DNA of 63,866 nt, filler included, from Guillardia theta CCMP2712 (Eukaryota; Protista; Cryptophyta), in NCBI RefSeq assembly GCF_000315625.1. It is 4 parts of 4 records of this genome, joined end to end, with 100 filler letters (N's around TTAATTAATTAA, not from the genome) between each part and the next. Parts side by side here need not be neighbours in the genome. Positions count along the whole stretch, not along the records: positions 1 to 29,921 come from NW_005434473.1; 3 more parts are not named here. One strand, 5' to 3'. The translations under genes and the position numbers were made by a program. The first letter of the stretch is position 1; each line of letters starts with the position of its first letter. The notes beneath the pieces are model-generated. The model was not told the origin of the DNA. It did no database searches and saw nothing but the letters and a program-made list of their open reading frames with translations. Shown piece after piece: positions 1-63,866 of the stretch.

Positions 1-12
1 AGGAGAGCGAAC

Positions 13-666
13 CTGACGAGGTCAAGAGGGTACGTCATGATCACTGCCGTCACTCCAGCTAGCGATCCAGCTATCAAGTTCGTCAAGTTGCTGTGGACTA
101 TGACTTTCTTGAGGGCCAGCTTGTACTCCTCGTAGGACAAAAATCTGCAGTGGAAGAGCCTGTCAATGTGCAGGAGTAGAGAAGAGGAGGAAAAGTAGAG
201 GAGAGGAAGGGAAAATGTTTGTTCTAAATTTCCAACTCCTTCACCCCCATCTTTGGTCATCATCATCATCACCATCTCCTCCTCCTCCTCCTCCACCTCC
301 TCCTCCTCCATCTTCATCTCCATCATCGCTTCATCGTTACACCCAACACTTACGTGATCGACATGTACGGGACCACTCTGATCACAGCAGCTGAATTCCC
401 CCTGGAAGCGCATCAAACGACTGGAACAGGACAACGACGTTTCTGTAGCATCAAGGAAGAGCAATAGTTCCAGCAATACCTCCAGAACGCAAGAACCCCT
501 TCGTTCCTGTATATCTGAAAGCAGGGGAGAAGCGTCAAGAGCATCGCACCAACTTTTTCTTTGCAATCTCATCGGAGGAAGAATTCAGCATCATCTCTCT
601 ACATCGCATCCTCCCAACGCGCTGCCCCCCTCCCCCCAGACCTCGACTCTCTTCTTCTGCTCAGAT

Positions 667-705
<39 letters not shown>

Positions 706-1360
706 GCTATCCTGTCCATCCTCCTGTCCATCCTCTCACCTGCGGAATGTAGTGCATGTATCCCGGACCGTGAGCTGCTGTACTTGCTTTGCTGTTTCGC
801 AGAGCATGTCAACCCAGGCGCTCTCTCCCCTATCCTCCGACATCTCACCTGATCTGAAACAGAATTTTGATCTGCCAATACAGATTTAAGTTAGAAGATC
901 ACGGGCAGAAAGTTCCTCATCTCCATCATCTCCATCATGATCAGCAGCAGCACCAGCACTTCAAGTATTCTGTCTGATCTCCCTCCTCCTCCTCCTCCTC
1001 CTCCTCCTCCTCCTCCTCCTCCTCCTCCTCCTCCTCCACCATCACACCATCAACACCAACAATCATGATCACCCGCTCTACTGGAGCAATGCATGTTCTT
1101 GACACGATTCCCGCAACACTTCCTGCTCAGAAGATCAGTTCACGATCTGATCCCTGTGCAATCGAGAAGCGCACGGACCCGCAATCAGATATTCTTGGAT
1201 GTTGTTCTCTCCATCCCTGATTCCCATCTTTGGCTCTCAGATCTGAATCCCCATGTGAGCAGGCAGCCCTGAAAGCCGAACAATGCAGAAATTGCCCATG
1301 CCCATCTCCACAACTCACCGGATGAAGATATCAAGGTGGCAGATTTGACATCAAGTGGCT
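13..1360 (-). CDS. Mitochondrial carrier family (SLC25) protein, CoA/adenine nucleotide carrier-like; multi-exon, 3' part continues beyond the window start, 5' end uncertain
   Basis: Manually spliced minus-strand exons read GSVAGIVSRTCIAPVER|IKILFQI...|IYRNEGVLAFWR|GNSAAVIRVVPYMSIT|FLSYEEYK...LIAGSLAGVTAVIMTYPLDLVR, with two Px[DE]xx[KR] carrier signatures and GT-AG junctions. Confidence 0.9.
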
Positions 1361-4300
1361 ACGAGTGATGGGCTATCCTGAGTTGTACGAGAAGGCTGTC
1401 AGTGATCACGATGCTCCAACAAGCTCGTCATTAATGCCGCTCTTTATGCGAGGCCTTCAGCTCTATCGCATGACTGATCTCCCCACCTGCGTCCCCCCTT
1501 GAAACATCTCCTCTTCCATGCACCTTGCACTCATCTTCGCCATCCACTTTTGCTCCTTCCTTGTTGCATATAGCATCGCAAATTATCATTCTCACTTGCT
1601 GTATCCTATCCAAGCTTGTGCCAACATGCCCGTCTACCCTGGATTCTCGACCTCGTGTCAAAGTCCGTACCAGTACTGTCATGTGCTGCACAGTTCTGTC
1701 TGTCTTAAGATGCCATACGTTGACTCACTTCTTCGCTGTGCTATCATGTTCCCTTCTCCTCCTCCTCCTTCAGGCACGATCGCCCCTTCCTGCCATTCCC
1801 CTCTACTCATTTTCGCGGCCGTACGATTTATCATTTTCTTTCGCCATCAGGGAGGGGTGGGTCAGTTTTGTAAGGGGTGGTGGAGTAAACTGCCATTTAC
1901 TTCACCGGTACAAATGAAGTTTATTGTACGGGTACTATGCTAAACTTTCCGGGTCTGAGTGGGTAGGGTACAAGAAAGGGTAGGGTTATCAAAAAGGCTC
2001 AGGAACGAGCTTGCTGCCCGATCACGTTGGGGTAGGGGTATAGATGATACAGGGTAGGGGTGATCGAAATGGGGGGTAGGGGGTCAAGGAAACACGGTAG
2101 GGGTAAATCAATAAGGGGGTTAGGGTAGTGATAGATAGGGGTCAATCCATTCAAAATGACAGGTGAACATGGGTCATCTGAATTTATGTGTGGTGGGGTA
2201 CTTGACTTTGACACCGGTACTGGTATTTCACCATGGGTGGTCTTAAAATGAATGCATGGCAAGTTGGGAGTGAAAGGGTGGGTGATCCATGTTAAAGTCG
2301 CAGAGCAATTAGGGGGTACTTTTGAGGTAGACGAAGGGGTAGTGGGGTACCTGAAGAAATTCTCGGGGTTCTTGTGGGGTAGTAGGGATCAGGGTGGGGT
2401 ATAAGAAGGGGTAAACTCTCGATTTGGAAGGGGTAGTAGTGAGAGTACAAAAGGAACATCATTAGGGGGTGGGGTATGGCATTGGAATGTGCAAAGTAGG
2501 GGTACTGATTGTTATGTTGGTCGACCATTGAGGGTGGGGTGGTGCCCGTTAACTGGATGATCATGAGTAAAACTATAACACATATTAGAGACTTTTGTAT
2601 TGGATCTTGGTCTTAAAATAGATTTTGGGATCGCCCACCACACCGGCACGGTGCGCGGGCCGCCGGGCCGAGGCCCGGGCGGCTGCCGGTCCGTCGGAGG
2701 CACTGGTCAGTGGGCCCGCCCCGTCGGGGGGCGCGGCGGTCACCAGGGGTGCCGGAACCTCCGGAGACGCCAGTGCCGGCCCGGGCCGCGGGCGTCCCCC
2801 GACTCCCCAGTCACGGTATCCCACTTTACTACATGGCTGAGTTTTTACCAGCGGAATTTTCCGGTTGCCTGGTAAAAACACCGGTAGGAAACCCTCAAAT
2901 GAACCCCTACCTGTGAGACTCAAATCGGAGGGAATAGAGGCTCCGAGGTAAAAAAAAAACACCAAGAGGAGTTAGACATATCTGACGTTATTTTTAGCAA
3001 CATCAGGAGGTAGGGTGGTGTCATCATGTCAGTTCCCACAGAATCGCATCGATTCATGACATGACCCCGTTGATTTGTTTGAAAAATAAGCTGTTCGTAT
3101 CCGTTTTTCTACCCTGGTTTTCATTCTAAAAGGACCCGGTGGTATCTACTGGTCAGCGAAAAAAAATCCCGAAGCAGGCACAGGGCTCTTGTATATCTAT
3201 TCTCTGCCTGGGGGTGGTATTTGTCAGTCGGAAGCTCTTGTACGTCTCAAGCGACGCAGGAAGCATGGAATGTCAAGAGAAGAGGATATGGAATATTACC
3301 TTTGTTCTACTTAGAGAATATTGAACCTCAGAGAAGTCAAAATCGGACTCCCAACTGATCTCGAAAAAGGGTCAAGGAGGCAGGGTATTGATGACCGGTA
3401 CTGTTTCGGATCCTCATAGGCTCTTCATGGCGAGGTCGTGACCATGCCCTTGTCTGGTAAAGACCTTCCGCCCTCTTGTACCCCCTACCCCCTTTATTGT
3501 TCTCAGGACCCCGTAGATGAGTAAAGTATCTGATTCCGACACTATTACCCCTACTTTTCTATCATCAGTACCCCCCAAATTGGTTCAAATATTGTCATAT
3601 CGTCAAATGACCCGGCACCACCCTACGTGGCCGTGCAACTTTCGGTACCCTACCCACCCGGTCAAGTTTAGAGTCTTTTACTACGAAAATATCATTCAGG
3701 TAACACACACCCTTGATATGACCTCCCACCTACCCAAGCAATCAACCACGTAGTGATTTCCCCTTTTGTACCCACCCATATCACACAAACCAACATGCAC
3801 ATTCACGTAGTACCGGTGTATGTCTCCAAGTACCCCCATCTCCTACCTTCCACCTTTTTTCACTAAATCCATTCAGATCGCTATATCTTTCAGGGACCCC
3901 TCGTCGGGCTGACCCACCCTTTTCTCTCCACTACCCCTCAAGTGTGCATAAGAAGCCGCAGCCCAAAACTTTCTCGGCAAAAGCTCTTATACAGATAGTC
4001 TCCCTTGAGATATTTCTGTACCCCCACCCCCTCATTGACTCCAACCTCTCCTCAGACCCATCAACCGAAGCAGTCTACAAATGGATTTAAAAGGGCTCTA
4101 TATCATTTTATTGTATATCACTTTTTATTCGTAAAACTTTTTGTGGGAGTCACCAAAAGGGTACCCCCCGAGGGGTTTAAGCGACCATCCACCCCTACCC
4201 CCGAGTGTACCCCTCGGCTTCTCCCCGAGCCTTGGTGGATATCCTTTCATCACTACCCCTTCTATTTGTATCAGAAATTTGGAGCACCCCCACATAGTAC

Positions 4301-5506
4301 CCCTTCTCCACCTTCGGAGTTTTACCTAGGTACCCTGGGTGGGTACCCCCACCCCTCCCTCCTAACATTCGGAACCAGACAAGATGAAAAGTACCCCCAC
4401 CTACGGGGTAACACGGTAGAAACACTTCCCACCACCCTCAAGTCCAATTTCAAAAATGTACCCCTACCCCCTATGCTGACTTGAAGTACCCACCTTATTT
4501 AGAGCACAAAATACCATGAACTTGTCCACCACCCCTCCATAATCAGAGACTGAACCCCCCACCCACCCCTTCGTGTTTAAGACTCCCTGTCCAATCCAAC
4601 CCCCTTTGTATCAACACCAATCACCCCTACCCCCTTCTTCACTCTGAAGTTGATATGATCAGGTCCTCACCCACAGCGATGACTTTGGACTGTACCCCCC
4701 ACCCCCTTTTTTGCTCCAGGCAACTTCCACATCCCTATAGTACCCCTCCCACAAAATGAAAATGTACCCGTTCTTTCCCGGAACACACCAGCAAGAAATC
4801 ACGAGTACCGGTCATAAAAAACCCCTACCCCCTATTACTCAACAATCCACCCCCTAAACCGACCCTGCAAACCCTGACCACCATCGGGCAGACATACTAC
4901 CCCACCCCCTTCCACCTCGCACTCGTTTCCACCTTCTTCCCTCCACCTGCTACCCTCACACCTTCACTCCCATTACCCCACCCTCCTCCTCCTCCTCCTA
5001 CCTCCCTCCCTCCTCCCTCCCCCTCTCCCTCCCCGTCCTCTTGCTCCACCCCCCTCCTTCCTTGCGCCTCCCCTCCGGATCCTTGCGAGCTTCTCTTCTC
5101 CCGACTTCTTCGATCTGTATCTGACCCCTTTGCCCCTCCTTCCTCCTTCCGACTTCATCCGCTCGCCGTCCCCTTTGCTTTCGCAACTTCCCGGAACATA
5201 TCTCCTTTCCTCTCCATCCCGCCTCCTTCCTGACGAGTGACCTCTCCCTCCGCTTCGTACCTTCACTGTTTCCGAGAGCAAGCTGTGAATCAACTGCATT
5301 CTCACTGATCCAAAATCTTCTCAGCATCTACTGCCCCACCCACCGACTCTGCTTCCTGTTCCGAGCAACCTGCCAATACGTGTCATTCGTGTACATCCCG
5401 TCAGGGTGGAGGGGAGCAAAGCGCAGGCGACGGTGCTAGCCTTGCGATTTCTGCCTACTCCGCCACAGGGCGTGCAGACCCTGGCGAAACACAAACTGCA
5501 CAAGCC

Positions 5507-6319
5507 ATGCTCGCGCCGAGAGTCGCTCGAGTGTTTCCTCGCAGGAGGAGGAACGAGAGAGAGATAGACTCGAACAGGAGGGAGGAGATCGTGCTCACAG
5601 CGGCCGACATCACCAACATGTTCTACATGCGGCAGGCGGAAGCTGCCGAGAGCCTGGTAAGTCTCATGATAGCTGTTGCCACGCGTGTTGGTGTGAGGAC
5701 GATGAACTCGAATACTCTGCCTGCCTCCTGCTTTCCACGTGCGTGTAAAGGTCCTGCACTTACGATGCTGTTGTTGATTGTTGTTCCACCAAACCCTTGA
5801 ACAGACAGCTACTCTCCTCCCCTTCCTCCCCCTTCCGATCCTCCCCCGCCCTCCCTGCTGCCATCGCTGCTCTCCCTCTCTTACACGTGCTTTCAGGGGA
5901 TCTCGCTGACGGCGCTGAAGAACGCGTGCAAGCAAGTGGGGATCGAGCACTGGCCGTACGCGAGGTCGACAGCAAGCAGAATACAAAAGAGCAACCTGAT
6001 GATGTCAAACAATCAGCATGGAGGCGTCGACGCGCCCAACATGCCGGCGGAGCGAAGTCACTACGCTGATGTTATCAACGGGTCGGCCAGCGTCGCCACA
6101 AGAGCGCTGAGCAGCTTTCCTGACGCTGCTGCTATCAGCAACGTAACGCAGCATTGCTGGTCAGCTGGCTCTGTCAGCATAGGAGAAGTCCCGAGGAAGA
6201 GGAAGGCAAGTGCGGAGGATTGGGAGACGACGTGGTTCTATCCCTCAGGCCGCCAGGTGTCGGAGAACGATCTTGCATGCTTGCTGTCTGAAAGTCTGGT
6301 ACATGTCATCGAAGGATGA
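5507..6319 (+). CDS. RWP-RK domain transcription factor (2 exons; intron 5657-5896)
   Basis: Splicing GTAAGT(5657)..TTTCAG(5896) gives LTAADITNMFYMRQAEAAESL|GISLTALKNACKQVGIEHWPYAR, a typical RWP-RK domain, in frame to TGA at 6317-6319. Confidence 0.88.
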
Positions 6320-6953
6320 GTAGAAGGGAGGAGGAGCCGGCAAGTGCTGGACCCATGATGGGAGGGGTGAATGAGGAGACGGCAGCATCTCTTTCTCCTT
6401 GCGGTGGTGAGGGTGGGACGTCAAGGTATCACAAGCAGGCAGCGACATGGCGACGGCGATGATGAGGATGAGGATGTTCTTTGTCATGAAAGCTTCTCCT
6501 TGCTGTCCTTGAATGTTTCAAAATGAAATTCTTCTTGACATTCCATCAGCACAGTTTTCCCGGTATTGAATTGTTGAATTGGTAAATTGTAATCAAAATT
6601 GCCTCGTGATGGCGTTGAAAGAAAAGTGTTAGAGGGTGCGATGGGACGAAAAGATGTAAGAAAGAAGTGTTGGTCACAGACGGCAAGAGGCAGGAAGGTG
6701 AAGGGAAACATCAACATGCAAGTGAAAAGATTCAGGCGGACAGAATAGGATAATCGGCAGAATGATAATGTCTCTGTCCATTCCTGCCATGTTGAGCAGA
6801 ACTCAATCAAGAAATGTCACGTGGTTTTCAGGGCAAACTGAAAGAGTAGTCTCTCTTCCAACAAGACATTCTTTCATTGTATCATAGCAAACAAAAGCAC
6901 ACACACCCTCCCACTTTCTCTCTCATTCCTCCTCCTCCTCCTCCTCCTGCTCT

Positions 6954-9003
6954 CTAGGCAAGCGCAAACCCTCTCGCCTTCTTGGTGAGGACGATGAGAG
7001 CAGCGAAGCGGAAGAAGAAGAAGATTCCCACGAGGATCAGCCCGTACGCCCACCAGAGGTCCGGCTTGATGTCATTGGACTCCAGCAGCTGGGCACATGC
7101 TGGGCGTTGGAAGTCCCTGCAGCCGTTCTGGAACTCGTTGAGCAGGAAGAGGTTGATGCCGAACTTGAGGGAGCACAGATACTGGGCCCAACGGATCCAT
7201 ACGGGGATCTGCTGGATCTTGATGAAGAAGCCCGCAAAGAGGATCTGAGGGACGAAGATGGCCGGCGCCGCCTGCATGGCTACCTGAACGTTGGACGCCC
7301 AGCAGCCGGCGAAGAGGGCGGTGGAGGAGGCGGCGACGCCGATTAGCCAGTGGGCGATCACGTGGAGGATGAAGGAGCCATGAAACGCCTCAATCCAGTA
7401 GGCGATGAGGAAGGTGATGATGGACGTGCTGAAGGTCAGGGGGATCTCGGTGCACAGCTTCGACCAGAAGTAGGGGACGGCGCTGTACGTTCCCGTCGCG
7501 TACTCGCGGACGAACCGGGGACGCTCGGAGGGGAACAGGAGGATCACTGGCTGGGAGGCCCCGAACATGCCGCTGATGGCAAGGTTGGCCAGAGCTCCGA
7601 AGTGCGACGCGATGTCAGTGCCGTTGCCGATCTTGTAGAAGATGAGGGAGAAGATGAGGGTCAGTATGACGGCAGAACCGTACCTCGCCCCAGCGTACCC
7701 TTGTCCCTCAGCACACTCTGTACCTCCCTCTTCCCGAGGACGATGAACTGGGTCAGCCATCCTGCCTGCTGCCGCTGGATCTTCTTGAGAGACGCTACGT
7801 CCTCCGTGTTGCTGGCCAGGCTGTGAACGTCCCTCTCCCCCTCGACTTCTCGTACTGCTCGCACACAGCCACCAGCTTCTCCTTCTCCTCCGTCTGCATG
7901 AGGAACATCACGTGGTCAGCCGGGTTGGTCTCTGGGGGAATGGGACGCTCGATGGACGCAAGGTACGACCCCATGTCATGCACGGAGCCGTCGTAGAACG
8001 TCCTGCCGTCGCAGAGCAGGAGGACGCGGTCGAAGAGATGAAAGACCTCTGATGAAGGCTGGTGGATGGTACAGAGGACAGTACATCCCAGCGCCGCAAG
8101 GTCCTTGAGAGCGTTGACGACGTTGTAGGCAGCGTATGAGTCGAGGCCGGACGTCGGCTCGTCGAGGAAGAGGATGGAGGGGAAGTGATGATCTCAACGC
8201 CGATGCTGGTGCGCCTGGAGGAGGAGCAAGTTCAGAAGAGAGGAGGAGAGGGGGAAGAAAGCACTAGGGGAGTAGCGGAGGGGAGGGGAGACAATAGAAA
8301 AGTGATGAGAGACGATATGAAGAGGAGGAGGAGGAGGAGGAGGAGGAGGAGGAGGAGGAGGAGGAGGAGGAGGAGGAGGAAGCACAGACCTCTTCTCTCC
8401 TCCCGAGATGCCCTTGATGAGCTCGTTTCCGATCACTGTGTCGGCGCACTTGTCAAGGTGGAGGATGCTGATAACGTCCTCGATCATCGTCTCTCGTTCT
8501 TCCTTGGTGACCTCCGGCGGCAGCCGCAGCCTCGCACTGAACTCCAGGGCCTCGCGCGGGGTGGCAGTAGGGCAGAGCGCGTCCTCCTGCGTCACGTAGG
8601 CCACGTTGGGGCCGATCTCCTCTGCGCTGATCTCATGCCCGTTGACGGTGAACTTGGAGGTGACAACGTGCCCGTTCATGGACATGATCCTGCCGCTGAG
8701 CACGTTCAGCAGCGACGTCTTGCCGCTCCCACTCGCGCCCATGATGGCGATCACCTCGCCGGGGTTCGCACTCCCCGACAGGTTCTTCAGCACCCGCGGG
8801 TCCTTCCCTGAGCCTCCAATCACCTTGGGGGAGAGGGTGAAGGAGACGTCGGACCAGGCGAAGTGAGCCTTCTGCCCTACCCTGATCGCGCTCTCCTTGA
8901 CCGATCGCCTCCCCATGCTCATCGTCGTCTCCCCTCCTGCCTCCAGCGCGCTCACGTTCTTCATCTCCTCGTTGCTCACCGTCTGGATTTCCCCTGAAGA
9001 CAT
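6954..9003 (-). CDS. ABCG (White-like) half transporter, NBD-TMD order; contains three apparent 1-bp homopolymer frameshifts
   Basis: Walker A GASGSGKT, Q-loop YVTQED, signature ISGGEKR, Walker B ILFLDEPTSGLDS, H-loop TIHQPSS, NPAD motif, and an ABC2 membrane region with ERPRFVREY and IPVWIRWAQY. Confidence 0.93.
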
Positions 9004-10749
9004 CTGCGCAGAGCGGGTTACTAGAAAAATTCGGGCATGAGCAGAACACTGAAGGGGGAGCAGGAGCAGGAGGAGCAGGAGGAGCAGGAGCAGGAGGAGC
9101 AGGAGGAGCTCAGCAGGAGAGGTAGTGTCCGTGGTATTGTAGTTAAGTTTCAACATGTTATCCTCCAGTCACGCTGCACCAAGTTTGCAACTAGTGTGCC
9201 CGAGTCTACTTTGCTCTGCAGCAATGATCCACGTGCAACGCACTCAACCCTCTCTCTCTTCTTCTCATCCCCTCCCTGCTCAACTCTTCCTATCGGACAT
9301 CTAGTCGCTCCATGTCCTCCTTCCTCCTGGCACCATCTTCCCAGGCTCGTCTCCTTCCTCCACCTTCTCCTCCTCCCTTCGTTGCTCGTTTCTTCCATCT
9401 ACTCCCTTCATGCTTCTGCCTTGTGTCAATGACCCCTACCCCCCATTAGTCTTTCAGTGACTATTCCACCCCCACCCAATACCACCCCAGTAGTCCTATC
9501 CTTGTATTGTCAAAGTATACCCTACTGTTTACTTGAAAAATCTGTTGAATACACCCGTACCTTTAGATGTAATGCTGCATCCACCCTTCCTTCAACATCT
9601 CATGACCCCCCATCACCCAGACATATACTACCCCACCTCCTTGCTCCTTCACTCTGCAATCAAGATCGCAAGTCCCTTATATAAGGCCTTGTAGGTGGTC
9701 CTAGCACATAGGCCCCTCCCATAAATGCTAGGACCACTCCTAGGAATCAGTAGGACCCCAGGCCGTAGACAGGACTCTTTGTACCGGTCCCAACTGGAAT
9801 TTGACTCAAGTATGATCAGGTCCTATGACCTACGGTCAAGATAACTAGGACCAGGTCGTATGGACACTGGACAGAATGTCCTTGGGCTCAGCGGCTACCG
9901 TCGAGTTGCAGTGCGGCAGGTCACCCGGCGAGTCTGTCACTTGGGCCAGTGGGCGACGGAAAATCATGTCTCCGAGACGGGCCCTCTTACTGACTGAGTA
10001 CTCACAGACAAGACGTCTCAGGTGATCCGACTTGCAAACGCATCCGGTCCAGGATCTTTCGTCAGCTCAAGGCCTCCCTGTCACCTTCGGTGCGATCATC
10101 GCAGGTAGGTGAAGGTATCAGTTACGTTTGGGGCCGGGACAGCAGTTGGCAGGATTGGGTTTGGTTCTCGCTGTCTTTTCTCTTCTCGCCGGTTGGCCTG
10201 TGCGACAGTGTCAGAGTCAAGCCTCCTCGACTCTCCTGATTGTCCTCGTACAGTACTGATTTTTAACTCACAGACTCAGTGGAAGAAGAGTTCTCACTGG
10301 CGCGGCACAGTCATGCCGCAGTGCCGGGCCGGGCTGGCAGCGTCCGCCGGGCAACAGTCGGCCTACACAGTTTGAAAGTGACTCACATTGACTGACATCT
10401 CATTTACGTTCATTCAATGCACAACTTTTTTTCTAATAGGCATGATTATGCGCCAGGTGGCTGCCAGGCTGCCGCAGTCACTGCGCGGCCCGGGCCCCCA
10501 GCCCCGCCGGGAGTCAGTCAAGTCAGTCCGCGGCGCGGCCCTGGCGGGCTGGCGGCGGGGCCAACCCGGCCCTCACAAGTTATGGGACAGGCTTCAACAT
10601 AGTAGTACGGTAGCCCCGCCGGCAGTATCATGATCGCTCTACCACCATACTCAGAACTTCTGAAACAGCCAGGTCGGCCCCTTTGCAATCATACTATGAT
10701 AGTATGAGCCAGTAACTCGTGAAACTGTTGCCGAACTTCGGAAGCTTCA

Positions 10750-12680
10750 ACTGAGGCCGCAGTAGGTGAGCGGTCTAATCTGCTTTCTTGCTCTTCTTGG
10801 GCTTCGTCTGCGAGGCGCCAGCGCCTGACGACTTCTTGCCCGACCCTTGTGATCGTGACTTGCCCTGAACCGCCTTGTCGCTGCTGCCTCCACGGACCTG
10901 TTCAAATCAGGCAGTCAGAAGTGAACTCAGTCGAAGAAGGCGAGAGGAGAAAGTTGGTCGTGGGTATCACCAGCGAGATCAGTTGACTGGTGGCGGTTCC
11001 AGCCAAGAGGGCAGCGAGCTAGCAAGGTGTCAAAGGGAGACAACAAAGAAATCCTCCTCCTCCTCCTCCTCCTCCTCCTCCTCCTCCTCCTTGCTCCTAC
11101 CTGCCCTCCGAAGGTTCCCAGCACTACGAGGTGGAGGATGCTCCAGTCCCCTGTTGGAGCAGGAGGAGTCATGGAGAACGAAACGAGCATCCAGTTCAAG
11201 GGCAGCACTCAACCTGTAAGGATGGAACGGAGGAAGGCTGGGTTGGGATTACACCTGGTGCTCGTTAGCTGGACCACAGGAGCAGCGTTGGTGTCCTTAC
11301 ACAACTCCAGTCATGGCAGACGGCAGGAGGCGGATGGAAGCCTGAATGAAAGCAGCCCAGAACGGCACAGTGAAGCCCTACAGCCGACTAGTCAGCCCGG
11401 AGAGAGCTGGACAGGTGAGAACTAGTACCATGATGGGGTTGAAGACCCTCATGAGGTAGCTGAGAAGGAAGAAGTGGCGGGCCTGGTCAGCGAGGTGAGA
11501 AGACGCCGGGCACACTGTCCCGTTATCACCTCGTCGTAGACAAGGTGGACAGGATCGATGCAGCAGCCCTTCGACTTGCCGGTATCGCACGTCCCTGAAC
11601 CCGTTCCGTCAGTTCAGCGCACAACAGGGTCCACGCTCCACCCTGGATGGCGTCGTAGAAGCCGCACAGTGACATCTTGCAGGAGTTGGCCGTGTCACCA
11701 TACCCGCAGACCTGTCATCAAGCTCTCAGTGCTCTCAGGGTCGTAGTTGCCGTTCTTGTCACCTTGGGGGCACCAAGGGCGGGAATGATGTTCTTTTCCA
11801 CCCAATCCTTGCCCTGTACTTCCTTCAAGGCGTATGCGAGCAGCGGCGCTCCCTGTCAAGATCAGCCTGAGCGATGGGGAGCTTCACAGAAAAAAGCAAC
11901 TCCCGCACCATCAACATGACGATCAGCTTCGTCCATCGCTTTGAACCCATCCCTATGGATCAGGGTCAGAGGCATTACTTGGATTTGGGGAGATGAGGAA
12001 AACCTGTGTTCAAGGCAAGGCCGACGGGATTGAATGCATCTCCTCCCCAGAGCCCAACGTTGACAAACTGAGAGAGGAAAAGCAAGCTTCAATGGTCTTC
12101 TCTTCAATCCAGTCTCATCGTACCTGCACAACAAACCCGTACGCTATACCAAGACGCGCCATGTTCCAGTCGAGTCCGAACCCTTGCTGCTTTGCCAAAT
12201 CCACCGCCCAGGGCCTACAGGAGATTTTCAGGCTACTCCGCATCCTGCCAGGACGGTACACAGACGGTCCACGATACCAACCTTGAAAGGACCATGAGCA
12301 GGTGGAATGTACAAGGAACAATCCAGAACAGGTCCCAGATGGAGAAGGGTCCCCTAGGAACTCTGATACCATGCACGTCAGTCGATGCATGCAGGAGAAC
12401 AATGAGACGCCAGAGTCGAGGACAATGCAGGATGAATGAATGCACGAGCGCCCCTCCGTGCCAGAGTTGCGATCACGAGGAATGCATGAGCGGGATGGGG
12501 GCTGAATGAAGCAGGGAGGGATTGAGGAGGGGGCGTTCGAAGTTGCACTAGTTTCTTGGTGGGTATAGTCAACAAGAAGCATGAAAGCGAGAAAGGAAGG
12601 TTTGCTAATGTCACCAACAGTGAGGTAAATAAGTTCGAAAGCACAAGGGCTGTGCACGAAGTAGGAAGGGTTCAAGCTTC
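10750..12680 (-). pseudogene. Coding-like but frame-broken sequence of unknown family (pseudogene, degenerate mobile-element gene, or indel-error gene)
   Basis: Short protein-like stretches in shifting minus-strand frames (GAPLLAYALKEVQGKDWVEKNIIPALG, DKNGNYDPESTESLM, DTANSCKMSLCGFYDAIQG, ADQARHFFLLSYLMRVFNP). There is no continuous ORF. Confidence 0.3.
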
Positions 12681-14430
12681 AGGGCCCAAGGTTCGAGGAG
12701 ATCGAGGACAAGGAAGGGGACAAAGAGATGGAGATGATGAATGCTGAGGAGGAGGAGAGGAGAGGAGAGGAGAGGAGAGGAGAGGAGCAAGGGTATCGGA
12801 TCACCGGACGAGCGGCGGACGTAAGGAGAACGAGAGCATGGCGGCCAATTGGAGGAAAACGGGAGGGGTAGGGGTCTTGAAGAAATGGGTAGGGTGGATC
12901 AAATACAGGGGTTCTCAGGAATGTAGGGGTAGTTTGAATATGGAAAAGTAGGGTAGGATGCATAAGATCGAGTACCCCAGACCCTAAATCTGATGATTAC
13001 CCCCTCTTTTACATGGTAAAAGTAGGGTAATGCGAAGTCCTCCCTGGGAATATAAGGGGTACTTGCTACAAAATAAGCTCTATGTGTCAAATTACGGTAG
13101 GGGTGGGAGGGAATGGGGGTACTGGTCAAAATTACGTAGTCGCTAGGATGGGTGGGTAGGGGTAGGGGTGTAACGACAACAGGGAACACGCCTCAGCCAT
13201 CTTTGAATATTTTATGATCAATTGTCTCAGAAACTTTGAAATTACCAAAAACAATTTGAAAAGAGTTTCCAGTTGGGCCTCGCTCCCCCAATATTTTCCT
13301 GATTTCGTGAAATTATTTTCGAAATTCAACAATCCCCAATTACCCCCAGGTCACCGTTGATACCAATGACCCCCACCCCTGTCTAAAATTCACATTTTGT
13401 AGCGTTGTTCCATGGAATTAAGGTACCCCACCCCCAGTTTATCCTTGTTCTCGTATCTCCTTCTTTTTACCCCGAGGGGTCCTTCGCTCCCCAGTAAACT
13501 TGTCCCTCACATCTCCCGACAACCCCCTGTTTCTGGATACCACCCCACGTTTCCTCCTCGACTACCCCACCGTTTGCCTATAAGGTACCGTCCCCTTCAC
13601 ACCCCCACCCCTCCACATATCCCCAGCGCTATCTCCTGCTATGCCAGCGGCTGCGGCAATACAGAGAGGACGAGGAGGGGAGGGGGGCTTGAACCATGAA
13701 GAATGTCGAATCATCATCGCCATGCTCATGACGCTTCCATCCATTCTCTGCTCCTGTCTCCTGCTCTTGTGCTGTTGATCAATGCTCCATGCTCCACTGC
13801 TTCCCCGCCATCGTGAACTCATACACTGATGTTCTTGTGATATATGCACTCACTTTCCTGCCGCCTTGCAACAAGGCATTTGTTCATATTTCTATTGTGT
13901 ACGTTCTTATCTTGTGTCATTTTTGCCATGTTCACAGTGACGAACGTCACAGAAACACACACACGCATTGTATTTGATGTGAAGCTAGATAAATTTCCCT
14001 TGTTCCTATTGATCTCCTGTCTTTCATCCTGGTTCATAGAGCCTCAAGGATAGTGTGTTGGAAACTTACCATGTCTCTGTCAAACAACATGTTCTCGTCT
14101 CTGAAAGGCAGCGCGCGAGCAGATAGTACTCTCAGAAGTGTTCTCCACCGTAAATAGGATACAACGACACGATTGCTTTGTAGTTTTGTGTATTGAGAAA
14201 AACTGCCAGCGGAACGCTCGATAATCATGCATATTGTTCATGTGTCGATTTAATGCTTGATGTACCCGCCATTGACACGGCTCTCGAGTGTGTATCTCTT
14301 TTAATTCACCATTTTTGTTCTATGTATTCCGATTCCACTGCCACACATTCTGCTGAGATTTGCTCTGGCTCACCCCTGGTTCTGTACAGACCGTCCGATC
14401 CTCCTTGCCTTGTAATAGCTGAAACCAACT

Positions 14431-16708
14431 ATGGGAACAAACTCTAGCAGGTTGTATGGATGTGCTGACCCACTCGAGTTAGAGGAGGACGCTTTCTCCT
14501 GACTCCCTGCGCGCAGGCCTGGTGAAGGGGGAGGCAACCAGGGTGGACAGGGTGCTGGTGATACAGGTAGGTTGGTGTAGAGAGCATGCTGAGGATGGTA
14601 AGAGGGAAGGTACACTGATCGCTGTTTGGTGGGCAGGCATGGCAGGCAATCCCAGTCAGATGGGGTAAGTCGTTGAGGACTTGTTGTTTGCTTCGCTGAC
14701 TCAGAGGTTGAAGGTACGGGGGGACGAGGTTTGCTGGAGGCAGCACAGGTACAGGAGGAGGTGGAGGAGGAGTTGGTGGTGCTTGTGGAGGAACAAGAGG
14801 AGGAGGGTTGGATCTACAGGAATATGGGAATTCACTTGCTCTCAAAGGACTTTTTGCTCCGAGGCCTGATGGAAGCCTTTTTGTGCCGAATTCTCAAAGA
14901 CAAGTGAGGAACTATGCATGGTGCTGACGCCGTTGGGTCACAAGCACACGGCAGGTCCCACCTGCTCCTCAACTACAACTCACGGAAACCATTCGCAACG
15001 ATGTAAACCTCAAAAAGCAGACGCTGAAGCTGAACAAGGTCAAGCTCCTAAGGGCAAGCGAACCATCATGGACCTGATCCCATCTGCAGTGTGCCAACTC
15101 GCCCAACACCTACTGCCTGGAATTCCTCTTTGATGCTGCTGCAGACTGCACAGTTTCCATCTGGTGAGAAGGGCCCCATTGAGGAGTATCTGCGACTGAA
15201 TGCTCTTTGCGATCAGGTTCCTTGCAGAGGAACAGGTCGACAGCGCTAACAACACCATCAAGTTTGAAACTTCCTACGAAGTGAGTGGAACCTTGTCCTG
15301 CCCTCTGACCTTGCAAGCTCAAACTCACACGGCGGCAGATTCAGCCAAAGACCGTCAAGTTCAAAGCTGCCCTCGGGCAACACTTCACTCAGCCTGAGAA
15401 CGAGGTTCGATTAGAGGGATGCGAAGTTGTGATGTTGTTGCTGATCTTGGCTGTTCCTCTCTCCTCCAATTCCTACCCATCCTTTCAGGGGTTCAATGTC
15501 TCGTTAGTTCAGAACCGTGGACAAATGTACTATCATCATGGATCGCAGGTACTTGATGCGTGTAATGTGGAGTATGAAGGGTTGAACTTGTTCTTGCACC
15601 AGCATTTCCCCATTGTCATCATGTTGCAAACTTGCGATGAGAACGCGCACCGTGTGCAATCACAGAGCACGTTTGCAACATTCAAGGTAGGAGAGAGACA
15701 GGAATCTTGTTGACTCTGATTCTGGCTCAGTCGAACGCCGATGGGTCTCTTTCGGTAGCCGTTATCAAGCAGAAGATTCAAGTGTGGACAAGTTGTTTGA
15801 GTGATGGATGAGTGAGATGATGGGTTGTGATAGGTCAAGGGCAACGCTTATGAGCTACAGGAAATCTACGGCATTGAACAGGTGACTTGTGATGTTTGTT
15901 CTGGCTGCCTCGTTCCATCAAGCTCCCACTTCTTGCATCGTAGATTCGAGCAATTCCTTGTTTCTTCGGCTTGGCTTGTCTTGAGAATTCTCGTTTCTTC
16001 ATCTTGATCTTCAACTCCTCTTGAGCTACTTGTCGCTTCAAACTTCTCTTCATCTTCCACTGTCTTGCGATCTGTCTCGCAGTCACACTTAGCTTCAAAA
16101 CCTGAATCCAATCACATCATACGCTTCATCCTCTGCTTTCTCCATTACTGTTTCTACCTCACCTTTGCATGTCAACTGATAGCATGATGCGCTACAGAAC
16201 GACGCTGAGAACTCCAAGGAGTGTGTTATTTGCATGTCGGCGCCAAAGGACACTACAGTCTTGCCTTGCAGACACATGTGCATGTGCAGGTAAAGTTTGA
16301 CCGCTGGCCGTTGCAAGTCACGTGTCATGTTGTCAACTCCTTGCGGCGCAAGCGAGTCATCCTCTCTCGTCCACGGCAGATTGTCCCATGATGTTTGATG
16401 TCAACCTGAATGTTTCTTGACGTGTTGATCAAGATCGCGCGATCATTCCGCTGATGTGTTGTTACTTGCTGTTGCGTTGTTCACTTCGAACTGCTTTCTG
16501 ACGCAACTTCACCTGCAGCGATTGCGCGAAAGTTTTGAGATACCAGACCAACAAGGTGGCGATCTTGCTTTGTCCTCGATTTCAACTTTCACAGCCTTGA
16601 AACTCTCCGACGGTGGAGAACTGACGAGTTTTGCCTTTTCAGTGCCCTATTTGCAGATGTTCAGTAGAGTCGCTCTTGCAGATCAAGGTCTGTGCAAGTG
16701 ATGATTGA
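14431..16708 (+). CDS. MGRN1/RNF157/LOG2-like RING E3 ubiquitin ligase, multi-exon
   Basis: N-terminal MGTNSS (myristoylation-type), DAR2-like [16 protein letters not shown] and [17 protein letters not shown], and a C3HC4-type RING assembled across introns: [41 protein letters not shown]. Confidence 0.9.
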
Positions 16709-17414
16709 GTTGTTGCTTGTCGGGATAAAACTGACTTTGACTGTCCTTGATTTCATGTTGTCCTGACCGCAGTGCATGACGAGTTGTTTTGATGCGTGTT
16801 GTCTTGTTTTTGACCATGGTTGAGGAGTATGAGTTTTTTTGCCATTTTTATTGTTTTATGTGTATTCATGCCAACTTCTCAACAAATGCAACAAGAAACC
16901 CAATACATAAGATGTTTCACATGGTGTGAATGTTTCTTTGACGCATGATACTTATTTTTCTGTATGTTGGGCAATATGTTATCAATTGCCCTGTGTGTGC
17001 ATGACGTGATGTATATTGTCTAGATACATTCACACGTCATGACATGACATGCATGTTCTGTTGTTGTGAATTCGAGATGACAAGATGTATCAGGTCAACT
17101 CGTCGGGAGAAACTGCTCCTGTTGGCAACTCTTGAATGTGATTGGGAAAATCTTTAAGAGTTTTCACAATGATTGTTTCGAAGTTGCGCTGCTCGAAGCA
17201 AGTTTAAGTAACAAGATAGGTAGAAATCTGCGCTCAACAGAAAAAGTATGAGACTAAGGACGGCGGGAGAGAGAGAGAGGAGGGAAGAGATTTTGTTCTT
17301 TATGATGAAACGAGAGAAAAACGTGTTGTGTTGTGACGTGCTGATTTCAAAGAGACCTTGAGCACATGTACAACTCAGCAGAGTGTACAAGTGAAAATCA
17401 TGAAATTTCTTACA

Positions 17415-18144
17415 TCAGAAGAAACCAACCTTGACGTTCCCAGAGGAGGTGACTGATTTCAATCTTCCTGGAAAGCTCATGTCAACGTTCTGACCGATGC
17501 ATATTGAAGTGTTGGTGACCAAAGTACAACTTGAAGAGGTCGGATCGAGTTTCAGCCATGCTCGTCAGACTCCTGGCCTTGCTGTCTACCCACATGTCGA
17601 CCAGGACGTACTGGGAGGAGAGTAAGAAGAAGAGAAGTGAAGGAGAGGAGAAGTGAAGGAGAGGAGAAGAGGAGGGAGGAGCAAGTGAGTCGGATGAGAT
17701 GACGATGATGATTGCGAAGACGATGGAGGGAAGGATAGAGGAGGAGGAGGAGGAGGAGGAGGAGGAGGAGGAGGAGGAGGAGGAGGAGGAGGAGGAGGAG
17801 GAGTAGCTCTACCTTGAGGTTGTGCAGGTCGAAGGCTCCCATCTCAGCGAGACGACAAAACTTTCCTGGAGTACCTGAGGACAGAGAGTGAAGGAACGAG
17901 AGGAGAGGGAACACAGGACAGGGCAGGGCAGGGCAGGACAGGACAGGACAGGACAGGACAGGACAGGACAGGACAGGACATGACAGGACAGGACAGGGAG
18001 GAGGGGCGGAAGGGTGTTCGAACACGTGAGCATAATCTTTGGTAATACCAAACAAGGAGGAAGAGGAAATGGAAAAGCAGGAGAAGGAAGAAGGGGAGGA
18101 GGTGGTGGTGGAAACGAGGAGGAGGAGGAGGAGGAGGAGGAGGA

Positions 18145-18231
<87 letters not shown>

Positions 18232-19346
18232 CGCAACATCAACTCACCCACGAAGATCCTTGAGTCGATCAAAGACCTCTGGAGGCGATGTTGAAGCATC
18301 TGAGGCTTGAGAAGGAAGAGCCTGGCAACGGGGCACTCGCCGTCAAACTCGGAGATGGCGTCTGAGATGATCTTGCAGCGCTCTGTAGAGATACAGAGGA
18401 TGAGGAGGACTGGGGCAGCGCGGTTGGAGATGTATCTTTGCCCTCGCGTGATACTGATGTTGAAGGATGTGATTTCAGGGATCAGATCTGGTCTTTCTTT
18501 CTTGTAGAGCTTGTCGAGTAACACTGCGAAATTGTCATCATCTTCACCAGCACCATCGTCCTCTTCCATGTTGTTATTCATCATCGTCATCTCCTCCTCC
18601 TGCCCCTCCGCGCGCTCCTCCTCTCCTCCTCGTCTCCTCCTCCTCCTCCTCCCTCCATCGTCCTCCTCGTCCTCGTCCTTCTCCTCGTCGTCTTCCACAA
18701 TCATGTCTATCATCTCCATCGTCATCATCATAGCACTTACTTAAACTCAACGGGGGTCTGACAATTGTCAGGGTCACATTCGTTCCAGCTTCTCCACATA
18801 TCATGTTTGCAACGTCGGCAATGCGATCTTTGATCGGACCCGAAGCTATCACCTTGTAATCTCATCTCATTGCAAGTTCACAATGTTCGAATCATCATCA
18901 CAAACCTTCTTCAAAGACTTTCCGTCAACAGAGATGATGTAATCTTGCTCTTTCAACCCGCAGATGTCCGCTGTCAAGATGGAAAAGTGAGATGCTTGCA
19001 TGGTTGTGGAGCAAACAAACGATCTTCTCATCAGAGATACAAGAACTCCTCAACAACCCATCTCATGTCCAATAAGAACATGTTCCGCAATACACTTGTA
19101 CAGCTCAATCAGTGCAAGAGTGTACATGCCTGGGCCTTTTGTCAAAGATTGTTTGATGAGAACGATCCTCCTGTCAGGATGAACAACATCTGGGCGATCT
19201 ATGTCCAGCTCAACACCAATGCCGCAGTTGTAGAGATCCGGGAGAAGTGCGTTGGAGTCTCTGGGATGGGTGTTAGAAAATGTGGGAAGAGAAGGTAAGG
19301 TGAGGTCACATGCTCTATCATCTATCATCATCATCTCCATCATCAA

Positions 19347-19386
<40 letters not shown>

Positions 19387-19426
19387 GTCTCCATCGTCAT
19401 CATCACCATCATCTCCATCATCGTCC

Positions 19427-19464
<38 letters not shown>

Positions 19465-19897
19465 TCCATCATCTTCATCATCTCCATCATCCATTCCCCA
19501 TTCCACATTATCTTTCTTACTTCTGACAAAGTTGAACCTTCCAATTAGGACACAGCTCTTTGATGTAACTCGCAAGCGCGTTTGCGCGATCCCTCTTGAA
19601 GCTGCTGGTGCTGTTGACATACGATGAATACGGCTCAACGAACTGATCCTCATGGATGTCTTGGGCAAGGAAAGTATCTCGTGAGTCCTCGATTGCATTC
19701 TAATAGGGAGAAAAGTCAGACAAGTCGAACAAACACACGAACAACAAGCGGAGCAGCAGCAGCAGCCCTACCACCACCAGCGCCATCAGCAGGAAGATGA
19801 TGGAGATCAGGGAGGAGGAGGAGGAGGAGGAGAAGGAGGAGGAGGAGGAGAAGGAGGAGGAGGAGGAGGAGGAGGAGGAGGAGGAGGAGGAGGAGGA

Positions 19898-19933
<36 letters not shown>

Positions 19934-22900
19934 GCAGCAGAAGCAGCAATTTCAAGATCATGATTCTGGTGTAGGACTTCACAAAGTCTCCAAAGACACT
20001 CAATCACCGCCAACAATGCAGATGGCGTGAATTTCGACATCTCGATAGCTCGAAGCCCTTCGAAGAAAACCACATTCTCAGTCTTGTTGTTCTTACAGAC
20101 CTGCAAGACATTTTTGTCAGATGTTACTCCTTGATCATCACAAAACGTTTCCGTCCATCATGTAAAAGGTTTTCTGCCTCTCATTGTATTTGTTGAGAAC
20201 TGATCGCAACAAAAGAAAACATTCCCGCAACAAGAAAGATTTCAAATTTCAACATCTCGTCCAATCATCTTTCAAGCATGAGAACTGAAAACAGGAGAGC
20301 TGAAAACATCCACAACAATCTACAAATTGAAAACTCACATTGAATGCTTCATTCTCCCGCAGACTTATAATGGAAAATCCCTTGCCAAAAGAGTGCTTCA
20401 GAAACACCTGCTCCAGCGTCGTTCGCAACTGTGACATCTCCACAGGAATCGAAGGCATGAACAGGTATTGATCGTCGAGAGACGACGAAGGTTGTTGTTT
20501 TCCAACCAATTTTGGCAGTGAGGTAGACTGTGCCGACGGAAGTTTTGCTAGTCTGAACCCTATGGCATACATACACCTCAGCCCTCCCTTGCAACTTGCG
20601 ACGCGGGATTGGAACATTGCGTTGCCACGTCTGATCACGCGAACTTTCTCGTCTTGGCGGTTGTTGACGATGTTGGTAGCATACAGCAGTATTGTCTCAA
20701 CACAAGTTGCAAATTTCTTCCTGCTGTTCACGTTCTGCTGCATGTAGTTCAAGGACGATCGCAGGTCCATCCCTCCCTTCCTCTTGATCCAAAACACCTC
20801 ATCCTCATCCTCTTCCACATCATCATCATCTTCATCTGAGTCCGAGTCGTCTTCCTCTGAAGATGAGGATATTGACATAGATTCCTCCTGTTTCTTCCGA
20901 ATCATCTCCTCCAACGACACACCCTTCTTGAAGTGTTCATCGGTGTATTCTATCCCCTTCTCCTGAGTCTTTTTCCTGTTCGAGGCTTTCCACGCTGCCT
21001 CCAGCACTTTCATGGACGGTAACGGTTTCGTCGGCCGGTTCGACATCTGACTTGCAGCGTCGACTCGCTTCTCTTTCCCGTCCTTCTTTCCTTGTGTGTT
21101 TCTCGTTTCCTCTTCATCTTCACTGTCGCTGACGTCCGCCATGTCTTGACCTGTCCTGATCGCCTTCGTCGCTCTTCTTACCTTGGCCAGAATCTCCTCC
21201 TCACGTTTCTTGGGGTCAACTTCGTCTCTCATAACTCCCTCCTCCTCCTCCTTCTCCTCCTTCCCCACGTCCATACCATCCATCTTGAAAGGCTTGTTAT
21301 CTTTCTCCTTTGTTCTCTTTGCCACTTTCTTCAACCTTGTATTAGGTTTGCTTGCCATGACTTTATCATCAAACAATTCATCGACCTCGCCATGTCTCTT
21401 TGAACCATGTTTGCTCCCCTTCAAACCCTCGTCCTTGACCCCCTTGTTTCTTCCTTCGAGTTTCTTTTCTCGGTCTCTCAAGTTGTCGTCGACAAACTCA
21501 TCCTCCAACTTTTTCATCCTCCGCGCCTCCTCCTCCTCCTCCTCCTCCTCCTCCTCCTCCTCCTTTTGCTTCCTCTTCTTCCGTTCTATTTCCTCTTTGG
21601 TCCCTTTGTCTTTCATTCCCTCCCTCTCCTTCTCCCTCTCCTTCATGTCCTTCTTTTCTTTCTTGACCTTGTTTTCCTTGTTTTCCTTGTTTTCTTTCTT
21701 GACCTTGTTTTCCTTGTTTTCCTTGTTTTCCTTGTTTTCCTTGTTTTCCTTGTTTTCCTTGTTTTCTTCCTTGTCCTTCTTTTCCTTCTTGCCCTTTTGT
21801 TTCTTCTTTTCCTTCTTGCCCTTTTGTTTCTTCTTTTCCTTCTTGCCCCTCTCCTCCTCCTCCATCTCTTCGTCTTCTACCGCATCCCGCATCGCTTCCC
21901 AATCAAAATCATCCACCTTCACGTTCTCAAGATAATCCTCCGCATCTTCCAGGGACTTGAAGTCCGCGCTCGACACCTTGAGAGCTTTCAGCTTCTCCTT
22001 CACCTTTTCCTCCCTCTTCCTCCTCTGAACTCTCTCCTTCCTCGCTTCAGCAGCTCCGTCCAGCTCCCGCAGCTTTCCTTCCACGTGCTTCTTCAAGGAA
22101 TCAATCTCAGATTGTTTGTACATGCCCTTGAGAAATAGCTCCTGCCCGTCCTTTAGCTTCTTCTCCAACTTTCTTCTCAACGCATTCTCCTTATCAGTTG
22201 GCGTTCCTGCGTCCTGCTTCTTCCTCTCAAACTCCGAGTCTTCTTCTGAGGAAGAGCTCGATAGCTTCGAAGTCGACCTTGCCTTGCTCACGGCGTTGAG
22301 CGATGTCCAACCTCCCGCTGTCCTCTCCTCCTCCTCCTCCTCCTCCTCCCTGGACGCTCCTTCCGAACCTTCCTCGCTGTTCGACACGTGAAAGCTGAAC
22401 ATTTTCCTCTTCATCTCTTCTCTTCTCCTGGCAACGTCTTCGAACGTCGGCATGATCGCTCCTGTCTTCGAAGCTATCTCCACCTCCCTCATCCACATCT
22501 CCTCGACGCTCTCCAACTTTCCTCTCTCCGCCAGGTTGCTCTTGTGATCTCTCGACGTCTGCGTGTACCTTATCCCCCCCGTTGCTACCTGCGGCCGCTC
22601 CTGCTCCAGAATTTCTTCTGCTCTTGCCCGCTGCCTGTCAGCATACTTGGCGTCTGCCGCCAGCCGTTTCCTCTCTCGCACCCGCTTCCTCCTCTCCTGT
22701 TTCGTCAACCTCTCCTCCTCCTGCCAACCGTCAGATCTCAGAAAACGCCGCCTTGTACATCAACATGGTTGGACATCGTTGGTGAAGACAGCAAACATTG
22801 CAAACACTGTCTGGCATCGCTCATGAAGACAGATATCACTGCAAACACATTTTGACATGGCTCATGAAGACAGATATCACTGCAAACACTTCTCACCGTC

Positions 22901-23112
22901 TCTGAATCCTCGTCCATGCTCGCATGACCGCCACGGAGGCCGTGCAGTCTTAGGAAAGCAGACGCTGTCGTGACTGCCCTGGGGGACATGGCTCTTGAAG
23001 AGAGGGTCGCCGCATGTGGGCATGCGTTGGATCTACAGATCTCAACATTGCAGACTGTCAGGAGGAAGAAGAATCCTGCGATGCTGCCTCCAATACGCTG
23101 ACGGGAAGGCAT
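17415..23112 (-). CDS. Predicted multi-exon protein: signal-like peptide + LRGG motif, charged low-complexity region, PUB domain, Cms1/CMSS1-like domain with an inserted PDZ domain
   Basis: PUB: CVETILLYATNIVNNRQDEKVRVIRRGNAMFQSRVASCKGGLRCMYAIGF. PDZ: CGIGVEL...GPADICGLKEQDYIISVDGKSL...VANMICGEAGTNVTLTIVRP. Cms1-like: PVLLILCISTERC, VARLF, IFVGTPGK, YVLVDMWVDSK, KVGFF*. Splice phases are mutually compatible; the PUB-to-Cms1 join is the least certain. Confidence 0.7.
19325..19490. repeat. Intronic (CAT)n microsatellite; representative of many intronic SSRs ((GGA)n, (CAG)n, (GGACA)n, (GAGCAG)n, (CTCCT)n)
   Basis: Seen directly. Similar tracts occur at ~985-1035, 8323-8380, 17740-17800, 17915-17995, 18115-18230, 19810-19950, 23600-23656, 28540-28760 and 30770-30850. 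Confidence 0.95.
22781..22889. repeat. ~41-bp-period direct repeat in intron 1 of the PUB/Cms1 gene
   Basis: GCTCATGAAGACAGATATCACTGCAAACAC occurs exactly at 22819-22848 and 22860-22889, with a degenerate third copy at 22781-22807. Confidence 0.85.
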
Positions 23113-23869
23113 GGCTAGCACTCGTAGAGCCTGCTGATAATGCTGCCGTCTCAACTCTTCAAAGCATGGCGAGCGAGCGCCTCTGAGCAGCGCCAGCGCT
23201 GCATGGATACAGCTGGTCGAACATGGTCAGACTTGTCGCTCCTTCTCCTCCTCCTTCCTCAACGTGCTCTCATCGCAGCATTTTCATGTCCATACCATCG
23301 CTCCTCCTCCTCCCTTGAAGTCCATTCCGTCGATACCACGTGGGAGATGCGGCCGGTGAGAACGAATAACTACCTACCCCTCAAAGTATGGAGATTATCA
23401 GGGGTACAGAAACAAAAATTGATCATTGTTGTACTGAATAAGGTATGTGAGTAAAATATATCAACATGTCGTTCTACTAATAGACGCCTCGTGGGATCCC
23501 GAAAGGAGGGTCGAGCAAGGGAGGGAAGGAAAAGAGGAGAGAGGAGCAGCAGAGGAGAGGAGAGGAGAGGAGAGGACTGGACTGGACTGGAGGGCAGGGC
23601 AGGACAGGACAGGACAGGACAGGACAGGACAGGACAGGACAGGACAGGACAGGACAGGAGGCGAGGGGAGAGGCGAGGAGGTCAGAGGGAGGTCGATGGA
23701 AGTGGAGCAGATGAGGGAAGCCAAGGAAAAGATTAACAGAGAGAAACGGTTTGACGAGAAGTAGGCAGGACAGGACCAAGAAGAAGAAAAGACAAGAAAT
23801 CAACATATGGAAAATTCAAAAATGTTCTTGATTGTTTGCTTCATTTGAAATGCTTCAAACAAACGTGTT

Positions 23870-28450
<4,581 letters not shown>

Positions 28451-28538
28451 CTAAGAAAGAGTTAGGAGGGACAGACAAGCGAAGCTAATGGCTTCTTGGG
28501 GAAGTGTTGATGCGGATTAGGGAGGCTGATGAGGAAGG

Positions 28539-28596
<58 letters not shown>

Positions 28597-28658
28597 AAGC
28601 AAGCAAGAGCAGGAGCAGCAAGGAGCAGGAGCAGAAGCAAGCAGGAGCAGGAGCAGCA

Positions 28659-28690
<32 letters not shown>

Positions 28691-28719
28691 AAGCAGAAGC
28701 AGGAGCAGGAGCAGAAGCA

Positions 28720-28761
<42 letters not shown>

Positions 28762-28994
28762 GAGAGAAGACGCAGGAGCATCTGCGCATGCTACATGTGA
28801 TGCAAGGACCTGCGACAGCATCGCCATTCAGCCCCCGACCAGCCCGCCTCATTGAGAATGAGGGTGATGAAATGGGATTGAGTGGGGAGGAGGGTTAAAA
28901 AGGTAGGGGGAGGAGGGGTCACATCTCTATGGTTTTGTTGCGTCATCGGGCAGATGGAGGAGCAGGAGACGGAGCAGGAGCAGGAGCAGGAGAC

Positions 28995-29032
<38 letters not shown>

Positions 29033-29332
29033 GGCAGGAGCAGGAGTAGGGTTAGGGGCAGGGGCAGGGGCAGGGGCAGGGGCAGGGGCAGCAGGAGCAG
29101 CAGGAGCAGGAGCAAGCAGGCAGGAAGGAAGACAGGCAGGAGGTCAGGGAAGAGGAAAGGGAAGAGGAACGTTAGGAGGAGGAAAGGAATGAGATAAAGA
29201 TAGGACTGGTGCAGAAGTTTACCAGGGCGTCACGACATGAAAGGCGGACGTGTCGAGAGGAAACAAAAATCTTTAGAGCTGGAACGCTGACAAGTTCCTA
29301 CCAGTTGACAGCTGTGACTTCAAGTGGCGACC

Positions 29333-29852
29333 ATGCGTTCTCTCATGCACACCTTGGTGTTTGCTGCATGGCTGGTGAGCGCCTGGGCTGCGTCCACGAA
29401 TGCGTACAAAGCATGGAGCTCCGGTCAGCTGCATGAAGGAGAGAGGAGAGAATCTCTGCTGAGCTCAGGTAAGCTGAACAGCGAGGGTGCAGGGTGTAGG
29501 GAGAGGGGCGGAAGATCGTTGAGTCGAGCTCCTTTCCTTTCACCCCTTGCTGTTTTATTGTCGGGAATGAGAGGAAGGTGAAGGTAGTGACAAGAGGCAG
29601 AGAAGTGAATGGCAAGATGGATGAGTTGTTATGCCTGGAATGTGCAAACAGACACATGTTTACTAGTTGCCAACCTTGACCTTCCCTTCACCCACCTTTG
29701 CTTGCGGACATCTCTTACAGCGCTTGGTGCTGTGCCATGTATGTGACAGCAGGTACTGATCAGGATCAATGGTACCGGAACCAAAGGGGAGGGTTCATAT
29801 CGGTACCCATGAGTACTATACGGACAGGCACGGAGTGAGAAAGATCGACAAG
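29333..29852 (+). CDS. 5' fragment of a putative secreted protein, truncated by the contig end
   Basis: MRSLMHTLVFAAWLVSAWAAS is signal-peptide-like, followed by a GTAAGC donor and a further exon-like segment. Confidence 0.4.
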
Positions 29853-29921
29853 GTGGAAGATCAACTTTCTCTTCCTCTACTCCCTCCCTCCCTCCCTCCC
29901 TCCCTCCCTCCCTCCTCCCTC

Positions 29922-30021
29922 NNNNNNNNNNNNNNNNNNNNNNNNNNNNNNNNNNNNNNNNNNNNTTAATTAATTAANNNNNNNNNNNNNNNNNNNNNNN
30001 NNNNNNNNNNNNNNNNNNNNN
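29922..30021. other. Artificial contig-joining spacer (N44-TTAATTAATTAA-N44)
   Basis: An identical six-frame-stop spacer occurs three times in the window. Confidence 0.98.
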
Positions 30022-30264
30022 CTCCTCCTCTCCTCCTCCCTCTACCTCTCCCCCTCCTCCCCTCCTCCCTCCTCCCCTCCTCCCTCCCTCCTCTTTCCTC
30101 TCTCCTCCCTTCTCGCATCCGCCCTTCCCTCCCCTTCTCGCTCCCCACTCCTCTCTGCTCTCTCCTTCTTCTCCGTCCTCCGTTCTCCTTTATCCTTCCC
30201 TCTGTCGTCCTCCTCGCTATCTTCCTTCCTCTCTGGCCCTTTCTTTCATCTGAGTCCTTGGCAG

Positions 30265-33200
30265 TCGACTGGAGGCATTTCTTGTCTGGGGATGAAGCAG
30301 CGAGCTAAGTTTCAGTCCGGCTCAACGGTCAACATGTGCTTGTCGCCCAGCTCAAGGTGAAAAGCTGCTGGTGGAAGAGATTGATAAACGAGACGGGGAA
30401 GGGGGAGGGAGGGCGAAGAGGGGGAGAGAAGAGGGGAAACAAGAAGGGGGAAGCGTGAGGGAGGTAGGAGGAAAGGAGGAAGGGAACGAGGAGTGGCAGG
30501 AGGAGGAGGGCAAGGATCTTGACATGATCTACTCTATAGTGAGAGAGATCCTCTTGTGCGAGAAGACTTTCGTGTGGAGCTTTATCACAACGTGTGCAAG
30601 GGCACCACCGCTGAGCAGGCGATTTTCTTCCTCTGCTTGCACACTGGAATGCCCGGCAACTCTCCTCTACGTTTCTTTCGCTCCTCGCTCGATGTCGGCG
30701 TCGCGTTCAAGAAAACTCTCAGCAGCTGCTTGACGACGATGCCTACATTGAGGTAGAACCTTTTCATCCTCCTCTCCTCTCCTCTCCTCTCCTCTCCTCT
30801 CCTCTCCTCTCCTCTCCTCTTCTCTCCTCTTCTCTCCTCTCCTCTCCTCTCCTTTTCTCTCCTTTTCTCTCCACTCTCCTCCCCATCCTCCTCTCCTCCT
30901 CTCCCCCTCCCCCTTCTCTTCTCCTCTTCATCCAGCTCTTTCCCCCTCTCGTCATTCTCGTTCCTGTCCAAACTGCTCTTCGTTGCATCTTTGATTCGCA
31001 TTCCTCTGGCGATAGTTTTTGCTTCCCTCTAATCAACGAGCAGATCTTCTATGAGGAGGTTGATCCTGCCAGTACCATGCCGCTGCTTCACCGCCACAAG
31101 AGCCTCCGCACGTGGTCGCTCCTGACAGGCTCCTCCGCCTCAGCCCCCTCGAGCTCGGCCCCTTCCATCACCTCCCAGGCATCTTTAACGTCTATCAACA
31201 ATGGGTGAGAGGAGGAGCGCGTGGGGAGGATCAAGTTTCATGGACACTAACGTGAAGCAGGATCACCAGAGCACATCACGAGGCAGAGAGAGCAGCAGCA
31301 GCAGCAGCTGGTGCTTCTGCTGCTTCGTCTGCTGCTGCTGCCGTCCCTTCAGAAAGTCCTCGTCGTGGGATGAGGAGGAGGTCGTTCTTGCAACGTCTGC
31401 TCTACTCCAGCGAGCCAGCAACTCCTTCCTTCGGCTCCACCAAGCGCTACATCGTCTTCAACGAGGACGTGGAGATGGTGATGGAGAAAGGAGGGTTTCC
31501 CTGCCCTCACTTGCTCCTTTTCCACTCGATACCATCACATTGTCTCGCTTCCGGCTGCTTCTCACCTCCTCCTGCCGTCATGGACGGACGATATTTTTTT
31601 GCCGTGTTTCGTTGCACTTTCCTCTTTCTTCTCCTCTCTTCTCCTCTCTTCTCCTCTCTCCTCTCTCCTCTCTCCTCTCTCCTCTCTTCTCCGCTCCTCG
31701 CATATCTAGCTACTTCCCTCTGGCTGATTTCTGCGTGCAAGTGGATTACGTTGCGAACCAAGACTCGATGGTCTATACCCTGGACAAGGAGCACGTGCGG
31801 CGCGGGAAGCAGAAGATCCAAGGTGATGCTCCTCCTCCAGCACAGAGCGTCTCATTCTTCTTCCTCCAGGTCTCTTCCACTTCCTCGCCATCGTCTGCTC
31901 CTCCAAGCTATGGAGTAGCATCAGCCACCCCACGTCCCTCTCCCTCCTCCGCACCAACTTCAACACCAGCATGAGCTCCCTCGACAGATTCAGCTCTGGC
32001 GGCAGCTTTCAGACTGGCGGATCCTTGCGTTCCATCCCGCGCAAGAGTGACGAGGCTGTGCCAAGTCGGACAGGCCAGTGGCGAGCTCAGCTGATGACTT
32101 CCGAGGAGGAAGCGCAAGCACAGGACGAGGCCCAATCAGAGAGCTATATGATGCGGGTACCGGAGACTTCAGACACGTTCCAGAACCTTCCTTCTCATGA
32201 AGTCCTCCTCTTCTCGTGGGACTGCAAAGCAGAAGGAAGGCTGCGAGGATCGGGCGTGGTCAAAGTCACCCAGGTATCCCAACTCCATCACCATCCCTTC
32301 TCTTGGCCAGCACGCGCACTTTTCCTCTTCCTTCTCTTATTCAATGTTCATGCCCCTTGATACCATCCTTTCCTCTCCCTCTCCCTCTCGTATCTCCTCT
32401 CCTCTTTTCTTTCCTTTTCAGCTTCTTTGTGATCTTCTTGACTTGTGCTCCTTCGATTGTGACTTTCCGCTCAGAGTTATTTCGTTTTCGAGGCAAAAAC
32501 CTGCTTTGGGAGAAGCGGCTTGGTACGGTTGGACATGCTCAACATTTTCTCCTCCATAGAAAACTCGGCAGAGAGTGTGCTTGTCGTCTCTTTCTCTTTC
32601 CAGTAAGTTTGTCATGAACTCCCTTTCTCCTGCACTCTCTCTTCGAATGTTTTGCTGCTCCAAATCCTTCTATCCTTGTGACTTGTCTTCAGAACTCCTG
32701 GCAAGCACTTGGGAACAGACAAGGACATTGCACTGCTGACCTTCAACACGCAAGACGAGTACCAGGGTTGTCTCCGTGTTCTCCTTCGACTCAAAGAATT
32801 CTTCGGGGAGCCGCTAGTCTTCAACTCGCCCCTGCCTGCCAAGCCCGGGGAGGTGGGGGCCATGCAGTCCTTCCCCGAGCTCTTCGGCGAGCTCTCGGAG
32901 GTGCGGGAGGTGGAGACGGTTAGGAGGGGAAGGATCGTAGTGAAGAGGAGGGATCGCTCATTCGAACGGTAAGGCTGCGGACGTGAGGAAAAGAGTCCCT
33001 GGCTCACTCGCCGGTGCAGATTGTGCTGTGTGATGGAGGGAAGCGCAGTCGAGATTGTACATGGGCAAGTGACGCGACGGGCAGAGGTCGGCGACTTGCT
33101 GTTCCTTATCGACTTCCTGCAGCATTTCACTGCAAACCAGGTGAAGTAGCCTGCTCCTCTCATCGCTCCCTCTCTTCCTCTTGAGTCCTTTTGATCCTCA

Positions 33201-33536
33201 CGTACTCGCAGGCGAGCACCTACGCGTCCAACGATTGCAAGCAGCTTGTGCTTGCGCTGGTTCCCTTTGAAAAGGTGAGGGCAAGGCTGGACAGCGACGC
33301 AGACTTCTCGTCGAGGTTCTATGAGTACAGGTCTGCTCCCCCTCCCCTCCTACTTCTCCTTCGCCTCGCCCACCCCCCACCTCCATCCCCCAAACTGACA
33401 TTACACATGTAACGTCAGCGCGCGAGTGCTGGCACTGGAGCTCTACAGGTACGGGCCGGAGACTCCGGTGAAGAACTTGAAGCTGTTTCACTTCCTCCGT
33501 GGCAACAGCACCACCTTCGATAGCGATGCCGTTTGA
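30265..33536 (+). CDS. Multi-exon protein with tensin/PTEN-type C2-like, GRAM-like and cyclic-nucleotide-binding-like domains; 5' part missing
   Basis: C2-like: VREDFRVELYH...AIFFLCLHTG...LRFFRSSLD. GRAM-like: FQNLPSHEVLLFSWDCK...GVVKVTQSYFVFEAK. cNMP-like: VRRGRIVVKRRDRSFERLCCVMEGSAVE...AEVGDLLF. Stop at 33534-33536. Confidence 0.65.
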
Positions 33537-33547
33537 GTCTGGTACGA

Positions 33548-33636
33548 GGGGCAGGAACTTGTGAATAGATAATGGGGCAGGAACTTGTGAAGTGATGGGG
33601 GTCAGAAACTTGTGAAGTGATGGGGGTCAGGAACTT
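33548..33636. repeat. ~24-bp tandem repeat (about 4 copies) between convergent 3' ends
   Basis: GGGG(T)CAGGAACTTGTGAAGTGAT-like units seen directly. Confidence 0.85.
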
Positions 33637-33657
33637 ATGTCATAGAATGTTGAAGAT

Positions 33658-34392
33658 TTAGAGAAACTTGAAGAGAGAAGCTGCGAGATCTCGTTGGTCC
33701 TCCCACACAACAACACGCGGCACTGCTATCCCCTCCTCTTCTGCTCGAACTAAGCGGCGGTGAAGGCCCCAGTCCTTTCTCACCAGCGCTGTCCCTTCCT
33801 TAGGCAGCGCATTAACGCCCTCGTAGTCGCCCTCGCCATCCCCGCAGTAGACAACGGAGTGCCACTCCCTCTCCGAGATCCAATCCTTCATCACTCGCCC
33901 CTTGCACAGGTTGGGAGGAGAGGAGGATCCCTCCGGATGCTCGTCCTGGTGGAAAGGAGACACCACGATCCTCTCTCCTTGCAACGTCACAGGGTTAGTG
34001 ACTATGCGAGAGAAGCAGCCAAGCAGCCCCTTTGACTGCAGGACCCCCTCGATGAAAAACGAGTTCGCATCACTGAGAACACGGAGATCTATGCCCGCCT
34101 GTGCTGCCTCCTCCACGAAGCGCAAAAGCTCTGCCTCGATGGGGATGGTGGCAAGAAAGTCTTGGATGTCCTTGGACTTAACGTCGAGCTCACTGATCGC
34201 CTTTAGCTCCTCGTCCATGCCTCTCGTCCAGCTCCTCGTGGCGGCTGCTTCCTGCAGTCTCTTCTTTGAGATTTCTTTGTCAGCACAGAACTTGAACACA
34301 ACTTCAGTGTCAGAGTTGCACTCGATCATGGTCCAGTCGAAATCAAACACAACAAGTTGTCTGCGAGCAGCATTCTGCTCGCCTTCGTTCAT
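33658..34392 (-). CDS. PHOSPHO1/PHOSPHO2-like HAD phosphatase (pyridoxal-phosphate/phosphoethanolamine/pyrophosphate phosphatase family), intronless
   Basis: HAD motif I VFDFDWT, motif II VLSDANSFFI, NLCKG, and motif IV YCGDGEGD. Confidence 0.92.
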   Translation of the reverse strand: MNEGEQNAARRQLVVFDFDWTMIECNSDTEVVFKFCADKEISKKRLQEAAATRSWTRGMDEELKAISELDVKSKDIQDFLATIPIEAELLRFVEEAAQAGIDLRVLSDANSFFIEGVLQSKGLLGCFSRIVTNPVTLQGERIVVSPFHQDEHPEGSSSPPNLCKGRVMKDWISEREWHSVVYCGDGEGDYEGVNALPKEGTALVRKDWGLHRRLVRAEEEGIAVPRVVVWEDQRDLAASLFKFL

Positions 34393-35493
34393 GTTCAGAC
34401 GGTCTCCCGTCACGTCAGAGCTGCATACTGTTCGCGTAGAGGTTTGCAAGCGCGCTGCGATGCTGCGGGCAGCGCCGTAACTACAAGCTTGTGAGGTCTG
34501 GGAGGTGCTGCTCCGTGCTGCTCCTGGTGCTACTACACTTATTACTCAGCAATAGGTGTAGGGGTACTTCTCATGGAATTTGATGAGGGTGAAGGGGTGG
34601 TGGGGTAGGCTCGTGCTGTAGAGGGGTGGGGGGGGGGTGTAGCCCTTGGTCAAGAGCTGTAGGGGGTTGAAGGGAAGGGGCAAAGCTCACGGAGGGGGGG
34701 ACGGGAGGCCCTAGCTTGAGGGGGTAGGGGTGGGTGCTATTGAGGTGGACAGTGTCCAGGAGGTAGGTAGTGGACGGGCTCAATTAATCTTAGATACAAT
34801 TTAATGGTACAAAAAGGAAGTTATACTCTTCTATATAATTACTTTTACTTGAAGATTTGAATATGAAACCCCCAGAAAGATATATAATTTTGTGATGGAA
34901 GGAGACCACACAGTAGCAGAGTTATTTTATAAATATGACAAATGGTAATAAATTGTCGTATAATTAAAAAGCGTTTTTATATTTGCAATAAGTTGTAGAT
35001 CTAGTTTTTAACCTACAAGGAATTTAATTCAAACCTCCCGCCCGCCAATGCACCCTCACCCGCAACATCCTCGATCAGATTTCCATGCGCTTAGTCCGCT
35101 TGATCCTGATATTCTCTATCTTCTCATCTTGTCGTGTGTGTGTCGAAATGATCTTGGATCCATTTACATGTCTCAATACTGATTCTCTGCATGTTTTCGA
35201 CCATGAGTCATCATAATTTGTAAACTCGTGTTCTGAACATGAGTATTCTGCTTTCATGCTTGATTCAATTTGCTGAAGCTTGAATTGTGTTCATTTTTGA
35301 TGAAAGATGAAGTATTTTTGTGCAAATCATTAATCTCTTTGAGTCTTTTCTAGGAGATTGCACGCGTGATTTGCTTTCGTTTGATGATTGGTTTCGAAAA
35401 TACATCTTGATTTTCAGTGTATATCGGCAGCTTGTTGATTTTTCGTTTACTGCTTGACCTCTGAAATCTTCAGCAGATTGTTGAAAGATTAGA

Positions 35494-36521
35494 ATGCCCG
35501 AATCTGTTGTTATCGAAGTCCCAGTGAAATCTCCTGTCCAGGGGACAAAATCCCCTGCTCAAGTCAGACTGGAGTCGCGTGCAAACGAGCCCAGAAGTCC
35601 CCTTAGTCCAGCAGCTTTGAAGCAAAATCTGGAGAATGCTGAGCTTAACCGCAAGGTTGGTTTATTCTCTCTTTGCATGGCTTCTCATTTTGTTTCCAGA
35701 ACCTGCTCATGGCAAGAGCTGAGAAATGCAGGGACAACTACTCGAAGGCGAAGGAGGTCTCAATCACACAGAAAGAAGCGTTTAATGAGAAGACGAACCT
35801 TCAGGCAGAGAGCATCCAAAACAGACTTGTAAGCAGCATCTTTTCTCTCAGCGTCGCTCAATTGTTTGCAGGCTGTTGCAGAAGCCAACCGGTTGGCTCA
35901 GACTGAGAAGTGCCTTGAGCAAACCAAAGCTATGAACCAGAGGGTTCAAGAGGCTCAGAAGAAGCGAGAGGAGCAGATCGCATCGGAAAAAGAAGAGCTG
36001 GATAAGAGCGTCTCCTCCTCCAAGGAGCGTCTTTCGGCTGCTGAGGAGAGACGAACCAGCATGCTTCGCGAGGCTCAGGAGAAGGCAGCGGCGGAAGTTG
36101 CCAAGGTCTGTGTGCGTGAGAATAAGATGCTACCATGATGGGGTGTTGGCTTTGATGAACGGTGTTGGTTGGGACGATAGGGTGTTGATTGTGATGGAAG
36201 GGTGATGACTGGTGTTGTTAGGCGAAAGAGCTCGCAGCCAAGAAGCAGCAATCGCTGCAGGACATGGACGAGAAGATCAAAGAGAAGCTGTCAGCAGCTG
36301 AAGACAGGCGCAACATTATTCTCTCGGAACAGAAGGAGAAGGCAGCTGCTGCCTACATCCACGCCAAGGATGTCTCTGCTCAACAGCAGGCCAAGGAGAC
36401 TCAGCTTCGAGATGACCTCGAGAACAAAATTCAAGCGAAACTTGCGGAAGCTGAGAACCGCAGACTTTCGGGATCTCCAGCGAAGTTTGCCAAGGCTAAG
36501 GCAGATGAGTCCATTAATTAA
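35494..36521 (+). CDS. Coiled-coil protein with stathmin-like repeats, 4 exons
   Basis: SP-rich N-terminus and repeated LENAELNRK / RLSAAEERR / KLSAAEDRR / KLAEAENRR motifs, with GT-AG introns. Confidence 0.65.
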
Positions 36522-36758
36522 GCATGCCGGGATCAGAAGCTGCATGAGAGGTTCTATTGACACCCTCAGTGCGTCTTGTGAGATTATTAGATGATGCACT
36601 CATGAAAGTCGGTTGCACCTTTCTTCTCATGACTCAAGTGTGAATCTTAATCCATCTATTTCATGGTTATAATCTGTGTTAACGTTGAATAAACTTGGTG
36701 TACAAACTAGCTCACCTCCTTTAATTTCCTTGTGACACCCTCACCAATCTCTCTTCCC

Positions 36759-37285
36759 CTACCAGGAGTCGCCCCCGTTGGCATCTGCTGCAGCACTGAC
36801 CATACTCATCAGTGACAAAGCAAGCGATGCGAAGGCGAACCTGTACTGCTTGTGCGCACTGCCATAGAGACCTTTGATAGTCGATAGCGGCATGTTCACA
36901 GACGAGTGATGAAACGCTCGCATGTGCACAGACTGGCCGCCCCCGCATGACTGCAAAGGACGTCATTTCCCGTCTCGCGATAGTACTACTACGTGATTTC
37001 AACACTGCAACTGGAAGAGAGGGGAGAAAGCATTGAGTGCATAACAAGAGCATCGCAGTACATAGAAATGAAGAGCACTAGAGCATTCAAGGTAGATGAG
37101 CATTGCAGGTAGATGAGCATTTCAGATAGATGAGCATCGAAGGTGAATGAGAAATGTTTCGCCACAATGTTGTTTTCTCGACTGAAATTGCAAGTCAAGT
37201 GCACACATTGGGCCTTACATTCCCATAGGGTCCACAGGCGTGAATGAGATGCTTGCGATTCTTGGCAGCAGTGTGAAGCCCCATG
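36759..37285 (-). CDS. Possible small spliced protein with a hydrophobic presequence
   Basis: ATG near 37285, a GTAAGG donor, then FLCTAMLLLCTQCFLP (signal-like + F). No recognisable domain. Confidence 0.25.
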
Positions 37286-38154
37286 GTTTTCGAAGAGCCT
37301 GATGCAACCACGCCAAGTTATCAAGCCGCCCCGATCTCAACTGTCCAACTCTGTTCTCATTCCTGATACACAGCAAATCTCAAACTATAAACATGTCCCT
37401 GATTTCTTCTGTAAAGTTCGTCCTCGTCCTCGTCCTCGTCCTCGCGATTCTAGTTCCTTTCCTGATTCTCGCCATCGTTTGATTTCTCGCTGCTCTCATT
37501 CAAAACTCCCTTCGCCTCCTCGAAATGCTTTTCACAACAACCATGCCACACCCGTTAGTACCCTCCCCCCAAACCCTCGCCTTCTCTACTACCTCCCCGC
37601 TGTTACCGTGACCCCCTGTTTTCCTTGAAATTTAAGGGAAAGACGGGGGAGAATCGATAAAATATCCAAGGGGGTAGGGTGGTCTCCAACGATTGTTGGG
37701 TAAGGGTAGGGTAGACGCTGAAGTGTCGCGATGGCGATAGGCCGATGGGCGGCAGCGGGGCTGGGCATGCTGGCGATGGCGATGCTGCTGGTAAGTCATC
37801 GAGAAGACGAGCTTGAAGGAAGAGCAAGGAGAAATGAATGACGGGTAGAGCATGAGAAAGACCTAGATACCGAAGGACACAGTGAGAGGAATATAAACAT
37901 AATATGGTGTGAAGTAGTGCGAGCAATAGCACGGTGAGGGGCAGGAATATAAGCAGAGAAGATTGTAATGAGTAGAAGAAAGACACATGAAGGTTGAAGG
38001 GATGTGCAAACGGTTGTGACACGCTTGAAAATGTGTGTGGGGGTTGAATCTCAATGCATTTTGTTCAAACATGATTCAACCGACTGCATCGCTGCATGTC
38101 TACTTCGATATGGTGTAGGCTTGTTCTGATTAGCTGAAGCACAAATATCTTTCT

Positions 38155-38862
38155 TTGTATTGTGTGTTCTGTGCGGTCGCTGGCTCATGCTCTGGGCAGA
38201 CGTCCACGAAGAAAATTGTTCTCGAGCAAGAGATCGGCGAGTATGGGACAGGCTTGAACAACCAGCAAAGTTTGAATGCAGACAACCTCTATGAGAACAC
38301 GTTTCAAGATGATCCAGGGCACATTTCAAGGGCTGAGATCAGGTTCAACGCTGCTCTCAAGGCTGCAGGTGGCGAAGGTGGACAGCCTCTTGCTCAGGCG
38401 AGAGCTCCGCTTGCTGCTGCTCCCTCCTCGGGCTCTGGCTGGGCTGCTTATCCGGTGTTGAGCAGGAAGCGCAAGGCGCAGGGAGTCACAGTCAACATAG
38501 TGGAGGGGAAGAGGGGAAGGGAGGAACATCGCCATGGCATGTCCGCGTCTGAGGCGCGGGGTGACCTCGAGAGCTATTTCTCTTCCCTCGGCAACCAACT
38601 GAAGGCGCAGGAGAGGAAACATGCCCAGCAGATCTTGAACTCGCTCTCCTCATCTTCTTCTTCAACCTCCTCCTCCTCCTCCTCAGATGCTTCCAGAGAG
38701 CAAGGGTCTGGTGGGGTTCCCAGACAGGAGAGAACGGATCAGAAACTCTCGGCGCTCATGAAGTTGGTGGAGAAAGCGGCTCACTCGCAGAAATTTCAGC
38801 GGGCGCTGGTCGGTGCGTCCAAGGGAAAGTTCAGACAATCCCTTGTGGGTGATTTCGAGTGA
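38155..38862 (+). CDS. Hypothetical protein, possibly secreted (true start probably in an upstream exon)
   Basis: 235-codon open frame with plausible composition; VFCAVAGSCSG resembles the end of a signal peptide. Confidence 0.55.
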   Translation: MYCVFCAVAGSCSGQTSTKKIVLEQEIGEYGTGLNNQQSLNADNLYENTFQDDPGHISRAEIRFNAALKAAGGEGGQPLAQARAPLAAAPSSGSGWAAYPVLSRKRKAQGVTVNIVEGKRGREEHRHGMSASEARGDLESYFSSLGNQLKAQERKHAQQILNSLSSSSSSTSSSSSSDASREQGSGGVPRQERTDQKLSALMKLVEKAAHSQKFQRALVGASKGKFRQSLVGDFE

Positions 38863-38955
38863 AGGGCATGGTTTGCCGCCTTTAAGCGTTAGTTTTTGGT
38901 GAGGAGAGGAAGGGATCAGGGATGTGTTTGTAAGTTTCATGAACAGCTGAGACTG

Positions 38956-41777
38956 TTAAAAGAGGATGGAGGGCATGATGGCATTGTCGAGGCTGAGCTC
39001 CCGCATCTTCACGTCCTGAACGATCTTCTCGTGCCTGCACACATGCCACACTCGCCTCATGCCCTTAGTCTCTATCTGGATGACAAGGCCGCTGCCATAC
39101 GTGTCTTGAGGGGAGCAGTGCAGATCAGGAAGATGAGGATAGTGCAGATCATTCTCCTCCACCACAATGATGGCTGCGATCACCTGCTGTATTCAAGGTC
39201 AGGCTGAAAGAGAAGTTGTGAAATAAAGGATGTGTGCAAGGTGAGCGAGGAAAATATTAGGATAGGGGAGAGGGAAGCCGCTGGAGAGGAGCTACATCAA
39301 CCTTCTTCTCGCGCGAAAAATTCTTGAGGAAGCGAGCGCACTGCGCATGTAGACTTGAGCTGCGGAAACCATGGGAAATGCCGACAGAGGAAGAGATCCG
39401 AGTCGAGACGTCTGATGAGCTTTGATGAAGGAAGTAGGCGACTGACTTGTGCTGATTTTCACGAAAGAATTTCATGCACGCAATCTTGAAGCCCTCGAGG
39501 ATGAAGAGATTGACGGCTCCTTTGTCGTTCACATCCTGCTCGTCCTCAGCGTACCTCCTTTCCTCTCCATGCTCTCCAATCATGTCAAAGTCGTCCTCCA
39601 TGCTCTTCGGACTCTGGACCCTTCTCGAAGGAGCCTCATCTTCGCGGTCTCGTCGCTTGCTCTTGGACTTCTTTGACTTTTTCTTCTTCGAGTCCTTCTT
39701 GTGCTTCCTGTCCTTCAGTATTTGTTGAGATTCGCCATCCTCCGCCATCCTGACATCCTCATCATCATCTCTTCTCTCCTCATCTTCTTTCCTTGCCATG
39801 GCCGGGATAACTCCGTCGGTTTCCTCCAGGCTGTCATCCGCGTGTGTCTCCTGCTTGTCTCCTTCTTTGCGATGCAGTTTGATTCGAATCACATGGTGGG
39901 CTGGTACTTCTTCACTTTCATCCTCAGGTTGCTTTGCCACCTCCTCACTCCCTCCATTCTCTGCTTGTCCCTCGACTTCACTTGACTGTCCTGCTGCATG
40001 AGGAAGCTCCACCTCCTTGGCTTCGTCAGAGTCCGACCTGGCAGATCTCGAAGAGTCGCTCTTATTGTCTTTCTTGGGCTTCTTGTTCGCCCGGCTCTCA
40101 GTCTCGTCGTCTGGTTCGGTCTTGACAGCTTGTTGAGATTCTGGTGCTGTTTCGGAAGCATGCGACCTTGTCCTGGTCTTAGACGGTTCACTAGGATAAG
40201 GTTGTTGATCCCTCTGACTCTGCTCTTTGTGCAGTTGATCTCGATGATTATTATGATCTTTGGTCCTCAGCGAGTGGTTCGAATTCACTTCTGCCGGTCT
40301 TGCTGGTTTTTTGGGGGCCGGCTCATCGAAAGTGAAGAAGTTTGGAAGCTTGCAATGTCTTTTCGTCCCCTCCTCCACGATGATCTTCTTGGAGTTCCTG
40401 ATGTCTTCCTGCAGAGCTGCTAGTTCGGCGCTTCCTGGTCGGTTGTGCTTCTTCTTCGTTTCGCGTGGTTCTTGAGAAGCAGACTCGGTAACGTTGCTTC
40501 CTGAGGGGTTCTCTGTGCGCTGTAAGCTGCTCTGAATACCACTGGGAGATTTTCCTTCTACTTCTCTCTCGTACGAGCGATCTCGATTCTGATCTGCGGG
40601 TAGCTTCCTCTGCCTTTCCTCTTTGATTGGCTTGTCGTCCAAACCGTCTTCATGTCCACTCCTCGAGCTTTTATCACCTCCTATGGTAGTGAGCTTCATC
40701 TTGGCTTCTTCCGGCGATCTCGATCGCACGTTCCCGTCAAGGTCGAAATACGTTCGTCTTGCAGTATCAGACGAGCGGCAGGCGCTGGGGTAGGGGAAGT
40801 TCCTGATCCATAACTCGATTTGACGTCGCAGCTCATCTGCTAGCAGAGGACAATTGAAGGTAGATACTCTCTTCTTGCTCGGGTCCCACGTCCTGTAAGA
40901 AAACAGCTGATCATTCATCCACTCAAAGTTTGCATCTGGTCTCTCCCAGCCGAAGCAGCAGCTGCACTTGCCCATGATTAGCCTCCCATCGATCTTATCG
41001 CGATGAAGGGACACGAAAACCTCGTGAGTCCAGTCAACATCGCCACAAGATCTCAAGACATGCTTGGGAAGTTCTCCTGGTTTGTAGAACCATCGCACAC
41101 TAACCATAGGTCCGTCATCGTCCACGTCATCAATCTCGTCGCTCAGTTTTCCCCTGTATGGCTCCATGAGTTGGGCAACCCAACAGACCTCGTCAGGCCC
41201 CTCGATCAGTACAAAATCTCCCTCACAAAAATCCACCACTTGAGATTTACTTTGTGGCCGACCACTCTCCTGAGTCTTACAGAGGCTCCTCAAGAAGGAG
41301 ATCGAAAGACTCTCTGTCGAGATCTTGTTGACGTCGTCCAGAGACACTTTGTGAATTTGTCCTTTCACTCTTCCATCAGCGAATTGAATTCTGCAAAAAT
41401 CCTCGCACGTCACTTCTTTCACCAGTCCTTCGAAAAATAGATCTGAACGGGTAGATCTGTGGAGGGCCAAGACCGTCGACCCAACCTACAGGAAGACCTG
41501 AGTACAAGCATTGCTGAGCACATACCAGCACCTTAGGGGGTTTATCGTACGGTTGCGACTGTCGTCGAAGATGACTTGCTTCAACCCACTCTTCCTCATC
41601 TGGGAAATCTCGCGCCTGCAGCGAAGGTGTAGTCAGGATTAAAAGAATCTGAGTGAAGTTGTGGACCTGAACTAGAAACCTGTCTCTTGACGGGTCGGCC
41701 GCTCTCATCTTTATATCATACCAAGCGCCATCAGAAAATTGAGCTTCAAGCTCGTGGCCCTCAAAAGTTTCTTCCAT
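38956..41777 (-). CDS. Chromatin-reader-like protein: SAWADEE/tandem Tudor-like + BAH domain + long disordered region
   Basis: LEAQFSDGAWYDI...FPDEEEWVEASHLRRQSQP...VGSTVLAL...DLFFEGLV (SAWADEE-like) and EGDFVLIEG...WVAQL...VSVRWFYKPGEL...HEVFVSLHRDKIDGRLIMGKC (BAH). A basic NLS-like tract KKDSKKKKSKKSKSKRR is present. Confidence 0.82.
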
Positions 41778-43312
41778 TATGCCGAGAGTGTCACGGAAGA
41801 AAGATACAACAGACCCTCATGCTGCTAGCAAGACCAGTCAGAGATTACATGTGCGATGCTATTCATATGCATTGATGTCCAAACAGTCACTAAGATGTCT
41901 AAGTACATTTAATTTTCAGTCACTCATTTCAGGCAAGCAGACGCCAATTCGACTCGCGAAATTGAATTGTACGCAATGACATCAATTGCGCATCAACTAG
42001 CTTCGCTCTATCAGGTCTCATCTTCAGCTTGTCAATACTTGAACGCTTAACCCCTCAAGCAAAACATCTCTTGTCCCAACTGATCTACTCTCCTATTCCT
42101 TCCCATCCCTACAATCGTTATCATGGCTCTTTCATGCCCTTCCTTACTTCTAACCTCTTCCCTGCTCTGCTCTGCCCTCCTCCAGGTGCCCTCCTCTTTC
42201 TTCGGTTGCTCAAGCCATATCCTGCTATGCCATCATCTGTCGTACTCTGTTCTGCCTCTCACTTCTCCGCCATAGTGCTGCTGTATGCTCACCTGAGCCC
42301 TTCCTGCATGGTGGGGCCGTTGCACTGTAAATCTAATTATTGTTGTAACTTGAACTAAAATAGGGTGCATCTACCAAGCTTAAAATAAATGTTTTTAGAA
42401 TCCAAGAGATTTGTATGGAATTTGCAACCCAGCGCCTCACCACTATCAAACCATGAATCACTACAGTGAGTATAATTGTTATTTTTATACTTTTTAGTAC
42501 CTTTGTTGTTATTATATATATTACATGTATAGGAACGTTTTATATTAGTTCAATTGTGCAACCCCCCCTCACAGCTGCTCTGCGACTGACCGTACTGACC
42601 GGGTACAGAAAGACCGGGTACCCGTTCTTTACTCAAAATTAAGTGAAAAATCAGTACGAGGACAACAGCACTGTAAGCAGGATCTTTCAAGGGCCGGTTC
42701 ACAAGTGAAAGTTCGTCCGGTCAGCTCCGAGGCAAGGGCTCCCTGTCCGACCTTCGCTGCCGCCAGACGGTTTCAACTTGGTGACTGGGCGGCCCGGGGA
42801 CCGTAGCCTCCGGGCGAGTTGGGACCCGCAGTGACGGGGCATCGTACGCCAGTGGCGGCCACACCGTTGGGGCCCCGGAGGCGTCGGAAGTCACACTGGG
42901 ACCGTCGGACCGTCGTCGCCGCCCGGCCCAGTCACTGATGATGCCATCAGCCCGCCCCCGGCCCGGCTCCGGGAGTCGGACTCTGGCAGGGCCCATGCCG
43001 GCGGGCCGGGCTGATGAGGGGAGGTGGTACACGAGCAGTAACAGCCGTTGGCGCCACAAATCGGGGAGCCTGCTGAGAACAAGCCTGCCATGCTGCCACC
43101 GTCATGGTGAACACTGATTGATATGGAGTCAAGCCATAAGCAAGACAATCACGCGAAGCTGTGGAGGGCGAAATAAGAAATAAACTTGCAAGGCTTCAAC
43201 CCCAGTCGAACATCAGCCATAGGTAATTTGTCCCGGGTATCGAGTTGCGGACAGGTGTGCCTCAGTCGCTCAACTTGATGGTGTTCAAGTTTCTGATTTT
43301 ACTTGTTCAGAC

Positions 43313-45022
43313 ATGGCTCGAGCGGAAGAAAGAGAAGCTCTTGAACAAAAGCGGCTGGAAAAACGGCAGCAAAAGAGAGCCAAGAAGCGAGAGACACAAA
43401 ATACTGACATGAGTGATCTTGATGCGCTTGGCATTGCTCGGGGTGAACTGAATAGGCTTCATGGAGAGCAACACGAGAGCCTTGGACATGAGGAAATAGG
43501 TACATGTCTCTTCTGTCGTGGTTCAGAACATGTTTAATCCTGGTTTAGATTTCAGGATTGAACAAGAGAACGAAGACACGGCTGAGAATGAAGTCGATGA
43601 GAGTCAGAAGTCTGGATTGATGGAATGTCTACGTTGGCTCTTCAAGGGCGAGAGTGCACCACCGAAAGAGTGGAAGACATACAGAAGGGAAGAGATACAA
43701 AATTACATCTCTTCGAAGCGAGAAATTTTCATCGGACGAATCTTCTCGGAAGGATTGTATTACAAGAGCGTACAAAGAAAGAAGATCCGCTATTGGGGGG
43801 ACTACGATGGGAAAGGAAGAAGGGACGGTAGAGGAATATGTTGGTGGCCGGACCCACCGCTAGGAGGAGGAGGTTGTCATTCGGGAAGAGTCAAGTGACT
43901 GACTTGAACCAACAGAAAGCTACTACGGATTGTGGAGAGAAGATCAACCCAACGGACATGGTGTGTTCCGATGGTTTTCCGGCGACATATATATGGGAGA
44001 ATGGCAAGCAGGTATGACACTTTATCTTCTCACAGCACATGTTCAAGAGTCCCGCAGGAAAAGAGCAAGGTTACGGAGTGTATGAGTATGGCGAGCATGG
44101 ATCGTTCCGGGGGGATGTGTAAGCTTCGATGTTCAAGCTTTCTCGACCGCTGATGAAGTTCCGTATAAGATACGAAGGAACCTACTTTGCTGGTCTGCGC
44201 CAGGGCATCGGAGTTTACAAATATTCAGCCAGAGGCGAAAAACCAGGGGGCGTGTACATGGGAGAGTGGATGAGAGGCTACATGCATGGAAAGGGAGTGC
44301 TGACCTATGAGGACGGAGAATTCTACATCGGCACATGGAAGGTCGACCACAAGGATGGCATAGGGGTCCGTGGGTTCTGTAGGAGACAGGGGTTCATTGA
44401 TTTCAACGTGCAGGTGTACAGCTGGGGAAGGTTAGCTGGTGAAAATGCAGGAGACAAATTCGAAGGGAAGTTTACGAAAGGCCTGGCGAATGGGCATGGC
44501 AGGACCATCTTCAATGATGGGTCGAAGCACCAGGTGCTGTGTGCTCATCGTTTGCCGTCATCTCATGCGCAGGGGCAGGGAGAATATTCCGACGGTGAGC
44601 TACATGGATGGGGCATCCTGAGGGCTTCCGACGGGTGGGAGTTTGTTGGGAAGTGGGTACGGAACGAGCTGGATGGAGAGGTTGTAAGAATGAATAGCTT
44701 CGGTTTTCAAGCCCAAAAAATTGTTCAGATCTACAGCAAAGGAAAACTAATTGGAACGAGAGAGTATGACAAGTTAGGAGATTGGGAGAAAATCGAATCG
44801 CAAGCTCATGAGAACGCAAAAGATGGAGAAGCTTATGCAAAGCTTGCTCGAAATATTTTTGCAACAGTTACAGCAACTGCAAAGAAAGCAAGAAATACCC
44901 AAATTTTGGCACAGGATGCAGCAGAAGAAGCAATATATTGGCTAAGAGAGGCGAAGAAATTTCGGAACTACATCCGTCAATGGTTTGGCATAAGAAAGTA
45001 CATCTGGCCCATCGACGCTTGA
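43313..45022 (+). CDS. MORN-repeat protein, multi-exon
   Basis: Repeated YxGxWxxGxxHGxG units, e.g. YMGEWMRGYMHGKG, YIGTWKVDHKDGIG, FEGKFTKGLANGHG. Confidence 0.92.
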
Positions 45023-45166
45023 TTTGATTATCAACATACACATAAGAATTTCAGTAAAGCAAAAGTAAATTACTGTCAGACGTGGTCGAGTTTTTGACCC
45101 CGTCCATTCGTTGCAGCCAGACGGCCAATAAAGCAAAAATTATCATCTACAGCAAGCCCATACCTC

Positions 45167-48100
45167 TCAGGTCTCGCACGAGATTTGCCCTCTTGCCAAC
45201 TTTGATCTGCAGGCGGAAGTCAAAGAGACATCAAAGAAATGAACTACCTTTATGACGCCCACGACATGCTCCCACTCAGAGCTCAGAGAGGGTCCTCGGA
45301 TGCGGATGCTGGTCTTGGCCTGCTTGGCGGCTGCAAATTCTAGGTCCTGTCCCGAACCTCCTGGCAATGAAAACCGACGAGAAGCTCTGAGCCAGAGATC
45401 TTGAACCACATCGCTCGCAACAGCCGGGCGAGTATGGAAGACATCTTTCAGCCTTTCGAGCCAACTTGCAAAGCCATCCTTGAGATCTCTTGGCCCGCTC
45501 TTGCCTGACTCCAACGCACGATGCACCTTCATGCAAACGTCGTTGACTTGCTTTTCGAGCAATGGCTGAATGCAACCAGGTTCTACCATGGCCCCGACCT
45601 TGAGAAGTTCCAGAACTTGTTGTTCTGTGTCTAAGAATTTGCTGTGCTTGAAGTTCTCCACGAGGATGCACAGACACGATCCCAGGAAGGAGGTCTGTAC
45701 CTCCGCATCACCCTCACCTCGACAGCCCTCCAAGGCCTGCGGCCCAAGGACCAGGATGAGCGACCTGAGCTCCAAGATGATCTGCTTGAGCGGCAGCCTT
45801 TTGCAGGCTGATTTCAGCTGCTCTTCAGCTGTACCTCTGCTTTCCATAAGAGCTGAACAACCAAAGAGCAGAGGGTACTCCTTTGAATGACAGTCTTTCC
45901 CCTGGATGAATTTCCGCACAAATTGAATCTTTTCCAGGCTCGAGTAATGGAGAAAAGCAATACACGAGGATGTGGAAGGGGAATGCTTGAAACACCACAA
46001 GACTAAAGTCTCTACCAGCTCCTTTTCTTCCTGGATGATCGCGACAGGAACAAGCCTGAACATCACACTCCAAAACCTATGATTATGCTTGATTTGATTG
46101 AACGCAGGAGACTTGCTCTCCTTCATCTCCTTGAGTTTCGTCATAATGTGATTCGCATGACGAATAGAAGCGGAAAAATCTCCTTCACGGGCTTGACGAA
46201 CGCAGAATCGTACGAGAGAGAGGACGGAAGATGCAACTCCTTTGAAGTCATCCTCCACAAGTTCTGTCAGAGTCTCCTCATCAAGAGCTTTGGTTAGCAT
46301 CATGGCTCCCTTGCCCTCTCCGACGGACCACTTGCTCGAGCCATAAAACACATCCTCCCCCATACCAGCATCTAGTCCTCCTGGTCCTGCCCACATCAAC
46401 ACCTCAAGGAACGGAGTAGTGGTGCCTCCACCAAGTGACGGGGCGACCTCTGCTTTCGACTGCTGATCCCTCGACTCTGCTAAATTGAGGACATCGGACA
46501 ATATATTCCGACGACGGAAAAACACTTTGTGGGATGACTCGTACTTCTTCGGGCTCAGAGCACAGAGAAGTGAGATGAGCGCGAGGGCATTTCCTTGAGA
46601 GTGCAAGTTTGCCGCCATGCGCTCCGCTTCATCACAGAGGTTTGGATTCACATCCTTTCTGCCATGTAGCCTTGCAAACGCATGGATGCAAACGTCGATC
46701 ACCCAAAGCTTATCGACTGATGAATTTCCATAGATGTGTTCCCTCTCCAGAATTTCATCGGTACTGGAACCATCTTCAAAGTCAGTAAGGCCTGTGTTAT
46801 TCAAAAAGATCTGCGCCTTTTTTCTGATATCTTGTATACTTATCCCATGAGGAAGAATTACGCTGTGTTGGGAATAATCGCAAGGCAAGGAACATAATTG
46901 TTGCCAGTAACTGAATTCGCTGTCACTGGATCGCTTACACACTTCTGTAATTGTTTTCTCAGCAATTCACAACGGAGACTGAAAACAGGATCCATTTTTT
47001 CTAGATTGGGCTTGAAGAGCAATTTGTCACCAATCGCACTTCTCAAAGCAAACTTCATGCCAGATGAAAGGTCTATATTCCAGATTTTTGACCAGATGTC
47101 ATTGAACTGTACATTTGACATCCAGTTTCTTGAACCCTTCTTGCCAGTTTCAGAAAAAGTATCAACAGGAACAGCGAGAGCAAATATGATGTTCAAAGCA
47201 GGGTTCATGCAATTCTTTGAAATCAAATCCTTGGCGAGGTCCAAATTTATACAATCAAGATTCGTATCATTTGCAACGAAGCGCTCAAAGTCGCTCTCTT
47301 CTCCTCCTGCTCTCAATGCCTGCAATCTCGCCAGCTTCAAGGCCTTCGACTCTTCACCTGAAACCTCGAGACTCCATCCATCAGAACAGACCCTCAAAAG
47401 GAATTGGAATATGTCTTCTACTTGTTGTCGGCAGCTTATAGGCACATTGCTATTACGTTGTGCAAAGAACTGCTTGGTAAATTCCAAGTATTGCTCAAAT
47501 CTAGATTTGCATGCCTCGGATATCCTATTCCAATTGACATCACAATTTTCGTTATCGCTTGCTTTCTGATCGTCCTTTCTCATGGCAACGATAAGTAAAA
47601 GGGTAGACATGATGTTGGAAGCAAACTTGATAAATGAATGATACTGTTGCCAAGCTGCATTCATCGAGACAATTTCTTCCTCTCCTGCTTGGTCGAGAGA
47701 GATGCTTTCAGACATCGCAGAGGCAATGAGCACGTCCACCACACATATGTATCCTGCGGCCTCATCGACAGAAAGGGAGCCTTGTGATATGAGCTTTTGA
47801 GTTTCATCACAGTGCAATGTCACAGGTATATGTAGGTTGAGATGAGTAGCGACTGGCATCAAACACGAGCCAAGATGACGTAGTTTGTGGCGTGTCTTAA
47901 CCTCCATACGTCTCCTCACCTCATTCCAAACAGTTTCTTCTTCTCCGCGATGATATTGCACAAAACTTTGGTGTATTCTCAAAGTCCCGTCGTATATTGC
48001 GCAAAGATGGCTTTCTTTTAGGCTTTGTTTCAGTACATCTGCAATCATACTATGAATGAAAGGGTCAAACTAGTGAAACCAACTAAATTTCAAAACACCT

Positions 48101-49184
48101 TGAGGGTAACAGTCCTACACGATAGACGCTTCTCAAACTTTTCCAAACCTCATGCTTGCTGTCCGCATTGCAGTGTCCGTTGTCTTTCCACATAACTTTA
48201 TTTGCAGAATCGGCTGAGTATCGCTCCCAGCGTTGACATTCGTGTGCTCTCCGATCACAAACAAAGCAATAACAATTGTGACAACACAGCCTGCAGCCTA
48301 TCTTTCAGCAAGTAATGGCAAAACAGAGAAACATTTCATACTTATTTGTGTCTTCTATTTCCCGTGGAATATCTTGTATAGCTTCACAACAGTGAGGAAT
48401 AAACTTGGCTTGTTGGCACAAGCAACGGGGATGTGGAAGATCAGCAGCTGATCCGCCCGTTGCTGAGACCAATACTAGTTCACCGTCATCTTCCTTGGGT
48501 GGTTCTGCTGTCTCACGCATGGCTGCAGTCGAATCTGTATCATTACGAGCCTGTCCTTCAATTTCAGTCTTCAGGCTCGTTTGGACCATCGACTCACGTC
48601 GTTGTTCACTGATTCAGACTCATCTTCAGAATCCAGAACGATGATGTCAGATCGTCCTTCAGCTTTAGAGATCCTCTGAGATTCACGATCACTACTGATC
48701 GATGTGCTAGAGGCGTCGAGCGAAGGTTCTTCCTTCTTGTGTCATAAAAAATGATTCAGATGAAATCACATTCTCGTGTAGGACAAACAGCTTCCTCACC
48801 TTGTCCAAAGACTGTGCGCACTGTTGCTGCCGACTTTCTGATAAGATCCGATGATTTGATTGCAAAATCTGATGAGAACTGTGCAATGTCTTGGAGTAGG
48901 ACAAGCAGAGCTCAAGTGTGTTTTGCAAGTGTGTGATTTGGTCTTGCATACGTTGGAGGAGCTGGTCCCTCGTTTCCCGATCTTGAGTATTGTGTGTAAG
49001 AACATCGCTCTGGGGTTCTGAGCTCAATCTCGCAGTCTTGCATGCTAGAGTGATGAGGTCATTTCAAATCCTCTTTGAAAACATATAAATTGAAAATATG
49101 CGGACCTGGGAGTTCAGAAGACTCTTCCTGCTGTTCGACTCTGGTTCTCTTTGTTGCGGGTGATTCTGGCAAACTCCTTTCCAT
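45167..49184 (-). CDS. Large uncharacterised, probably alpha-helical protein, multi-exon (3' end approximate)
   Basis: Long ORFs 46858-48048 and 45167-46942 can be joined by a short GT-AG intron; upstream exons lead to an ATG at 49184 (MERSLPESPATKRTR). Confidence 0.65.
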
Positions 49185-49373
49185 CGTTTAGTCCATCTCA
49201 GCTGCCGACAACATCACTCTAGAGCGACTTGAGGAAGGTAGATCAAAGCAAGAACAGAGTCAGAATACGGTGAGCATTCGCAGAGAATGTGGTCTTGCGT
49301 CTATAACTCCCTGGCCTTCACAAGATCTGCTGTAGGAGACCATGCTTCCATGCGTCAGACTGGAGATACGAAT

Positions 49374-50081
49374 CATCTGATGTACACAAGCATCTGATGT
49401 ACACAAGCATCTGATGTACACAAGCATCTGATGTACACAAGCATCTGATGTACACAAGCATCTGATGTACACAAGCATCTGTACACAAGCATCTGATGTA
49501 CACAAGCATCTGATGTACACAAGCATCTGATGTACACAAGCATCTGATGTACACAAGCATCTGATGTACACAAGCATCTGATGTACACAAGCATCTGATG
49601 TACACAAGCATCTGATGTACACAAGCATCTGATGTACACAAGCATCTGATGTACACAAGCATCTGAGGTACACAAGCATCTGATGTACACAAGCATCTGA
49701 TGTACACAAGCATCTGATGTACACAAGCATCTGATGTACACAAGCATCTGATGTACACAAGCATCTGATGTACACAAGCATCTGATGTACACAAGCATCT
49801 GATGTACACAAGCATCTGAGGTACACAAGCATCTGATGTACACAAGCATCTGATGTACACAAGCATCTGATGTACACAAGCATCTGATGTACACAAGCAT
49901 CTGATGTACACAAGCATCTGATGTACACAAGCATCTGATGTACACAAGCATCTGATGTACACAAGCATCTGATGTACACAAGCATCTGATGTACACAAGC
50001 ATCTGAGGTACACAAGCATCTGATGTACACAAGCATCTGAGGTACACAAGCATCTGAGGTACACAAGCATCTGATGTACAC
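49374..50081. repeat. 17-bp minisatellite (CATCTGATGTACACAAG)n, about 41-42 copies
   Basis: Seen directly. A few GAGGTAC variants and one 3-bp-deleted unit near 49480. Confidence 0.98.
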
Positions 50082-50192
50082 TTCACTCTCTGCTTCAACT
50101 TCTACCTTCCTTCCCTCACTTCCCCTTCATCTTCCACCCTCATGCCGCACACAGGGAACCAGCCCGCCTCACCCACTCATCATATAATAAAC

Positions 50193-51340
50193 ATGCTGGC
50201 CATGGCAGCGATAGGAGTTGGCAGTCCTGCCGGGGCGTTTGTCCCTCACCTTCCATCAGGTCTGACTCAAGCTCGTCATTGTCTTGCAAGGAGAAATGGT
50301 GACTCTCCCTTGCTGCGAGGAGTGTCCTGTCGAGCTCCTTACCAGCGACAAGCCGCGAAGCTCAAAATGCAGGAGATGGATCGTGATGGAACCTTCCAGA
50401 GGGATGAGAGCGACAATGTGAGAAGATATGGCTTGCTGATAGCATGGGCTTGTTTCATGTCATATGGCATCTTCTTTGCACCAGAAGTGACCGAGGGAGC
50501 TTCAAAGCAAATTCTCCTCGACGTTCTGGATCCATCGAAGCTCCAGACTATCAATCCGATCTTCTTTGCCGTTTTCAATTTGCTTGGAGTTTGGCCAGCA
50601 GTGATGGCTTCTCTACTCTTTCCGCTCAAACCGATATCCCAGAAACTTCCTGCTTCTCCCTTCATATTTGGGTCATTCGCTCTGGGTGCTTTCGCTCTGA
50701 CGCCTTACCTGGCACTGACGAGCTACGGCCCTGAAACGGATAAAGGTAGAGTTTTCGTTTATGCACTAGAATAGAAGGAAAGTAATTCATCTTTTCATCT
50801 AGATTCGATGTTTTCCCGTTTCTTTCAAAACAAGATAACTTCTGCTTGCCTCCTGATCTTCACTGTAAATGGTCTATAGATTTCTGCAGTTGTAATTTTG
50901 TCACTGTCAGGTTGGGCTATATTCGTACGGAGCCGGCTTTTTTGCACCAAACATTTTGAATGGAGGATCTGATTACAGCATTGATGTCCTCGTATACTCT
51001 TACTTCAAGGGCTTTATTGAGCTCTTCAGGTCAATTAAGCTGGTAAACGTGTCTTCATGCGATTTCATTTTTTTATGGTAAGCACGGCCAAGACGTCCAA
51101 AGTGAGCTGACGTAATACTTGTTGATTCAAGGCTTCTCAGTTCCAAGCCACTGTTTGAAGACATGAAGCGAAGGGGTAGTATACTCTATCTTCATCCCAT
51201 GGATGACATTTCTTGCAGGATGGCTTAAAGAAGCTGGAGACCTTCCGCTTTTCCTTAGCTTTATGCTCGCTCCGGTCATTGGAGCCTGTCTATGGCTTTT
51301 GGTCAGACCAGATTTACCTCAGACCAGACGTACAGATTGA
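50193..51340 (+). CDS. Plastid-targeted membrane protein, DUF2834-like, multi-exon
   Basis: Bipartite presequence with AGA-FVP; conserved-looking INPIFFAVFNLLGVWP and PFIFGSFALGAFALTPYLAL; C-terminal GACLWLLVRP. Confidence 0.75.
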
Positions 51341-51718
51341 GAGAGATCCGGCGCATAAATAGGAGAAGAGAGGTATAAAGGTCGGTTTTCGGATGTTCGT
51401 TTGCGGCAAAGATTGAAGCAGTAGAACTGTGATTGTAGCTCAGATTGGCCTTTAGAAACATGGGTACATCAGCTCACTTGCTGTGGAAACAAGCTTATTG
51501 TCGCGAAGAAGGTGACGATGAATTTGGAACGGGGTTTTAAGCTTGTTTGCCCCAAAAAAGCAAATTTGGTTGAATCCCGAAATGGAATCCAACCCAAGTT
51601 TTAGCTTTGATCATGGAAACCAGTACACGAATGACCATTCAGTTTATTTGCTATACGAAGATGTTACAACAAGCCTACAGCGACATTTGATTTTCACGTC
51701 AAATGTTTTTATTCACGC

Positions 51719-52552
51719 CTAAAATTCACTTGAATGTCGGCTCCTCTGCACTTGAGGAGGCCACGTTACTCTGTTTTCTTCATTCAGAATATTCCAAAGA
51801 TTTCCAGGTTCAAAATGTAAGAGATCATCCATCCTCGCTTCAGCAACTCCCCACATTCCCCTGAATATCTCATTTCTGAGTTGCTGCTGCGTCCATGCAC
51901 AATATCCTTTGAAAATAAATGCTTGATTGTTCTTGTTCATTTCAAGAATGTTCATTGTCCATCGAACGGTCTCATGATCACAAGCGACAGAAAACTCTGC
52001 AGGCTGATATAAGTTCCTTGGATATCCGTCAACGTCCTGTTCTGTACCCTCGAGAAGGATTTTATAGTCCGAGGAAGAGCCGTTTTCCGACCCGTACCAC
52101 AGCACAAAATATCGCACGACACCAAATCTACCACCACAAACAGGCCCACCAAGAAATGTTCGAATACGATGGTCTGCGACAGCATCTGGATTTCTTGAGG
52201 TGTGAGTTACAATGACACCCATCACTCTTGCGCTGTACTCACAAAGCAGGATCACACTACGAGCTAAAGAGCCAGTTGCTGAATGTGAAGCGACCAGAAA
52301 TTTTCCTACCTTCAAATCTAATCCAAACTGTCCTTCCAGTTGAATACTATACTCGTGCTTGCATACACTGCATATCTTATCTTGTCCTCTTGCCAAGTCC
52401 GCCAGTTGACATTGTTGCAAACATGACCTATGTATAAATTCTTGCGATCCTCTACATGCACACGGAGAAATCAATGGGTTTCTTCCCTCTCCGCCTTCAA
52501 CGTCCTCCCCTTCCGATTCAAAGCATATCCGGCAACATCTCTGATTCATCAT
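51719..52552 (-). CDS. RING-CH (RINGv/MARCH-type) + DUF179 (AlgH/YqgE-like) fusion protein
   Basis: CRICF...LISPCACRGSQEFIHRSCL...CSVCK (C4HC3 RINGv), followed by KFLVAS..ARSVILLCEY..MGVIV, FLGGPV and FKGYCAWTQQQLRNEIFRGMW (DUF179). Confidence 0.85.
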   Translation of the reverse strand: MMNQRCCRICFESEGEDVEGGEGRNPLISPCACRGSQEFIHRSCLQQCQLADLARGQDKICSVCKHEYSIQLEGQFGLDLKVGKFLVASHSATGSLARSVILLCEYSARVMGVIVTHTSRNPDAVADHRIRTFLGGPVCGGRFGVVRYFVLWYGSENGSSSDYKILLEGTEQDVDGYPRNLYQPAEFSVACDHETVRWTMNILEMNKNNQAFIFKGYCAWTQQQLRNEIFRGMWGVAEARMDDLLHFEPGNLWNILNEENRVTWPPQVQRSRHSSEF

Positions 52553-53766
52553 TTTTACACCAATTTGCTTAAGGAAATAATTGATCACGGATTGCTTCTC
52601 TTGTGGTGGTTTCCAAATGAGCAGACAGAGATCAAATTGTCACAAATGGATAGCGGATTTCTTTCCAGTATTCTTTTGTAAAGCTCAGATCCGAAGGTTG
52701 TAGTGCAGCCACAGAACTTTCAGACAGGCATATTTACGTCAGTTCTCAAGTAGGCCCGAGCAGACAGCAACTGGATATGATTCTGCTGGAACACATCGCG
52801 TCGAAATCAGGGCAGATGTATGAAGGAGAGGATGCCGATAGAGAAGATGTGATGACAATCGTCAAGGTGGCTCATCCATCCTCCGTCAATTTTTTAAACC
52901 AGTATGTGTCGGCTTCAAGACGGAAGGAGTTGAGCTAGGGTGGGTGGATGTATCGGGGGGTGGGGTCATGTTCCTGGGCTAGTGGAATCAAAAGTGCTAG
53001 AAAGTGCAGTAGAAGTGATGGCAGGGTAGAGAAAAAAGTATACAGGTACAAATATATATACAAACAGTGGGCATAAACTAAGATTGTCTGTACCACATGC
53101 GTACAAATCCAATGTACCAGGTTATTGCCGTACAAAAACAGCCGACAGTAATCTCAACAAAGAGTTTTCGTAGTAAACAAATTGGCAGATAGGGGTGGTC
53201 TAACAGTACCCGTCATATGGGAAATAGGGGTCTTAAGATAATACAGTAGGGGTAGCATTACTCTTGTACTGCTCGTGTCGAATGGCGACGGGTAGTTCGA
53301 TTTCTAGCTTATTGTGGGGGGTAGAGGGGGCAATAGTTTTTGGTAGTGCCTGGGATAGAACTTCAAAAATATGAAATAGTATTGAATATTTTCAAAATTG
53401 CCTGAATGATGATGGTAAAAATGCTGTTGTCGGCGAACAAAATCAGAAGAGTTTGCCAATTTCATTGGTTTCGGGTAAGTTTAAATATTTCATAGTACTT
53501 TTTCATTTTGGGGACCCTAGTTTGCTAATTCCAAAGGACCAACTTTTTTTTTCCATATCACAACCGAGAGGTAACGTGACTCATCAAATTTTTTCGGTCA
53601 CGACCCCATGTTTTTTCATTCGGCGCGTCCCTGCCCTATAAGCTGAACCACACAAAACTTATAGTACTTTGGGAGGATAAGAAGGAGGAAAATATCCTAC
53701 CGCTTTACCTCAGGACGCGTCGGATTGTTCTGAAGCGGGCCCACTGAGGCCTGCTAAAGCTTTAGC

Positions 53767-54570
53767 TTGAATCCTACAGATCAACGAGGCCGGGACAGAT
53801 CAAAAGGGAAATCCCAAAAGCAAGCAACCAGGATAAGCAAGGCAGGGAAGCACCTTACTAGCAGACCTGAGATAGCACGACGGCGAGCAGACGACATCTC
53901 AGTCACCGTCTCCTTCCTTCGGAATGAAGCAGCCAAGGAGCTATGGGAAGGCAGGAGAGAATACACCATCGAAGGGAGAGCGTTCCGAGCCACAGAGGTA
54001 AGCATAGCACACGACCGGTCCTTCAAGCTTCGAGCCAAGCGAGGACTCCGGACCTTGGGGCAAGGGAGGGAGCCTTGCCTTAGGGTTTTGGGTTTAGGGT
54101 TTAGTCAAGAGAGTCTTCAGTGTTGGAGATCGCTAACAGGCTCGAGATCAAAGTTGAAGGCATCGACATGGAGGAGGATTTGAACACTAAGTCCTGGAAC
54201 GGGTCCAAGCTATGCATCTTCCTTGGCTCCACGGAGGATGCTCAGCGACGCATGATGAAGGAGCTGCCCTTCTATCTCGAAGGCGCAGCCACCTCGAAGC
54301 AGTCGGCTTCGACAGGGAGCCTGAGGCGGCTGGTCAGCGGGAGAGAGCAAGAAGGCAAGGAGGGGCAGCGCGTTCTCGCCACGGGCAACGGCAGCTGCTG
54401 AGCTTGAGCAGGAGGCGGAGAGCGACGACATAGAGCGTCGATCTCTTAGCTTCCTGTTCATAGCACTGAGTAAATTCGCAGAGATGCATGTGCTGGCCTG
54501 CTCGCTGAAGGTGGACAAGAAGGACCGACTGCGGGTGGAGATGAGGGAAGATGACGAAGAAGAGGAAGAC
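53767..54570 (+). mobile_element. Subtelomeric degenerate coding relic resembling non-LTR retrotransposon ORF1 (RRM-like segments)
   Basis: VTVSFLRNEAAKELWEGRREYTIEGRAF and LRVLGL...KVEGIDMEEDLNTK...LCIFLGSTEDAQRR resemble RRM folds. The relic is frame-broken, intronless and ends at the telomere tract. No RT is seen. Confidence 0.35.
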
Positions 54571-54757
54571 TTTAGGGTTTAGGGTTTAGGGTTTAGGGTT
54601 TAGGGTTTAGGGTTTAGGGTTTAGGGTTTAGGGTTTAGGGTTTAGGGTTTAGGGTTTAGGGTTTAGGGTTTAGGGTTTAGGGTTTAGGGTTTAGGGTTTA
54701 GGGTTTAGGGTTTAGGGTTTAGGGTTTAGGGTTTAGGGTTTAGGTTTAGGGTTTAGG
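54571..54757 (+). repeat. Telomere-type repeat tract (TTTAGGG)n, about 26-27 units
   Basis: Seen directly, G-strand oriented toward the contig end, with TTTAGG variants at the distal end. Confidence 0.97.
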
Positions 54758-54793
54758 TGGCATGGCTGAGTTAGGTATCGGTTCCAACGCGGC

Positions 54794-54893
54794 NNNNNNN
54801 NNNNNNNNNNNNNNNNNNNNNNNNNNNNNNNNNNNNNTTAATTAATTAANNNNNNNNNNNNNNNNNNNNNNNNNNNNNNNNNNNNNNNNNNNN
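54794..54893. other. Artificial contig-joining spacer
   Basis: N44-TTAATTAATTAA-N44. Confidence 0.98.
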
Positions 54894-56083
54894 AAACCCA
54901 TAGGACATTTCTCCCAGGGGGAAGAAAACCTCCCTTGACCCCCCTGTTTCTCGACGGATCCTGCCGGCCGGGCCCGTCAGTAGACCGACTGCAGCCTTCA
55001 GCCCCGCCTCAGACCCTAATACTCTCAGTCGTGTTATCTCACACACGTGGATACTCCCGGAGTGCCTACTTTATAGTAAATCAAATCTAACTCCTGTCAT
55101 TGTGAATTTGTCCCGTGACATGTCAGCCGGCTGACAGGGGCCGTGACCCGGCTGACAGGCTCACCTGACCGGTCACGTGACACATCACGTGACCGAGACA
55201 AGACTTTTTTATATCGCAGATCCAAAAACCCATAGGACATTTCTCCCAGGGGGAAGAAAACCTCCCTTGACCCCCCTGTTTCTCGACGGATCCTGCCGGC
55301 CGGGCCCGTCAGTAGACCGACTGCAGCCTTCAGCCCCGCCTCAGACCCCCTGGAGGCCCGCCAGGAGGCTAAGTGTCCGGAGATTGGCCGGGGGCCTGAT
55401 CTCTCCGGGCGGCCGTGACCGGTCAGCGGACCGTGTCAGCAGGCCCGTGACATGTCAGCCGGCTGACAGGGGCCGTGACCCGGCTGACAGGCTCACCTGA
55501 CCGGTCACGTGACACATCACGTGACCGAGACAAGACTTTTTTATATCGCAGATCCAAAAACCCATAGGACATTTCTCCCAGGGGGAAGAAAACCTCCCTT
55601 GACCCCCCTGTTTCTCGACGGATCCTGCCGGCCGGGCCCGTCAGTAGACCGACTGCAGCCTTCAGCCCCGCCTCAGACCCCCTGGAGGCCCGCCAGGAGG
55701 CTAAGTGTCCGGAGATTGGCCGGGGGCCTGATCTCTCCGGGCGGCCGTGACCGGTCAGCGGACCGTGTCAGCAGGCCCGTGACATGTCAGCCGGCTGACA
55801 GGGGCCGTGACCCGGCTGACAGGCTCACCTGACCGGTCACGTGACACATCACGTGACCGAGACAAGACTTTTTTATATCGCAGATCCAAAAACCCATAGG
55901 ACATTTCTCCCAGGGGGAAGAAAACCTCCCTTGACCCCCCTGTTTCTCGACGGATCCTGCCGGCCGGGCCCGTCAGTAGACCGACTGCAGCCTTCAGCCC
56001 CGCCTCAGACCCCCTGGAGGCCCGCCAGGAGGCTAAGTGTCCGGAGATTGGCCGGGGGCCTGATCTCTCCGGGCGGCCGTGAC
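54894..56083. repeat. 332-bp tandem satellite, left block
   Basis: Equivalent positions at 55177, 55509 and 55841 (period 332); near-identical units. Confidence 0.97.
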
Positions 56084-58489
56084 ATTACGTTCGCTTATAG
56101 CTTTAGTTAATTCTCGATTCTGTCCTTCTGGTACTAATCATGGACATGGCTCTAATTGCAATTTGTACTAGTCCTTCCCCCCCTGATGGCGCCTGGGGGT
56201 CTTCAGCCCTTGCCTGGAGTAGACCCCACCCTCACTCTCCCATGGGAAAAGAGTAGGTCGGGTGGGCGACTTGGCTGGGGCAAGGGTAGGTTGTGAACCT
56301 TTTATTCCAAGTATTTGCATGCAGAAATTTGTATCGGCGGCGTGCTATTCTTAGATTCAAACTGTACTGCATGACGACAATAAAATCAATTCTACACGCC
56401 TTCGTGGTACAAGAATAGTACCGAAAATCCTATCGACCCACCCATGCTTTTCTCTGTTGGATACAGGAGGCATAACCCCTGGTCAGAGGCGTGTATTCAA
56501 AATTTGAACTTTAACGTAAGGTACCCACCCTTGCTCATGTGTCATAATTCCCTAAAACAGGAGGGTGATCGATACGGCACTCAATCTTGGTTATCAGGGG
56601 GTAGGTGGTAAGGAATCCCCAACCCATCCCTCCCTCTCGATGCATGATGAATGTTGCCCATCCAGCGACCATCAGGCTACTGAAAGATGCCAAGACCAAC
56701 ATGGTGACAAAGGTCAAACATGAGAATCAAAGATGGTGTGTTTGAGTGGTATACATGCTCACTTTGCAACTCTGATACTTTAGTGACAGATCCTGCTTCC
56801 CGGCGAGCAGTCATCGTGCATGGATCAGGATGCCCAAAGCTCTGCCCTTTTCAACGCTGCACTTGCACATATTACATGTGGTGATGCACTCAGGTTGGCA
56901 TTGCTACTCCACATACAGGTTGATGACAGACGTTATATTGTCTAGATTGTTTAGAACCCCAATTCCAGCTTGAACAACATTCTTGAAGACGTGCAAACTG
57001 TTAGCGGCAATCTGTTTCTCAAAAACAGAACCCATCACGAATCACGGTGAGGCTGAGATCAAGTGAAGATTGATCTTCTCATGTTTGTGTATCAGGTAAG
57101 CATCGTGCATCCACATGAACAAGCAACACAGCATTTTTTTCCTTAGCACCTTCCTTCCTAGCAGAACAATGAACACATGTAAGATATTACATGCTCGTGA
57201 CGATATCGACAGCAGACAAGTTTTACGACAAAAGAAAATTATGTAGGGATGATCTAAGTGTATCGAATACTTGCTGTTGGTGCTCAACATGTGGAGAAAA
57301 GACGATTTGAATGAATTCATGACAATTCATGACAGTGGATCACTTCTGAAGCAACGTATCTCAATGTTGCATACATAGCTTGACTTCATATCCTTATATC
57401 GTGAGAGTTGACAACCTGTATGGAGTGAGCTTTTCTGCGTCACATCATCATGCTGAGATCTGCATGCAACTTTCCAGCGCAGTTGCAGAGTCATGTGCAC
57501 AGGAGTTCTCTTGCAAGTTAGACTGATTCCAGATCATGCTTAATGAAATGCGTACCTTCTGTTGATGCCTTGACCAAGAACAATCGTGTTACAGAGTATT
57601 GCTACTTGCTGCATGCGAAGCTGCTACTGTCTACAACACTCTAGAGTTCTGAACATCATATCAGTCCACAGCATGCAGGTTGCAAGGTTCCGAACGAACC
57701 ACGCTTCAAAGCAGGGCCATGAGCTTTGAATCATGCTTGATAGAACACGTACACTCAGCTCAGTTCATGCTTTCGTGACCCTAGTTGGATGTTCATACAC
57801 CTTGCCAATGCCCGTGAAACATGTTGCCTCTCCCATTCAAATGTATACTGTAAATCTGAGGCACAAAAATTCTAACATCAAATATCTTGAACTATGCAAA
57901 ATCAAAATCCTTGATTACACTATGATGAGGCAAGAGCAGGATGCTTTTTGTCCCATCTTGTTTGTGAGGGCACGAGTGAAGGTTGAGCTGCTTTGACAAA
58001 CAGCACTGGATATCTAGTGCAATACTTTACATCTCAAGCATTTTTTTATTGATAAAACATAACATTGTCGACTATGCGAATGAAAAATCATCACAGCAAC
58101 ACTTGGATGGTGCTTGATTCTGAACTTGCAAGATTAGATTACGATAAGGATGATTGTATTCACAAAAGCAACACAACGACCGTGTTATCAAGATATCTCA
58201 TCGACATTAACTTCGAATCTTGATGGTCTATCTGTCTTCGTCATTGATTAGCGTTGTGCATATCCCTGCACCATCGCGAGAGGGCTGAAGGATGGGGGGA
58301 GGGGCTTGGGGGGTCTACCATCATAAAATGCTGGACTCTTAAAAGTATTGTAATTTGTACCATTAAAACAAATAAATTAGTATTACAGGACCCACCCCTG
58401 TGCATTTCCCTCTTCAAACTCTACCACCGTGACGCCTGTATCAGAGCCCCACAGGAAAAAGAACCCCAAAACCAACAAGCGAACGTAAT
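56084..58489. mobile_element. 2406-bp non-autonomous TIR (DNA-transposon-like) element inserted in the satellite
   Basis: TIRs ATTACGTTCGCTT (56084-56096) and AAGCGAACGTAAT (58477-58489). GAC is duplicated at 56081-56083 and 58490-58492 relative to the empty site GGCCGT-GAC-CGGTCAGC. The repeat register shifts by 2409 = 2406+3. Confidence 0.9.
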
Positions 58490-61400
58490 GACCGGTCAGC
58501 GGACCGTGTCAGCAGGCCCGTGACATGTCAGCCGGCTGACAGGGGCCGTGACCCGGCTGACAGGCTCACCTGACCGGTCACGTGACACATCACGTGACCG
58601 AGACAAGACTTTTTTATATCGCAGATCCAAAAACCCATAGGACATTTCTCCCGGCAGGGGGAAGAAAACCTCCCTTGACCCCCCTGTTTCTCGACGGATC
58701 CTGCCGGCCGGGCCCGTCAGTAGACCGACTGCAGCCTTCAGCCCCGCCTCAGACCCCCTGGAGGCCCGCCAGGAGGCTAAGTGTCCGGAGATTGGCCGGG
58801 GGCCTGATCTCTCCGGGCGGCCGTGACCGGTCAGCGGACCGTGTCAGCAGGTCCGTGACATGTCAGCCGGATGACAGGGGCCGTGACCCGGCTGACACGC
58901 TCACCTGACCGGTCACGTGACACATCACGTGACCGAGACAAGACTTTTTTATATCGCAGATCCAAAAACCCATAGGACATTTCTCCCAGGGCGAAGAAAA
59001 CCTCCCTTGACCCCCCTGTTTCTCGACGGATCCTGCCGGCCGGGCCCGTCAGTAGACCGACTGCAGCCTTCAGCCCCGCCTCAGACCCCCTGGAGGCCCG
59101 CCAGGAGGCTAAGTGTCCGGAGATTGGCCGGGGGCCTGATCTCTCCGGGCGGCCGTGACCGGTCAGCGGACCGTGTCAGCAGGCCCGTGACATGTCAGCC
59201 GGCTGACAGGGGCCGTGACCCGGCTGACAGGCTCACCTGACCGGTCACGTGACACATCACGTGACCGAGACAAGACTTTTTTATATCGCAGATCCAAAAC
59301 CCATAGGACATTTCTCCCAGGGGGAAGAAAACCTCCCTTTGACCCCCTGTTTCTCGACGGATCCTGCCGGCCGGGCCCGTCAGTAGAGCGACTGCAGCCT
59401 TCAGCCCCGCTCAGACCCCCTGGAGGCCCGCCAGGAGGCTAAGTGTCCGGAGATTGGCCGGGGGCCTGATCTCTCCGGGCGGCCGTGACCGGTCAGCGGA
59501 CCGTGTCAGCAGGCCCGTGACATGTCAGCCGGCTGACAGGGGCCGTGACCCGGCTGACAGGCTCACCTGACCGGTCACGTGACACATCACGTGACCGAGA
59601 CAAGACTTTTTTATATCGCAGATCCAAAAACCCATAGGACATTTCTCCCAGGGGGAAGAAAACCTCCCTTGACCCCCCTGTTTCTCGACGGATCCTGCCG
59701 GCCGGGCCCGTCAGTAGACCGACTGCAGCCTTCAGCCCCGCCTCAGACCCCCTGGAGGCCCGCCAGGAGGCTAAGTGTCCGGAGATTGGCCGGGGGCCTG
59801 ATCTCTCCGGGCGGCCGTGACCGGTCAGCGGACCGTGTCAGCAGGCCCGTGACATGTCAGCCGGCTGACAGGGGCCGTGACCCGGCTGACAGGCTCACCT
59901 GACCGGTCACGTGACACATCACGTGACCGAGACAAGACTTTTTTATATCGCAGATCCAAAAACCCATAGGACATTTCTCCCAGGGGGAAGAAAACCTCCC
60001 TTGACCCCCCTGTTTCTCGACGGATCCTGCCGGCCGGGCCCGTCAGTAGAGCGACTGCAGCCTTCAGCCCCGCCTCAGACCCCCTGGAGGCCCGCCAGGA
60101 GGCTAAGTGTCCGGAGATTGGCCGGGGGCCTGATCTCTCCGGGCGGCCGTGACCGGTCAGCGGACCGTGTCAGCAGGCCCGTGACATGTCAGCCGGCTGA
60201 CAGGGGCCGTGACCCGGCTGACAGGCTCACCTGACCGGTCACGTGACACATCACGTGACCGAGACAAGACTTTTTTATATCGCAGATCCAAAAACCCATA
60301 GGACATTTCTCCCAGGGGGAAGAAAACCTCCCTTGACCCCCCTGTTTCTCGACGGATCCTGCCGGCCGGGCCCGTCAGTAGACCGACTGCAGCCTTCAGC
60401 CCCGCCTCAGACCCCCTGGAGGCCCGCCAGGAGGCTAAGTGTCCGGAGATTGGCCGGGGGCCTGATCTCTCCGGGCGGCCGTGACCGGTCAGCGGACCGT
60501 GTCAGCAGGCCCGTGACATGTCAGCCGGCTGACAGGGGCCGTGACCCGGCTGACAGGCTCACCTGACCGGTCACGTGACACATCACGTGACCGAGACAAG
60601 ACTTTTTTATATCGCAGATCCAAAAACCCATAGGACATTTCTCCCAGGGGGAAGAAAACCTCCCTTGACCCCCCTGTTTCTCGACGGATCCTGCCGGCCG
60701 GGCCCGTCAGTAGACCGACTGCAGCCTTCAGCCCCGCCTCAGACCCCCTGGAGGCCCGCCAGGAGGCTAAGTGTCCGGAGATTGGCCGGGGGCCTGATCT
60801 CTCCGGGCGGCCGTGACCGGTCAGCGGACCGTGTCAGCAGGCCCGTGACATGTCAGCCGGCTGACAGGGGCCGTGACCCGGCTGACAGGCTCACCTGACC
60901 GGTCACGTGACACATCACGTGACCGAGACAAGACTTTTTTATATCGCAGATCCAAAAACCCATAGGACATTTTCCAGGGGAGGAAGAAAAACCTCCCCTT
61001 GACCCCCCTGTTTTCTGGACGGATCCTGCCGGCCGGGCCCCGTCAGTAGACCCGACTGCAGCCTTCAGCCCCGCCTCGAGGCCCGCCAGGAGGCTAAGTG
61101 TGCTAAGTGTCCGGGAGATTGGCCGTCTCCGGGCGGCCGTGACCGGTCAGCGGACCGTGTCAGCAGGCCCGTGACATGTCAGCCGGCTGACAGGGGCCGT
61201 GACCCGGCTGATCACCTGACCGGTCACGTGACACAACACATCACGTGACCGAGACAAGACTTTTTTATATCGCAGATCCAAAAACCCATAGGACATTTCT
61301 CCCAGGGGGAAGAAAACCTCCCTTGACCCCCCCTTGACCCCCCTGTTTCTCGACGGATCCTGCCGGCCGGGCCCGTCAGTAGACCGACTGCAGCCTTCAG

Positions 61401-61750
61401 CCCCGCCTCAGACCCCCTGGAGGCCCGCCAGGAGGCTAAGTGTCCGGAGATTGGCCGGGGGCCTGATCTCTCCGGGCGGCCGTGACCGGTCAGCGGACCG
61501 TGTCAGCAGGCCCGTGACATGACAGGGGCCGTGACCCGGCTGACAGGCTCACCTGACCGGTCACGTGACACATCACGTGACCGAGACAAGACTTTTTTAT
61601 ATCGCAGATCCAAAAACCCATAGGACATTTCTCCCAGGGCGAAGAAAACCTCCCTTGACCCCCCTGTTTCTCGACGGATCCTGCCGGCCGGGCCCGTCAG
61701 TAGAGCGACTGCAGCCTTCAGCCCCGCCTCAGACCCCCTGGAGGCCCGCC
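58490..61750. repeat. 332-bp tandem satellite, right block (about 13 units in both blocks together)
   Basis: Equivalent positions at 58582, 58917, 59579, 59911, 60243, 60575 and 61565; indel-rich units at ~60960-61560. Confidence 0.97.
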
Positions 61751-61850
61751 NNNNNNNNNNNNNNNNNNNNNNNNNNNNNNNNNNNNNNNNNNNNTTAATT
61801 AATTAANNNNNNNNNNNNNNNNNNNNNNNNNNNNNNNNNNNNNNNNNNNN
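61751..61850. other. Artificial contig-joining spacer
   Basis: N44-TTAATTAATTAA-N44. Confidence 0.98.
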
Positions 61851-61982
61851 GGGAGGGAGGAGGTAGAGGGCAGTGTAGGGAGGGATGTTTAGGAAGCAAG
61901 AGGAAAGAGTCGGGCAGAAGGAAGAAGAAGTGTGTCCTTCATGACAGGGTTTGCCCCTCTGATCCACATGGTTGTGTTGCAG

Positions 61983-63866
61983 GTCCGGTGGTTCATTTCA
62001 GAACAAGATTCGCAGCTCTCCGACTTGGTCTGTCTCTTCCGTCTATGCCAGCTTGTCCTCGAGGCCCTCGAGATGCGCCATGCCGAAGATCTCGCCCTGG
62101 TGCGCAACGAGCAGGAAGGCACGGAGGAGATGAAGGCAGAGGTTGAGAGGATGCGGGAGGAGGTTCAAGGGTTCGAAGAAGCATGGAGAATGGTGATGGG
62201 AGCAAGCGATGTGGTGGAGATGGCAGTAGGAAGGATGCAAGACAGCTTGACTGTCGCTCAGCGCCATGTGGATCAGGTGAGGAGGAGGAAGGAGAGGAGG
62301 ACCAAGAGCGGGGAGGGGGGAGGAGAAGGAAGGAGGGAGGGAGGAAGTTGAGGAAAAGGNNNNNNNNNNNNNNNNNNNNNNNNNNNNNNNNNNNNNNNNN
62401 NNNNNNNNNNNNNNNNNNNNNNNNNNNNNNNNNNNNNNNNNNNNNNNNNNNNNNNNNNNNNNNNNNNNNNNNNNNNNNNNNNNNNNNNNNNNNNNNNNNN
62501 NNNNNNNNNNNNNNNNNNNNNNNNNNNNNNNNNNNNNNNNNNNNNNNNNNNNNNNNNNNNNNNNNNNNNNNNNNNNNNNNNNNNNNNNNNNNNNNNNNNN
62601 NNNNNNNNNNNNNNNNNNNNNNNNNNNNNNNNNNNNNNNNNNNNNNNNNNNNNNNNNNNNNNNNNNNNNNNNNNNNNNNNNNNNNNNNNNNNNNNNNNNN
62701 NNNNNNNNNNNNNNNNNNNNNNNNNNNNNNNNNNNNNNNNNNNNNNNNNNNNNNNNNNNNNNNNNNNNNNNNNNNNNNNNNNNNNNNNNNNNNNNNNNNN
62801 NNNNNNNNNNNNNNNNNNNNNNNNNNNNNNNNNNNNNNNNNNNNNNNNNNNNNNNNNNNNNNNNNNNNNNNNNNNNNNNNNNNNNNNNNNNNNNNNNNNN
62901 NNNNNNNNNNNNNNNNNNNNNNNNNNNNNNNNNNNNNNNNNNNNNNNNNNNNNNNNNNNNNNNNNNNNNNNNNNNNNNNNNNNNNNNNNNNNNNNNNNNN
63001 NNNNNNNNNNNNNNNNNNNNNNNNNNNNNNNNNNNNNNNNNNNNNNNNNNNNNNNNNNNNNNNNNNNNNNNNNNNNNNNNNNNNNNNNNNNNNNNNNNNN
63101 NNNNNNNNNNNNNNNNNNNNNNNNNNNNNNNNNNNNNNNNNNNNNNNNNNNNNNNNNNNNNNNNNNNNNNNNNNNNNNNNNNNNNNNNNNNNNNNNNNNN
63201 NNNNNNNNNNNNNNNNNNNNNNNNNNNGTAGTAGTACGTACGTAGGAGAGACGAGGAAGAACAAGGAAGAAGAAGACATGGAGGCGGAGGAGGAGGAGGA
63301 GGAGGAGGAGGAGAGCTATGATGAAGACCTTGTCCTGCTCATGAACCCGAAGGTTGACGTTCGACTCACAAGCACGAGGGGGCAGCAAGTCAAATTTGAC
63401 GAGGAGCGAGAGATGGACCTGTCAAGTGACTCGAAGCAGGTTGTAGAACTCCTCCCCTCCCTCCTCCTTCCTCCCCTCCCTCCTTCTGCCTCTCTCCCTC
63501 CTTCTGCCTCTCTCCCTCCTTCTGCCTCTCTCCCTCCTTCTGCCTCTCTCCCTCCTTTCCTCAATCCGCCTGTCTCTTTGTCGCTCCTCCTCGCCTCCTC
63601 GCCTTCTCTCCTCTGCGCTACCAAGTGTCTTCGCTCAGATGATGGGGCAGGGTGAGGAGCAGCAGACGGGAGGTCACCGGAGGGAGGAGGAGCGAGGAGG
63701 AGGAGGAAGAGAGCGAATTCGTCCAAGCAGAGAGAAGGAGAGGGTTGCGCATAAGCAGAGCTCAGAGTCCAGCGGCCGCCCAGCATGGAAGCCAGCGATG
63801 CATTCTTCGTCGTCAAGGCTGAAGCCGAAGGAGGTGAGGGGACGGAGGGAGGGGGAGGGGAGGGGA
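61983..63866 (+). CDS. Internal fragment of an uncharacterised coiled-coil/acidic protein; interrupted by an N gap at 62360-63227
   Basis: Exon-like VRWFISEQDSQLSDLVCLFRLCQLVLEALE...QRHVDQ bounded by AG/GT, with further exon-like segments after the gap. Confidence 0.45.

Follow-up and report, generated by a model that had tools for sequence, protein, structure and literature searches.

The window analysed here, 63,866 nucleotides of DNA from Guillardia theta CCMP2712, holds on its minus strand a single gene that runs from position 23112 to 17415 and comprises 11 exons and 1,219 codons, and a check of the joined model found it open over 3,660 nt. The gene encodes, in order, a bipartite leader, a long charged linker ending in a PUB domain, and a putative Cms1-like module with an inserted PDZ domain, arranged as follows:

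22897..23112, minus strand: exon 1, bipartite leader of 72 codons beginning with the start codon, from translation
23044..23082, minus strand: hydrophobic core of the predicted signal peptide (residues 11-23, IAGFFFLLTVCNV), from Kyte-Doolittle hydropathy
22927..22938, minus strand: LRGG (residues 59-62; GLRGG 58-62), leader end motif followed by acidic HASMDEDSET
22721..22896, minus strand: intron 1, 176 nt, GT-AG, absent from the X1 RNA contig
20339..22720, minus strand: exon 2, 794 codons, charged low-complexity linker with coding repeats, then PUB, covered by X1 and X2 RNA contigs
20528..20719, minus strand: PUB domain, Pfam PF09409, residues 668-731 of exon 2
20101..20338, minus strand: intron 2, 238 nt, GT-AG, separating the PUB part from the Cms1-like part
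20008..20100, minus strand: exon 3, 31-codon conserved linker, both joints in one X2 contig
19521..19699, minus strand: exon 4, N-terminal portion of the Cms1-like module, carrying ALASYIKELCPNW; its joints are seen in an X2 RNA contig
18741..19260, minus strand: exons 5-7 (19260-19130, 18970-18906, 18852-18741), PDZ domain inside the Cms1-like module
17415..18523, minus strand: exons 8-11 (18523-18248, 17874-17813, 17610-17520, 17467-17415), RecA-like core of the Cms1-like module and stop codon

The exon 1 ATG is preceded by an in-frame stop. Exons 1 and 2 are joined in phase 0 from a GT donor in a 798-nt X1 RNA contig (depth 134) that skips 22721-22896, and a contig of DNA run X11 retains this intron. 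The joint between exons 2 and 3 is likewise in phase 0, and joints 2–3, 3–4 and 4–5 occur together in one 441-nt X2 RNA contig, of which the exon 2 side spans only 28-30 nt, as a unitig does where spliced and unspliced paths branch. With the exon 7–8 joint, also present in an X2 RNA contig, RNA joints support introns 1, 2, 3, 4 and 7; introns 5 (GC-AG) and 6 (53 nt) have no confirming joint among the RNA contigs, and intron 6 is unspliced in an X2 contig. We rejected an alternative exon 5 extended to a GT donor at 19058, which would add to the PDZ fold 24 residues absent from every relative. Retention of intron 2 leads to a frame stop at 20249, and this position marks the exon 2 reading frame running through into the intron, not the end of the protein. 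The original prediction had described exon 1 as a hydrophobic stretch, an S/A/R-rich linker and FLRLHGLRGG, spliced in phase 0 to a long charged exon with a PUB domain that can in turn splice in phase 0 to Cms1/PDZ exons, an apparent fusion. Translation of 23112-22897 contains all three leader elements, the two splices are seen in the X1 and X2 RNA contigs respectively, and the single transcript is borne out by the RNA joints together with a marine-metagenome relative, L012, whose continuous open frame runs on from the PUB tail into exon 3.

Exon 1 encodes 72 residues consisting of SIAGFFFLLTVCNV, an S/A/T/R-rich stretch without an acidic residue, and FLRLHGLRGG, and it has no paralogue in the G. 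theta genome. Two arginines precede the hydrophobic core, which spans 13 residues, fewer than a membrane anchor needs, and reaches a Kyte-Doolittle mean of 2.54 over 11 residues, compared with 1.85-2.37 for the signal peptides of light-harvesting complex (LHC) and phycoerythrin-alpha precursors from the same genome. None of residues 22-31 (NVEICRSNAC) is F, W, Y or L. Wherever among them the signal peptide is cut, the +1 residue would be non-aromatic, which by the criterion of not F/W/Y/L is typical of proteins of the periplastid compartment (PPC) (PMC12136025). A cut between ASA and F (residues 50-53) was rejected, lying 30 residues past the hydrophobic core. The transit-like stretch at residues 28-64 is 43% S/T/A with four R and no D or E. 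Hydropathy and composition agree with the signal peptide and presequence originally proposed, and the host is the expected nucleomorph-bearing organism, a cryptophyte with 23 phycoerythrin alpha-subunit family matches and exact identity to the published proteins gt_161858 and gt_84077. No related contig, nor any of five further fragments from a single-protein metagenome scan, reaches the N-terminus or leader. Judged on composition and layout, the leader is built like PPC leaders of G. theta, sharing with them a signal-peptide-like start, an acidic-free transit-like part with a non-aromatic first residue, an (R)LRGG end and the often acidic start of the mature protein; it differs in carrying LRLHGLRGG in place of the commonest LRLRGG, and the n-region and c-region of its predicted signal peptide are longer than in most. 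Targeting of the protein to the PPC is thus likely on sequence grounds.

The LRGG end of the leader recurs across the genome. (R)LRGG closes the leader in six of six GFP-tested G. theta PPC proteins and in sCdc48 (leaders compared: EF-1alpha gt_84077, 14-3-3 gt_96401, RRM1, CyP, Ubc8, starch synthase gt_164385 and sCdc48 gt_161858), whereas in LHC and phycoerythrin precursors bound for the plastid the leader closes with LRMQ or AMD. Nineteen of 30 unselected genomic LRLRGG-type sites lie 28-115 residues past a start that resembles a signal peptide, whereas 2.6% of background positions do so (p 3e-23), and exon 1 falls in the same range with 62 residues from Met to motif. The chance of an LRGG in a 72-residue stretch is about 0.2-0.35%, and we dismiss a chance origin because the motif recurs in leaders of this genome. 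LRGG is a recurrent end motif of G. theta periplastid leaders, general rather than particular to this gene, and some two hundred other leaders apparently end in (R)LRGG. A search of the open reading frames downstream of ten RLRGG sites returned only a methyltransferase and a RETICULATA-like match. This distribution, at the ends of tested PPC leaders and behind signal-peptide-like starts genome-wide, agrees with the earlier proposal in that LRGG stands where a processing site would be expected, and cleavage may occur after the motif. The label 'ubiquitin-like' did not hold: exon 1 has no ubiquitin match (Pfam; PF00240), and with only about 33 residues between signal peptide and LRGG, against about 70 for a beta-grasp, we discarded the idea that LRGG closes a ubiquitin-like domain, since both the fold and the room for it are lacking. 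Motifs of the form xRGG, similar to (R)LRGG, also occur in the diatom PPC proteins sCdc48, sCdc48-2, Der1-1, sSec14 and TrxH. We found no description of the leader-end motif in an incomplete selection of the literature, and an earlier description is possible.

Exon 2 is rich in charged residues (K 17%, E 19%, D 8%, R 9%) and ends, as proposed, in a PUB domain, matched by PF09409 at 58.3 bits against a cut-off of 34.3 (E 7.4e-16). A six-frame scan of the G. theta genome for PUB returned 63.8 bits at C201:67794-67985, the same locus, and the PNGase PUB structures 2ccq, 2hpj and 2hpl match at E 1.2e-8 and the structure 6sap at 1.6e-4; a word-based protein search with the PUB region gave no match. 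PUB is the only Pfam family found in exon 2, with no thioredoxin domain. PUB domains bind the C-terminal tail of Cdc48/p97. In the alignment, the N, K-x-R, R, N and F columns are identical to PNGase PUB, with Val here in place of the Tyr of the K-Y-R triplet, and these columns probably form the peptide-binding face; 2hpl is the p97-peptide complex. The best solved matches are thus to the PUB domains of PNGase and UBXD1/UBXN6, whose partner domains differ, as neither a glycanase nor a UBX domain is present here. By these profile and alignment matches the PUB domain is real, and it is predicted to recruit a PPC Cdc48.

Assignment of the downstream part to Cms1 is weaker and rests on motif inspection and on relatives. 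The G. theta exons were searched singly, not as a joined protein, and in this form none of the Cms1 exons, exon 4 included, matched Pfam CMS1 (PF14617); a PF14617 scan of the genome missed the locus, its sole hits being a DEAD-box helicase (L001) and a DDX1-like gene (L002). P0006, the closest full relative, matches CMS1 with E 1.7e-5 and 24.8 bits, below the cut-off of 35, over profile positions 123-229 of 250, and matches Pfam DEAD with E 0.13. The Cms1 module of the original prediction thus retains this sub-threshold match in a relative, but the family cut-off was missed and single exons gave nothing. Structural alignment places the Atlas model of P0001 near clusters of CMS1 and DEAD proteins, at TM 0.66-0.70. 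On inspection, the core has no GxxGxGKT upstream of APVLLILCIS, contains GTPGK, carries VDMW in place of DEAD, and is followed by no second RecA domain, the protein ending 48 residues on with ...KVGFF, compared with ...KIAFF in P0006. Absence of Walker A, of the DEAD motif and of a second RecA domain are traits of Cms1 (PMC9715914). Like yeast Cms1 and human CMSS1, the G. theta protein appears to combine a single RecA-like helicase-fold domain lacking Walker A and DEAD with a charged N-region and GTPG(K/R). It differs from yeast Cms1 in being about four times longer (1,219 versus 291 residues), in the PDZ domain placed between N-motif and core, and in the added PUB domain and organelle leader, and the PF14617 score of P0006 lies under the family cut-off.

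Sequence searches found no canonical Cms1, either by a phmmer scan of 1.8 billion proteins or in the PDB. A PDB sequence search with exon 8 returned nothing, a four-row profile gave noise and weak DEAD-box matches only, and an Atlas search with exon 4 gave unrelated matches only. Within the 87 Mb genome we detected no second Cms1 gene, including the presequence-less paralogue that had been named as a check; as this is the only Cms1-like gene detectable, the host nucleolus would either lack Cms1 or share this one. The position of the PDZ domain inside the Cms1-like module is an observation absent from the original prediction. Single G. theta exons match PDZ_6 at E 0.0028 (17.8 bits) and 0.087 (13 bits), and the relatives P0003 and P0006, to which the G. 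theta PDZ exons are 47-53% identical, match PDZ at 5.5e-11 (42.5 bits) and 2.4e-9 (37.2 bits), above the cut-off of 27 (PF17820/PF00595). All eight related contigs keep the insertion.

These relatives come from marine metagenomes and are collinear with the G. theta gene. Exon 3 is 39% identical to L012 659-751, and because L012 carries the PUB tail and exon 3 in a single frame, the PUB–Cms1 fusion is conserved and under selection. The exon 4 motif is kept in L012, L015 and L036; in L012 and L036 a single frame spans the Cms1 N-motif, the PDZ domain and the core, the equivalent of exons 5-7 being contiguous in L036, and P0006 covers PDZ and core through the stop codon. A word-based protein search with P0001 returned only P0006. 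Comparison of these predicted proteins indicates that the order PUB, Cms1 N-part, PDZ, Cms1 core is conserved.

We consider it reasonably probable that the locus is a single nuclear gene of G. theta with a 1,219-residue product that is imported into the PPC, the nucleomorph-containing remnant of the red-algal endosymbiont's cytoplasm. On the proposed route, the signal peptide would first bring the protein to the ER lumen that surrounds the plastid. The transit-like part would then mediate passage across the SELMA translocon to the PPC, where the protein would be retained, since the residue after the signal-peptide cut cannot be aromatic. The leader would be removed at or after LRGG, and the K/R-rich linker may carry the protein into the nucleomorph. 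There, by analogy with yeast Cms1, the inactive helicase-fold module would sit on the early small-subunit (90S) pre-ribosome and so work on nucleomorph pre-ribosomes. The PPC contains a nucleomorph-encoded Cdc48, the nucleus-encoded sCdc48 and NVL (PMC5070193), and the terminal small exon of the sCdc48 locus reads ...DDEEDLYS followed by a stop. Host Cdc48 ends in ...DDDDLYN. The fused PUB domain would bind the C-terminal ...DLYS tail of one such Cdc48, whose unfoldase activity could then pull a placeholder or neighbour off the pre-ribosomal particle, while the PDZ domain may hold the C-terminal peptide of some partner. A further joint reading, which we find somewhat doubtful, takes (R)LRGG as a PPC-leader cleavage signal that copies the ubiquitin C-terminal tail. 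Once SELMA transport is complete, a deubiquitinase-type peptidase belonging to the import machinery (for example ptDUP) would take off the transit peptide, itself ubiquitinated, in a single step. On the same reading the gene would be the first PUB-type Cdc48 adaptor in the cryptophyte PPC, with a direct connection to nucleomorph ribosome assembly.

Three other explanations deserve weighing against import for nucleomorph ribosome assembly. The protein may instead belong to Cdc48/SELMA or protein quality control in the PPC, with PUB as its working part and the Cms1-like and PDZ segments re-used to bind a substrate or partner. PUB is indeed the sole domain above its own Pfam cut-off in the G. theta exons, the Cms1-like part is too divergent for the CMS1 cut-off and had no canonical counterpart by sequence search, and the PDZ matches are of the S41 peptidase or HtrA-like type common in protein quality control. 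Cryptophytes are moreover reported to be without s_PUB, the Trx-PUB protein of other SELMA systems (PMC12412216), so a replacement PUB protein would make sense. We nevertheless judge this role unlikely, since all relatives keep the Cms1 features of N-motif, single RecA-like domain without ATPase motifs and ...K(I/V)xFF end, and the long K/E-rich linker resembles that of a nucleolar protein. With s_PUB, the G. theta protein shares a PUB domain, a PPC-type leader and a presumed function as Cdc48 cofactor (PMC3101018, PMC12412216). s_PUB combines thioredoxin with PUB, and reports of it are confined to stramenopiles and chromerids (PMC12412216), whereas the G. theta protein lacks thioredoxin and carries the Cms1-like and PDZ parts instead; judged by this domain content, it is an analogue of s_PUB and not an orthologue.

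The same K/E-rich N-region, typical of nucleolar factors, would also fit the host's own nucleolar Cms1 or a dually targeted protein, in which a downstream start at Met65 (MDEDSETEEE..., in strong context) yields a leaderless nuclear form and exon 1 contributes to a minor isoform or none. Its being the sole Cms1-like gene detectable in 87 Mb and the eight upstream ATGs before Met1 in the 5′ leader of the X1 contig, the longest RNA contig, point in this direction. However, the contig joining exons 1 and 2 has a depth of 134, compared with 100-134 for exon 2 in X1, and exon 1 has every feature of a PPC leader, with LRGG at the usual distance, which is very unlikely if it is untranslated. Yeast Cms1 is non-essential (PMC9715914), so a host without Cms1 is conceivable, and a host nucleolar role has in our view a low probability. 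Least probable, and to our minds a slender prospect, are two products from the locus: a PUB-only protein ending at 20249 through retention of intron 2, with the Cms1/PDZ part made separately or as a minor spliced form. In X2, an unspliced intron 2 contig (20127-20366, depth 4.4) accompanies the spliced one (depth 7.3), so that some product may be PUB-only, and intron 6 is unspliced too. Such contigs are also expected from pre-mRNA; no ATG-led start or separate 5′ end was seen for the Cms1-like part, exon 3 has a single internal Met, and in L012 an uninterrupted frame runs from the PUB tail into exon 3.

On the preferred reading, the protein would be imported to act on nucleomorph pre-ribosomes. 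The nucleomorph encodes only some of the factors that assembly of its 80S ribosomes requires, the remainder being imported, and this gene offers a concrete candidate for one of the imported factors. Its domain order, PUB, Cms1 N-part, PDZ and Cms1 core, is not known from elsewhere, and would tie a predicted Cdc48-recruiting domain to a factor whose yeast counterpart must leave the 90S particle for assembly to proceed. As cryptophytes are reported to be without the diatom-type SELMA PUB cofactor, the gene may also supply the PUB protein there. Beyond this locus, LRGG at the ends of PPC leaders provides a simple sequence rule to predict the cryptophyte periplastid proteome and a direct hypothesis on how PPC leaders are removed.

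The minus strand of the window between 23112 and 17415 carries a multi-exon eukaryotic gene, modelled here with 11 exons that were joined to check frame and length; similarity searches were done per exon or with the sequences of relatives. The joined model spans 3,660 nt, or 1,219 codons and a stop codon, without internal stop, and its introns comprise nine of the GT-AG type and one GC-AG (intron 5).

Exons of the PUB–Cms1–PDZ fusion gene
23112-22897, minus strand, exon 1
22720-20339, minus strand, exon 2
20100-20008, minus strand, exon 3
19699-19521, minus strand, exon 4
19260-19130, minus strand, exon 5
18970-18906, minus strand, exon 6
18852-18741, minus strand, exon 7
18523-18248, minus strand, exon 8
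17874-17813, minus strand, exon 9
17610-17520, minus strand, exon 10
17467-17415, minus strand, exon 11

Read contigs of four runs were compared with the locus, among them the RNA runs X1 and X2 and the run X11, whose contigs retain introns and mark it as a DNA run. A 798-nt X1 contig (depth 134, the same as exon 2 itself) skips exactly 22721-22896 and so contains the exon 1|exon 2 joint, and the joints between exons 2|3, 3|4 and 4|5 lie together in one 441-nt X2 contig, with the exon 7|8 joint in another; the original observation is confirmed. The 441-nt contig has just 28-30 nt on its exon 2 side, as expected of a unitig where spliced and unspliced paths branch. Intron 2 (20101-20338) stands unspliced in an X2 contig (20127-20366) at depth 4.4 versus 7.3 for the spliced form (~60%), and this retention, if real, would yield a PUB-only protein ending at 20249. 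One X2 contig keeps intron 6 (53 nt, 18853-18905); the same contig is missing a T at 18913, a loss that would change the reading frame. Intron 5 (19130/18970) requires a GC donor (CCAG|GCATGT), and the X2 contig over exon 5 extends 10 nt beyond it. Introns 5, 6 and 8-10 are supported by comparison with relatives, not by RNA: 'KGPADLCGL' in relatives supports intron 5 (KGP|ADICGL), and their C-terminus is evidence for an intron 10 of 52 nt and for a stop codon at 17415. The 5′ leader (23113-23300), covered by X1 RNA to about 23296, holds eight upstream ATGs with open frames of 2-21 codons. Exon 2 includes in-frame coding repeats at 21560-21870 (three KKEKKKQKG copies, KENKEN runs and a 12-residue E run) and most of the sequence of introns 3, 4, 8 and 9 consists of microsatellites, trinucleotide or 'cctgt' (19800-19950, 19330-19500, 17900-18240 and 17720-17810); contigs of all runs break at these repeats.

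The predicted PUB domain is a solid identification, with a Pfam match above cut-off (E 7.4e-16) and a match to PNGase PUB structures (E 1.2e-8) in which most positions of the peptide-binding face carry identical residues. Assignment of the downstream module is weaker. Cms1 exons searched singly gave no match, a PF14617 scan of the whole genome misses the locus, and the related protein P0006 scores 24.8 bits against Pfam CMS1 (E 1.7e-5; DEAD 0.13), below the cut-off of 35. By inspection, the module is one helicase-fold domain without Walker A, DEAD box (VDMW instead) or second RecA domain, traits that are those given for Cms1 (PMC9715914). The Atlas model of a second relative, P0001, resembles CMS1 and DEAD clusters to the same degree. 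We therefore call the module Cms1-like, with membership of Cms1 unproven. The PDZ domain is above cut-off in relatives. Elsewhere in the genome, a single-exon DEAD-box helicase (locus L001, G000:C1:775579-778866, ORF 841-2847) starts with a signal-peptide-like sequence, has a transit-like stretch with LRLH, and may be another organelle-targeted RNA helicase.

Relatives share this arrangement. A phmmer search of 1.8 billion representatives with exon 8 yielded just two true relatives, P0001 and P0003; a word search added P0006 and a metagenome scan five further contigs. Eight contigs that carry orthologues are fragments of marine or lake metagenomes in ENA (including Tara) and JGI (L012-L016 and L036-L040 are listed). 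They share the PDZ-in-Cms1 arrangement, with identities of 47-80% per exon and fewer introns than the G. theta gene. Compared by tblastn and reading of frames, the relatives have their parts in the same order. Contig L012 has the PUB tail followed by the end of exon 2 and complete exon 3 in one open frame, with the Cms1 N-motif, PDZ and core downstream; in L036 the N-motif (LEAYLKELFPAW), entire PDZ and core start share one frame; and P0006 has PDZ and core as far as ...DLKIAFF, then a stop. From this order of parts, the PUB–Cms1 fusion and the PDZ insertion are judged to be conserved. The single frame in L012, with the exon 1|2 joint in X1 and the exon 2|3 joint in X2, bears out the original prediction of one fused transcript.

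Exon 1 encodes a leader of PPC type, an assignment that is well founded. It has two Arg ahead of a 13-residue hydrophobic core (KD 2.54 versus 1.85-2.37 in the genome's real signal peptides), followed by a 37-residue transit-like stretch that is 43% S/T/A, contains four Arg and lacks acidic residues, and then by LRGG and an acidic run. Residues 22-31 lack F, W, Y and L, which gives the transit stretch a non-aromatic first residue, a published mark of PPC versus plastid proteins (PMC12136025). The LRGG had been called ubiquitin-like; it stands as a junction motif but not as a domain claim, as there is no fold, no room and no Pfam match. LRGG is instead the motif that closes a large class of leaders, of which those tested go to the PPC. 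(R)LRGG ends the leader in six of six G. theta proteins with GFP-fusion localisation to the PPC (starch synthase, EF-1alpha, 14-3-3, RRM1, CyP and Ubc8), and hemE and iddi, 'listed' examples only, have leaders without this end (PMC12136025 supplement). The leader of PPC sCdc48 (L054, G000:C14:927000-936500, 720-1043) ends in MRLRGG, whereas plastid-bound G. theta leaders end in LRMQ or AMD. Membership in this class raises our estimate for the fusion protein, which probably goes to the PPC.

Across the genome searched (87,145,349 bases, 669 contigs), LRLRGG, searched as a degenerate DNA pattern, occurs at 353 sites versus 255 for a backwards control. Among the first 30 in contig order, unselected, 19 are preceded in an open frame, at a distance of 28-115 residues, by a Met followed by a hydrophobic core, against a background share of 2.6% among 18,600 positions of the same loci (Fisher p 3e-23); exon 1 shows this arrangement at 62 residues.

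Examples of loci with signal-peptide-like start and RLRGG: L063-L068, L070, L073-L077, L080, L081, L084, L086-L089

These counts point to roughly two hundred genes with signal peptide, transit-like stretch and RLRGG. Several T. pseudonana PPC proteins have xRGG at the same place (sCdc48 LSARGG, sCdc48-2 DIGRGG, Der1-1 FDLRGG, sSec14 FQIRGG and TrxH LSLRGG; PMC12136025, Appendix S3), and the motif may extend beyond cryptophytes. The leader may be cut after GG, with a deubiquitinase-like enzyme as candidate. In a literature search of incomplete coverage, RGG before a ubiquitin-like domain was mentioned for Toxoplasma PUBL only, and no paper tying LRGG to periplastid leaders was found. The genome is that of a nucleomorph-bearing organism, as supposed: its sCdc48 and EF-1alpha (L075) leaders are identical to G. 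theta gt_161858 and gt_84077, its LHC genes carry ASA|FAP-type leaders, and the cryptophyte phycoerythrin alpha-subunit family has 23 matches. The species is therefore Guillardia theta, which possesses a nucleomorph (PMC6559170).

The function of the fusion protein is inferred from its parts. In early 90S particles of yeast, Cms1 is bound to helices 32-34 in the 3′ major domain of the 18S RNA and must leave before Enp1–Rrp12 joins (PMC9715914). The PPC has NVL, a nucleomorph-encoded Cdc48 and a nucleus-encoded sCdc48 (PMC5070193). The sCdc48 locus has a small terminal exon (...AADDEEDLYS*, 7065-7169) about 500 nt past the last D2-domain exon. Tails of the ...DDEEDLYS type are the kind bound by PUB domains. 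The published sCdc48 model is described as incomplete at its C-terminus (PMC5070193), and the gene is interrupted by an assembly gap (run of N). With a PUB domain attached to the Cms1-like placeholder, Cdc48 would be able to extract the placeholder or a neighbour from the particle. In the main rival reading the protein works in SELMA or in quality control instead of on ribosomes. Less probably, downstream initiation at Met65 may give a host form: the genome yielded no second, leaderless Cms1 gene, the paralogue raised by the original prediction, in a search insensitive for split, divergent genes. s_PUB, the SELMA Trx-PUB cofactor, is reported absent from cryptophytes (PMC12412216), and the fusion protein may therefore act as PUB adaptor in their PPC. 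The original interpretation is thus partly supported: it keeps its gene structure, fusion and PPC-type leader and loses 'ubiquitin-like' as a domain claim. What is new is the domain order in a predicted nucleus-encoded PPC protein, within a protein class that is itself known.
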